Below are positions 1 to 64,000 of a DNA stretch of 64,000 nt, piece by piece. The position numbers and the translations under genes were made by a program. Source of the stretch: Paraspadella gotoi (taxonomy: Eukaryota > Animalia > Chaetognatha); the NCBI GenBank assembly GCA_051294375.1, contig CM119268.1, positions 1,291,218-1,355,217 of the forward strand, given 5' to 3'. The notes beneath the pieces were generated by a model. That model ran no database searches. It had not been told where the DNA came from and was given only the letters and a program-made list of their open reading frames with translations. Position 1 is the first letter of the stretch; each line of letters opens with the position of its first letter.

Positions 1-1332
1 GGGTAATTCCTCTTCTTGTAAAGCATAAAGGGCATCATAATTTTCAATCCAGCGAGATTTACTTATTCTCATTTCATCTCTAGATTCATCCAAATCGTTT
101 TCTAGATTGCCTTCAATTTTGTTAACCATATTTTCATTTGTTAAATCTATTTTTCTTTCATCATTATCTTCAACTAAATAACCATTTTCGACTGGGCATT
201 CAGATGGAAGTAATTCATCTTCTTGTAAAGCATAAAGGGCATCATAATTTTCAAACCATTGACGCTTATGAGGTATTTCATCTTCAGAATCAACCCTATC
301 ATTTTCTACATAACTATCAATATTTTCATTTTCAAAGATTTTCTTTTCGTCCTCAACCTTAACCTTAACATCTTTTTTTTCTTGACATTTAGCTTGAGGA
401 AATTCATCCTCTTGTGCCGCACGAGGTTGAGATTCAGATTCATCAATGGAACCATCATTTTCCTTTTGAACTATAGTTTTCTTTAACTTTTCTTCTTGTG
501 AATCATAAAAAGAATGTTCATCAACCCAATCAGTATTTACGATATTTTCTTCATTTTCAGTTATTATCGTTTTGTTGATTAATTCACTGTCATTCTGAAA
601 TTTAGGTTGGGTAATTTCTTCATTAGTTAAGGCATCACGAGCATCTCTTACATCTTGGTTATGATCAGAAGATAATACATCGTCCTGTAAAGCATAAAGA
701 GTATCATAATTTAAAATCCATCCAGGCTCAGTTGTAGATTTATAAGCTACTTCAACATAATTCCCATCAATATTTTCAATATCCTTGCCAACAAAATTTT
801 TAGGTAATATTTTTTTATGAAAATTATCTGTATTTTCATCAGCTTTTGGTTGAATAATTTCTTCTGCTTGTAAAACATGCAAAGCATCATAAGTTTCAAG
901 CCATTGAGGTCTGGATATTTTTTTTAAATTATCAACAGACTCAATAAAATAATTTTTATTTTTATTCGTCTCACATACATGATTTTTACCATGATCAATC
1001 AATGACTCACTTTCTTTTTCATCCTTTAATGCATAAAGCATATCATAATTTTTTATCAATTTATTTTCTGTAATTATAGATACATTTTCATTTCTAGTAC
1101 TTAGACTTAAATTATGACACATTGAAAGAACTTTATTTGTATCATAGCAAATTTCATTATAATCTTGGGATGTATCATCTTCCTCCAGTGCATAAAGAGC
1201 ATCATAATTTATAAACCAGTCAGGTTTTAAGACTGTACACTTTGTGATTTTATTCATATCATCAACCTTCATTACCTGCTTAGTTTCTTTACTTTCTTGA
1301 CTGATTGATGTGTCTTGAGATAAATCATTCTT
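1..1332 (-). CDS. Gene A large 3' exon (runs off window edge): acidic disordered region with WxENYDxLYALQE-type repeats
   Basis: Manually translated stop-free frame of 444 codons, KNDLSQDTS...KSRWIENYDALYALQEEELP (absent from the ORF track because it has no stop in the window); acceptor ttctgcag at 1333; phase 0 matches the upstream exon ending CAG|GT at 2307. Confidence 0.85.
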
Positions 1333-2306
1333 CTGCAGAAAAAAAATGAAAATTCTTTTCTATTATTTCTATCATTAACTAAATATTATTCGGGAATTTG
1401 AAAAATCTAAACTGAATGTTTGGATATAAGATTTTAGTCGGTTCTGCTTATTGCAGATTCCGACTCTATAATTCACTTTGTTGGTCCGTTGGTCCCATCC
1501 AAATATCTTGTGATTAAATCATTTAGATCATATCAGAACCTCAAATTATGATATATTATGCAAAAAAAATAATGTTCACTCATCCATCTCCAACTCGCAT
1601 TCAACTTCAAATACTCGTGATATGATGGATGGATTGGAATAAGATTTTGTGTGTGGGTAGGAGAGTGTGTGATTGGGTGGGATATAAAGTTTCAATGGAC
1701 TCGTGCAAGTGGAAATGAGTTTAAATTGAAAAAAAGTCACATTCACTTAAAGTTTTTTTTTATTTACTCATAATTAATATAATAATATAAAATTATTTGC
1801 AAAATAAAAATCTTTCCCTAATATATTTTTTAAAAATTTGATTAATAAATTGAAATGAAATTTTTTGTGTGGGTTGGAAAGTATGTAATTAAGCTGGATA
1901 TAATTTTTTAATGGAATCGTAGGAAAAGAATTTTAATTCGAAAATCAAAAGATACATTTATTTAAATTTTTAAAAGTTTCTCTCTCTCTATCTCTCTCTG
2001 ATTGATTGATTGACTGATTGAAGATTGGGAAGAGATGATTGGGAAAGAACGATTTTGAATTGACATTTTTTTCATGAATTTATTTTTAAAATAATTTTGC
2101 TGGCAATATTACTATACTAGTAATTTTTTGTTTCATGTTATGATCACAAATTAAAAGACTCATCATAACTTATTATCTGGTTACCTGCTCACCGCTAAGT
2201 TATCGTCGGCAGATCCGACATTGTTTGCTCAAATATGTTTTTCAAGATATTACAAAGCATGAACCATTATAATTATAAATAAGAATTAAAACATTCTTTT
2301 TTTTAC

Positions 2307-2938
2307 CTGATATTTGTCCATCCAGTGAATAGCAGGCAAGGACATGAATTCGTGTTTCATATCTTCTGAATGTTTTACATCATTTTGAATATGATTCAAA
2401 ATTTCTTCTTGACATAATCTATCTTCTTCCACTTCATAATTAATACCAGTTTTTTTATTATTAATTTTTAAATGGGCAGTTTTTTCCCCAGTTTTTAATT
2501 TAGTGTCCTTTATTTCTTTTCCCACTTTATTTAAATTTGGCGGTTTTTCAGATGATTTATGTGCTAACAAATCGCTGTTAGCTTTATGTTTACTTGATGA
2601 ATGATCTTCATTTTTCTTTAAATGGGGTGCACACTCTTCAGCTAATGAGTTTAAACTTCCAGTACTCTTTGCCAGACTCGTGTCTTTTAATTTCAGATCA
2701 GTTCCATTTAATCCCTTGATCTTGGATTTATCAGAAACTATTATACGCTTTCTATTATTTGCATTACTAAGTAGATTTAATTTTTTATTTAATTCTTTGT
2801 AAGCTTCTGTGATATAACCTTCATCATCATCAACATCTCTTATATTTTGAGTCACAGCAACATTATTATCATAGTTAGCAGGTATTTTGGAAAATATCTG
2901 CTCACCTTTGTCTTGAAGATCTTCTGAATGTCCACTTC
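2307..2938 (-). CDS. Gene A exon, low-complexity K/N/E-rich linker
   Basis: Within ORF 2286..2969; acceptor ttttttag|GA at 2939 and donor CAG|GTAAAA at 2306; phases match both neighbours (67-bp intron 2939..3005). Confidence 0.85.
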
Positions 2939-3005
2939 CTAAAAAAATATATATAAAATTAAAAACCATTTACACCATACAACATTGTAAGTGAAAAAAC
3001 CCTAC

Positions 3006-5227
3006 CTGGTAAGCCATGCTTTTGATCAACAGGACAGAGATTGTTCTCGTCATCATCTCTTAATTCATAATTCTTGAAATTTGAAAGAGTATCTGAATCT
3101 ACTTTTTTGTCATTCAAGTCCTCATTTAATAAAGTATCTTCAGTTACTTGTGACTCATTTTCAGGAATTTCAATTTCAGTTTCATATGTTTCTACATCGC
3201 TATTCAAACTTTTACCCTGTAATTTAGGATTTTCTTTATTATTGTCTGGTTTTTTTGTTTCAAAATTTATATTATCTTGACAAATATCTACTTCCTTTGC
3301 AATCTGTTTTTCCTCCATTTTATTATGAACTTGGCTATTCTCTTTTAATTGATATAAGCTATCCTCGTCTGGTTTTTCTTTAGCTTCTGCTTGTAATTCA
3401 TACAAACTATCAAAATTTTCCCCCCATCTCTTTGGTTTTTCCTCTTCTTCTTCTTCTTCTTCTTCTTCTTTTTCTTCTCCTTCATCTTTTACCACTTCAA
3501 TATCTTCTTTTAATTCATACAAGTTTTCAAAATTTTCCCCCCATCTCTTTGGTTTTTCCTCTTCTTCTTCTTCTTCTTCTTCTTCTTCTTCTTCTTTTTC
3601 TTCTCCTTCATCTTTTAAAGCTTCAATATCTTCTTGTAATTCATACAAGTTTTCAAAATTTTCCCCCCATCTCTTTGATTTATCTTCCTCTTTTACTTTG
3701 TTGTTAGCAACTTCAGTATCTTCTTGCAACTCATACAAAATATGCAAAATTTTCCCCCCATTCTTTGGTTTGTTTTTCTTCTTCTTCTTCTTCTTTTGTT
3801 AGCAACTTCAGTATCTCTTCTTGCAACTCATACAAGCTATCAAAATTTTCCCCCCACCTCTTTGGTTGTAATTCTTCTTCTACTTCTTCTTCGTTAGCAA
3901 CTTCAGTATCTCTTGCAACTCATACAAACTATCAAAATTTTCCCCCACCTCTTTGGTTGTTTTTCTTCTTCTACTTCTTCTTCATTATTAACTTCAGTAT
4001 CTTCTTGCAACTCATACAAACTATCAAAATTTTCCCCCCACCTCTTTGGTTGTTTTTCTTCTTCCACTTCTTCTTCATTATTAACATCAGTATCTTCTTG
4101 CAACTCATACAAATTATCAAAATTTTCTCCCCACCTCTTTGGTTGTTTTTCTTCTTCTACTTCTTCTTCATTAGCAGCTTCAGTCGCTTGCAATTCATAT
4201 AAGTTATCAAAATTTTCTCCCCATCTTTTTGGCTTTATTTCTTCTTCTTCTTCTTCTTCTTCTTCTTCTTCTTTCAGAGCTTCAGAATCTTCTTGTAATT
4301 CATATAAACGGTCAAAGTTTTCACCCCATCTCTTTGGTTTTTCTTCAGCTTCATTCCGCTCAGCATCTTCTGATTTTAATTTGTATAAACTATCATAATT
4401 TTCTCCCCAGATTTTGTTTTGGAAATTACTTTTACCTTGAAGGTCCTCAGTATCAACCTTATGATTTTCTACTTCATCAACCTCATCAAATCTCGAAGTC
4501 TCATCCAATCCATTCATCTTTGATTCTCCAGAAAGATAATCTTCAGAATAAGTTTCTAGATTAAAATCAAGATTATCATAGTTAACACTCTCTCCATATC
4601 TCTTTGGTTCAGGAAAGCCTTCCCATTGCAAAGAAACATTTAGGTCATCCTCTTCACTGGTTTGATCCAAAGATTCTGTCTCATCAGTTTCTGAACTGCA
4701 TTCCTTCCAAAAAGTTGAAGACTTTTCACTTTGATCAGATTGCTGATTTCCTGAAGAAGAAAAAGAACTTAAACTAATTTTTACCAAATCATTTGATGAT
4801 TCGATCTGAGTATCATCATTGCTGATTTCTCCATAATTTTTACTTAAGATAATTTCAGAGTGAGAATTAGAATCATATATTTTTGATTTTTTACACAATA
4901 CAGTTTTTTCATCACGAGACCTTTTTGTTTCGGAATTTAAAGAGTTTGTGCTACCATTTTTCATTTGAGGGTTAGTAACATTTATCAATTGTGAATGATC
5001 ATTAGCTTCATTTAAAGAACTATTCGATACAGATAACTCTTTATTTGAGCCACTTTTTGACTTATGTACAAGCGGCCCAAAAAATGATTCCCCTTTTTTC
5101 CAGAAAAAATTTTTTATTTTCTCGAACATATGGTCCGGAGCTTCAACCTTATCCAATCCAATATGATTGGAATTCACGGATGATGTGTCTGTTGTGGGAT
5201 CAGTAGAAGATGTACCAATCAGATGCT
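3006..5227 (-). CDS. Gene A giant exon with ~11 KPKRWGENFDxLYELQE repeats separated by poly-Glu
   Basis: ORFs 3903..5177 and 2959..3747 are one repeat protein broken by frameshifts near 3750-3950 (probable sequencing errors); acceptor attacag at 5228, donor CCAG|GTAGGG at 3005. Confidence 0.8.
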
Positions 5228-6289
5228 CTGTAATAATACAAAATTACATTAAATAACTAAAAATTGTGAATTCAAAACTTTTGAATAAACTAAAAAAATT
5301 TTAGCCATTTTGCTAGTAATGAGAAATTCAATAATAATAATAATAATAATAATAATATAATTTTATTAATAAAAATTCGTACTGAAAGCATAGCTGCTAA
5401 AATTTTTTTATTAAAATAACTATAGAAATTAAGAAGTTATGAAGGTGTTAAACTTAAAAACTTTACACATCCCATTGCAAAAGGACACAGCATTATACCG
5501 ACATATACGTAGCAACCTGCTTTAAATAAAGCATAAACTTTTTTAAAGCAAAGTTCAGGCGGGTAAAATCATACAAAAATCTCATGATTACAATTTCTTG
5601 TAATCATATCGAAGGATATTTTGTTAAAAAGTAACTTTAATTCCCTCGATGGATAATTTTAGAAAATCTTGTTTATATGACTTTCAACTGACAAAAATAG
5701 AATTGTAGAACATAAACTGGTCTACAATTTCTTCAAAAGCTAAAATTATTTAATGCAAAAAGCAAAGAAGGTGACATCCAAGGAAAAGATAAAGTACAGT
5801 AATCTGAGAGAGACGAAAATGACTGTAAATAGATTACATGATGCTACAAAGCGAAAAATCTAAGAGGCAGAGAAAATGAAATTAGTTCATTGAAAACTTT
5901 TAAAATTATTTATTCTATGAAATGAAATTTTATCTCTTACTGGTTTCAAGAATTTGGAATCGAAATCGAATATTATAGTATATAAAAGAGCTCATTGACC
6001 CATACCAGTTAAACAGTTAAGGAAGTTTAAAAAAATTTTAAAAAACAGAAGAAACATAATTTTCAATAAAGTTAAAAACAAATTCATTATAATAAGTTAT
6101 TAAATTTATGTTATTTCCGTTTTAACTTTAATTAATATAGAAACACATCATTTTCTTCCTCCACAGTTTTTTGAGCACAACATAGATTTGAAGAAAAACT
6201 ACTATGTTTAGAGACAAATTATTTTAAAAAAGAAGAAAGAGAAAAACAAGAAAAACGAGAAAATAAGAGATAAAGAAAAAGAGAATGAG

Positions 6290-6809
6290 ATGAGAGTGAC
6301 AACCCAGATAAAAATCAATGAGGTTTAGAGAAAAATAGAAAATAAGAGAGAAAGAGAAAGAAGATGAGATCGACAACACAGATAAAAATCAATGAGGTTA
6401 AGATAAAAACAAAAAATAAGAGATAAAGATAAAGATAAAGGGAATGAAATAAGAGCGACAACACATAAAATCAATGAGGTTAAGAGAAAAAGAGAAAATA
6501 AGAGATAAAGAGAAAGAAAATGAGATAGAGATGAGAGCGACAACACAGATAAAAATCAATGAAGTTAAGAGAAAAACAGAAAATAAGAGATAAAGAGAAA
6601 GAGATAGAGATGAGAGCGACAACACAGATAAAAATCAATGAGGTTAAGAGAAAAACAGAAAATAAGAGATAAAGAGAAAGAGATAGAGATGAGAGCGATA
6701 ACACAGATAAAAATCAATTAGGTTAAGAGAAAAACAGAAAATAAGATATAAGGAGAAAGAAAATAAGATAGAGATGAGAGCGACAACACAGATAAAAATC
6801 AATGAGGTT
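6290..6809. repeat. Intronic minisatellite, ~79-bp unit, ~7 copies
   Basis: Recurring gagatgagagcgacaacacagataaaaatcaatgaggttaagagaaaa unit. Confidence 0.9.
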
Positions 6810-6816
6810 TCGTTAC

Positions 6817-6896
6817 CGTCAATCGAATCTTCTTCGTCTTCAGATTCCGAGACAAATCGTCGAGTCTCGATAGACGGATCGATGGAGCGAAATAAC
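6817..6896 (-). CDS. Gene A exon (LFRSIDPSIETRRFVSESEDEEDSID)
   Basis: AG acceptor at 6897, G|GTAACG donor; phases 2/1 match neighbours. Confidence 0.75.
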
Positions 6897-7300
6897 CTGA
6901 CATCGACGATAAATTATTAAGGACAACTTTAAAGTTTAAACCTGACATGAATGTGAAAAAAATATTCACAAAATTAATCCTGAAATTAATGTTAAATTAT
7001 CAACAAGTTAGATTTAAATCGGACATGTAGTAAACATAAACCTCACTTCCAGATAAAAACTTTTCAACAACTCTAATGATAAATTTAAACAAATTTTAAC
7101 CTGAAATTAACATAATACTATATACAACTTTAACGAATAGATAAAATTAAGGTTAAGTTTAATTTGGAACAAGTCGTCACTTATCAATCGTCATCTCTTT
7201 CAAGTTTTATGCCATCATGATTTGAAACAATTTATTATAAACAACATACAGTTCCTATGATTTCAACTATTTCATCCTTCATGAACAAAACGACCTTCAC

Positions 7301-7439
7301 CTTCCTCTCTCGTCGAGATTCAACACCGGCGCCTCCGCCTCCTCCACCCGGATGTCGACAGGGATGCTGGAGGGATGTTTGAACCCGCGCTCCCCCGGAT
7401 CTAACCTAGCGTCGAGGATTGATCGTGGCACGCTGTGAT
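7301..7439 (-). CDS. Gene A exon (HSVPRSILDARLDPGERGFKHPSSIPVDIRVEEAEAPVLNLDERGR)
   Basis: GC-rich island with ttttttag acceptor and AG|GTGAAG donor; open frame. Confidence 0.75.
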
Positions 7440-7534
7440 CTAAAAAATAACAAACATTTTCCTTGAATTCTTGAATTAATACGTATAAAAATTTGTTCCT
7501 TTATCCCAGAATTTAATATATTCGTAAACTAATT

Positions 7535-7680
7535 AACCTATCCCTAACCCTAATTCTTAAACATAATCCCTCACCCTTATCCTTAATCCATAACCCTAAT
7601 CCCTAATTTCTAACCCTAACCTTTAAAATTAAACTTTATACTAATCAAAATCCATAAACCTAATCACAAACTAAACTAAA
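7535..7680. repeat. Degenerate CCCTAA/TTAGGG-like tract (related tracts at 21420-21560 and 28060-28200, opposite orientation)
   Basis: Imperfect taaccc/ttaggg units in introns. Confidence 0.55.
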
Positions 7681-8025
7681 AAATATTAACCTCATTCCGA
7701 ATTTAAGATAAGATAAAATAAAATAAAATATGGCCAAAGTATTTTATGGATTTCTATTTTAGGTACAATTTTTCATTTTTTTTTTGTTTTTGGTTGTTTT
7801 TCTACATTGATTTATTTTTTCAATATTTAATTAATTAATTTATTTATTTAATTAATTAACAAAAACATTAATTAATTAATTTATTTGTTCATCTCTACCT
7901 GCCATAATTCTTCCTCTACATATTCCTCTATATAACTATTTCTCTCTCCATTTTCCCGTTGTTGTCTCATTGTCTCTCCCTTAACTCCCTACCCTTACCA
8001 TTTGTAACTCCCGATATCTTTTGCC

Positions 8026-8089
<64 letters not shown>

Positions 8090-8118
8090 GCGTCTCTCCC
8101 TTTTTTCCTTATCGTCAC

Positions 8119-8298
8119 CCCGTCATCTTGAGAGCGGCGGCCCCGGCGGCGCTGGCGTCGTCAATCCGGCCGTCCTCCTCCAAAAATGGCGGAGTGGGCG
8201 TGGCCGAACGCGATCGATCGAAGATGTCCTTCTCTCCTTTGACGAAAGTGTCGTAGACGCGGATGACGTCGTGGGATTCCAGGCGACGGCGATGCGCT
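8119..8298 (-). CDS. Gene A exon (AHRRRLESHDVIRVYDTFVKGEKDIFDRSRSATPTPP...)
   Basis: GC-rich, cccacag acceptor, phase matches the upstream exon; donor phase is off by 1 nt in a G run (likely homopolymer error). Confidence 0.65.
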
Positions 8299-8308
8299 CT
8301 GTGGGAAT

Positions 8309-8361
<53 letters not shown>

Positions 8362-8968
8362 GATGGGGAAAGAAAGCGACAGACGGATAGAGAAACTCAA
8401 TATTTATTTATTTATTTATATTTAGTTTTAAACAATACAACGAAGGTATCTAATTTCCCCCTCAAAAAATGTATTCTTCTCCAAGAAAAATTTTGCATTG
8501 AAAAAGAGCATGAGCATAGATTATATCATTAAAATATTGTTTTTCAAAAATTATTTTTTCTGAGGGTACTAGCCTAATTAAAATTATTTTATTACTATAT
8601 AAATAAAAAAAATATTTTTTTTAAATCTTAAATTTTTTTGATGGATTCTGATAGAAAAAAAAAATTTTGGCCTTTCCTATCTATAAATAAATATTAAAAA
8701 ATTAATTATTAGGGTATAGAGCCATATAAGAAATTTTTTGTCCATTGAAAGTATAATTAAAAATGTATAAATTTTCGTTTGAGCTTATACTCACTCTAAA
8801 TTTTTGACTCACTCTATTAAGTGCGGCTACCCCTACTGAAGTCAGAAAATCTTTTTCAAAACTCTGAATCTCTGGTTTTTTAAAATTTCTCCTCTTGTTC
8901 TTTTGTTTTTAAATGGAGAGGAGACGAAGGAAGAAGAAATGAAAGGCTGATAGTGAGAGAGAGAGAGG

Positions 8969-9008
<40 letters not shown>

Positions 9009-9603
9009 AGAGTAAGAGAAAGGTAGAAAATAAGACGTACACATTAAGACGGGCCAGAATTTAACATTTTTTACAATATGAAATGGTCTGCAATAAAAGT
9101 CTAAAAAACCTTAAAGAATCATCATCATCGTTACCATTCATTAAATTTGATAGTTTTTGTTAATTTTTATAGACAAATCAATAAAATTTTTAAAAATTAT
9201 GATAAAAACCTTCGTCTAACTTTTCAAGCCGTATCAGAATCTAATAAAAAATAAATAAAATGGACCCAAAAATTTTTTTGACATTATATAGTATTTGAAT
9301 AATATAAAATAGCATCCATGCGTTTAACTATAAAATAAATCTTAATTTTTTTTAAATTTTCATGATCTTTAATAAACATATTAACAATATTTATACGGGA
9401 CTTCTGTTAGTTTGCAACCTGTTCCGCCTTAGTACACATATATCCAGAGACAGACAGACAAAGAGACAGAAAGACAAAAAATTTAGAGAGACTGATAGAG
9501 CAAGACAGATAAGAGGTACACAGACTGACGGATGGAGAGAACTACCGACAGATAATAGAGTGAGAAAATTGAGAGCGGACGAGAACGACGTTAGATGATT
9601 TTA

Positions 9604-9895
9604 AACATCTAAACATCTAAAACCCTAAACATATAAATATCTAAACATCTAAAGATCTAAACATCTAAAGATCTAAACATCTAAACATCTGAAGATCTAA
9701 ATATCTAAAGATCTAAACATCTAAAGATCTAAACATCTAAACATCTAAAGATCTAAACATCTGAAGATCTAAACATCTAAACATCTAAAGATCTAAACAT
9801 CTGAAGATCTAAACATCTAAACATCTAAAAATCTAAACATCTAAAGATATAAACATCTAAAGATCTAAAGATCTAAACATCTAAACATCTAAAAA
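9604..9895. repeat. Tandem array of 8-bp units aaacatct/aaagatct
   Basis: About 35 alternating units directly visible. Confidence 0.95.
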
Positions 9896-9959
9896 CTTTG
9901 ATCTTTCCCGTTTAGCGAAGAAAGAATGAAATTCTAGTCATGTAACAAGGACGACCAAC

Positions 9960-10146
9960 CTGTACTCCTTGAGCAGTCTCTTAATCTCTTTCTCGACGAC
10001 TTGGAAATTGGCCATTTCCGAATAAGCGCCCCCCTCGGGGTAGAAGATGTTCAGGTACTGTTCCGGGGTGATGGTGGTGACCGTGTCGGGTTCGCCCCAA
10101 GGGCGGGTCACGTAACTGAAGTAGGGGTACTGGTTGGGCCGGATGC
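9960..10146 (-). CDS. Gene A exon, C-terminal part of unknown domain copy 2 (IRPNQYPYFSYVTRPWGEPDTVTTITPEQYLNIFYPEGGAYSEMANFQVVEKEIKRLLKEYR)
   Basis: 187-nt open frame, ctcag acceptor, AG|GTTGGT donor, strong GC3 bias, phases consistent on both sides. Confidence 0.85.
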
Positions 10147-10194
10147 CTGAGATACGGGGTTGCGGGAGTGTGAGAGAGAAGAGAGGGAGAGAGA

Positions 10195-10275
<81 letters not shown>

Positions 10276-11614
10276 TAATTGGGCCTTTATGACTTAAGAA
10301 CGGTCACATGTAGATTAAAGCCGAAAGCATTTTTAGAAACTTTATGATGTTAGGTTTCAATCGAGGACCGAAAAAGAAAAAGTTTTTATGAATTTTTTAT
10401 TCTCCGGAAAAAAAAAGGAAGAATTATTAGTAAAACTAGACTTTTAATAAATACTTGTATGTTGTTCTTTTAATAAAGATTTTTTTACATTAAAAAAAAG
10501 CCATGGAAAATTAGATTGAATCTCCGAGAAGAGAAAATCTTTTTTTTTACACTTGAAAATCATTTTGAAATGGAATTCTGACTTGAATCTACCAAGGTAT
10601 GAATAATAAATTTAGAAAATTAATTTCATACCTCGAGAAAAAGAAAAAAAACTTCGGGGGGGATATCAAGAAAAAAGGAAGTAATTATCCCTAATTTATT
10701 CCCACAAAAAAAGGAAGCCCTGTCAATAACAAAAAAGGAAGCCTTGTCAATAACAGAGATTGCCGAACTAATAAGGTCCTCGATCGAGTCGTAAAAAAAA
10801 AGTCAGTAGAAAAAAAATGGGCAGTTTATTATGGGCGTGAAGGCGAGACGATGACGACGATGACGATGACGACGACAACGATGTCATGAAAGGAAAATGA
10901 CACAAGCGCTCAACGTTTTCGGTCTTAAACTTTGTTTCTTTAAAGAACAAAAAATCGGAAAAGCGATTTATAATCGCATCACGGATGTGAAGCTCTCCTT
11001 ATCACGAGAGTGAGAATTAAAAGAAGGATAGAAAAAGAAGATTTAGATTATTTAGATTATGATCATGAGCGACAAGTGAGATATTAAAAAAAAAACAACA
11101 ATCGATAAACGATGACAGGCGACGCCAAAAAATGAGCGCCGAAGAAATTAGGGCGCCACGACCGAAGGTTCCAGTAAATGACAGCGCCGCGAAATGACCG
11201 CGCCGGAAAGAAACGGCTCCGGAGAAAAGACGGTGCCGGGTAATGACGGCGCTAAAATATTGAAGGCGCCCCACTTCGCCAAATAATTTATTTACCCTTA
11301 AATTTCCCCCTCAAAAAATGGTAAACAAAAAACAAATCCAAGGGGAAATTTATTTTCTTTTTTTTTTTTAAATTTAAACGGACGTCAACAAAGTGAACAA
11401 TAACAACGACGACGACGACCAACCAGGACGACAACTCTTTTGTTTCAGACCTAAAATTCCTAAAACTTCCGACTTCTCGTTTGTCATTCAGTGTCAACGA
11501 AAGTAGCATGGGTCATTCGAAAATAGAGTGGAGGGGTTGAGAAGGATAAACAACCTGTCATGTCGAGAGCTGCGTAGCCGGTCATGTCATGTCATGTTTA
11601 TAAGGATGAACAAC

Positions 11615-11755
11615 CTGTCATGTCGATGACCAGAGCCGGATAGCCGGTCGGGGCCAGGGGCACGGGGCCGTTGCAGACCTTGGGCTTGAGATTTTTGGCC
11701 GCGTAGTCGTCTCCGTGACGGAAGGGCGAAGGGTACAAGTTTTCGTGGATGATTT
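11615..11755 (-). CDS. Gene A exon (IIHENLYPSPFRHGDDYAAKNLKPKVCNGPVPLAPTGYPALVIDMT)
   Basis: 141 nt, ccgcag acceptor, G|GTTGTT donor, phase 1/1. Confidence 0.8.
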
Positions 11756-11795
11756 CTGCGGATGACGGGAGAAAATTGGCTCCGCTTTGTCTTCG

Positions 11796-11845
<50 letters not shown>

Positions 11846-11847
11846 AC

Positions 11848-11883
11848 CGATATTCCTGTGATAGTAAGGCATAGCTGGATCCA

Positions 11884-11960
<77 letters not shown>

Positions 11961-12083
11961 ACCGATATTCTGTGATAGTAAGGCATGGCTGGATCCACGA
12001 AGAGGTAGCGCTGAAGGAGTCCCTCGTAAGATTCGTAATCATCGACGTGAGCGAGTTTGTGAAAAAAGCAAAACTTGAGAATT
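11848..12083 (-). CDS. Gene A exon (HKLAHVDDYESYEGLLQRYLFVDPAMPYYHR...) with duplicated 3' end
   Basis: ttttcag acceptor; two GTGAGA donors (11962 and 11847), only the lower one gives the phase needed by the next exon. Confidence 0.65.
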
Positions 12084-12171
12084 CTGAAAAGAAATGTGAA
12101 AAGAAAATGTGAGGGAACAATGTTGAGACGTCGTCGTCGTCGTCGTCGTAAACATGAACTGTTAGATTAAG

Positions 12172-12244
<73 letters not shown>

Positions 12245-13449
12245 GGCTCACTGGCCCCACATTTCTCTGACCGAGCAAGACGTCTCTTAGTTTTTTCTCG
12301 GGGGGGGGATGATCTTCGACGTCGTGTCATTTAAGTCAATTAATATTATCTTTATATTATTATTAATATAAAGAATTTAAAAGTCTATTCATTCGCGACA
12401 AAGTAAAAGAGTTATTTGTCATTTTATTACAACAGGGATATTTTTTTGTTTTTCAGCGCAGAGAATGGAAAATACCACCATCATGCAAAAGTCTCTTCAA
12501 TAAACGATTTAAATCAACAAAATAAAAAAAAATAAGTAAAACAAGTAAAACATTTTTTTTATGCTTAGATTAACGAACGGGATAATTCAATTTGAAATTC
12601 CTTTTTTGTATTTTCAATTTATTTAACAGAAAAAGAAATGATTTCGCTCTAAACATTCTCCATTTTCTTTTCTTTATTTTTTTCGTTTCCTCGCCTCCAT
12701 TTTATTTTGACAAGAGAAATGGCGACGGCGGGCGATGGCGGACATCCCCTTTGACTGCCGAACGAATGCAATCAAAGTCCCGAAAAAAAAGGAAAAAAGG
12801 AAAAATGGAGAAAGAAAGATTCTTTTTCTCTCCTAATTGGTTTTTGCCATCGATCAAACGGAAGTCGAAGAATCGAAATAAAAGAATTGACAACAACAAC
12901 AACAACAGAAACAACAACAACAACAACTTAAAAACCAATAAAAATATTTTTGTGAATTTATTTTTTAATTTTGTAAATTATTGGGCACCAGTGAGCTATA
13001 TTTATATATAAATATATATATATTTAGCAATAAGTATATAATATGCTAAAATTTCAAAATGCAAATTTTTAAATTTTGGATTCCTTGCAAAAAGTATAAT
13101 TCTTTTTTGAAAATTCTTTCATTAAGTTGGTCAAGAATGTAAAAAACTATGTTTATGAAGCCAATTTTCAATTTCCAGTTTAAAAATATAGTTTTTATAA
13201 TTTTAACCTACTTAATATCATAATTTTTGAAAATTATTTATATTTTCTTTTATCAACTTTTTACAAGAAATATTAATCCGTTCTTAAAATTTTTAAAAAA
13301 AATTAAAAATTAAAATTTTGACATTATATTAGTAGTACTATATATAAATTGAGCTGATTGGGCTACTATATTCGTAAAAAAAACAACTACAGATTAGTAT
13401 TCACTAATATGATAGTTTTCAAGATTTTGATTCCAAACTTTCAGTTCAC

Positions 13450-13600
13450 CCTAGTGCCCATCACATCGGGGGGGGTGTGGGCAGACCGGAGACCCCGTTG
13501 AGAACCAGGCGACTGTTTTTGGCCAGATTCTCGCGGCCGGTCTCGCAGTGGGTGGGGGCCGGATGGAAAGAGGAAGGCGGCGGAAGGGGCAGCGGGAGCG
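13450..13600 (-). CDS. Probable gene A exon (THCETGRENLAKNSRLVLNGVSGLPTP...), frameshifted, boundaries uncertain
   Basis: GC-rich island ending in an AGG|GTGAAC donor; frame broken in a C homopolymer. Confidence 0.4.
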
Positions 13601-13812
13601 GCGGCGGGGAGCGCGACGGAAGCGGCAGCGGCGGGATAGAAGCGGCGGTATTAAATCTTCCCCCAAATATTTTTTTTTTTCGTCCGCGGTCGACGCCCTG
13701 GATGACTAATGACCTACGTGGGCGCCAGAAAATTAAAGCGTCAAAAAACTCTCTGCGTCAGACGTCGAAATTATTTTTCTTCTTTTTTTACGAGGAGTCT
13801 ATCTCTGATAAA

Positions 13813-13860
<48 letters not shown>

Positions 13861-13962
13861 GTTGACGACCGACCAATCAGGGGTCGACGTCCAAAGGTTC
13901 GTATCAATCGAACAAAGATGGCGCTAAAAATATCGATCTTCCCCGGAGAAAGAAAATCTAAA

Positions 13963-14009
<47 letters not shown>

Positions 14010-14029
14010 TCAACCATTTGGGTCCTTAC

Positions 14030-14201
14030 CTTTGATCAGTGGGCCTTATTTTCCCAGAACGCCCTCTTCCACCCAACCACCTTCCAACTTCCCCCCCAAA
14101 ACCCCCTTCTCAAACCTGGAGGTGAAGTGCAGCGCCGCCCTCCCGTAAAGCCAAGAATGACGCAATTTTCCCATCACGATTTTCCCGTTGTGACGGAAGC
14201 T
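14030..14201 (-). CDS. Gene A exon, N-terminal part of unknown domain copy 2 (SFRHNGKIVMGKLRHSWLYGRAALHFTSRFEKG...)
   Basis: aaacag acceptor in phase 0 with the upstream exon, AAG|GTAAGG donor; frameshift in a G run. Confidence 0.65.
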
Positions 14202-14559
14202 CTGTTTTGAAAGAAAAGCTGGCGTGGTATGTTATTATAAATATGATTATTACAATCGATCAAATACATTTTAGATTTAACAACTGATTAAATGCTTCAT
14301 AAATCGTTTAAATCGTCAGGCTAATTTAACTAGGCAATGAAATATACAGTATCCAGCAAAATTGATCGTAAAATTATATTCAATACCTGCGTGTAAACTG
14401 TAAATATTTCTCTTTTATAGTTTAATAATATCAACAATGTATCGTAGGCTGATATAAAAAGTCGAAAAAACAAATAGGAAAGACACAAACCGGAAACTGA
14501 GTTTAATTAAGCGGGAAAAAAAAGGGGGGCGAGAAAGATTTACTGCTCCCCAAGCGATC

Positions 14560-14613
<54 letters not shown>

Positions 14614-15082
14614 TAATTATTTTTATCCCGTTGCGATGGGGAAAGTCATCGACCTTTATCGCTACTCGAGACGAAATAATTCAAAATGGCGGGAAAATAA
14701 TTTCCTTTTTTGTTTTTTTTTCTTCTTCTCGAAAAGTAATATTCTTTTGAATAGTCCGCTACTTAGCGTCAAGCGCAAAGTCATTCTACGAAAACAACTC
14801 TACACAAATTTAGAAAAAAATTGAAAGTTTTTCAAGTCTTCATATTTTTTTTTCTTTTTTTATGTCAATTTTTCTTTTTTCTTTTTTCTTCTCTTGGTTT
14901 TTCTTTTATTTTTTTTATTTCCCTTTTTTTCCCTTTATTTTATTTCCTTTTTCTTTTTTAAAAAACATTACATTATATTTATTTAGCATTTAAAATTCAA
15001 GCTTCCAAGGTCCTTTTTTTATCATTTTCAATTTTCTCTCCGCTTAAAGGAGCTTCACCCAACCGTCGAGTTCAACGTCTTA

Positions 15083-15992
15083 AAAAAGTCTCACTTTGTA
15101 AAAGATGTCAAAATATGTCCACGTGGAAAAAAGTCTCACTTTGTAAAAGATGTAAAAAAATGTCCACGTGGAAAAAAAGTCTCACTTTGTAAAAGATGTA
15201 AAAAAATGTTCAAGTGTAAAAAAAGTCTCACTTTGTAAAAGATGTAAAAAAATGTTCATGTGTAAAAAAAAGTCTCACTTTGTAAAAGATGTAAAAAAAT
15301 GTCCNNNNNNNNNNNNNNNNNNNNNNNNNNNNNNNNNNNNNNNNNNNNNNNNNNNNNNNNNNNNNNNNNNNNNNNNNNNNNNNNNNNNNNNNNNNNNNNN
15401 NNNNNNNNNNNNNNNNNNNNNNNNNNNNNNNNNNNNNNNNNNNNNNNNNNNNNNNNNNNNNNNNNNNNNNNNNNNNNNNNNNNNNNNNNNNNNNNNNNNN
15501 NNNNNNNNNNNNNNNNNNNNNNNNNNNNNNNNNNNNNNNNNNNNNNNNNNNNNNNNNNNNNNNNNNNNNNNNNNNNNNNNNNNNNNNNNNNNNNNNNNNN
15601 NNNNNNNNNNNNNNNNNNNNNNNNNNNNNNNNNNNNNNNNNNNNNNNNNNNNNNNNNNNNNNNNNNNNNNNNNNNNNNNNNNGTGGAAAAAAGTCTCACT
15701 TGTAAAAGATGTAAAAAAATGTTCATGTGGAAAAAAAGTCTCACTTTGTTAAAAGATGTAGAAAAATGTCCACGTGGAAAAAAAGTCTCAACTTTGTAAA
15801 GATGTAAAAAAATGTCCACGTTGGAAAAAAAAGTCTCACTATTGTAAAAGATGTAAATGTCCATAGTGGAAAAAAGTCTCACTTTGTAAAAGATGTAAAT
15901 GTCCATGTGGAAAAAAGTCTCACTTGTAAAAGATGTAAATGTCCATGTGGAAAAAAAGTCTCACTTTGTAAAAGATGTAAATGTCCATGTGG
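15083..15992. repeat. Minisatellite of 42-47-bp units containing the exon end and 5' splice site of gene A (spans an N gap)
   Basis: Unit on minus strand ATGGACATTTACATCTTTTACAAA|GTGAGACTTTTTTTCCAC. Confidence 0.9.
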
Positions 15993-16145
15993 ATTCCGTC
16001 CAGATTTTGCGCGGAATCCAAGTGGATGAGCGCCTCGTGTCGCAGATTCGAGCCATTGATGTTCTTGCAGCCGTTGGCCTTGAGAGAGGCCAGGCGGGGA
16101 CAGCTGGAAAAGGGACGAGGGCCGTTAATTGCTGATTGTCGATTT
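15965..16145 (-). CDS. Gene A exon with cysteine-containing LRR (IDNQQLTAL...SSCPRLASLKANGCKNINGS...IHMDIYIFYK)
   Basis: CPxLxxLxxxGCxxI matches the LRR_CC pattern of F-box/LRR-type proteins; ttcag acceptor, AAA|GTGAGA donor; one frameshift. Confidence 0.75.
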
Positions 16146-16605
16146 CTGAATTTTAATAATTTTTTTAAAAAATGCGATTTTAGTTTTTAAAAAAAAAATC
16201 GTTTGAAGATTATGACAAATTTCCCTTTGATTTCACGCGAGCAAAATCTGGCGTTCAAGGCGTCGCTCGTCCATTGCAAGTTTGACGAGAGTATTTTCTG
16301 TGACAATAAAGTGTATTTTATGTATTTTCTGTGACAATAAAGTGTATTTTATGTATTTTCTGTGACAATAAAGTGTTTGTAAACATTTTCGTCATCGTCA
16401 AACTTGCAAGGGACGGGCGACTCATTGAACGCCAGGAAATTTCACAAGTATATTTTCAAGACGGTGTAATAATTGAACAATTTTTTTCTTTCAAAATATT
16501 TCGACTTTGTTGTAAAGTTATCATCGGTGAAAAAAAAGTATTTGTTCTCAATTTTGAAAATATACTCGTTTAGAGAGAGAGACCGGAGGTAAGTCGCCTC
16601 ACTCG

Positions 16606-16852
16606 TATGAAATTGGTACAACCAATATAAAAATTATCCATTCATTTAATAAACAAGCTATCTTGCCCCTGACTTTGGACAGGCTTTGGTGGTTTAAGGC
16701 CTCCATCACTCTTACTAGATAATGACATAGCAGGTCCCTGCAAGCTTTCAATCAAGACTCTCTTACAGTCTCGTTTATTCACTCCCAGAGTTCCTGGCTT
16801 CCCTTTCAATGAAGTGGTTATAATATTTCAAAGAATGTTTCAATTGTATGAA
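16606..16852 (+). repeat. ~330-bp dispersed/tandem repeat family; other copies at 17801-18108, 18991-19590 (2x), 21997-22340, 25773-26368 (2x), 28616-28938, 47130-47240, 62098-62517 (2x)
   Basis: Shared sequence tatgaaattggtacaaccaatataaaaattatccattc...ggacaggctttggtggtttaaggcctccatcac...aaaatacaaggagctgaattt; all copies in the same orientation. Confidence 0.9.
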
Positions 16853-17381
16853 TAGACAATTCTTCTGGTGTGTACGATGACGATGAAACAAGATTAAAAA
16901 GGGTTTTTTTTGACCATCTGAGACTAAAACATGAAGTAAATTGAGGAAAAAAAGGGATTTTCGCAATCGAAATATGAAAGAACCTGAAATCAATTACCAA
17001 AGACCTTGACAAAAAAAAAGATATCAAGAAGGCTAAAAAAAAAATATTAAAAATAGCATAAAGAAAAATAAAACTAAAAAACTTAACTGGAAAAAAGTCA
17101 ACTAAAAAACGACTTATATATATTCGAAAAGAAAANNNNNNNNNNAAGTGAAAAAAAAATCGAGAGCTCGCTTTAAGAATTCCGAAAGGCGGACGAGTTT
17201 CTTTTCTTTTTTCATCAACACCCTTTGCGTTGAACCGGAGGCGAGGGAAGAGTTGCGGACTCCAATCAATCAATCAATCACTCAATCAATCAATCAATCA
17301 ATCAATCGAACAATCAATCAATCAGATTTATGAAAAGGAAAAAAATCAATTAATAAATTAGTGCATTGAATTGAATTAACT

Positions 17382-17421
<40 letters not shown>

Positions 17422-17440
17422 AGCAATATCGTCAACTCGC

Positions 17441-17547
17441 CTGATGACCAAAGTGTTGACAACGTCGTCGTTAACGATGTCCGTCCACGAGACGTCCACT
17501 TCCCTCAAGAATTTTCCGCCCACGGAGACGATGTCCAAAAACGCCGC
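17441..17547 (-). CDS. Gene A LRR exon (AAFLDIVSVGGKFLREVDVSWTDIVNDDVVNTLVIR)
   Basis: LxxVDVSWxxxVND fits LRR_CC; ccag acceptor in phase 0; non-canonical AG|GCGAGT donor. Confidence 0.8.
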
Positions 17548-18372
17548 CTGGTGGCGTCATAATCAAATTCGTGAAAGAGGAAGACAAAGAAACCATGAAA
17601 AAATAAATTTTCTAGAATCTAGGGAGGCCCAAGGACAATGAAATGTCCTTGGCGGTTTAAGCCCAAGGACAATGAAATGTCCTTTGCGGTTTAAGTCCAA
17701 GGACAATGAAATTTAATAAAAATGTAAAAAAAAAACCGATAAAAATATATCTCGTCAAGCACGACAGATCGTAATTCGAAATTGCAGCTCTATAAAATTA
17801 TATGAGATTGGTACAACCAATATAAAAATTATCCATTCATTTAATAAATAAGCTATCTTGTCCCTGACTTTGGACAGGCTTTGGTGGTTTAAGGCCTCCA
17901 TCACACTTACAAGATAATAACATAGCAGGTTTCTGCAAGCTTTCAATCAAGACTCTCTCACAGTCTTATTTATTCACTCCCAGTGAACCTGGCTTCCCTA
18001 TCAATGAAGTGGTATAATATTTCAAAGAATGTTTCAATTGTATGAAAAGACCACTCCCTTAAGTATTAGATCGGGGAATACTATATTGTACTCCGCACTA
18101 GCATCAAATCCTAATCAATTCTTAATCAAATTATTTTTATATATATTTATCAAATTATACATAGTAAAACAAATTTTCTCGTTACCAGAAGCCGATGGCA
18201 ACAACAAAATTTAAATTTGTAATTAGGTTAATGAGAAATTAAAAAAAAATGTTAGATAATAAAAAAATCGATAACGACAACGACGACGACCGTGACAGTG
18301 AAAATGACGACCACGATGACGACCACGATGCCGCCAACGACGACGTAACGATCAGGACCACAATGGACTCAC

Positions 18373-18652
18373 CCGGGAAATCCCGAGACACCTCGAGACG
18401 TTGACAATTTCAATGACGCCGCTTTCGTGATCGTCCACGCAGCGGCGGCGCCACTTTCGGCGGGAAGGCGACATCTCCGGCGCCCTCTTTGCAGATCCTC
18501 GCCCAAAATCCGAGTCGACCGGTCCGTGAGGAGACGGCGCCGCCGAGAGAGATCTGAAGGCGCGGAAACCGCGTGCGCGCCGGAGGCGATCCAAGGGAAG
18601 AGACGCGTCTCGCATGCGAAGAGAGAAAACGCTAGGACAGCGACGCTAAATC
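18373..18652 (-). CDS. Gene A LRR exon, frameshifted (...DLS...LTDRSTRIL...VIEIVNVSRCLGISR)
   Basis: LRR-like motifs, CGG|GTGAGT donor in phase with the next exon, ctcag acceptor. Confidence 0.65.
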
Positions 18653-20025
18653 CTGAGTAGAAGAAATAGATATTAATGGATTCATTAATAAATAAATCCT
18701 GAGTGGAAGGAAGGGAAATAGATTATTAATAGATTTATTAATAAATAGAATCCTGAGTCTAGAGAAAAGAAACTAGATAATAAAATTCATAAAATTTTTT
18801 TTTGTTTTCAACCACGTTTAAAATAAAAAAGAAGATCACAAATGCTGTTGCGCTTCGATGAAGACTGACTGCCTAAGCAAAAACATGTCCCCCGCTTTTG
18901 TTCTATCAAACATCATTGTTGTTGGAAGAAAATAAAAAAATGTTTAAGTAATAAACAATTAGATAAAATAAACTTTATATTATACATTATTATGAAATTG
19001 TACACCAATATAAAATTATCCATTCATTTAATAAATAAGCTATCTTGCCCCTGACTTTGGACAGGCCTTTGGTGGTTAAAGGCCCCATCACTCTTACAAA
19101 ATAATGACATAGCAGGTCCCTGCAAGCTTTCAATCCAAGACTTCTCTCACAGCTCTCGTTTATTCACTCCCAGAGTGCCTTGGCTTCCCTATATCAATGA
19201 AGTGGTATAATATTTCAAAAGAATGTTTCAATTGGTATGAAAAGACCACTCCCTTAAGTTATTAGATCGTGGGAATTACTATAGTTAGTACTCCGCACTA
19301 GCATCAAAATACAAGGAGCTGAATTTTATGAAATTGCGTACACACCAATATAAAAATTATTCATTCATTTAATAAATAAGCTATCTTGCCCCTGACTTTG
19401 GAACAGGCTTTGGTGGTTTAAGGCCTTTCCATCACTCTTACAAGATAATTGACATAGCAGGTCCCTGCAAGCTTTCAATCAAGACTCTCTCACAGTCTCG
19501 TTTATTCACTCCCAGAGTGCCTGGCTTCCTCTCACTCAATGAAGTGGTATAATATTTCAAAGAATGTTTCAATTGTATGAAAAGACCACTCGTACTTTTT
19601 CGTATGATTTAATTCTAACTTGGCCAAAATATTTATTGATTCTCGAAAATTCGTTTTCAACGAATCGATTGATTATTCCTAAATAGAGAAAAATGTAGGA
19701 AAAATGTACAGAAAAAAATAGGAATTTTGAATAGTCTTTACATCTCTGAATTTCAGTTCGTAAAACAATTGGAAAGTTTCCTAGGTATTTAAAACATTCC
19801 CCTTTCTTCGACAATAACAACACAATGAGAAAGACGGAACGACGACGACGACGACGAGCGACTGGAGAAAAATCCTTAAAGTTGGAATGCGAAAATATTA
19901 GTCAGGATTTTCTGGCGAACATCCGAGCAATTTAAACTGCGAGGAGGAGTGAGAGAGAAGAGAGGAGAGAGAGAGAGAGAGGATGAGAGAGAGAGAGAGA
20001 TGAAGGTGAAAAGAGAGGAGGGGTA

Positions 20026-20057
<32 letters not shown>

Positions 20058-23000
20058 CAGAAAATCGTCATGTGGGATTATGAATTCAGATGCAAAATTT
20101 GCTTCCTCATACCCTCGTTCCCTACAAATCTCTCACATCGGTTGTGAGCAAAAGTCTTAAGTTCGCAAATGGATTTGCATATTGTTAGTTAATCTTACAT
20201 TTCTTTCCATTTTTTACAAAATACTGAGAGACCCAGACAAAAGTCTACCATCAGAGAGAGAGAGAGATAGAAGAGAAGATAGGAGGATGAGAGAGAGAGA
20301 GAGAGAGAAAGAAAGAAGGGAGAGAGCAGAGGAAAAAAGAGAGGACATCCATTATCAGTCTTTCACTTTTTTTCAACTTTCCTCTACGGTCATTTGCTCC
20401 TTCCTTCCCTTATCTCTCTCCTTTTCCCTCCCTCCCCCTCTCTCCCTTCGTTCCTCTCTTCCTTTCCCTTCCTCCTCTCCCCTACTCCTCCTTCTCCCCC
20501 TCCTACCTCCCCTTCTCCTCCTTCCCTCCCTCCCCCTCTCTCCCCCCTTTCTTCCTCCTCTTCCTTTCCTTCCTCCCCTCTTCTTCCCCCCTACCATCCT
20601 CCTCTCTCCCCTCCTCCCTCCCCTTATCTCCTTCCTTCCTCCTCCGACCTCCCTCCCCTTACTTCTCCCCCCTCCCTCCCTTCTTCCTCCCCTCCTCCCT
20701 TCCTCTTAACCTGCAGCCTCTCCATCTTTTCCTCCGATCGATCCTCGCTACCCGGTCGGCTTCTCGCTCGTTTCTGCTCCAGAACAAACGACTCTCCCGG
20801 CCAAAAACTATCGGATGTCCGCCGCTTTTCAAAAAGGCAGCTGTCCGTCCAGGCAATCGAAGAGCAATGATGAACGAACGGACAACGAGAGTGATAATTA
20901 AAATATAGATCGAAATCAATTTTTTTATTCAATCCATAATCCACCATCTTTAAGTGGTGTGCTCTTAAATTTTCTCCTTCCAATCGAAAACAAAGGGGAT
21001 GCAACTCTTACATTTTTTATTTTAAATTTTGTTTTTAATTAGGAATTAAATATTTTCTATTAAATATTCATCCATTCCGATTTGCTTTTCTTCTTCTAAA
21101 TATTTTTTTTCTTTTTTCTTTTTCCCTATTACACTTCTTTTTCGCACTAAAATTTATTAGCTTAAAAAAATTAGTTATTTAAAACCCATTCTGGCCTCTT
21201 TGACTATGTTCAAAATTAAGAAATTGAATTCATTTCCCTGGATCCAATTTTACACTACAATCCAATTTAATATTGTTCGCTAAAATTTAAATGAAAAACT
21301 CAAAGGCGCAAAACAATTTATTTTTTCAATCTCTCCTTTGTTCCCTTCAACCGGAAACATCACCACCAGGCCATTTTTTTAGAAGCGAAACCCTTTTCAG
21401 CGCTTAAAATTTTGAGTTCCTAGGTTTAGGTTTTAAAATTAATTTAGGTATTAGGATTAGCCGTTAGGAATTAGGATTAGGGGTTAGGATTCAATTATTT
21501 GGGATAAGGTTTAAGGGATTAACGTTTGGGATTAGAGTTCAGGATTAGGAAATAACAATTATGGTTGATGGATAAGTTTTTAAAAATTCGTTTAAAATAT
21601 ATCAAGGCTAAAATTAAGTTAAGGACTAATATAACAGAAATTGGCGCGCTTTCACAAAAATATGTGCTGCACGACCCCATTATCGCTGAACCTGCTTTCG
21701 AAAAGAAACTCAAATAGCGAATCGATCTCCGGTTCGTAATCTTTCCAAAAAATTTCTGTCTTCCTCTTCGTAGATTTTCGCGTAGGCGGCGGCGGAGAGG
21801 GGCACGCCCATCTCCACAGCCTCTCGACGCGTCTCGCAAAAGAGGGGTTCAAGATTGCGTAGCTGGATTTGGTGCGAGGAGAGACGAGAGAGGAGGGGGA
21901 AGAGGGGAGAAGGTGAAGTTGAAAACGCCATCTGTTACCGTTAGCGTTAGAGAACAAGTGAGAAATGATCGAAAATATATATGTATATGTTCCAATATGA
22001 AATTGCGGTTACCAACCAATATAAAAATTATCCATTCATTCTCAAAATAAGCTATCTTGCCCCAGGCCTTTTGTGCGTCTAAGGTCTCCAATCACTTTAA
22101 CAAGATAATGACATATCAGGTCCTGCGCAAGCTTTCAATCATGACAATCTCTCACAGGCTAGGGTTTATTTCACTCCCAGATTACCTGGCTCCTATCAGT
22201 GATTTGGTAAAGATATCAAAGGAATGTTTCAATTGCTTAATGAAAAGACCAACCCTTTAAGGTATCAGATCGGGGAATACTATTTTGTTCTTTCCGCACT
22301 TGCATCAAAATACAAGGAAGGGCCTAAAATTTTATTGAAATGTTTAATTCATAGATATTTTTAGTTAGTTCATAATTTTTCCTGAAACATATGTTAAAAA
22401 AAAATAAAGTGATCTCACCCTGTATTTCGGTTGTGCGCAAAGGAAAAAGTTTTGGATACTTTCACCGTATTCGGTTTTGTGCGCAAAGAAAGCTGACTCA
22501 CCCTGTATTTTTCGTTGTGCCCGCAAAGAAAGTGACTCACCCTGTATTTTCGGTTGTGCGCAAAGAAAGTGACTCACCCTGTATTTTCGGTTGTGCGCAA
22601 TCGACGACGGATAAGCAGTCGGTTGCAGTTTTTGCCTGCAGAGCGGAGGTTCGCCTTCGTCTAGTGCGCCGCTAGGGAATACGATTGTCTAAAAGAACCT
22701 GCAATCAGTACATAAAAATGGGCGGGAAGGGAAAAGGGTCTTAACTCTGAGTGAAGCTTTCCGACTTCTTTGTCAATCTCTTAGTCAGGTTGCCATGGCT
22801 CTGGTTCTACTCTAACCCACATTTCATTTCGATTACGTTAGTCAAATGCCAAATTCTACACGTTTCATTCTATTAATCCTTAGAGGCATTCTTCAATTAA
22901 AAGTAGTTCTATTTTTACATTGCATTCTTAATCATACGTTTTATTACATATTCAATTTACTATATGGGCAATTAATTTTCCTTTTTTTCACTCTCTTAAC

Positions 23001-24148
23001 TGGATTGAAGTCAATTCATCCATCTTTAAATTTATTCTCATTACTTTCCTGGTTATTTTCTTTTCTTTCTTCTTTTCTTTTCTTTTCTTTTCTTTTCTTT
23101 TCCTTTTTTCTTTTCTTTTCTTTTCTTTTCTTTTCTTTCTTTCTTTTCTTTTCTTTTCTTTTCTTTTCTTTCTTCCTTTGCTTTTCTTGTCGTATTCCTT
23201 CTTAAGCCTGCAAACCGCCCACACGTCCCCCATTCCCAGACTTCTTTAAAATTCCCGCGACCGGACAACACTAACGTCGCGGATGATCGTCAGTTTCACT
23301 CAAAAGGGGGTCGCGTCTCCCTTCGCCATTCGCCACTCGGCATTCGCCACTCGCCACTCGCCCCTCTCCCCCTCTCTATGGACCGCTTCGAAACTTCGGC
23401 CACTCTCCATTGACAATCGCCACTTGCCACTTCGCTCGTCTCCAATAGAGCTCTCGTCCACTTGCCACTCGAGCACTTCTCCATTGATCATTCCCCGCCA
23501 CTCTACATTTGACCACTTGCCACTCGCCCAACTCTTCTATTGACCACTTTCGCCACCGCCATTCGCACACTTCTCCAGTGACCATTCGCCAACTCTACAT
23601 TAACCAACTCGCACTTCCCCCAATTTGACCACCTCTGCCGCCACTCTCCAATCGCCACTCTCCAAATTGACCACTCGCCATCGCCAGCCATGCTACCTGC
23701 GGACCTCACTGCGCCACCTCTCCACCTCAGCTCACTCACCAATCAGATTCTCTTTTCCCTTTAACGCGACCACAGGTTTGAATCCTTCCCTCCATGCTGA
23801 TAGAAGAGCGAGCTGTGGATTCGCTGAGTGTGCCAAGTGACTCCCACATCAGCGCCTCGCCAATGCGTTGGCTGTCGACAGTAGATTGGGAGAGGTTTAA
23901 GTAACATGGCGGGAGGGAAAATGGTTTTACTTTATCTACTATTCTACTTATTCTATTATTTTACTACCCATACAATAATCCAATAGGAAAAAAAGAACAT
24001 TTCCGACGGGAAAGAGTTGTAAAATTTATTTTATTAATATTTAATAAATATAAAAATAATAATAAAAAGAAAAGGTTCAACGAGTTTTTCCGAGTCGCTG
24101 CTAAGTAAATCAAATCTCAGGTTTGTTAGAGTTCATCCTTGTTGTATG

Positions 24149-24186
<38 letters not shown>

Positions 24187-25369
24187 GCTCTCTCTCTCTC
24201 CTCTCTCTCTCTCTGCTCTCTCTCTCTTTTTTATAATTTTAAAACTTTGGCTAAAAATTATTGTCTGTTTTTCTTGTTGTATTTATAATTGTTTTACACC
24301 TCATCAAAAAGAAACGAGATAGAGACGGAGCGACGGGGCAAAAGGCTTCACCCTCACCCGCTAGCTGCAAGATCCTCTTGATCAACAAGAGGACGTGGAT
24401 GCCGTGGAGTTTCTCGTGACCGACCCGCCAGCGACCTCTGTCGTCGGAACGTAAAGGATCCTGTCGCCGACGCCCCGCCTCCCGACGCGCTTCTTTCGAG
24501 TTGTCGCTCGAAACACCACGTAGATCTGATGGGCGCGCCTTCTTTTGTCGGCCGGCGTTCGTTCGTCGAGACTCGTCGACGCCGCCCGGCGTCGCTTCGC
24601 CCCGCAGAAGGGACGCCGTTGGGCGGTGCCACGGCGTCGTCGTCGTATCCGTCGTCGGTCGTCGTCCGTCGTCCGTCGTCGGCGCGGCGGGACTCGTTCA
24701 ATTTCGTCATGGTGAAACGAAATTAGAGGAGAAATATAGAGAGGGCGCCGCGGCGCGAACTGGACGATCCACTTGCCAAGGGAGCTTTGCTTTTTTAGGG
24801 GGGGAGGAGGGGTGCTTGAGCCCTTGCAAGAGGTAAAGGAAGTCTGAAAACCTTCGGCAAAAATGGCAATTTTTTTTTAAATATTAGTTTAATAATTAGT
24901 TTGTTTATTGTTGTTTATGACGCCTATTATGAGGCCCATTTCATTTTAGGAAAAAAACTTAATATTTTAGCCCTGGGATGAAGTTTGTAGCGGGACTTCA
25001 TCGTAATTTAGGCTTGTGTCCTTCCATTATATCCATATTCATATATCATAATTACATATCATATCTAATATTCATTTTTTCAAATTCCACGTTCATATAA
25101 AGTGCAAATTTCAGTATCCTTAGTTTCTCATTATCAACAATCTGAATACTTTATCCCAATAGCCCTGAGTTAGGATATTTGCCAGAAGAGGCATATTTTA
25201 TTTGATTGAATATTTTATTTTATTTATTATTTATCACTAGGAAAAACAAAGACAACAAGCAGTATACTTCTTCTTCATCTCTCAACGATCAACAACTAAC
25301 AACTACAGACAATTAACAACCATACAACGATTCCGGATGTATTGCTCGCGGTTTACAATTCCGATCAGA
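18617..25369. repeat. Segmental duplicate copy A of the 5' part of gene A (exons 24358-24710, 23740-23871, 22578-22698, 21692-21862, probable 20711-20840)
   Basis: Collinear with 25394-38610 in both exons and introns; this copy is indel-rich. Confidence 0.85.
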
Positions 25370-26715
25370 NNNNNNNNNNNNNNNNNNNNNNNNNCGAAGG
25401 AGAGCAAACGCGAGGACAGCGATCCGCTTAAATCCTGAGTAGAGAAATAGATTATTAATGGATTCATTAATAAATAAATCCTGAGTGGAGAGAAGGGAAA
25501 TAGATTATTAATAGAATTAATTAATAAATAGAATCCTGAGTCAGAGAAAGAGAAACTAGATAATAAAATTCATAAAATTTTATTTTTGTTTTCAACCACG
25601 TTTAAAATAAAAAAGAAGATCACAAATGCTGTTGCGCTGATGAAGACTGACTGCCTAACCAAAAACATGTCCCGCTTTGTTCTATCAAACATCATTGTTG
25701 TTGGAAGAAAATAAAAAATTTGTTAAGTAATAAACAATTAGATAAAATAAACTTTATATTATAACATTATTATATGAAATTGTACACCATATAAAAAATT
25801 ATCCATTCATTTTAATAATAAGCTATCTTGCCCTGACTTTTGGACAGGCTTTGGTGGTTTAAGAGCCTCCATCACTCTTACAAGATAATGACATAGCAGG
25901 TCCGTGCAAGCTTTCAATCAAGATCTCTCACCAGTCCTCGTTTATTCTCACTCCCAGACGTGCCTGGCTTCCCTATCAATGGAAGTGGTATAATATTTCA
26001 AAGAATGTTTCAATTGTATGAAAAGACCACTCCCTAAGTATTAGATCGGGAATATACTAGTATGTACTCCGCACTAGCATCAAAATACAAGGAGCTGAAT
26101 TTATGAAATTGCGTACCACCAATATAAAAATTATTCATTCATTTAATAAATAAGCTATCTTGCCCCTGACTTTGGACACAGCTTTGGTGGTTTAAGGCCT
26201 TCCATCACTCTTACAAGATAATATGACATAGCAGGTCCCTGCAAGCTTTCAATCAAGACTCTCTCACAGTCTCGTTTATTCACTCCCAAGAGTGCCTGGG
26301 CTTCCCTATCAATGAAGTCGGTATAATATTATTTCAAAGAATGTTTCAATTGTATGAAAAGACCACTCGTACTTTTCGTATGATTTAATTCTAACTTGGC
26401 CAAAATATTTATTGATCTCGAAAATTCGTTTTCAACGAATCGATTGATTATTCCTAAATAGAGAAAATGTAGGAAAAATGTACAGAAAAAAATAGGAATT
26501 TTGAATAGTCTTACATCTCTGAATTTCAGTTCGTAAACAATTGAAAGTTTCCTATGAATTTAAAACATTTCCCCTTTCTTCGACAATAACAACAACTATG
26601 AGAAAGACGACGACGACGACGACGACGACGACGACTGAGAAAATCCTTAAGTTGAAAGCGAAAATATTAGTCAGGATTTTCTGGCGACATCGAGCAATTT
26701 AAACTGCGAGAGAGT

Positions 26716-26747
<32 letters not shown>

Positions 26748-26918
26748 NNNNNNNNNNNNNNNNNNNNNNNNNNNNNNNNNNNNNNNNNNNNNNNNNNNNN
26801 NNNNNNNNNNNNNNNNNNNNNNNNNNNNNNNNNNNNNNNNNNNNNNNNNNNNNNNNNNNNNNNNNNNNNNNNNNNNNNNNNNNNNNNNNNNNNNNNNNNN
26901 NNNNNNNNNNNNNNNNNN

Positions 26919-26954
<36 letters not shown>

Positions 26955-28326
26955 GTCATGTGGGATTATGAATTCAGATGCAAAATTGCTTCCTCATACT
27001 CGGCTTCCCTACAAATCTCTCACATCGGTTGTGAGCAAAGTCTTAAGTTCGCAAATGGATTCATATTGTTAGTTAAATCCATACATTTCTTNNNNNNNNN
27101 NNNNNNNNNNNNNNNNNNNNNNNNNNNNNNNNNNNNNNNNNNNNNNNNNNNNNNNNNNNNNNNNNNNNNNNNNNNNNNNNNNNNNNNNNNNNNNNNNNNN
27201 NNNNNNNNNNNNNNNNNNNNNNNNNNNNNNNNNNNNNNNNNNNNNNNNNNNNNNNNNNNNNNNNNNNNNNNNNNNNNNNNNNNNNNNNNNNNNNNNNNNN
27301 NNNNNNNNNNNNNNNNNNNNNNNNNNNNNNNNNNNNNNNNNNNNNNNNNNNNNNNNNNNNNNNNNNNNNNNNNNNNNNNNNNNNNNNNNNNNNNNNNNNN
27401 NNNNNNNNNNNNNNNNNNNNNNNNNNNNNNNNNNNNNNNNNNNNNNNNNNNNNNNNNNNNNNNNNNNNNNNNNNNNNNNNNNNTAATTAAATATAGATGA
27501 AAACAATTTTTTTTATTCATCCATAATCCACTTAAGTGGTGTTCTTAATCTTTCTCCTTCCAATCGAAAACAAAGGGATGCANNNNNNNNNNNNNNNNNN
27601 NNNNNNNNNNNNNNNNNNNNNNNNNNNNNNNNNNNNNNNNNNNNNNNNNNNNNNNNNNNNNNNNNNNNNNNNNNNNNNNNNNNNNNNNNNNNNNNNNNNN
27701 NNNNNNNNNNNNNNNNNNNNNNNNNNNNNNNNNNNNNNNNNNNNNNNNNNNNNNNNNNNNNNNNNNNNNNNNNNNNNNNNNNNNNNNNNNNNNNNNNNNN
27801 NNNNNNNNNNNNNAAAATTAGTTATTTAAAACCCAATTCTGGCCTCTTTGACTATGTTCAAAATTAAAGAAATTGAATTCATTTCCCTGGATCCATTTAC
27901 ATCCTACAATCAATTTAAATATTGTTCGCTAAAAATTTTAAATAAAAAACTCAAAGGCGAAAACAATTTTATTTTTCAATCTCTCCTTTGTTCCTTCAAC
28001 CGGAAACATCACCACCAGGCCATATTTTTTAGAAGCGACCCTTTTCAGCTTAAAATTTTGGTTTAGGTTTAGGTTTAAAGATTAATTTAGGTATTAGGAT
28101 TAGCCGTTAGAGATTAGGATTAGGGGTTAGGATTAATTATTTGGGATAAAGGTAAGGGATTACGTTTGGGATTAGAGTTCAGGATTAGGAAATAACAATT
28201 ATGGTTGAGGATTAAGTTTTTAAAAATTCGTTTAAAATATATCAAGGCTAAAATTAAGTTTAAGGACTAATTAACAGAAATTGGGCGCTTTCAAAAAATA
28301 GTGCACGACCCCATTCTATCGCTAAC

Positions 28327-28495
28327 CTGCTTTCGAAAGAAACTCAATAGCGAATCGATCTCCGGTTCGTAATCTTTCCAAAACAATTTTCTGTCTTCCT
28401 CTTCGTAGATTTTCGCGTAGGCGGCGGCGGAGAGGGGCACGCCCATCTCCACGTCCTCTCGACGCGTCTCGCAAAAGGGGTTCAAGATTGCGTAG
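28327..28495 (-). CDS. Gene A exon 4 (YAILNPFCETRREDVEMGVPLSAAAYAKIYEEEDRKLFWKDYEPEIDSLLSFFRKQ)
   Basis: Within ORF 28291..28554; tccag acceptor phase 2, CAG|GTTAGC donor. Confidence 0.8.
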
Positions 28496-29007
28496 CTGGA
28501 TTTAGGAGAGAGAGAGAGAGAGGGAGAGGGAGAGAGGTGAATTGAAAACGCCATCTGTTACCGTTAGCGTTAAGAACAAGTAGAATGATCGAAAATATAT
28601 ATGTATATGTTCAATATGAAATTGGTACAACCAATATAAAAATTATCCATTCATTTCATAAATAAGCTATCTTGCCCCAGGCTTTGGTGGTCTAAGGTCT
28701 CCATCACTTTAACAAGATAATGACATATCAGGTCCCTGCAAGCTTTCAATCATGAATCTCTCACAGGCTAGTTTATTCACTCCCAGATTACCTGGCTTCC
28801 CTATCAGTGAAGTGGTAAAGATATCAAAGAATGTTTCAATTGTATGAAAAGACCAACCCTTTAAGTATCAGATCGGGGAATACTATTTTGTTCTCCGCAC
28901 TTGCATCAAAATACAAGGAGCTAAAATTTATGAAATTGTTTAATTCATAGATATTTTTAGTTAGTTTCATAATTTTTTTCCCTTGAAAACATATGTAAAA
29001 AAAAATA

Positions 29008-29226
29008 AAGTGACTCACCCTGTATTTTCGGTTGTGCGCAAAGAAAGTGACTCACCCTGTATTTTCGGTTGTGCGCAAAGAAAGTGACTCACCCTGTATT
29101 TTCGGTTGTGCGCAAAGAAAGTGACTCACCCTGTATTTTCGGTTGTGCGCAAAGAAAGTGACTCACCCTGTATTTTCGGTTGTGCGCAAAGAAAGTGACT
29201 CACCCTGTATTTTCGGTTGTGCGCAA
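29008..29226. repeat. Six near-perfect 37-bp tandem units containing an exon end and GTGAGT donor (degraded counterpart 22408-22600)
   Basis: Unit aaagtgactcaccctgtattttcggttgtgcgcaaag, no spacers. Confidence 0.95.
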
Positions 29227-29317
29227 ATCGACGACGGTAAAGCAGTCGGTGCAGTTTTGCTGCAGAGCGAGTTCGCCTTCGTCAGTCGCCGCTAGGGGAA
29301 TCGATTTGTCTAAAGAA
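29204..29317 (-). CDS. Gene A exon 3 (SLDKSIPLAATDEGELALQQNCTDCFTVVDLRTTENTG)
   Basis: 114 nt, attcag acceptor, GG|GTGAGT donor, phases 2/2 consistent. Confidence 0.8.
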
Positions 29318-32300
29318 CTGAATAGTAATAAAAATGGGCGGGAGAGGGAAAGGGTCTTAACTCTGAGGTGAAGCCTTTCCGACTTCTTTGTCAATCTCTT
29401 AGTCAGGTTAGTACTCTACAGTGTGCCTAAGTTGCATTCCTATATCAGTGACTCATTGGCGGTTGTCGGGCGAGAGTTTTGCGGCTATCTCGTTCAATCG
29501 TACCGAGTGAGCGACATTCGCCTGTCCGTCCCCTTGACCTATCTGTCTCGTCGCCCCTCCCTCCGCCCCTTTTTCATGCGTCGCGCGCCATCATCGTCAT
29601 TGCTTTCATCATTCGTCGTCTTATTTTTTTACGCTGTTTGACGTCGTTCTCATTGTCGTCGAACCAATACGTTATCGACGTCCTCTGCGCTCACGACTTG
29701 TCAATGCGACAGGCGACACGGTTGTCTCCATTTTTTATTTCCGGCTTTCGATCGGCCCCCCATTTTTGTCTCGTCACGGGTGGCTGAAGCTCGACGTGAC
29801 GCCTATGGTTGTTGTGACTGTTGCCCGAGCTCACAACATTATTGAATATCGTGACCGTTTCTTTATTTCTTTTCTCAAGTTAGCTTAAAATATTTACAGT
29901 GTTCAACGGATTTGCGTTCTTCGTGAGAAAAAGTAGATAATTTGTTATGATAAGTTTCATATAATTTTATAGCACAATTATAGTACCGTATGAACGGCTT
30001 ATTAGGCAATTTCGAATATTGTCAGCGCTCATACAGTTGAGAGTGAGAGGCTTCGTTTTCAGTGCTTTCGACTTAAAATGGTTCCAGGTTTATTTTCGCC
30101 GCCAAGGGGTGCACATTCATCACAAGGCAGTTACTCGCGCCATAACAGTTCATGCATCACGGCAATTTTCACGCCTGACAGCGATTTTCAACGGCGTAAA
30201 CAGGTGCAGTTCTAACACATTGGGGCGATGCATATGTCGCGACTATGAATTGCGACGAGCGCAGGCTATGCGTTGTCTTACTCTGGGGCAAGCCGCGGTC
30301 TCCAGCCGCGAAACAGAAAGTGAGACCAGAATGGAGATTCGCGCAGTGGCGCGATGGTCAATGTATAGAAGTGGCGAATGGGTCACTGCGAGAGGTGTTG
30401 TTTGAAAATGGCGGAGTAAGTGGCTGAGAGCTCGTAAAATTTCCGCACGTGGTCCGAATATGAGATTGTTAAAAGAAAGAGTTGCGCGATGTGTAGGCGA
30501 CGAAAGTGAGTCAATTTTTAGTGCTATGTATTAAACTTTAAATGTGCAGGCTAAGGGCCGTCAAGGCTACCTGCTCAGCTATTACATCAAGTCGTAATGC
30601 TATATACCCCCACAATGGAAGAGGGACAGTTAATCTATGAAATAAAAGCAACTTCTTTTCAAAGATGTCCTCGGAGTCCGGCGACTTCAGTCTACAGAGT
30701 TTTGAGGCATAAAAAAAAAAACAACACAGTCGTTGCCGCTCGAGTTGTTGCGCTGGCGCGTGTACTTAGGATAGAGGTCAGTCGTTCTAAGTCTGATTCT
30801 TAGAAGCGTCTTATCTACTCTGCCCTTCCCCTTGCATTCAGTCTCTCTCCCTCGCTTCCCCCCCCCCATCTTCTTAATATTCAATAAGTTATACCCTTTA
30901 ACGCGTCTTACGCACCATTTGTTCGCTCCCCACCCGCACAATAAACATCACTTTTCAGCAATCCTTTGTCATTTCCGCTCTGTGATACATCAACAAAGTA
31001 TTTTGGCCTAATCCCCTTTCTTTTACCTTTTAGAAATTATTGTACTCTTTTTTTATTTTGCTTTTTTTCTTTTTTTTTGTTCACTCCCTTTTTTCTGTTT
31101 TTTTTTTAATTCGACCTCGGCAAAACTCACGATTTCTTTGATTACAGTTTTTCACGTTTCAGTCGATTTTCTTTCCAAGGATTGATTTTTTTTTTATTCT
31201 TCGTTTTCGTTTGTGCAAGGACATCCTCTTTATTTGTTGGTAATACCCAAAAAATAAAGAAAAAAATAGTAGCAAAAATCGAGAAGCCAAAAAATTGGGA
31301 CGGCCGCCACTTAGTGAGGTGAGCTGAGGTATTAGTTTTTGGTATCTTGCTCCACATGTTTTGAAGTAGGAAAAAAAAAATCACACACGCAAAAGCAAGG
31401 CCGTTCGTCTTCAGGCATCTCAGCCACGAAAAAAAAAACAACTAATGGGAACTGGGTCAAATAAGAGCAGTGCGTGGCGCGTTCTTATGGTTTTCCGGAT
31501 TCAAGTACTACGGTCTTCAGCTCTCGAGTCTCGCCATCGACTCCGGATGCGAGACCCGAATAGCAGCACCGGGATCGAGACCTCGGATAAAGGGCACTTA
31601 AGGCATTGAGACGATGGAAGTTTGACAGGTCGAGAAAGGGCGAATTCTCGAAAAGTTGAATGTCGAGGCGCTCGCACGGGAAATGCGCTGGCTTTGGAAA
31701 AGAACATGACAACAACGACGACAAAACTAAAACTCCCTTCGCGCTGCAAGCTCGTTCGCGTTTAGATGGCCGGAAATTAGGCCCGGCATACTGAGTTTTC
31801 TGATTTACGAGTCCTGGAGGAAGCTTTGGTCCCCTTGAGAACCGATTATTTCGTTACGGACATTAGTTAAGCTCGTACGTGATTGAGCGCATCGAGCACG
31901 TAACGAATATCGCGAAGTATTTCAGAGCGCCCAACAGCTGGGGCCTGCTTTTTTTTTTTCGTGCGAGTTGGCTTTTAACGGGTCGTTTTGTTGTTTCTGG
32001 ACAAGGCAAGAGGGCAAAAACTCAGAGATTCGGAAATCATCACGGAGGCCTCACGCTTGCGGGTTCAATAGCCAACAATCGATTGCCTCTCGCAGAACGC
32101 GCAATTATGCCAGGCTATCGATTCCCGTTCCTCGTTGGCAGTATTGGCAGTGATAGAAAAAGCCCATTGCCAGCGTTAACTGCTGGTCGAAGCATCAGCG
32201 CGGACGTCCTCTCGCTTGTCGCCCTCTTTATGTATCTTGTTGGCATATATATTATACTAAACCGCTCTCTGCATTGTACCCAACTCGCTGTGACGGTACT

Positions 32301-33047
32301 TCGCGCCTCTTAAGCTTTATGTCCTGTTTTTTTTCGTCCCTTCTCTCATGCCTTTTGGGTCGTCTTCATAATGCCGTTCCCTGATACAGTCAGGACGCGT
32401 AGAGATCGCGTGCTCTCGAATCAAAGCGATCGGCCGGGCCCCACCTTCACTCTCTGTAGCTCGTCCGCCGCCCGTTCCGAGTGTGGCTTACTCAAGTGCG
32501 TATCATAATCCCGCCTGTCCCTCTGAGCTACGAGACTGCACCTTGGATTAAAGCTTTTCCTACTCTCGAATCACTCCATTACCTTATACTGTCGGTTAAC
32601 ATTCGTTGCTTCTTCTTTTCTTTTCATAATCTTCCTTTCTTTCATATGTTACTTCTCTCTTACTTCCTTCATATACTTTCTCTATACAGTACTATCCTCC
32701 TGACATTTTTTAAGAAGACGGCACGCTTAGGGCGTCGCTCGCATATATGGTCTCTTGTAAATACTGATTAGTGTGTCTCGTCGCGACGTCTGCTTACTGC
32801 TCGTTCGTCACGTGGAACACTCGCGCGGAGAGATTTTCAGACCTCAAGGCGATGCTACCCGATTCGGTTATACGTCCGTAAAGGACCACATCGAGCGTTA
32901 TTCGATGGGGGTAAGAAACCTATCAAATCCCCCCCCCCACGTCCTTCCTCCCAAATAAAAGATAAAAAAAAACGCGCGGTTCGCAGTGTACCAATGTGGC
33001 TAGTCCCCTATTNNNNNNNNNNNNNNNNNNNNNNNNNCGCCACTCAC

Positions 33048-33165
33048 CACGGATCTCTTCCCTTTAACGCGACCACAGGTTTGAATCCTTCCTCCATGCT
33101 GAAGAAGAGGGAGCTGTGGATCGCGTGTGCCAAGTGATCCACATCAAGCGCCTCGCCATCGTTGG
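33048..33165 (-). CDS. Gene A exon 2 (NDGEALDVDHLAHAIHSSLFFSMEEGFKPVVALKGRDP)
   Basis: 118 nt, gacag acceptor phase 1, TG|GTGAGT donor phase 2, both consistent with neighbours. Confidence 0.75.
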
Positions 33166-33704
33166 CTGTCGACCAGTAGATTGGGAGAGTTAAGTAACAT
33201 GGCGGGAAAATTGGTTTTTGACTTATCTACTATTCTACTATTCTATTATATACTATACAATATCAAGAAAAAAAGAAATTTCCCGAGGGAAAAGTTTAAA
33301 ATTTTATTTTTATTAATATTTTAATAAATATAAAAATAATAATAAAAATCTTAAAAAGCATAAAGATCGAGCCGCTTTCGATAGTAACCAATATTGTTAT
33401 GAGCGATGTAGACCAAATATATGATGCGATATGATAACCAAATATTGAACAGCGATGATAACACCAATAATTGATGCGATATAAACAAAATGAGCTGATG
33501 TGATGATAAATCAAAAATGGAATTGATTGCCGGTGATAGTCATTCATTGATATGGATCGATAATCAATTCATTGATACCGATGATAGTCATCTTTTATTG
33601 CCGATGTTAGTGATTCATTGACGCGCTGATCATTCATCGTAAATAAAAACAAACAAATGCGTGTATGAGTGAAAGAGAGAGAGAGAGAGAGAGATAGAGA
33701 AGAG

Positions 33705-33739
<35 letters not shown>

Positions 33740-34944
33740 GAGAGGCTGGACAGTTTTCTCCGGCCAACGAAAACGCATATTATTTAGGTCTCTCTCGTTT
33801 ATATAAAGAATAATTCAGAATTTTTAGAAAAAAAATCCACGGAAAATCTCTGGATTAAATTTTGTGATTTTTGTTATTGAGAAAAAAGCGCGGTAATAAA
33901 TTGGCGATAATAAAAGTTTTTAGAAGGAAAAAAAAAGAGAGAGAGAGAAGGAGGAAGAGAGAAGATGAGGAGAGAGAAAGAGACGTCGCAGAGGGACGAG
34001 AGAGAGAGAGAGAGAAGAGGCGAGAGAGAGAGAGAGGAGAGAAGGAGACGTGAGGAAAGATGAGAGAGAGTTTTCCCACCATACTAGACGCTATATATCT
34101 AGGTCACTCTCGTTTATATCGGTTATCGTCTGCCTCGCAACGGCGTCGTGAAATTGGTCTATGTTGATTTTTTTTAACACGTAACGGCGTAATAGGTCAT
34201 GTTCCTCGACATTGTTTACTTGTGTCGCTCTCACGCAAACGACCACGAAATCTATTGGCTTAAAGTAAGTTATTCGTATTTTTGGGCATTTTGTAATTTG
34301 AAAGATAAATTAATAAATGGCGATAATAAAAGTTTAGAAGGAAATAAATCCCACGAAAATCTCGGAATAAATAGCGATATAAAAGTTTTTTAGAAAGGAA
34401 AAAAAAACAGAGAGAGAAAGAGAGAGAGAGCAGAGACGAGAGAGATCTGGAGAGAATGAGAGAAAGAGAGATTAAGAGCAGAAAAAGATTGTTTCTTTTT
34501 TTAGCGCAAGAAACCAACGAGTTCAATTTAAAATATTGCATATTTAATTAATTCATAAATAGTTATCACAACTCAAATAATTATTTTTTAAAAAAAATTT
34601 AAAAATGATTAAGATGTATACACTAAAAATATTTATAAATTTGAATTAATAGGTACAAATTATCAGTCAATAACCAAAAAAAATAATCGTTTTAAATTTG
34701 GACTATATCTCTCTTTAATCAACTCCTATTTTAGATATAATTTGCCAACTAGTGGGCCAACCTCGGTCCAAAGTTGCAATAATTAAATAAAAACAAAAAT
34801 TTTTTTTTTTATAAATGTATATGCAATGCAATTATATTATTCGGCGGAAGTTGCTGCATATATAATCAGGTCACATTAGTACTCGATTTATATGTGCATA
34901 ATGGCATATTCATTATAAGTTATTTCTTCATTTTAAAAAATAAT

Positions 34945-34985
<41 letters not shown>

Positions 34986-37265
34986 AGAGAGAGAAAAAGA
35001 AAAACCGAATTTCTTTCCAATTATATCTCAGATATAAATTTGGTGATTTTGTTTTGAAAAAAAAAGCGCGGAATAAATGGCGATAATAAAAAGTTTGAGA
35101 AGTGAAAAAAATAATCAGAATTTTCAAAAAACGAACGATCGTACAGAGTGAGAGAGACAGGACAAGACAGGATAAACGAGAGAGAAAGAGAGACAGAAAG
35201 ACGAAAAAGAGAGACAAAGAGACAGAAAGAAAAGAGAAAGCTGGGAAGCCAGCCTGAACAGTCACTGCAGAACCTGAATCGTTTTTATTAAGGGTTTCAG
35301 AACAAGCAGCAACTGACAAATAATTTTTTTTTTTTTTTTTTTTTTTTTTTATTAATACCAAAAACCAGTATATGACAAAATCAAAAACAGTATCAGTGTA
35401 AAAAACTAGAAAGCATAAACAAGTAAAACTAACTATTAAAATTCCACAGAAAAAAAAGACAACTAACCGTTTAAATTGACTCATAAATAAAATTTATGAA
35501 CTAATTCATACAGAAACTATAAAAATATAACGTTCAAGAACGTTCAAAAATTCAAATTTTTTAAAACACAGAAAAAACATTTCAAAAAAACAAAAAAAAA
35601 AAGACACAAACGTTTAAAATGGAACTCAAGACAAAAACAACAAAAAAAAAACATATAAAGCATAAACGAAAAAACAACGTATAATAAAAAAGTAAAAAAC
35701 AAAACACAAAAATATTGAAAAAAAAGAACAAAAGATAAAAATATAAAGCATAAATGATAATTATACCTAAAATGTTTAATATTATAATGTGTTAAAGTAA
35801 AGGCAAAAACAGGATTTTTTTAAAATAATTTTTTATAATCGTAAAACCCGAAGAAAGTAAAAAAGTGTTTAGAAGTAAAAACAAAACAATGTCTAGTAAT
35901 GAAAAAAGTGTTCTAATGCGTAAATTAAAACGAAAAACGTAAAACGTTCATGGTTTATATTTTTTAAAAACGTCCATTATAAGTATTTAATGCTTAGTGT
36001 ATAAACATATACCCAAAAATTTATAATTACAATGGTGTTAAAGTAAGCGCAGAAGAGGCCTCAGCGGTAGTCCGAATCAACACACACCGCCATCTAAAAC
36101 TAAGACCTACATCTACCTATATAATATATATATGACACACTACACATATTTTTTAAATAATTAATCACAGAAAGACCACTCAATAAAAACAAAAGACGCT
36201 AAAAAACAGAAAGACACTAATAAAAACAACAACAGACTGCTACAAAAACATAAAACACTATAATAAAACAAAGACGCTAATAAAAACGCTATAAACGCTA
36301 ATAAAACAGGAAAGACACTAATAAAACAAAAGCGCTAATTTAAAACAAAGAGACGCTAAAAACAAAAGTAGACGCTAATGAATACTCAAAAAACCCTCCA
36401 GTATTAATAATAACAGACAACCAAGACGCTAATGAACAAAGATATAGATATGTGTGGTCCTCAATACCTAATTAGCCAAATCACCAATACGAGAGTACCC
36501 TCATTGATTAAATAAGTTCCAATAGCCCAAATTTTAACCCCGTTTAATTAAATTTTCCCCACTCTACCAGTCCCATCATCATGTTCAATGTACCCAGTTA
36601 CATTACCCCATAAGATTCTTTTTTTACAAACTTCCCAACTGCCCACTTAATTCTTGGCCACCCAATAAATCTTGTTCCTAAATCCTAAATAGGGAAAGAA
36701 AATCTAATATATAATTAAAGAAATAAAAGAAAGGCAAAAATATATTACAATTGTTTACAATTTGAATTTTTCATTTTTTCCAATCGCAGCTTGTATAAAG
36801 ATTTAATTTATATTTGTATTAAAATTAAGGATATAGCTTCTCATTAAAAAATCCCATTTTTATTAAAAATTTTAAAACAAATTTTTTGGAATCTCATCTT
36901 CAATATTATATTACTGCAATATGTAAATTAGATTTAAAGCATTTCTAATATACTAATTTGGATATTATAAGGAGTACTTTAATCTCATTTGCCATATTGC
37001 CAGTAAATCCATAATGAAGTGGAAATTCAAACAGAAAATACTAAAATCCAAATGTAATATGAAAATATCACAGCTATTTCAAGATGAAAAGCCATATCTA
37101 AATTTTTACTACTCATACTGATTGCACACTTTTGTAAAACTTATCATAATTTATAATAAATTTTTATTTAAAATAAAACGGTAAGTCACAGCCAAACCTA
37201 TAAAAGCGTAAGTAGTTTTTATATACAAAAACACGTGACGGCGACGACGAGACGACGCGTACGCA

Positions 37266-37304
<39 letters not shown>

Positions 37305-37355
37305 ACGACGACGACGACGAACGACGACGACGACGACGACGACGACGACTGACAA

Positions 37356-37387
<32 letters not shown>

Positions 37388-37390
37388 CGA
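37266..37390. repeat. (GAC)n microsatellite; the window also has many (GA)n, (ATCA)n, (ATCG)n and (GAAT)n tracts
   Basis: Directly visible, e.g. (GAC)n 13813-13860, (GA)n 10172-10272, (ATCG)n/(ATCA)n 46093-46283. Confidence 0.95.
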
Positions 37391-37704
37391 CGGACATCGA
37401 CACAAAGAAGCAACCCTAAAACATATAGAGCCTGACCCTGCTTGCCGGTAAGGCTCCGTAAAAAAGGTTTTTCAACGAATTTTCGAGTCGCTTGCTAAGT
37501 TAAATCAATCGAGGTTTGTAATCATCCCTGTTGTACCTCTCTCTCTCTCTCTCTCTCTCTTCCTCTTCTCTCTCCTCTCTTTTTATAATTTTAAAACTTT
37601 TTTGGCTAAACATATGTTGTTTTTCTTTGTATTTATAATTGTTTTATAATCATCAAAAAGAAACGAGATAGAGACGGAGCGACGGGGCAAAAGGCTTCCC
37701 TCAC

Positions 37705-37974
37705 CGGCGAGCTGCAAGATCCTCTTGATCAACAAGAGGACGTGGATGCCGTGGAGTTTCTCGTGACCGACGCCAGCGACCTCTGTCGTCGGGACGTAAA
37801 GGATCCTCGTCGCCGACGCCCCCGCCTCCCGGACGCGCTTCTTCGAGTGTCGCTCGAACACCACGTAGATCTGATGGGCGCGCCTCTTTTGTCGGCCGGC
37901 GTCGTCGTCGAGACTCGGTCGACGTCCGCCGGCGTCGCTCGCGCCGGCAGAGGGACGCCGTTGGGCGGTGGCCG

Positions 37975-38007
<33 letters not shown>

Positions 38008-38035
38008 GCGGCGGGGGACTCGTCAATTTCGTCAT
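37705..38035 (-). CDS. Gene A probable first coding exon (MTKLTSPPPP...RRAHQIYVVFERH...GVGHEKLHGIHVLLLIKRILQLA)
   Basis: caccATG start context, open frame within ORF 37583..38092, G|GTGAGG donor in phase with exon 2. Confidence 0.7.
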
Positions 38036-38665
38036 GGTGACGAAATTAGAGGAGAAATTAGAGGAGGGCGCCGGCGCGACTGGACGATCCACTTCAAGGG
38101 AGCTTTGTTTTTTTTGGGGGGAGGAGGGGTGCTGAAGCCTGCAAGAGGTAAAGGAAGTCTGAAAACCTTCGGCGAAACAATGGCAATTTTTTTTTAAATA
38201 TTAGTTTAATATTAGTTTGTTTATTTGTTGTTTATGACGCTTATTATGAGGCCATTTCATTAGGAAAAAAACTAATATTAGCCCGGATGAAGTTTGAGCG
38301 GCGTAATAGTTGTCCTCATTATATCATATCATATCATATCATATCGTATATTATCATTTCAAATCACGTCATATTCAATTATTCATACCAGGCTTTCTCA
38401 TATCAAATTGTTAATATTTATCAATAGCTGAGTTAGATTATTGCAAAGAGGCATATTTATTTATTTAATATTTATTTATTTATTATTTACACTAGGGAAA
38501 ACAAAGACAACAACAGTGATACTTTTTCTTCATCTCTCACGATCAACAACAACAACTACAACAATAACAACTACAACGATCCGATGTTTGCTCGCGGTTA
38601 CAATCCGATCGAGTCGAAAGTGTAGGCCGAGAAAAAAAAANNNNNNNNNNNNNNNNNNNNNNNNN

Positions 38666-38709
<44 letters not shown>

Positions 38710-38890
38710 GAGAGAAGAGAGGCAGACGATATCAAATCCCTTTCCTTTTTGCATCTCTCCACCATCTCTCCCCCCCCCCACTCCGCCCCCTCCCCCCCCC
38801 CCTCGTTCGCGAATTCGCGGATTCGATCTCGAGTTGATTCTCAAATGAGAAAAGAAAAGGAAAAATCCCTTTCGGTCTGAGGTCAGAAAG

Positions 38891-38971
<81 letters not shown>

Positions 38972-39139
38972 CTCTCACTCATTTTGTGCCGCGTTATTCC
39001 TTAATAAAAAGTTTAAACCCCTTACTATCTCGCTTGTCTGTCGTTTAAGCCAAGACAAAGATCTTTCATTCAGCTATCACGAGGTTTATAGGTCAAATAT
39101 TATAAAAGCTGTGCTAAAATTAAAGCAGTCTTTGAAAGC

Positions 39140-39425
39140 TCATCCTCTTCTTTGTCCTCTTCATCCTTTTCCTTGTCCTCTTCATTCCTGTTCCTTGCTC
39201 CCTTCATTGTCCTCTTCATCCTCTTCCCTTGTCCTCTTCATAATCTCACCTTGTCCTCTTCCATCCTTTCCTTGTCCTCTTCATCCTTTCCTTGTCCTCT
39301 CCTTATCTTTCCTTGCCTCTCTCTTCCTTGTCCTCATCCCTTCCTTGCCTCTTCATCCTCTTCCTTGTCCTCTCATCCTTCCTTGTCCTCTTCATCCTCC
39401 CTGTCCTCTCTCTTCTTGCCTTCAT
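39140..39425. repeat. Degenerate ~21-bp cttgtcctcttcatcct repeat (second copy 47305-47630)
   Basis: Directly visible. Confidence 0.8.
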
Positions 39426-40765
39426 GAATGGGCCTACAAAGCCGACACCAAATGTGAGAAACTAGACAGTTGTGACGGTTGTCGACCAACTGCACATCTC
39501 AAAACATCTTGTTCAACGATGAAATTGAAGAAAATTCGCAGTCCAACGCCAAGAGTGTACGAAATAGGATTTATCGGTTGCGGGCTGCCCTTTATTCTTC
39601 GCAGCCTCTTACTCTCTCCTTTGTCGTGATCACATTTCAGCTCAAAAGTGTTGATTCTTCAAAAAGCGAAATAAAATGCTTTTATTGTAACTATCAAACT
39701 TGTTGTTGCATACGTGTGTAATTTACAGTGTATCTAAAAATTATGCATTTCGGATAGTAAGTCAAGGAAAATCTCGTCAGTACTTTTTATTAATTCTCGA
39801 GAACATTTTTACTTGTATCAAATTTGTTCTTTTTCCCAGAAGGACATGAGACACAGCATCACTATTTCCGACAGTAGCGCCGGTTTTGTTATAAACATTC
39901 ATACCAAAGAAAGTTCAAACGTTTTTTACAACATCACGCCCCCCCTCGAAACAACGGTTATTATTTCTCTTTTAAACGTTTATTACTTGTATTTCAAAAT
40001 GATGAATCGAAGAGAGAAAAATGTTTATCTCGCTCTCTCTTTCCGTCACGAACGATTTTTTTTCCTTTTTATATCGACCAGATTCGTGGAGAATTAAAAA
40101 AAAAAGAAAAAAAAACTTGATGCGCAGTTGAGTCGCATTTCGTTTTTACCGAAGTGTAAAAAGGACAGATGAAAGGACAAAGATGAAAGGACAAGATGAA
40201 AGGACAAAGTCAATAGTTGATGTCAAATGATTGTGATCTTCGTTGCAAACGTTTGAACAATACACCATTTTCCGGAAAACAATCCACGAAAAGGAAAACG
40301 AGGAATGGACGATCTGCTAATGAGCCTCTGTTTTATACTTTCTCTCATTTCTAGCTAGAATTTATTTATTTTAAGTATGAGTGTCGTCCCTAGAAATGAT
40401 CTAATATCAATTTCAAAAACGGCCTGACAATCAACTCCCCCCTCCCCCGCGCGACTTGACTGATTTTCACCAAAACTTTTCGCGGTCACAATGTTTACCT
40501 TTAATTATTGGAATGCTGATCATGCGGAGTTCATTGCTCAAAATGGATTATCGTTTTTACATTGTCTTTTATGTTTTGGTTTTGTTTATTTCTTAATTAT
40601 TTCGTTCGTTAGTTATTTTCACAATCGCCGCATTGTTTAGTTTCGCAATTAAAAAAAAATAAAAAGAAATTCGTTCGGCTTCGAGGATCCAAAGGCCAGC
40701 AGGTTGATGATGCACGAAGCCGGTCGAAATCATGGCGGATTTTTGACGCGCACCCCATCATCATC

Positions 40766-40857
<92 letters not shown>

Positions 40858-43800
40858 GGCACGAGGCGAAAATCGACGATGGGCGAAATATTTTTCGAAT
40901 CATCATCCCTGGATCCTAGAGAAAACGACCTCGGCCAAAGGAAGGATTTAAGGGGAGGATTTGAGGTGGAGGGATTTAAGGGGAAGGATTCAATGGGAAG
41001 GATTAATGGGAAGGATATTAAGGGGTGGGTTTGAGGGAAAGGAAAAGGAAAAGGAAAAGGAAAAGGATTAGAGGAAAAGTATTTGGCGGAGGGATTTGTG
41101 GATATGATTCGGCAAGTGACGATCGTCGAAGGTTGCGATGAAAGTTCGGTTAAAAGGTTTAAAAATAAAAATAAAAATAATTATTACATATTACGTCTTT
41201 GTTGTCGTCGACATCTTGTTAGTATAATGAGTCAGATGTCAGAAATGTGTCGAGGTCGATGAATTTTAATGTACCAATAAAAACATCTTAATTTTAAATA
41301 ATAACAATCTTTCAATTTTCAAGAGTGTTTGTCTTCGAATCAATTAAGACAAACTTTTATTACTTTTATCAAAGGCCTCGAGAAATGAGAGTCTATCAAA
41401 CCAAAACCGATATTCACAATTAATTAATTAATTAATAAAATTAATCACCAAAATTATTTAAAAAAATAAACATGAAATGATTTGCCTTTTTTGTGCTCGA
41501 GGCTGTGATTTATAGACGTATGTATTTATAAATAACGATTTGAAGTTAAGTACAAGATGAACACGACTATACATAGACATTTCTCGCTCAACAACGACAT
41601 TTACTACGACGACGACGACGACGACGACGACGATAAATCTCATTACAAGTCGACCACAACTTCTTCTCTTGCGACGTCCTCCACATCTTCCAATCCTTTC
41701 AACGCCATCTTCCGTCACGTCAACACGACGTACTGTCCCATCTCGTCGGTCTTCGAATGGAACCGCATGCTCCATCGCGAGGACCCCCTTGTGGCGAAGT
41801 CGCCCCTCGCTTTGGATCGACGCTGCCACCAAACGGCGACGACGACGACGACGACGATGACGAGGACCGCGACCAAGGCGATTGACCCAACCGTTGGAAT
41901 CGCTCGTCGAAGGCTGCGGATGTGATCCCCGGATGTGAGCGTAGAACCTGTCGAGCGCCGTTCGCTTCTCGTCCGCCTCGAGGATCAACTGGACGCGACA
42001 GATTGTAAGCGGCCGAAGGATGGGAGTCGCACTCCGTCGCAGGCTCCTCCTTGGATTCGTCCGTCGACGACGGAGATCGAGCCTCTCGTCCAGTTGCCTC
42101 CGCCGCAGGCGATCGTCGAGTCTCAAACATTTCGTCGTCCGACTGCAGTTTCCGTCGGGAAATCTCGACGCAGGCGCTCGGTCAACTCGTCGGCCAATCC
42201 CATGACCTTCGCTCTCGTCCAACTCGATGGCGAACAAAGTCATCCGGACCACGAGGACATTCGCGTTTCCGGTTTCCGGCAAATTCTTCGGCAGAGAAAT
42301 CTCGCACTTTTCCCGGCAATCCAACTCTTTTTCCGGCGCTGGAACTAACTCCACGATTGGCCTTGTCATAAGGAAATAACAAAAAGTTATCACTTTTTAA
42401 TTCTGAATTAAATCAACATATTTAAGTATTTTGTAAAACAAATTTTCGTTTTATGTATCTCTGGAAGGATATTTTAACATTATTTTTTTGGTTTTCACCT
42501 GCGTAATCGCAAACGAGGCCGTTAATAGTTTTCCCTGCATCGACAATCGAACGATCCCGGCGAATTCCGGCTTCGGCGCCGTGTCGGCACGGACTCATCG
42601 AGACGCATTCGTCGACGTCTTGCAGAGTATGCTCGATCTCCGCCTTCGATCTTCCTTCCCATCGAGAGGCGTCATCGTTGAGTCTCGTTTGATTACAGAC
42701 GATCACGACGCCCTCTTCCGTCGCGTTGTATCCCTCGGCGCAGGACAAGGAGCACGAGTCTCCGTCGCTCAACTCTCCCGCGTCGACGGAACAGTTGAAG
42801 GCGACTCCTTCACCGAAGGGAAGTTCGCAAAGGAGCCTTTCGCAGGTGGAGTCGACCGTCGGCGTCCACGAACCCTCACGTCCTTTGTCCTTTATGTTCG
42901 CAGGTGAAATTTCGTTCTTTCCTTTCGGCCAAAAATCCTCGGTCGCAGAGCAGACGACATTCCTCCCGCATTTTCGATCCGCAGGCGCTCGAGGTTGGCG
43001 TGGTCGACGCTCAATTCTCCGCAGTCGACGGCGAGGCAGCCGGCGACGCGTCCAGACTCCCTCCATTCGCTGCGCGTCGACGGACGATGGGCGCAGGTGA
43101 GGGTTGGTCGAGGAGTCTACCAGAAGCGTCGTGCATTCCAGGCGACAGCTGGCGCCGTAGTGGTAGTCTTCGCCCACGGAACAATCTGGTCAGAGTCACG
43201 TTGGGCGGAACGTGGGATTCGTTCAGGCGAACAGGAAACGGCGCTGGTGGAACTAGGCCAGATCCGAACAGGTCCTCGATCCAGTCGCGGGAGACAGGCC
43301 CGGGCTGGCCTGGCCGCAACGGCCCAGTCGAAGGGCCGGAGCTGATACAATCCGGGGCGCGCAGAGGAATGGCAGGGTCTCGTTGAAGGAAGCTTTGGCG
43401 CGCAGGTGGACGAGAGGTTGGTCTTTCAGCGGGAGGGCGGCGATTCTGGAAAACAGGTTCGTATTAAAATCTATATGACAAGAATTTAAATTAACGAATT
43501 GAAGTACTAAACAAAATGACAATGAATAACCAGCAGTATAACGGTTGAATAAAGGAGGTGAACGTGAGCTGAATGAATGAAGAATTGAATGAATGAATAA
43601 ATGAATGAATGAGATAATGAATGAATATGAATGAATTGAATGAGTGAATGAATGAATGAATGAACTAATGAATGAATAATTGAAGAATAAATAAAGGTTA
43701 AAATAAATAAATTAATTCAATCAAACAATCAATATTCCATCATTCATAAATTTTAACCAATCAATCCAATAAATCAATCAATCAATGAATCAATCAATCA

Positions 43801-44440
43801 AGAGGATTATCATAACCACTGCTCCGACGCGGCAATCTATTCCATAAAATCCGTCTATACATTGGTCCGTCTCCAGACAAACTCCCGACTCCCGATCGCA
43901 ACTTCCTCTCGCGCATGCGCAGTCTCTCTCGCATTCGCGCCGAATTTCCCTCGCCGCAGCCTCGGATCGAGCAGTTGCCGAAGGAAAGTTCTAGAGCGTC
44001 GAGGGCGACCGATCGGACCCGGGGGTAAGTTTGAGACGGAGCTGAAGATGAGTAAAGGAGTATATTGTCAACCAGTCAGGTTTTAAGCCAGATCAGGTCG
44101 GATTCGACAGGCAGGAATTCAGGAAAAAGTGGGGCGGAATTATTTTGGTAAGACATGCGCTCAGTCGCCTCAACTGATTATCCAAATTAATATTTAAAAT
44201 TTCATTATGATATATACCAACATTTTTTCTTTTTTTTGGCGAATTTGATAGCATTTTTTTAATCACATAATAATTCATGTTTGAATAAATATTATAATAA
44301 TGTTCGAAAATAAAATTCTTGTGGTGGTATATTCACACCACCTCACGTCCGTCATCCTTCAGCCAAATCCATTGGCTCAGAGGGGGAACACACCATTCCA
44401 AGCGTAGTGTTCATCCACAGTCCTAACGACTTCCCTCTGC

Positions 44441-44520
44441 GTTGGCAAAGCGAGACCGTCCTAGGGTAACCGCGCCAGTGACTGGAAGGCGTCACTGAGG
44501 GTCGAAGCCCCAAAGCCAAC
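44441..44520 (+). ncRNA. Twister ribozyme, type P5 (5' LTR, copy 1; L4 lacks one G)
   Basis: GUUGGC-AAA-GCGA-GACCG-UCCUAGGG-UAA-CCGC-GC-P3 hairpin-A-GGG-UCGAAGC-CCC-AAA-GCCAAC; predicted cleavage 44467/44468. Confidence 0.7.
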
Positions 44521-44926
44521 AGTGAGATGCCCCATCCAATGGGCATCACAGGCAACCCGGCTGTTGCCATAAGTGGTGAGCCCTACTATCGAACACGCAA
44601 CCTTCTCAGGGTACGCTATGACAAACGCCTATGCCTGCCGACTTCGGGTACGCTACGACAAACGCCTATGCCCCTGGGGTAACGCTACGACAAACGCCTA
44701 TGCCCCCACAACTCGCGCTCTCTCTCTCTCTCCCACTATGGTAACAGTCTTGTCAGACACCTCTCAGGCTTGAGGAACCTGAGTGATGTCTTGGCCCGGG
44801 ATCCTGTGGTGGTATATTCACACCACCTCACGTCCGTCATCCTTCAGCCAAATCCATTGGCTCAGAGGGGGAACACACCATTCCAAGCGTAGTGTTCCAT
44901 CCACAGTCCTAACGACTTCCCTCTGC

Positions 44927-45007
44927 GTTGGCAAAGCGAGACCGTCCTAGGGTAACCGCGCCAGTGACTGGAGGCGTCACTGAGGGTCGGAAGCCCCCAA
45001 AGCCAAC
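44927..45007 (+). ncRNA. Twister ribozyme, type P5 (3' LTR, copy 1)
   Basis: Full core: L1 UAA and GA, L4 UCGGAAGC, T1 CGG/CCG, T2 GC/GC, P3 CAGUGAC/GUCACUG, P5 GUUGGC/GCCAAC; predicted cleavage 44953/44954. Confidence 0.8.
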
Positions 45008-46159
45008 AGTGAGATGCCCCATCCCAATGGGCATCACAGGCAACCCGGCTGTTGCCATATTCTTTTACTTTTTCTCAACATGAACGGAAATTCAAATATG
45101 TGTTGCGCCGCAGTGACTTTCTTAGCCCGTCTTTTGTTCTTTATAGTTTTATGATTTCCTGAAGGCGGCGCAAGCAGTCACTTAGATTTGAGGTTTTTTC
45201 TGTCTTAACAAATGAGCAACTAACTATGGGCGAGTTATGAGCATTTTTAACGTAAGTGGGACAGACCGACGGACAGACATACCGACCGACAGACCGTCCG
45301 ACCGACTGACAGAACGAACGGAAAGTGTCTCATAAAAAATCTCCCACAATTTCTACCTTTCCGTATTTGCATCAACGTCCAACGGAATATATTTCCATTT
45401 TTCTCCCTGATTTCCGCTGATTTTCCAAATGACTTCTCGATCGTAGATCGTCTCCCCTTCTATCACAAGTCCTTGCGATGTCATAACGTCGTCTGTGTGA
45501 TTGATCCACGGAGCGTACATGTGATAAAAGAAGGACAAGCATCTTCCAGCCGATGTGCTGTTGAAAAAGCAAAGAAAAATACTTTAAGTCTTTAGCCTTT
45601 GCTTAACCAATACAATTTAACATTTTTATTTAAAAATATTAACAAAAATTAACCAAATTTAAGTACCGATTTTCCTGCTTGATATTTGGCAACAAAATAT
45701 CAAAAGTAGAGTAGCCTTCTTCTTGGTCGATGAGTAGGAATTTTCCTGAATGTTCACACAATTTCACAATCAATAAACGTGAATCATAGGAGCCAGTCCA
45801 CAATTTACAAAAACGTTGCTATTTGAACCCCACCTTGGCAAGATGGTCTCTTCGTACAGTGATCAAACTTTGCCCCGGCTATGCCCGTTAGACTACATCC
45901 GGGGCAATAGCACAATCGCCTCCCGTATCATTATCGGGATTGTAGCAAAAGTTTTCGTATTCATCACGACGGGTTGCGAGTGATTGCTCCAGAGTTCGCA
46001 TTCAACGAGCTCACCAGTTGCGCCTTGAGTCGCAAAATGCCACGTGCGGTGGAGTTCCGAACAATCTTTGGAAGGAAATAAAAGAATGAAGCAATCGATC
46101 GATCGATCGATCGATCGATCGATCGATCGATCGATCGATCGATCGATCAATCAATCAAT

Positions 46160-46237
<78 letters not shown>

Positions 46238-46251
46238 GAAATCAATCAAGA

Positions 46252-46287
<36 letters not shown>

Positions 46288-49030
46288 AAAAGGAAAACAA
46301 TTTAAAAAAAATAAACAAATAACAAATAAATAAATAAATAAATAATTAAATAAATTAGAAAATATACAAATAAAAAATAAATAAATACATTAATAAATAA
46401 ATCACTTGACACGCTAAAATATTAACCAATCAGTCACCAATTAAATCAATCAAACAATCGATCAATCAATCAATCAATCAATCATATATAAATCAATTCA
46501 ATCAATCAACCAATCAATCAATCAATTAATCAATCTATCAATCAGTCATTCACTCCACTCACTTTTACAAAACTCCACTCTACACTCGATCCTCACGGAT
46601 TCGTCTTCTCCGCAGTTTTCTTTCTCGCAGCACCAAAGATTCCTTCCTTCTCCGCCACGAATCCGCCGCCGTCGAGCAGCGCAGGAAATCGGCAGTAATT
46701 CAGCGCCGCCGCCGCGGAGCCGTCGGAAAAGACGGCGTCCGCCAGATCCGTCTTCTCCCAATCAAGGCAGAGGGCGCTATCCGTACGGGCGGCGCCGGTG
46801 TAGCGCCACAACGCCGTCCGGATGCCGTCGGCGTCGTCGGTTTCGACGCCGCGAACGCACTCTGGCGGAGAAAAAAAAAGAGAAGTTAAATTGGAAGTTG
46901 ATAGAATGTGGGAAACAGTGATATAAATTATCATTTATTCGAGTTTGACAATAATTGCACCAATTTCATATGTTGTTTGTAAACTTAGTAGTTTAAATCT
47001 TAGTTTCAATAAAAAAAAGTTTTAAATTCATATTAGACACCTGATTCAGTAACGATTCAACCAAAATCATTGGGTTTCAATAAAAACTATACCAACATCC
47101 GATGTCCATTTGTATTTTAATCCAACTAGTTGAAATTTAAACAACCAATATAGAAATTATCCATTCAGTGCCCCTGATTTTTGGACAGGCTTTCGTGGTT
47201 TAAGGCCTCCATCACTCTAACAAGAGAATGACAGCTTTCATATCACGAGGTTTATAGGTCAAATATTATAAAAGCTGTGCTAAAATAAAGCAGTCTTTGA
47301 AAGCTCATCCTTCCATCTTTCTGTCCTTCACTTCATCTTTTCCTTGTCCTCTTCATCCTGTTCCTTGTCCCTTCATGTCCTCTTCATCCTCTTCCTTGTC
47401 CTCTTCATAATCTACCTTGTCCTCTTCATCCTCTTCCTTGTCCTCTTCATCCTTTCCTTGTCCTCTTTTCCTCTTCATCGCTCTCCTTCTTGCTGCCTCT
47501 TTATCCTCTTCCTTGTCCTCTTCATCCCCTTCCTTGTCCTCTTCATCCTCCTTCCTTGTCCTCTTCATCCTATTCCTTGTCCTCTTCATCCTTCTTCCTC
47601 GTCCTCTTCACCCTCTTCTTTGTCCTCTTTTCATGGAGGATGGAGCTCCTGGACACAAAGCCAGAGCCACCCGAAAATGGTATGAGGAAAACTAGATCGA
47701 GTTGCTGGACGGTTGGTCCGGGAACCACGCCAGACTGCAACATCATCAAAAACATCTTGGTCAACGATGAAAATTGAAGAGAGAGAATTCGCAGTCCAAC
47801 GCCAAGACAGTGTACGAAATTAAGAGAATTTAGTAAAGCGGGTTTGGCGGGAGCTGAACCCTTTATATTTGCGCAGCCTCTATACTCTCTCCCTTTGTCG
47901 GTGATCGGACAAAGTTTCAGCTACTAAAAAGTGTTGGATTCCTTCAAAAAGCGAAATAAAATGCTTTTATTGTAACTATCAAACTTGTTGTTGCACACGT
48001 GTGTAATTTACAGTGTATCTAAAAATTATGCATTTCGGATAGTAAGTCAAGGAAATTCTCGTCAGTACTTTTTATTAATTCTCGAGAACATTTTTACTTT
48101 GTATCAAATTTGTTCTTTTTCCCAGAAGGACATGAGCATCAGCATCACTATTTCCGACAGTCGCCCGGTTTGTTATAAACATTCATACCAAAGAAAGTTC
48201 AAACGTTTTTTACAACATCACGCCCCCCCTCGAAACAACGGTTATTATTTCTCTTTTAAACGTTTATTACTTGTATTTCAAAATGATGAATCGAAGAGAG
48301 AAAAATGTTTATCTCGCTTCTCTTTTCCGTCACGAACGATTTTTTTCCTTTTTATTATCGACCAGATTCGTGGAGAATTAAAAAAAAAAAAAGAAAAAAA
48401 ACTTATGCGCAGTTGAGTCGCATTTCGTTTTACCGAAGTGTAAAAAGGACATGATGAAAGGACAAAGATGAAAGGACAAAGTCAATAGTTGATGTCAAAT
48501 GATTGTGATCTTCGTTGCAAACGTTTGAACAATACACCATTTCCGGAAAACAACCACGAAAAGGAAAAACGAGGAATGGACGATCTGCTAATGAGCCTCT
48601 GTTTTATACTTTCTCTCATTTCTAGCTAGAATTTATTTATTTTAAGATGAGTGTCGTCCCTAGAAATGTCTAATATCAATTTCAAAAACGGCCTGACAAT
48701 CAACTCCCCCCTCCCCCGCGCGATTGACTGATTTTCACCAAAACTTTCCAGGTCACAATGTTTACCTTTAATTAGTTGGAATGCTGATCATGCGGAGTTC
48801 ATTGCTCAAAATGATTATCGTTTTTACATTGTCTTTATGTTTTGGTTTTGTTTATTTCTTAATTATTTCGTTCGTTAGTTATTTTCACAATCGCCGCATT
48901 GTTTAGTTTCGCAATTAAAAAAAAATAAAAAGAAATTCGTTCGGCTTCGAGGATCCAAAGGCCAGCAGGTTGATGATGCACGAAGCGGTCGAAATCATGG
49001 GCGGATTTTTGACGCGACCCCATCATCATC

Positions 49031-49119
<89 letters not shown>

Positions 49120-49977
49120 GGCAACGAGGCGAAAATCGACGATGGGCGAAATATTTTTTTCGAATCATCATCCCTGGATCCTCGAGAAACGACCTCGGCC
49201 AAAGGAAGGATTTAAGGGGAGGGATTTGAGGGGAGGGATTTAAGGGGAAGGATTTAAGGGGAAGGATTTAATGGGAAGGATTTAAGGGGTGGGTTTGAGG
49301 GAAAGGAAAAGGAAAAGGAAAAGGAAAAGGATTAGAGGAAAAGTATTTGGCGGAGGGATTTGTGGATATGATTCGGCAAGTGACGATCATCGAAGGTTGG
49401 ATGAAAGTTCGGTTAAAAGGTTTAAAAATAAAAATAAAAATAATTATTACATATTACGTCTTTGTTGTCGTCGACATCTTGTTAGTATAATGAGTCAGAT
49501 GTCAGAAAATGTGTCGAGTCGATGAATTTTAATGTACCAATAAAAACATCTTAATTTTAAATAATAACAATCTTTCAATTTTCAAGAGTGTTTGTCTTCG
49601 AATCAATTAAGACAAACTTTTATTACTTTTATCAAAGGCCTCGAGAAATGAGAGTCTATCAAACCAAAACCGATATTCACAATTAATTAATTAATTAATA
49701 AATTAATCACCAAAATTATTTAAAAAAAAATAAACATGAAATGATTTGCCTTTTTTTGTGCTCGAGGCTGTGATTTATAGACGATATGTATTTATAAATA
49801 ACGATTTGAAGTTAATACAAGATGAACACGATATACATAGACATTTCTCGCTCAACAACGACATTTACTACGACGACGACGACGACGACGACGATAAATC
49901 TCATTACAAGTCCGACCACAACTTCTTCTCTTGCGACGTCCTCCACACTCTTCCAATCCTTTCAACGCCATCTTCCG

Positions 49978-50616
49978 TCACGTCAACACGACGTACTGTC
50001 CCATCTCGTCGGTCTTCGAATGGAACCGCATGCTCCATCGCGAGGACCCCCTAGTGGCGAAGTCGCCCCTCGCTTTGGATCGACGCTGCCACCAAACGGC
50101 GACGACGACGACGACGACGATGACGAGGACCGCGACCAAGGCGATGACCCAACCGTTGGAATCGCTCGTCGAAGGCTGCGGATGTGATCCCCGGATGTGA
50201 GCGTAGAACCTGTCGAGCGCCGTTCGCTTCTCGTCCGCCTCGAGGATCAACTGGACGGACAGATTGTAAGCGGCCGAAGGATGGAGTCGCACTCCGTCGC
50301 AGGCTCCTCCTTGGATTCGTCCGTCGACGACGGAGATCGAGCCTCTCGTCCAGTTGCCTCCGCGCAGGCGATCGTCGAGTCTCAAACATTTCGTCGTCCG
50401 ACTGCAGTTTCCGTCGGGAATCTCGACGCAGGCGCTCGTCAACTCGTCGGCCAATCCCATGACCTTCGCCTCGTCCAACTCGATGGCGAACAAAGTCATC
50501 CGGACCACGAGGACATTCGCGTTTCCGGTTTCCGGCAAATTCTTCGGCAGAGAAATCTCGCACTTTTCCCGGCAATCCAACTCTTTTTCCGGCGCTGGGA
50601 CTAACTCCACATTGGC
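49978..50616 (-). CDS. Gene B last exon (copy 2, intact frame): juxtamembrane region, TM helix WVIALVAVLVIVVVVVVAVWW, short tail ending GQYVVLT
   Basis: ORF 49978..50637; gacaag acceptor in phase 0; hydrophobic helix followed by QRRSK. Confidence 0.8.
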   Translation of the reverse strand, partial: ANVELVPAPEKELDCREKCEISLPKNLPETGNANVLVVRMTLFAIELDEAKVMGLADELTSACVEIPDGNCSRTTKCLRLDDRLRGGNWTRGSISVVDGRIQGGACDGVRLHPSAAYNLSVQLILEADEKRTALDRFYAHIRGSHPQPSTSDSNGWVIALVAVLVIVVVVVVAVWWQRRSKARGDFATRGSSRWSMRFHSKTDEMGQYVVLT

Positions 50617-50766
50617 CTTGTCATAAGGAAATAACAAAAAGTTATCACTTTTTAATTCTGAATTCTAAAATTCTAATTCTAAAATCCCATTTAAGTATTT
50701 TGTAAAACAAATTTTCGTTTTATGTATCTCTGGAGGATATTTTAACATTATTTTTTTGGTTTTCAC

Positions 50767-51695
50767 CTCGTAATCGCAAACGAGGCCGTAATAGTTTTCC
50801 CTGCATCGACAATCGAACGATCCCGGCGAATTCCGGCATTCGGCGCCGTGTCGGCACGGACTCATCGAGACGCATTCGTCGACGTCTTGGCAGAGATGCT
50901 CGATCTCCGCCTTCGATCTTCCTTCCCATCGAGAGGCGTCATCGTTGAGTCTCGTTTGATTACAGACGATCACGACGCCCTCTTCCGTCGCGTTGTATCC
51001 CTCGGCGCAGGACAAGGAGCACGAGTCTCCGTCGCTCAACTCTCCCGCGTCGACGGAACAGTTGAAGGCGACTCCTTCACCGAAGGGAAGTTCGCAAAGG
51101 AGCCTTTCGCAGGTGGAGTCGACCGTCGGCGTCCACGAACCCTCACGTCCTTTGTCCTTTTGTTCGCAGGTGAAATTTCGTTCTCCTTTCGGCCAAAATC
51201 CTCGGTCGCAGAGCAGACGACATTCCTCCCGCCATTTCGATCCGCAGGCGTCGAGGTTGGCGTGGTCGACGCTCAATTCTCCGCAGTCGACGGCGAGGCA
51301 GCCGGCGACGGTCCAGACTCCCTCCATCGCTGCGGCGTCGACGGACGACTGGGCGCAGGTGAGGTTGGTCGAGGAGTCTGACCAGAAGCCGTCGTGGCAT
51401 TCCAGGCGACAGCTGGCGCCGTAGTGGTAGTCTTCGCCCACGGAACAATCGGTCAGAGTCACGTTGGGCGGAACGTGGGATTCGTTCAGGCGACAGGAAA
51501 CGGGCGAACAGGCCAGATCCGACAGGTCCTCGATCCAGTCGCCGGGAGACAGGCCCGGGCTGGCCTGGCCGCAACGGCCCGTCGAAGGGCCGGAGCGATA
51601 CAATCCGGGGGCGCAGAGGAATTGGCAGGTCTCGTTGAAGGAAGCTTTGGCGCCGCAGGTGGACGAGAGGTTGGTCTTCAGCGGGAGGGCGCATT
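50767..51695 (-). CDS. Gene B exon (copy 2, intact frame): ~4 sushi/CCP modules plus calcium-binding EGF
   Basis: ORF 50665..51768 with CxxxCxxG[YF]...C...W...C sushi patterns and DVDECVSMSPCRHGAECRNSPGSFDCRCRENYYGLVC; ttccag acceptor, GAG|GTGAAA donor. Confidence 0.9.
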
Positions 51696-52053
51696 CTGGA
51701 AAACAGGTTCGTATAAAATCTATATGACAAGAATAAATTAACGAATGAAGTACTAAACAAAATGACAATGAATAACCCAGTTAACGGTTGAATAAAGGAG
51801 TGAGTGAGTGAATGAATGAATGAATGAATGAATGAATGAATGAATGAATGAATAAATGAATGAATGAATGAATGAATTAATGAGTGAATGAATGAATGAA
51901 TGAACTAATGAATAAATAAATTGAAGAATAAATAAAGGTTAAAATAAATAAATTAATCAATCAAACAATCAATTATTCCATCATTCAATAAATTAACCAA
52001 TCAATCAATAAATCAATCAATCAATGAATCAATCAATCAAAGGATTATCATAC

Positions 52054-52278
52054 CCACTGTCGACGCGCAATCTATTCCATAAAATCCGTCTATACATTGG
52101 TCCGTCTCCAGACAAACTCCCGACTCCCGATCGCAACTTCCTCTCGCGCATGCGCAGTCTCTCTCGCATTCGCGCCGAATTTTCCCTCGCCGCAGCCTCG
52201 GATCGAGCAGTTGCCGAAGGAAAGTTCTAGAGCGTCGAGGGCGACCGATCCGGACCCGGGGGTAAGTTTGAGACGGAG
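52054..52278 (-). CDS. Gene B exon (copy 2): end of MAM domain (VALDALELSFGNC) plus EGF/laminin-EGF-like module (CACARGSCDRESGVC...CIDGFYGIDC)
   Basis: Motifs visible across one frameshift; cttcag acceptor, G|GTATGA donor. Confidence 0.7.
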
Positions 52279-52680
52279 CTGAAGATGAGTAAAGGAGTAT
52301 ATTGTCAACCAGTCAGGGTTTTAAGCCAGATCAGGTCGGATTCGACAGGCAGGAATTCAGGAAAAAGTGGGGCGGAATTATTTTGGTAAGACATGCGCTC
52401 AGTCGCCTCAACTGATTATCCAAATTAATATTTAAAATTTCATTATGATATATACCAACATTTTTTTCTTTTTTTTGGCGAATTTGATAGCATTTTTTTA
52501 ATCACATAATAATTCATGTTTGAATAAATTATTATAATAATGTTCGAAAATAAAATTCTTGTGGTGGTATATTCACACCACCTCACGTCCGTCATCCTTC
52601 AGCCAAATCCATTGGCTCAGAGGGGAACACACCATTCCAAGCGTAGTGTTCCATCCACAGTCCTAACGACTTCCCTCTGC

Positions 52681-52761
52681 GTTGGCAAAGCGAGACCGTC
52701 CTAGGGTAACCGCGCCAGTGACTGGAGGCGTCACTGAGGGTCGGAAGCCCCCAAAGCCAAC
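52681..52761 (+). ncRNA. Twister ribozyme, type P5 (5' LTR, copy 2)
   Basis: Complete core as at 44927-45007; predicted cleavage 52707/52708. Confidence 0.8.
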
Positions 52762-53166
52762 AGTGAGATGCCCCATCCAATGGGCATCACAGGCAACCCG
52801 GCTGTTGCCATAAGTGGTGAGCCCTACTATCGAACACGCAACCTTCTCAGGGTACGCTATGACAAACGCCTATGCCCTGCCGACTTCGGGTACGCTACGA
52901 CAAACGCCTATGCCCCTGGGGTACGCTACGACAAACGCCTATGCCCCCACAACTCGCGCTCTCTCTCTCTCTCCCACTATGGTAACAGTCTTGTCAGACA
53001 CCTCTCAGGCTTGAGGAACCTGAGTGATGTCTTGGCCCGGGATCCTGTGGTGGTATATTCACACCACCTCACGTCCGTCATCCTTCAGCAAATCCATTGG
53101 CTCAGAGGGGGAACACACCATTCCAAGCGTAGTGTTCCATCCACAGTCCTAACGACTTCCCTCTGC

Positions 53167-53245
53167 GTTGGCAAAGCGAGACCGTCCTAGGGTAACCGCG
53201 CCAGTGACTGGAGGCGTCACTGAGGGTCGGAAGCCCAAAGCCAAC
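53167..53245 (+). ncRNA. Twister ribozyme, type P5 (3' LTR, copy 2)
   Basis: Core intact, C run of P4 short (probable homopolymer error); predicted cleavage 53193/53194. Confidence 0.75.
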
Positions 53246-53594
53246 AGTGAGATGCCCCATCCCAATGGGCATCACAGGCAACCCGGCTGTTGCCATATTC
53301 TTTTACTTTTCTCAACATGAACGGAAATTCAAATGTGTGTTGCGCCGCAGTGACTTTCTTAGCCCGTCTTTTGTTCTTTATAGTTTTATGATTTCCTGAA
53401 GGCGGCGCAAGCAGTCACTTAGATTTGAGGTTTTTTTCTGTCTTAACAAATGAGCAACTAACTATGGGCGAGTTATGAGCATTTTTAACGTAAGTGGGAC
53501 AGACCGACGGACAGACATACCGACCGACAGACCGTCCGACCGACTGACAGAACGAACGGAAAGTGTCTCATAAAAAATCTCCCACAATTTCTAC

Positions 53595-53796
53595 CTTTCC
53601 GTATTTGGCATCAACGTCCAACGGAATATATTTCCATTTTTCTCCCTGATTTCCGCTGATTTTCCAAATGACTTCTCGATCGTAGATCGTCTCCCCTTCT
53701 ATCACAAGTCCTTGCGATGTCATAACGTCGTCTGTGTGATTGATCCACGGAGCGTACATGTGATAAAAGAAGGACAAGCATCTTCCAGCCGATGTG
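53595..53796 (-). CDS. Gene B MAM domain exon (copy 2): RCLSFFYHMY...IWKISGNQGEKWKYIPLDV
   Basis: CLxFxYHM and LWxxSGNQGxxW are MAM hallmarks; 202 nt, phases consistent. Confidence 0.85.
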
Positions 53797-54073
53797 CTGT
53801 TGAAAAAGCAAAGAAAAATACTTTAAGTCTTTAGCCTTTGCTTAACCAATACAATTTAACATTTTTTATTTAAAAATATTAACAAAAATTAACCAAATTT
53901 AAGTACCGATTTTCCTGCTTGATATTTGGCAACAAAATATCAAAAGTAGAGTAGCCTTCTTCTTGGTCGATGAGTAGGAATTTTCCTGAATGTTCACACA
54001 ATTTCACAATCAATAAACGTGAATCATAGGAGCCAGTCCACAATTTACAAAAACGTCGCTATTTGAACCTCAC

Positions 54074-54307
54074 CTTGGCAAGATGGTCTCTTCGTACAGT
54101 GATCAAACTTTGCCCCGGCTATGCCCGTTAGACTACATCCGGGGCAATAGCACCAATCGCCTCCCGTATCATTATCGGGATTGTAGCAAAAGTTTTCGTA
54201 TTCATCCACGACGGGTTGCGAGTGATTGCTCCAGAGTTCGCATTCAACGAGCTCACCAGTTGCGCCTTGAGTCGCAAAATGCCACGTGCGGTGGAGTTCC
54301 GAACAAT
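54074..54307 (-). CDS. Gene B first MAM exon (copy 2), frameshifted
   Basis: ccaaag acceptor phase 1, AG|GTGAGG donor phase 2 matching the next exon. Confidence 0.65.
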
Positions 54308-55586
54308 CTTTGGAAGGAAATAAAAGAATGAAGCAATCGATCGATCGATCGATCGATNNNNNNNNNNNNNNNNNNNNNNNNNTCGGTGATCGGACAAAGT
54401 CTCAGACTACCTAAAAGTGTTGCGATTCTTCAAAAAAGCGAAATAAATGCTTTTATTGTAATATAACTTGTTGTCTGCACAATGCCGGTCCGTAATTTAC
54501 AGTGTATCTAAAATTATGCATTTCGGATAGTAAGTCGGAAATTCTCGTAGTACTTTTTATTAATTTGAGAACTTTTATAACTTTGTATCAAATTGGTTCT
54601 TTTTTCCCGAAGACAATGAGCATCAGCATCACTATTTCCGACAGTCGCCCCGGTTTGTTATAACATTCATACCAAAGAAAGTTCAAAACGTTTTTCTACA
54701 ACATCACGCCCCCCCTCGAACCAACGGTTATTATTTCTCTTTTAAACGTTTATTACTTGTATTTCAAAATGATGAATCGAAGAGAGAAAAATGTTTATCT
54801 CGCTCTCTCTTTCCGGCACGAACGATTTTTTTTCCTTTTTATTATCGACCAGATTCGTGGAGAATTAAAAAAAAAAAGAAAAAAAAAACTTATGCGCAGT
54901 TGAGTCGCATTTCGTTTTACCGAAGTGTAAAAAAGGACAAGATGAAAGGACAAGATGAAAGGACAAAGATGAAAAGGACAAAGTCAATAGTTGATGTCAA
55001 AATGATTGTGATCTTCGTTGCAAACGTTTGAAACAATACACCAATTTCCGGAAAACAACCACGAAAAGAAAAACGAGGAATGGACGATCTGCTAATGAGC
55101 CTCTGTTTTATTACTTTCTCTCATTCTAGCTAGAATTTATTTATTTTAAGATGAGTGTCGTCCCTAGAAATGTCTAATATCAATTTCAAAAACGGCCTGA
55201 CAATCAACTCCCCCCTCCCCCGCGCGATTGACTGATTTTCACCAAAACTTTCCAGGTCACAATGTTTACCTTTAATTAGTTGCGAATGCTGATCATGCGG
55301 AGTATCATTGCTCAAAAATGATTATCGTTTTTACATTGTCTTTTATGTTTTGGTTTTTGTTTATTTCTTAATTATTTCGTTCGTTAGTTATTTTCACATC
55401 GCCGCATTGTTTAGTTTCGAATTAAAAAAAAATAAAAAGAAATTCGTTCGGCTTCGAGGATCCAAAGGCCAGCAGGTTGATGATGCACGAAGCGGTCGAA
55501 ATCATGGGCGGATTTTGACGCGACCCCATCATCATCATGAGGAGAGAAGAGAGAGAGAGAGGAGAGAGAGAGAGAGAAGGAGAGAG

Positions 55587-55620
<34 letters not shown>

Positions 55621-56482
55621 GAGAGATGAGCAACGAGGCGAAAATCGACGATGGGCGAATATTTTTTCTTTACGAATCATCATCCTGGATCCTCGAGAAA
55701 ACGACCTCGGCCAAAGGAAGGATTTAAGGGGAGGGATTTGAGGGGAGGGATTTAAGGGGAAGGATTTAAGGGGAAGGATTTAATGGGAGGATTTAAGGGT
55801 GGGGTTTGAGGAAAGGAAAAGGAAAAGGAAAAGGAAAAGGATTAGAGGAAAGTATTTGGCGGAGGGATTTGTGGATATGATTCGCAAGTGACGATCATCG
55901 AAGGTTGGATGAAAGTTCGTTAAAAGGTTTAAAAATAAAAATAAAATAATTATTACATATTACGTCTTTGTTGTCGTCGAACATCTTGTTAGTATAATGA
56001 GTCAGTATGTCAGAAAATGTGTCGAGTCGATGAATTTTAATGTACCCATAAAAACATCTTAATTTTAAATAATAACAATCTTTCAATTTTCAAGAGTGTT
56101 GTCTTCGAATCAATTAAGACAAACTTTTATTACTTTTTATCAAAGGCCTCGAGAAATGAGAGTCTATCAAACCAAAACCGATATTCACATTAATTAATTA
56201 ATTAATAAATTAATCACCCAAAATTATTTAAAAAAAAATAAACATGAATGATTTGCCTTTTTTTTGTGCTCGAGCTGTGATTTATAGACGATATGTATTT
56301 ATAAATAACGATTGAAGTTAATACAAGATGAACACGATATACATAGACATTTCTCGCTCAAAACGACATTTACTACGACGACGGACGACGACGACGACGA
56401 TAAATCTCATACAAGTCCGACCACAACTTCTTCTCTTGCGACGTCCTCCACACTCTTCCAATCCTTTCAACGCCATCTTCCG

Positions 56483-59400
56483 TCACGTCAACACGACGTA
56501 CTGTCCCATCTCGTCGGTCTTTTTTCGAATGGAACGATGCTCCATCGCGAGGACCCCCTAGTGGCGAAGTCGCCCCTCGCTTTGGATCGACGCTGCCACC
56601 AAACGGCGACGACGACGACGACGACGATGACGAGACCGCGACCAAGGCGATGACCCAACCGTTGGAATCGCTCGTCGAAGGCTGCGGATGTGATCCCCGG
56701 ATGTGCAGCGTAGAACCTGTGACGCGTTCGCTTCTCGTCCGCCTCGAGGATCAACTGGACGGACAGATTGTAAGCGCCGAAGGATGGAGTCGCACTCGTC
56801 GCAGGCTCCTCCTTGATTCGTCCGTCGACGACGGAGATCGAGCCTCTCGTCCAGTTGCCTCCGCGCAGGCGATCGTCGAGTCTCAAACTTCGTCGTCCGA
56901 CTGCAGTTTCCGTCGGGAATCTCGACGCAGGCGCTCGTCAACTCGTCGGCCAATCCCATGACCTTCGCCTCGGTCCAACTCGATGGCGAACAAAGTCATC
57001 CGGACCACGAGGAACATTCGCGTTTCCGGTTCCGGCAAATTCTTCGGCAGAGAAAATCTCGCACTTTTCCCGGCAATCCAACTCTTTTTCCGGCGCTGGA
57101 CTAACTCCACATTGGCCTTGTCATAAGGAAATAACAAAAAGTTATCACTTTTTAATTCTGAATTTCTAAAATTCTAATTCTAAAATCCCATTTAAGTATT
57201 TTTGTAAAACAAATTTTCGTTTTATGTATCTCTGGAGGATATTTTTAACATTATTTTTTTGGTTTTTCACCTCGTAATCGCAAACGAGGCCGTAATAGTT
57301 TTCCCTGCATCGACAATCGAACGATCCCGGCGAATTCCGGCATTCGGCGCCGTGTCGGCACGGACTCATCGAGACGCATTCGTCGACGTCTTGCAGAGAT
57401 GCTCGATCTCCGCCTTCGATCTTCCTTCCCATCGAGAGGCGTCATCGTTGAGTCTCGTTTGATTACAGACGATCACGACGCCCCTCTTCCGTCGCGTTGT
57501 ATCCCTCGCGCAGGACAAGGAGCACGAGTCTCCGTCGCTCAACTCTCCCGCGTCGACGGAACAGTTGAAGGCGACTCCTCACGAAGGGAAGTTCGAAAGG
57601 AGCCTTTCGCAGGTGGAGTCGACCGTCGGCGTCACGAACCCTCACGTCCTTTGTCCTTTTGTTCGCAGGTGAAATTTCGTTCTCCTTTCGGCCAAAATCC
57701 TCGGTCGCAGAGCAGACGACATTCCTCCCGCCATTTCGATCCGCAGGCGTCGAGGTTGGCGTGGTCGACGCTCAATTCTCCGCTAAGGGTTAAAATTCTA
57801 CTTAAATCTAGGAACACGACACATTTTCATGCATTGTATAAAATTATTAATTTCAATAGCAGTGCCAATTACGACTCTAAAGAAATTAAAGGTTTCTGAT
57901 TTTCGTTGTCGTCATAATGAAAGAATCTCTTAAAATTCCTCTAGCAAATTAGAGTTATGCTGAAATAACTTTAAATTAATAGTTTGTTACTCAATGAAAT
58001 TAAATTAATTTTTTTAACTTGCGATCAGCAACAATAGAAAGCCATTGATCGATTTATAGATACTATAAATAGCCAGCGAAATACAAAAATTTTTTAAATA
58101 ATGTTCATGATGGTTGTTATCATGTTAGAATTTGCGTAACTCTGCTATGCAGACGGAGCGCGGTCATCCGTGAGCCACGGAACTGGCCGGTTGTCGAGGA
58201 GTTGAAGAGCTATTCCAGGCGACAGCTGGCGCCGTAGTGGTAGTCTTCGCCCACGGAACAATCGGTCAGAGTCACGTTGGGCGGAACGTGGGATTCGGTT
58301 CAGGCGACAGGAAACGGGCGAACAGGCCAGATCCGACAGGTCCTCGATCCAGTCGCCGGGAGACAGGCCCGGGCTGGCCTGGCCGCAACGGCCCGTCGAA
58401 GGGCCGGAGCGATACAATCCGGGGGCGCAGAGGAATTGGCAGGTCTCGTTGAAGGAAGCTTTGGCGCCGCAGGTGGACCGAGAGGTTGGTCTTCAGCGGG
58501 AGGGCGCATTCTGGAAAACAGGTTCGTATAAAAATCTATATGACAAGAATAAATTAACGAATGAAGTACTAAACAAAATGACAATGAATAACCCAGTTAA
58601 CGGTTGAATAAAGGAGTGAGTGAGTGAATGAATGAATGAATGAATGAATGAATGAATGAATGAATGAATAAATGAATGAATGAATGAATGAATTAATGAG
58701 TGAATGAATGAATGAATGAACTAATGAATAATAAATTGAAGAATAAATAAAGGTTAAAATAAATAAATTAATCAATCAAACAATCAATTATTCCAGTCAT
58801 TCAATAAATTAACCAATCATCAATAAATCAATCAATCAATGAATCAATCAATCAAAGGATTATCATACCCACTGTCGACGCGCAATCTATTCCATAAAAT
58901 CCGTCTATACATTGGTCCGTCTCCAGACAAACTCCGACTCCCGATCGCAACTTCTCTCGCGCATGCGCAGTCTCTCTCGCATTCGCGCCGAATTTCCCTC
59001 GCCGCAGCCTCGGATCGAGCAGTTGCCGAAGGAAAGTTCTAGAGCGTCGAGGGCGACCGATCGGGACCCCGGGGGTAAGTTTGAGACGGAGCTGAAGATG
59101 AGTAAAGGAGTATATTGTCAACCAGTCAGGTTTTAAGCCAGATCAGGTCGGATTCGACAGGCAGGAATTCAGGAAAAAGTGGGCGGAATTAGTTTTGGTA
59201 AGACATGCGCTCAGTCGCCTCAACTGATTATCCAAATTAATATTTAAAATTTCATTATGATATATACCAACATTTTTTCTTTTTTTTGGCGAATTTGATA
59301 GCATTTTTTTTTAATCACATAATAATTCATGTTTGAATAAATTATTATAATAATGTCGAAAATAAAATTCTTGTGGTGGTATATTCACACCACCTCACGT

Positions 59401-61112
59401 CCGTCATCCTTCAGCCAAATCCATTGGCTCAGAGGGGAACACACCATTCCAAGCGTAGTGTTCCATCCACAGTCCTAACGACTTCCCTCTGCGTTGGCAA
59501 AGCGAGACCGTCCTAGGGTAACCGCGCCAGTGACTGGAAGGCGTCACTGAGGGTCGAAGCCCCCAAAGCCAACAGTGAGATGCCCCATCCAATGGGCATC
59601 ACAGGCAACCCGGCTGTTGCCAATAATGGTGAGCCCTACTATCGAACACGCAACCTTCTCAGGGTACGCTATGACAAACGCCTATGCCTGCCGACTTCGG
59701 GTACCTACGACAAACGCCTATGCCCCTGGGGTATCGCTACGACAAACGACCTATGCCCCCACAACTCGCGCTCTTCTCTCTCTCTCCCACTATGGTAACA
59801 GTCTTGGTCAGACACCTCTCAGGCTTGAGGAACCTGAGTGATGTCTTGGCCCGGGATCCTGTGGTGGTATATTTCACACCACCTCACGTCCGTCATCCTT
59901 CAGCCAAATCCATTGCTCAGAGGGGGAACACACCATTCCAAGCGTAGTGTTCCATCCACAGTCCTAACGACTTCCCTCTGCGTTGGCAAGCGAGACCGTC
60001 CTAGGGTAACCGCCGCCAGTGACTGGAGGCGTCACTGAGGGTCGGAAGTCCCCAAAGCCAACAGTGAGATGCCCCATCCCAATGGGCATCACAGGCAACC
60101 CGGCTGTTGCCATATTCTTTTACTTTTCTCAACATGAACGGAAATTCAAATATGTGTTGCGCCGCAGTGACTTTCTTAGCCCGTCTTTTGTTCTTTATAG
60201 TTTTATGATTTCCTGAAGGCGGCGCAAGCAGTCACTTAGATTTGAGGTTTTTTCTGTCTTAACAAATGAGCAACTAACTATGGGCGCGAGTTCATGAGCA
60301 TTGTTTAACGTAAGTGGACAGACCGACGGACAGACATACGACCGACAGACCGTCCGACCGACTGACAGAACGAACGGAAAGTGTCTCATAAAAAATCTCC
60401 ACAATTTCTACTTTCCGTATTTGGCATCAACGTCCAACGGAATATATTTCCATTTTTCTCCCTGATTTCCGCTGATTTCCAAATGACTTCTCGATCGTAG
60501 ATCGTCTCCCTTCTATCACAAGTCCTTGCGATTTCATAACGTCGTCTGTGTGATTGATCCACGGAGCGTACATGTGATAAAAGAAGGACAAGCATCTTCA
60601 GCCGATGTGCTGTGAAAAAGCAAAGAAAAATACTTTAAGTCTTTAGCCTTTGCTTAACCAATACAATTTAACATTTTTTTATTTAAAAATATTAACAAAA
60701 ATTAACCAAATTTAAGTACGATTTTCCTGCTTGATATTGGCAACAAAATATCAAAAGTAGAGTAGCCTTCTTCTTGGTCGATGAGTAGGAATTTTCCTGA
60801 ATGTTCACACAATTTCACAATCAATAACGTGAATCATAGGAGCCAGTCCACAATTTACAAAAACGTTGATATTTGAACCCCACCTTGGCAAGATGGTCTC
60901 TTTCGTACAGTGATCAAACTTTGCCCCGGCTATGCCCGTTAGACTACATCCGGGGCAATAGCACAATCGCCTCCCGTATCATTATCGGGATTGTAGCAAA
61001 ATTTTCGTATTCATCACGACGGGTTGCGAGTGATTGCTCCAGAGTTCGCATCAACGAGCTCACCAGTTGCGCTTGAGTCGCAAAATGCCACGTGCGGTGG
61101 AGTTCGAACAAT
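56483..61112 (-). CDS. Gene B 3' exons, copy 3 (MAM 60884-61112 and 60412-60609, 58869-59091, sushi/cbEGF 57271-58510, TM 56483-57116), contiguous with the unique 5' exons
   Basis: Same exons as copy 2, with indels and an AT-rich insert in the sushi exon. Confidence 0.6.
59493..59573 (+). ncRNA. Twister ribozyme, type P5 (5' LTR, copy 3; L4 lacks one G)
   Basis: Same fold; predicted cleavage 59519/59520. Confidence 0.7.
59982..60062 (+). ncRNA. Twister ribozyme, type P5 (3' LTR, copy 3; minor variants)
   Basis: Same fold with L4 UCGGAAGU and one extra C; predicted cleavage 60007/60008. Confidence 0.65.
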
Positions 61113-61211
61113 CTTTGGAAGGAAATAAAAGAATGAAGCAATCGAGCGATCGATCGATCGATCGATCGATCGATCGATCGATCGATCGATCAATCAATCA
61201 ATAACAATCAG

Positions 61212-61254
<43 letters not shown>

Positions 61255-61530
61255 AAAAAAGGAAACAATTTAAAAAAAATAAACAAATAAACAAATAAAT
61301 AAATAAATAAATAATTAAATAAATTAGAAAATATACAAATAAAAAATAAATAAATACATTAATAAATAAATCACTTGACACGCTAAAAGATTAACCAATC
61401 AGTCACCAATTAAATCAATCAAACAATCGATCAATCAATCAATCAATCAATCATATATAAATCAATCAATCAATCAACCAATCAATCAATCAATTAATCA
61501 ATCTATCAATCAGTCATTCACTCCACTCAC

Positions 61531-61824
61531 TTTTACAAAACTCCACTCTACACTCGATCCTCACGGATTCGTCTTCTCCGCAGTTTTCTTTCTCGCAGCA
61601 CCAAAGATTCCTTCCTTCTCCCGCCACGAATCCGCCGCCGTCGAGCAGCGCAGGAAATCGGCAGTAATTCAGCGCCGCCGCCGCGGAGCCGTCGGAAAAG
61701 ACGGCGTCCGCCAGATCCGTCTTCTCCCAATCAAGGCAGAGGGCGCTATCCGTACGGGCGGCGCCGGTGTAGCGCCACAACGCGATGCCGTCGGCGTCGT
61801 CGGTTTCGACGCCGCGAACGCACT
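61531..61824 (-). CDS. Gene B kringle domain exon
   Basis: YTGAARTDSALCLDW...NYCRFP...LWC...ECRVEFC matches the kringle YxG/CxxW/NYCRxP/WC pattern; A|GTGAGT donor. Confidence 0.85.
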
Positions 61825-62621
61825 CTGGCGGAGAAAAAAAAAAGAGAAGTTAAATTGGAAGTTGATAGAATGTGGGAAACAGTGATATAAATTATCATTT
61901 TATTTCGAGTTTGACAATAATTGCACCAATTTCATATGTTTGTTTGTAAACTTAGTAGTTTAAATCTTAGTTTCAATAAAAAAAAGTTTTAAATTCATAT
62001 TAGACACCTGATTCAGTAACGATTCAACCAAAATCATTGGGTTTCAATAAAAACTATACCAACATCCGATGTCCATTTGTATTTTAATCCAACTAGTTGA
62101 AATTTAAACAACCAATATAGAAATTATCCATTCAGTGCCCCTGATTTTGGACAGGCTTTCGTGGTTTAAGGCCTCCATCACTCTAACAAGAGAATGACAG
62201 CTTTCAATCAAGACTCTCACACAGCCTCGTTTATTCACTCCCAGAGGACCTGGCTTCCCTTTCAATGAAGTGGTATAACATTTCAAAGAATGTTTNNNNN
62301 NNNNNTTAATCCAACTAGTTGTACGTATGAAATTGAAACAACCAATATAGAAATTATCCATTCAGTGCCCCTGACTTTGGACATCACTCTAACAAGATAA
62401 TGACATAGCAGCTACCTGCAAGCTTTCAATCAAGACTCTCACACAGTCTCGTTTATTCACTCCCAGAGTACCTGGCTTCCCTATCAATGAAGTGGTATAA
62501 TATTTCAAAGAATGTTTGTTTTTTAGCTTAAGGCAAACACAACATCGTTCACACTTATTCGTCGCACCCTTCACAGCCCAGCCCCTCACTTCACACTTCA
62601 CAACCCCCACCCCTCACTCAC

Positions 62622-63220
62622 CGACGCCCATATAATTCTCATCGATCTCCAGGTTCATTGATCTATCGATTATCGGCCCCGACGCCTCCGTCGGCTCCAC
62701 TCCGGCGCTGAGAACAATCTCCGGCGTCGACCCGCAACTCCTCGTCCACTCTTCGTCCCCGTCAAAATCGCATCGGCGTCGCTGACACAAAAACGGCGCC
62801 TCTTCGTCGCAATCTCGCGGCGTCACGCAGAGAGAAGCGGCGTCGTTCGATCTCTTCAGTCGCAAACAATCGCGATTCGACGCCGGGTCTTCGTCGAACG
62901 CCGCGGCGTCTTCTTCGTCGCACGCGAGATCGGAGGCGGGAAAAGCGGCGCCCTCCAATGTCATCCAGGTGGGGGCGCCGGGTAAGGTAGAGCGCCGGTA
63001 GACGCCGATCCAGTATTCGACTTTGGAAGAAACGAGAGACGAGACGCCGGAATCGTTGAGGGAGGAAGAGAAGAGGGCGGCGCCGTCCGCTGCGCCGAGG
63101 CAGGATTTGACGGCGCCGCGCCAGGATTGAGGAGTGGCGAAAACTTTGACGCCGATGAGATCGAGGGACGCCGAGAATGGAGTCGGAGATGGTGATAGAG
63201 TCGGGGACGACGAAGATGAA

Positions 63221-63254
<34 letters not shown>

Positions 63255-63359
63255 NNNNNNNNNNNNNNNNNNNNNNNNNNNNNNNNNNNNNNNNNNNNNN
63301 NNNNNNNNNNNNNNNNNNNGACGACGACGGCGACGGCGACGGCGAAGACGACGGCGAAG
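62622..63359 (-). CDS. Gene B exon: Ser/Pro-rich stalk plus C-type lectin-like domain
   Basis: ORF 62614..63411: SWRGAVKSC...YWIGV...CLRL...RDCDEEAPFLCQ; gtacag acceptor, G|GTGAGT donor, phases 1/1. Confidence 0.85.
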
Positions 63360-63667
63360 CTGTACAGAGAAATTGGTGGGACAAATGATGTTTATTGTTT
63401 AAATTCAACAATTTAATTTAATTTAATTCAATTTAATTTACAATTTACAATTTACAATCATCTAAGGATAAGTCACTGAACTTCTTCCCAACTACAGTAA
63501 GCTTTGACTTTGTAAAATCCAATCGAAGATCTAAAATAGTACAAGTAAACTTGATATTCGTTCATTCTCAGCTTTTCGAATTATTCACACAACATTTACA
63601 TATATATTTTTCTAAGTATTTCAAAGTATTTCGAAGTATTTCAGAATACGCGGTAACCAGTCCTTAC

Positions 63668-63719
63668 CTCTCGCCAGCGCGACTGTCAACAAAGTCAAAA
63701 ACGACGCGTACAAATTCAT
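63668..63719 (-). CDS. Gene B first coding exon, signal peptide MNLYASFLTLLTVALAR
   Basis: 52 nt, hydrophobic core and AxA cleavage motif, G|GTAAGG donor in phase with the lectin exon. Confidence 0.8.
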
Positions 63720-64000
63720 TTTCGAATTTAAATTTTTGCCATTAAATTGCGTTGAATTTTATCGAGACTCGAGACTCAGTTCTGACGTCGAAACGGACTT
63801 TGTAACTAAGAATTTTCTTATCTATTTAATTCCTAACAGTTTTTATTCCTTTTTTTTAGTGAAATTTCGGAATTATTCGTTATCTCTTATTTCGATGAGA
63901 AAAAAAAATAGATTACGCGACTCATTAATATGGCAGAAAAAAAAAACAATTTGACCGATTCCAAAGAATTAAGGAAGTTAAAAAAGTTTGAAATACCCAT

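What the first reader, a model, noticed from the sequence alone, without database searches (positions are those of the whole stretch)
44320..45059. Candidate twister-ribozyme LTR retrozyme in an animal genome
Seen: a 740-bp protein-free element with two ~253-bp LTRs (TGTGG...CCATA), a TTCT target-site duplication and a TGG PBS-like site. Each LTR contains in order P5 GUUGGC, P2' GCGA, GA-CCG, P1 UCCUAGGG, UAA, P2 CCGC, GC, P3 hairpin CAGUGAC/GUCACUG, P4 GGG, loop UCGGAAGC, CCC, P5' GCCAAC. Established: the twister core is U/AA in L1, L4 = U-NNN-AA-GC, T1 pairing of L4 NNN with the three nt after GA, and T2 GC/GC; the rice twister has CCC/GGG at T1, and here both sides change to CGG/CCG, which is compensatory. 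LTR retrozymes as I know them are plant elements with hammerheads in the LTRs. Inference: this is the same architecture with a circularly permuted (P5) twister in a metazoan. Weak points: the first P2 pair is C.A, two of six copies lack one L4 G, and there is no clear PPT.
Basis: partly seen in the sequence, partly recalled or inferred. Interest (0 to 1): 0.93.

Follow-up and report, generated by a model that had tools for sequence, protein, structure and literature searches.

The report
Twister ribozyme in animal LTR element
This small, protein-free, highly repeated jumping element, in what is likely an invertebrate animal, carries in both end repeats the sequence pattern of a self-cutting twister RNA, which would let it cut out and likely circularise its own transcript, a way of spreading that the papers searched describe for such elements only in plants and only with a different ribozyme.

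Summary
Observation confirmed; interpretation largely supported, but cleavage is untested. 44320-45059 is a 740-bp non-coding LTR element with a TTCT duplication. Its TGT...ATA ends, 4-bp TSD and 33-nt tRNA-Trp primer site match CsRn1-clade Ty3/gypsy elements. The three window copies are one insertion inside a tandem block; their differences are mostly indel noise. Public reads show a very high-copy family with many 3' flanks. The LTR holds the catalytic bases and both pseudoknots of a type-P5 twister in Rfam's order (0 of 20,000 shuffles). The six variants at 1% or more spare the core, and two form a compensatory P3 pair. The C.A mismatch and each flipped T1 pair are tolerated in rice-twister mutagenesis. 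Against: no Rfam or custom-model hit, no normal P1 hairpin, no PPT, a competing fold, no RNA evidence. P1 is a palindrome; pairing the two LTRs cuts the folding penalty from 9.1 to 5.0 kcal/mol per ribozyme. Best reading: an animal LTR retrozyme analogue with a dimer-assisted twister releasing a 486-nt RNA. The scan earlier noted P5 twisters in clam Naiad elements (unchecked), none in an LTR element.

The parts
44316..44319 (+). left target-site duplication TTCT
   Evidence: sequence
44320..44571 (+). 5' LTR (TGT...ATA), 252 nt as assembled
   Evidence: termini as in CsRn1-clade elements, PMC2582038 section 6
44441..44520 (+). 5' LTR copy of the type-P5 twister motif; predicted cut between 44467 and 44468; this assembled copy has indels in L4/P4
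44574..44606 (+). extended tRNA-Trp primer-binding site: first 10 nt match the CsRn1-clade PBS; 16 of 16 nt at 44591-44606 equal the reverse complement of human tRNA-Trp further in, with two mismatches and a shortened stretch between
   Evidence: PMC2582038 section 6; tRNA-Trp oligonucleotides in PMC5737633 and bioRxiv 400127; position
44609..44707 (+). about three 32-37-nt tandem repeats, each predicted to form a stem-loop (possible packaging signal, inferred)
44723..44750 (+). internal stretch complementary to the LTR 3' end plus PBS (44557-44582), predicted duplex -30.3 kcal/mol
44795..44804 (+). expected PPT position: only GGGA, no purine tract; some family contigs carry one extra G here
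   Evidence: table 4 (44797)
44805..45059 (+). 3' LTR, 255 nt; folds more stably than 200 of 200 shuffles (z -3.55); no AATAAA or ATTAAA in the element
44808..44827 (+). LTR 5' hairpin; most family depth has C-G where this copy has U-A at 44810/44825 (compensatory pair)
44927..45007 (+). type-P5 twister motif: P5 44927-32/45002-07, P2 44936-39/44956-59, GA 44940-41, T1 CCG 44942-44 with CGG 44988-90, palindromic P1 44945-52, UAA 44953-55 (predicted cut 44953/44954), T2 GC 44960-61 with GC 44993-94, P3 44962-68/44976-82, P4 44984-86/44995-97, L4 44987-94
   Evidence: variants
45060..45063 (+). right target-site duplication TTCT
52560..53297 (+). second copy of the same insertion, in the next unit of the tandem block (same flanks)
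59372..60114 (+). third copy of the same insertion (same flanks)
43800..46000 (-). host context: the element lies between exon-like stretches of a minus-strand kringle-like/EGF/sushi gene, so it is intronic and antisense to the host transcript (inferred gene model)
   Evidence: translations; EGF_STAB1-2 E 6e-4 on the duplicate exon 52037-52312; sushi and EGF on 50665-51780; kringle assignment by eye, no Pfam hit

Best explanation
This is a young, very high-copy, protein-free LTR element that likely borrows the enzymes of a CsRn1-type Ty3/gypsy retrotransposon, and each LTR carries a twister motif predicted to cut the RNA, probably best when the two LTRs of one transcript pair, which would release a 486-nt RNA that likely circularises and is copied back into DNA. 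Steps: (1) shown: LTRs, TSD, tRNA-Trp primer site, no ORF, many insertion flanks. (2) Inferred: transcription through both LTRs. (3) Predicted: the palindromic P1 of one LTR pairs with that of the other, giving two strand-swapped active sites; each cuts at U/A (44467/8 and 44953/4), leaving a 5'-OH and a 2',3'-cyclic phosphate (known twister chemistry, recalled). (4) Inferred from plant and animal retrozymes: a host tRNA ligase joins the ends. Both cuts fall at the same LTR position, so the linear product has no terminal repeat; a circle lets reverse transcription primed by tRNA-Trp run across the junction without a strand transfer. (5) Inferred: helper integrase inserts the cDNA with a 4-bp duplication.
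For: LTR-element signals: TGT...ATA, 4-bp TSD and PBS TGGTGAGCCC match the CsRn1 clade; 16 of 16 nt further into tRNA-Trp; longest ATG-started ORF 72 aa in six frames. Spread: in run X2 summed contig depth is 23-32 on the left flank and about 90,000-135,000 on the internal region (ratio 2,800-6,000; not a copy number), and 144 contigs leave the stretch exactly behind 45059 into unlike flanks (consensus agreement 0.42; 28 in X9). Both LTRs share a T (44397, 44882) where over 99% of family depth in X2 has C, as expected if one template remade both LTRs. Ribozyme: same part order as Rfam Twister-P5; descriptor null 0 of 20,000; T1 three WC pairs plus A.A and T2 two pairs. All 6 substitutions at 1% or more in 44905-45030 fit the model: three in the P3 loop, the paired 44967 A>G and 44977 T>C at matched depth in X3, X5 and X9, and 44998 C>T giving an A-U pair at the P4 base; random sets of six do so in 1.2% of draws, and 0.1% with a compensatory pair. 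Rice-twister mutants: C9.A44 0.97, C27G/G47C 0.86, C26G/G48C 0.74. P1, P2 and P4 imperfections are broadly tolerated in about 2,600 natural type-P1 twisters. Dimer: gap to the best fold is 9.1 kcal/mol as a monomer and 5.0 per ribozyme as a swapped dimer; 21.6 against 14.7 in a whole two-LTR transcript; 25 phage type-P5 cores span 2.5-8.7. Dimeric action is documented for animal hammerheads with a weak helix.
Against: No Rfam gathering hit in the window; at best a partial twister-P1 match of 15.2 bits against a cut-off of 67.2, E 5.7 and 0.6; Twister-P5 never appears, and a model built from 25 phage type-P5 sequences found neither LTR at E up to 10 (its training set had been selected for CCY/RGG at T1). 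No convincing phage or prokaryotic twister with T1 CGG/CCG: 3 of 29 P5-order and 0 of 7 P3-order pattern hits had three P2 pairs, and 0 of 20 scanned reached Rfam E 1. The two T1 flips have not been tested together. The energy model gives P1, P2 and P4 pairing probabilities of 0.02 or less, with a competing helix, and the inter-LTR P1 helix about 0.01 in the unconstrained transcript; pseudoknots are not modelled. No polypurine tract. The diverged subfamily lies at the 1% listing limit, so its other differences, core changes included, may be hidden; the variants are not independent events, and only the P3 pair covaries inside the ribozyme. One contig in X2 reads a changed P1/UAA region (table 5c). 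No helper element was found.
Confidence: 0.55

Rival explanations
1. The twister is active, but the element has no circular intermediate. It is a deletion derivative of an autonomous CsRn1-type retrotransposon whose own LTR already carried the twister, and cleavage only trims read-through transcripts or replaces polyadenylation, while uncut molecules transpose in the ordinary LTR way.
For: No AATAAA or ATTAAA in the element. The competing fold would leave many transcripts uncut. Long, deep contigs in run X9 carry a diverged LTR at one end: 1,998 nt at depth 214 with about 1.6 kb upstream, and 3,737 nt at depth 45 with about 3.6 kb downstream (table 8). A second internal-region type leaves the stretch behind 44602 in all four runs laid (table 7).
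Against: The content of those contigs could not be read, so no gag-pol is shown. Cutting at the same site in both LTRs removes terminal redundancy, which an ordinary LTR cycle needs (established mechanism). No PPT for ordinary plus-strand priming.
Confidence: 0.22
2. The motif is a captured twister relic, for example from a Penelope-like element, that no longer cuts; the family conserves it only as part of a structured LTR RNA or because the burst is too young to have decayed.
For: Covariance models miss it; the monomer folding gap of 9.1 exceeds all 25 phage cores; compensatory change is seen in P3 and in a hairpin outside the ribozyme (44810/44825), so the whole LTR RNA is under structural constraint; most contigs are 95% or more alike to this copy. 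Unchecked scan notes place P5-type twisters in clam Naiad tails.
Against: All catalytic and pseudoknot bases are intact with two reciprocal T1 changes; none of six common variants touches the core; each departure from consensus is one that rice-twister mutants tolerate.
Confidence: 0.18
3. The resemblance to a twister is a coincidence within a hairpin-rich LTR.
For: No model-based hit; the descriptor was drawn up after seeing the motif; the scan reads very many windows.
Against: 0 of 20,000 LTR shuffles and 1 hit in about 12.5 million shuffled bases, without using the perfect 7-bp P3 and 6-bp P5 that sit where the fold expects them; an independent partial twister-P1 alignment covers GC-P3-P4-L4.
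Confidence: 0.04

Closest known systems
Plant LTR retrozymes (Cervera, Urbina and de la Pena 2016, PMC4918200; passages read)
   Same: Non-coding element with a small self-cleaving motif in each LTR, 4-bp TSD, PBS and LTR ends shared with Ty3/gypsy elements; a unit-length RNA defined by the two cleavage sites; the ribozyme masked in the most stable fold.
   Different: Twister, not type III hammerhead; tRNA-Trp, not tRNA-Met; CsRn1-like ends; no PPT; LTR about 255 nt against 300-400; unit 486 nt against 600-1,000; animal-type host. Expression and circles are shown there and untested here.
Type-P5 twister ribozyme (Rfam RF02684; Roth et al. 2014 not read; consensus seen, review passages PMC5408937)
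   Same: Order P2'-GA-T1-P1-UAA-P2-GC-P4-L4-P4'; conserved UAA, GA, U-NNN-AAGC; both pseudoknots can pair; P3 insertion as in some phage examples.
   Different: P1 is an 8-nt palindrome, not a long hairpin (15-26 nt in the phage cores with full P2); T1 is CGG/CCG, not CCC/GGG; C.A in P2 and A.C at the P4 base; below Rfam thresholds.
CsRn1-clade Ty3/gypsy retrotransposons (CsRn1, PwRn1, AgCR; PMC2582038, passages and section 6)
   Same: TGT...ATA LTR ends, 4-bp TSD, tRNA-Trp PBS beginning TGGTGAGCCC, LTR size within their 146-381 bp range.
   Different: No gag or pol, no PPT, 233-nt internal region; no ribozyme is reported for the clade in the papers searched (0 papers).
Twister variants at the 5' end of Schistosoma Perere-3 RTE elements (PMC8501958; abstract, introduction and section 17 read)
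   Same: Twister linked to an animal retrotransposon, with a weak or variable P1.
   Different: Non-LTR autonomous element, one type-P1 ribozyme at the 5' end; here two type-P5 motifs in true LTRs.
Animal non-LTR retrozymes and Penelope pseudo-LTR hammerheads (PMC7229834, PMC7761336, bioRxiv 2026.07.22.740005; passages)
   Same: Animal host, small non-coding unit between two ribozymes, weak helix that can be rescued by dimer formation.
   Different: Those are tandem repeats with type I hammerheads, described as lacking LTRs, PBS and PPT; this element has LTRs, a PBS and a 4-bp TSD.

Membership tests
Twister ribozyme, type P5 | Permuted order P2'-GA-T1-P1-UAA-P2-GC-(P3)-P4-L4-P4', open at P5 | tested here: met
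   descriptor hit 44936-44997; same order as the Rfam RF02684 consensus; 6-bp P5
Twister ribozyme, type P5 | Catalytic bases: U/AA at the cut, general-base G and following A in L1, U-NNN-AAGC in L4 | tested here: met
   44953-55, 44940-41, 44987-94; no variant at 1% or more at these sites in 4 runs
Twister ribozyme, type P5 | Pseudoknot T1 (3 WC pairs plus A.A) and T2 (GC/GC) | tested here: met
   C-G, G-C, G-C, A.A; G-C, C-G; each flipped pair is active singly in rice (0.74, 0.86); both together untested
Twister ribozyme, type P5 | 4-bp P2 and 3-4-bp P4 | tested here: inconclusive
   P2 has 3 of 4 pairs (C.A tolerated in rice, 0.97); P4 3 pairs plus A.C; the energy model prefers another fold
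Twister ribozyme, type P5 | P1 closed as a hairpin | tested here: not met
   8-nt palindrome; no monomer hairpin, self-duplex -11.0 kcal/mol; P1 is reported dispensable
Twister ribozyme, type P5 | Rfam RF02684 gathering score (37.6 bits) | tested here: not met
   no hit at E up to 10; own model also missed
Twister ribozyme, type P5 | Site-specific self-cleavage at U/A | not testable with these tools
   needs in vitro transcription
LTR retrozyme (as defined in plants) | Two LTRs, non-coding centre, 4-bp TSD | tested here: met
LTR retrozyme (as defined in plants) | Type III hammerhead in each LTR | tested here: not met
   no hammerhead family hit; a twister-ordered motif instead
LTR retrozyme (as defined in plants) | PBS shared with a Ty3/gypsy helper | tested here: met
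   tRNA-Trp PBS of CsRn1 type rather than tRNA-Met
LTR retrozyme (as defined in plants) | Polypurine tract before the 3' LTR | tested here: not met
   40 nt upstream end in GGCCCGGGATCC
LTR retrozyme (as defined in plants) | Accumulating circular RNA of unit length | not testable with these tools
   only contigs were available; a circle's junction would read like a genomic LTR
CsRn1-clade Ty3/gypsy | TGT...ATA/AAA ends, 4-bp TSD, tRNA-Trp PBS | tested here: met
CsRn1-clade Ty3/gypsy | Gag with CHCC motif and Pol | tested here: not met
   no ORF over 76 codons stop-to-stop in the element; filed as a likely dependent, not a member
Animal non-LTR retrozyme / Penelope pseudo-LTR | Head-to-tail repeats without PBS or LTR ends, type I hammerhead | tested here: not met
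   PBS, LTR termini and 4-bp TSD present; no hammerhead

The most novel reading that the evidence does not exclude
The first animal LTR retrozyme and the first built on a twister: a parasite of CsRn1-type retrotransposons, present in thousands of copies, whose permuted twister works as a strand-swapped dimer through a palindromic P1, so that only transcripts holding both LTRs are cut to a 486-nt unit and circularised. It would be an independent invention of the plant retrozyme life cycle with a different ribozyme, primer tRNA and helper.
Probability: 0.45. Interest if true: 0.9.

Novelty: new variant of a known kind. Interest (0 to 1): 0.8.

Why it matters
Passages read from 2016 to 2026 divide retrozymes into plant LTR elements with type III hammerheads and animal non-LTR repeats without LTRs or PBS, and link twisters to non-LTR elements only. 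An animal element with true LTRs, a tRNA-Trp PBS and a twister would break that division and show that the circle-based shortcut to LTR retrotransposition arose more than once with interchangeable ribozymes. It gives the twister, whose natural role is largely unknown, a concrete and testable job, and offers a natural test of whether a twister can act as a dimer. It also shows a class of twisters that Rfam models miss, so genome surveys may undercount them. An 81-nt transcript and a two-LTR transcript decide the core claim in one gel.

Tried and rejected
No whole genome is held for this window, so independent insertions could not be aligned and TSDs beyond the one site could not be read. Rfam scans of the window and of three sub-stretches: no twister-P5, no tRNA, no hammerhead. 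Own covariance model from 25 phage type-P5 cores (25 of 39 distinct cores, chosen for P2 pairing and to limit near-duplicates): no hit on the element. Relatives by pattern: 0 in viral contigs; 8 in metagenome contigs, all without homology to the element or twister pairing. Natural twisters with T1 CGG/CCG: none convincing among 36 loci. tRNA-Trp through viral contigs: 17 loci, no tRNA; settled later from papers. Expression: no RNA holder listed among 12 runs; X9 and X10 are only guessed to be RNA, and X9's depth profile resembles the DNA runs, so nothing is concluded. Host taxon: a homologue search of the sushi protein found none among 942 candidates; atlas hits were all under 0.9; the phylum stays open. 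PPT sequence of CsRn1 elements: in an image supplement of PMC2582038 not seen; PMC12471100 passages gave nothing. The CHiTA supplement could not be read, so I could not check whether this motif is among its tested twisters; its text says it focuses on type-P1. Literature searches that found no twister in an LTR element; subscription papers and theses are not covered. Rejected: three independent insertions (shared flanks); real loss of the L4 G (noise); a Penelope pseudo-LTR origin of the repeats (PBS, ends and TSD are LTR-type). Only 24 of 182 window ORFs were scanned against Pfam, so absence of a helper in the window is not proven.
Full report
The element. The window holds a 740-bp element at 44320-45059 with direct repeats at 44320-44571 and 44805-45059, each TGTGG...CCATA, and TTCT on both sides. 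No frame holds an ATG-started ORF over 72 codons. Two more copies (52560-53297, 59372-60114) have the same flanks and lie in a 7-8 kb block repeated about three times, so the window shows one insertion. The sequence is noisy: the six LTRs differ at 13 indel columns and 4 substitution columns, and the block copies at 238 gap openings against 25 mismatches. The element sits between exon-like stretches of a minus-strand gene with kringle-like, EGF and sushi modules (the kringle label is by eye), so it is intronic and antisense, an orientation in which a ribozyme would not cut the host transcript (inference). These modules point to an animal; the phylum was not established.

Which machinery it borrows. 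PMC2582038 (passages and section 6) gives the CsRn1 clade of Ty3/gypsy elements 4-bp TSDs, LTR ends TGT...AAA or TGT...ATA, and a tRNA-Trp PBS beginning TGGTGA(G/C)CCC. The element has TGT...ATA, a 4-bp TSD and TGGTGAGCCC two bases after the 5' LTR. Further on, 44591-44606 equals 16 of 16 letters of the reverse complement of human tRNA-Trp as printed in PMC5737633 and bioRxiv 400127 (one passage each), so the primer site runs about 33 nt in two blocks. There is no purine tract before the 3' LTR; the clade's PPT is in an image supplement I could not see. There is no AATAAA or ATTAAA.

It is a large, mobile family. No genome is held, so I laid public contigs on the stretch. Twelve runs from five studies hold it; seven were laid. 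In X2 the left flank has summed depth 23-32 and the internal region about 90,000-135,000, a ratio of 2,800-6,000; the tool warns this is no copy number, so I read it only as 'very many'. 144 contigs in X2 and 28 in X9 leave the stretch exactly behind 45059 into unlike AT-rich sequence, which indicates many insertion sites with one precise 3' end. Both LTRs of this copy carry a T (44397, 44882) where over 99% of X2 depth has C, as expected when reverse transcription rebuilds both LTRs from one template. A second internal-region type branches off behind 44602 in all four runs.

The ribozyme motif. From 44927 to 45007 the LTR reads P5', AAA, P2', GA, CCG, an 8-nt P1 region, UAA, P2, GC, a 7-bp P3 hairpin, P4, UCGGAAGC, P4', P5. 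This is the order of the Rfam Twister-P5 consensus, which I displayed using phage examples. T1 gives C-G, G-C, G-C plus A.A, and T2 gives G-C, C-G. A core-only descriptor hit 0 of 20,000 LTR shuffles and once in 100 window shuffles; it was written after I had seen the motif, and only 2 of 6 assembled LTRs pass it. The failures look like noise: the L4 one-base loss is 6% of depth in X1 and under 0.3% in X3, X5 and X9.

Variation among copies. In 44905-45030, six substitutions reach 1% in at least one of four runs: 44969, 44972 and 44973 in the P3 loop; 44967 A>G and 44977 T>C, which face each other in P3 and have matched depths (1,875/1,606, 1,589/1,285, 580/527) and stand together in one printed contig; and 44998 C>T, which makes an A-U pair at the base of P4. 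Random sets of six are this harmless in 1.2% of 200,000 draws, and 0.1% with a compensatory pair. Limits: the variants are inherited, not independent; the diverged subfamily lies at the 1% limit, so its other differences may be hidden; one search showed 40 of 76 variant rows. Of 15 LTR variants checked, 4 are paired in the lowest-energy fold, forming two compensatory pairs (the other at 44810/44825), and 11 are unpaired. So the LTR RNA is under structural constraint, which fits but does not prove catalysis.

Are the departures tolerable? In the complete rice-twister mutant matrix (PMC5113685: main text whole, supplement parts 1, 2, 10 and one passage) the mutant with the same C.A first P2 pair has relative activity 0.97, and the two T1 flips 0.86 and 0.74 singly. 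I read these by column position and checked the register against the other Watson-Crick rescues (0.83, 0.88, 0.70). The authors note that the assay compresses rate differences. PMC11662667 (abstract, sections 32 and 35, passages; supplement unreadable) finds P1, P2 and P4 imperfections tolerated and pseudoknot mismatches not, in type-P1 twisters. PMC5408937 (passages) states P1 can be deleted.

Results against. Rfam gives no gathering hit in the window, at best a partial twister-P1 match of 15.2 bits (E 5.7; 0.6 on a shorter stretch), and never Twister-P5. A model from 25 phage cores also missed; covariance models cannot score T1 as pairs, and mine was trained on CCY/RGG only, so the miss is explicable but remains a miss. 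No convincing natural twister with T1 CGG/CCG turned up in 36 phage and prokaryote loci. The energy model prefers a fold in which the P1 G-run pairs with the P4 C-run; P2 and P4 have probabilities of 0.02 or less. The gap to a twister-compatible fold is 9.1 kcal/mol, above all 25 phage cores (2.5-8.7, median 3.9). There is no evidence on expression.

The dimer. P1 is a palindrome with no monomer hairpin but a -11.0 kcal/mol self-duplex. If two motifs pair there and swap strands, the gap drops to 5.0 per ribozyme; in a whole two-LTR transcript it drops from 21.6 to 14.7. The unconstrained fold still gives that helix only about 0.01, so this is a prediction. Animal hammerheads with a weak helix cleave better as dimers (PMC7229834, PMC7761336, passages). 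I noted the dimer idea before seeing an unchecked scan note that proposes the same for a P5 twister in clam Naiad elements; that note is a lead, not support. It raises the possibility that the motif came from a Penelope-like element.

Mechanism. Cleavage in both LTRs would release 486 nt (486, 486, 488 in the three copies) with no terminal repeat. Ordinary LTR reverse transcription needs that repeat; a circle does not. Plant retrozymes are modelled this way (PMC4918200, PMC7761336, passages). The predicted circle folds more stably than 60 of 60 shuffles (z -2.2). I put this reading at 0.55, active cleavage without circles at 0.22, an inactive relic at 0.18 and chance at 0.04.

Comparison and novelty. 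It works like a plant LTR retrozyme but fails that family's definition on ribozyme class and PPT, and it has the twister type-P5 layout but fails on P1 and on model score, so I file it as a candidate new variant, not as a member. Passages of PMC4918200, PMC7229834, PMC7761336 and a July 2026 preprint (10.64898/2026.07.22.740005) describe animal retrozymes as lacking LTRs and PBS. Twisters are tied to non-LTR elements in PMC8501958 (abstract, introduction, section 17) and in passages of PMC7761336 and PMC13725137; PMC6765202 passages add nothing on LTRs beyond hammerhead retrozymes. Six searches showed no paper on a twister in an LTR element, judged from listings and the passages named; closed journals are not covered, and Roth 2014 was not read. 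The scan has no note on this sequence.

Verdict. Observation confirmed; a real, structured, high-copy LTR element with a probable twister; cleavage and circles untested. New variant of a known kind, interest 0.8.

Noticed in passing
window 39075-62210: A 7-8 kb block with a minus-strand kringle-like/EGF/sushi/transmembrane gene is repeated about three times head to tail; copies differ almost only by indels (238 gap openings against 25 mismatches over 7.2 kb). It may be a real tandem array or an amplification or assembly artefact.
   Followed up: partly
window 44574-44606: The primer site extends about 33 nt into tRNA-Trp, well past the usual 18, in two blocks; the second internal-region type keeps it up to 44602.
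   Followed up: partly
run X9, records 28, 29, 31: Contigs of 1.7-3.7 kb at depth 45-214 carry a diverged LTR stretch (11-19 differences); two have it at one end. Possible larger or autonomous relatives; they could not be read.
   Followed up: no
window 44557-44582 with 44723-44750: The internal region holds an inverted near-copy of the LTR end plus PBS, predicted to hide the primer site in a -30 kcal/mol helix.
   Followed up: partly
window 45077-45260: A second high-copy repeat begins just right of the element (summed depth about 80,000 in X2, many variants and loose ends); not identified.
   Followed up: no
window 16606, 17801, 18988, 19343, 22014, 25785, 26117, 28604, 62091-62517: An AT-rich dispersed repeat of about 250-320 nt occurs nine or more times (families D9, D10, D16); not identified.
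   Followed up: no
run X10 (organism B), table 8: A 276-nt contig from a run with another organism label matches LTR plus PBS and internal start with about one difference per piece; shared element, related species or carry-over not resolved.
   Followed up: no
L026-L076: Pattern scans of viral contigs gave 51 loci (39 distinct cores) in type-P5 order; 15 of 20 scanned passed Rfam Twister-P5, several with a P3 insertion.
   Followed up: yes
window 3337-5243 (minus strand): An ORF with a repeated acidic motif ending in 'KRWGENF..LYEL'; weak Pfam BBE match (E 0.002, below cut-off); unexplained.
   Followed up: no
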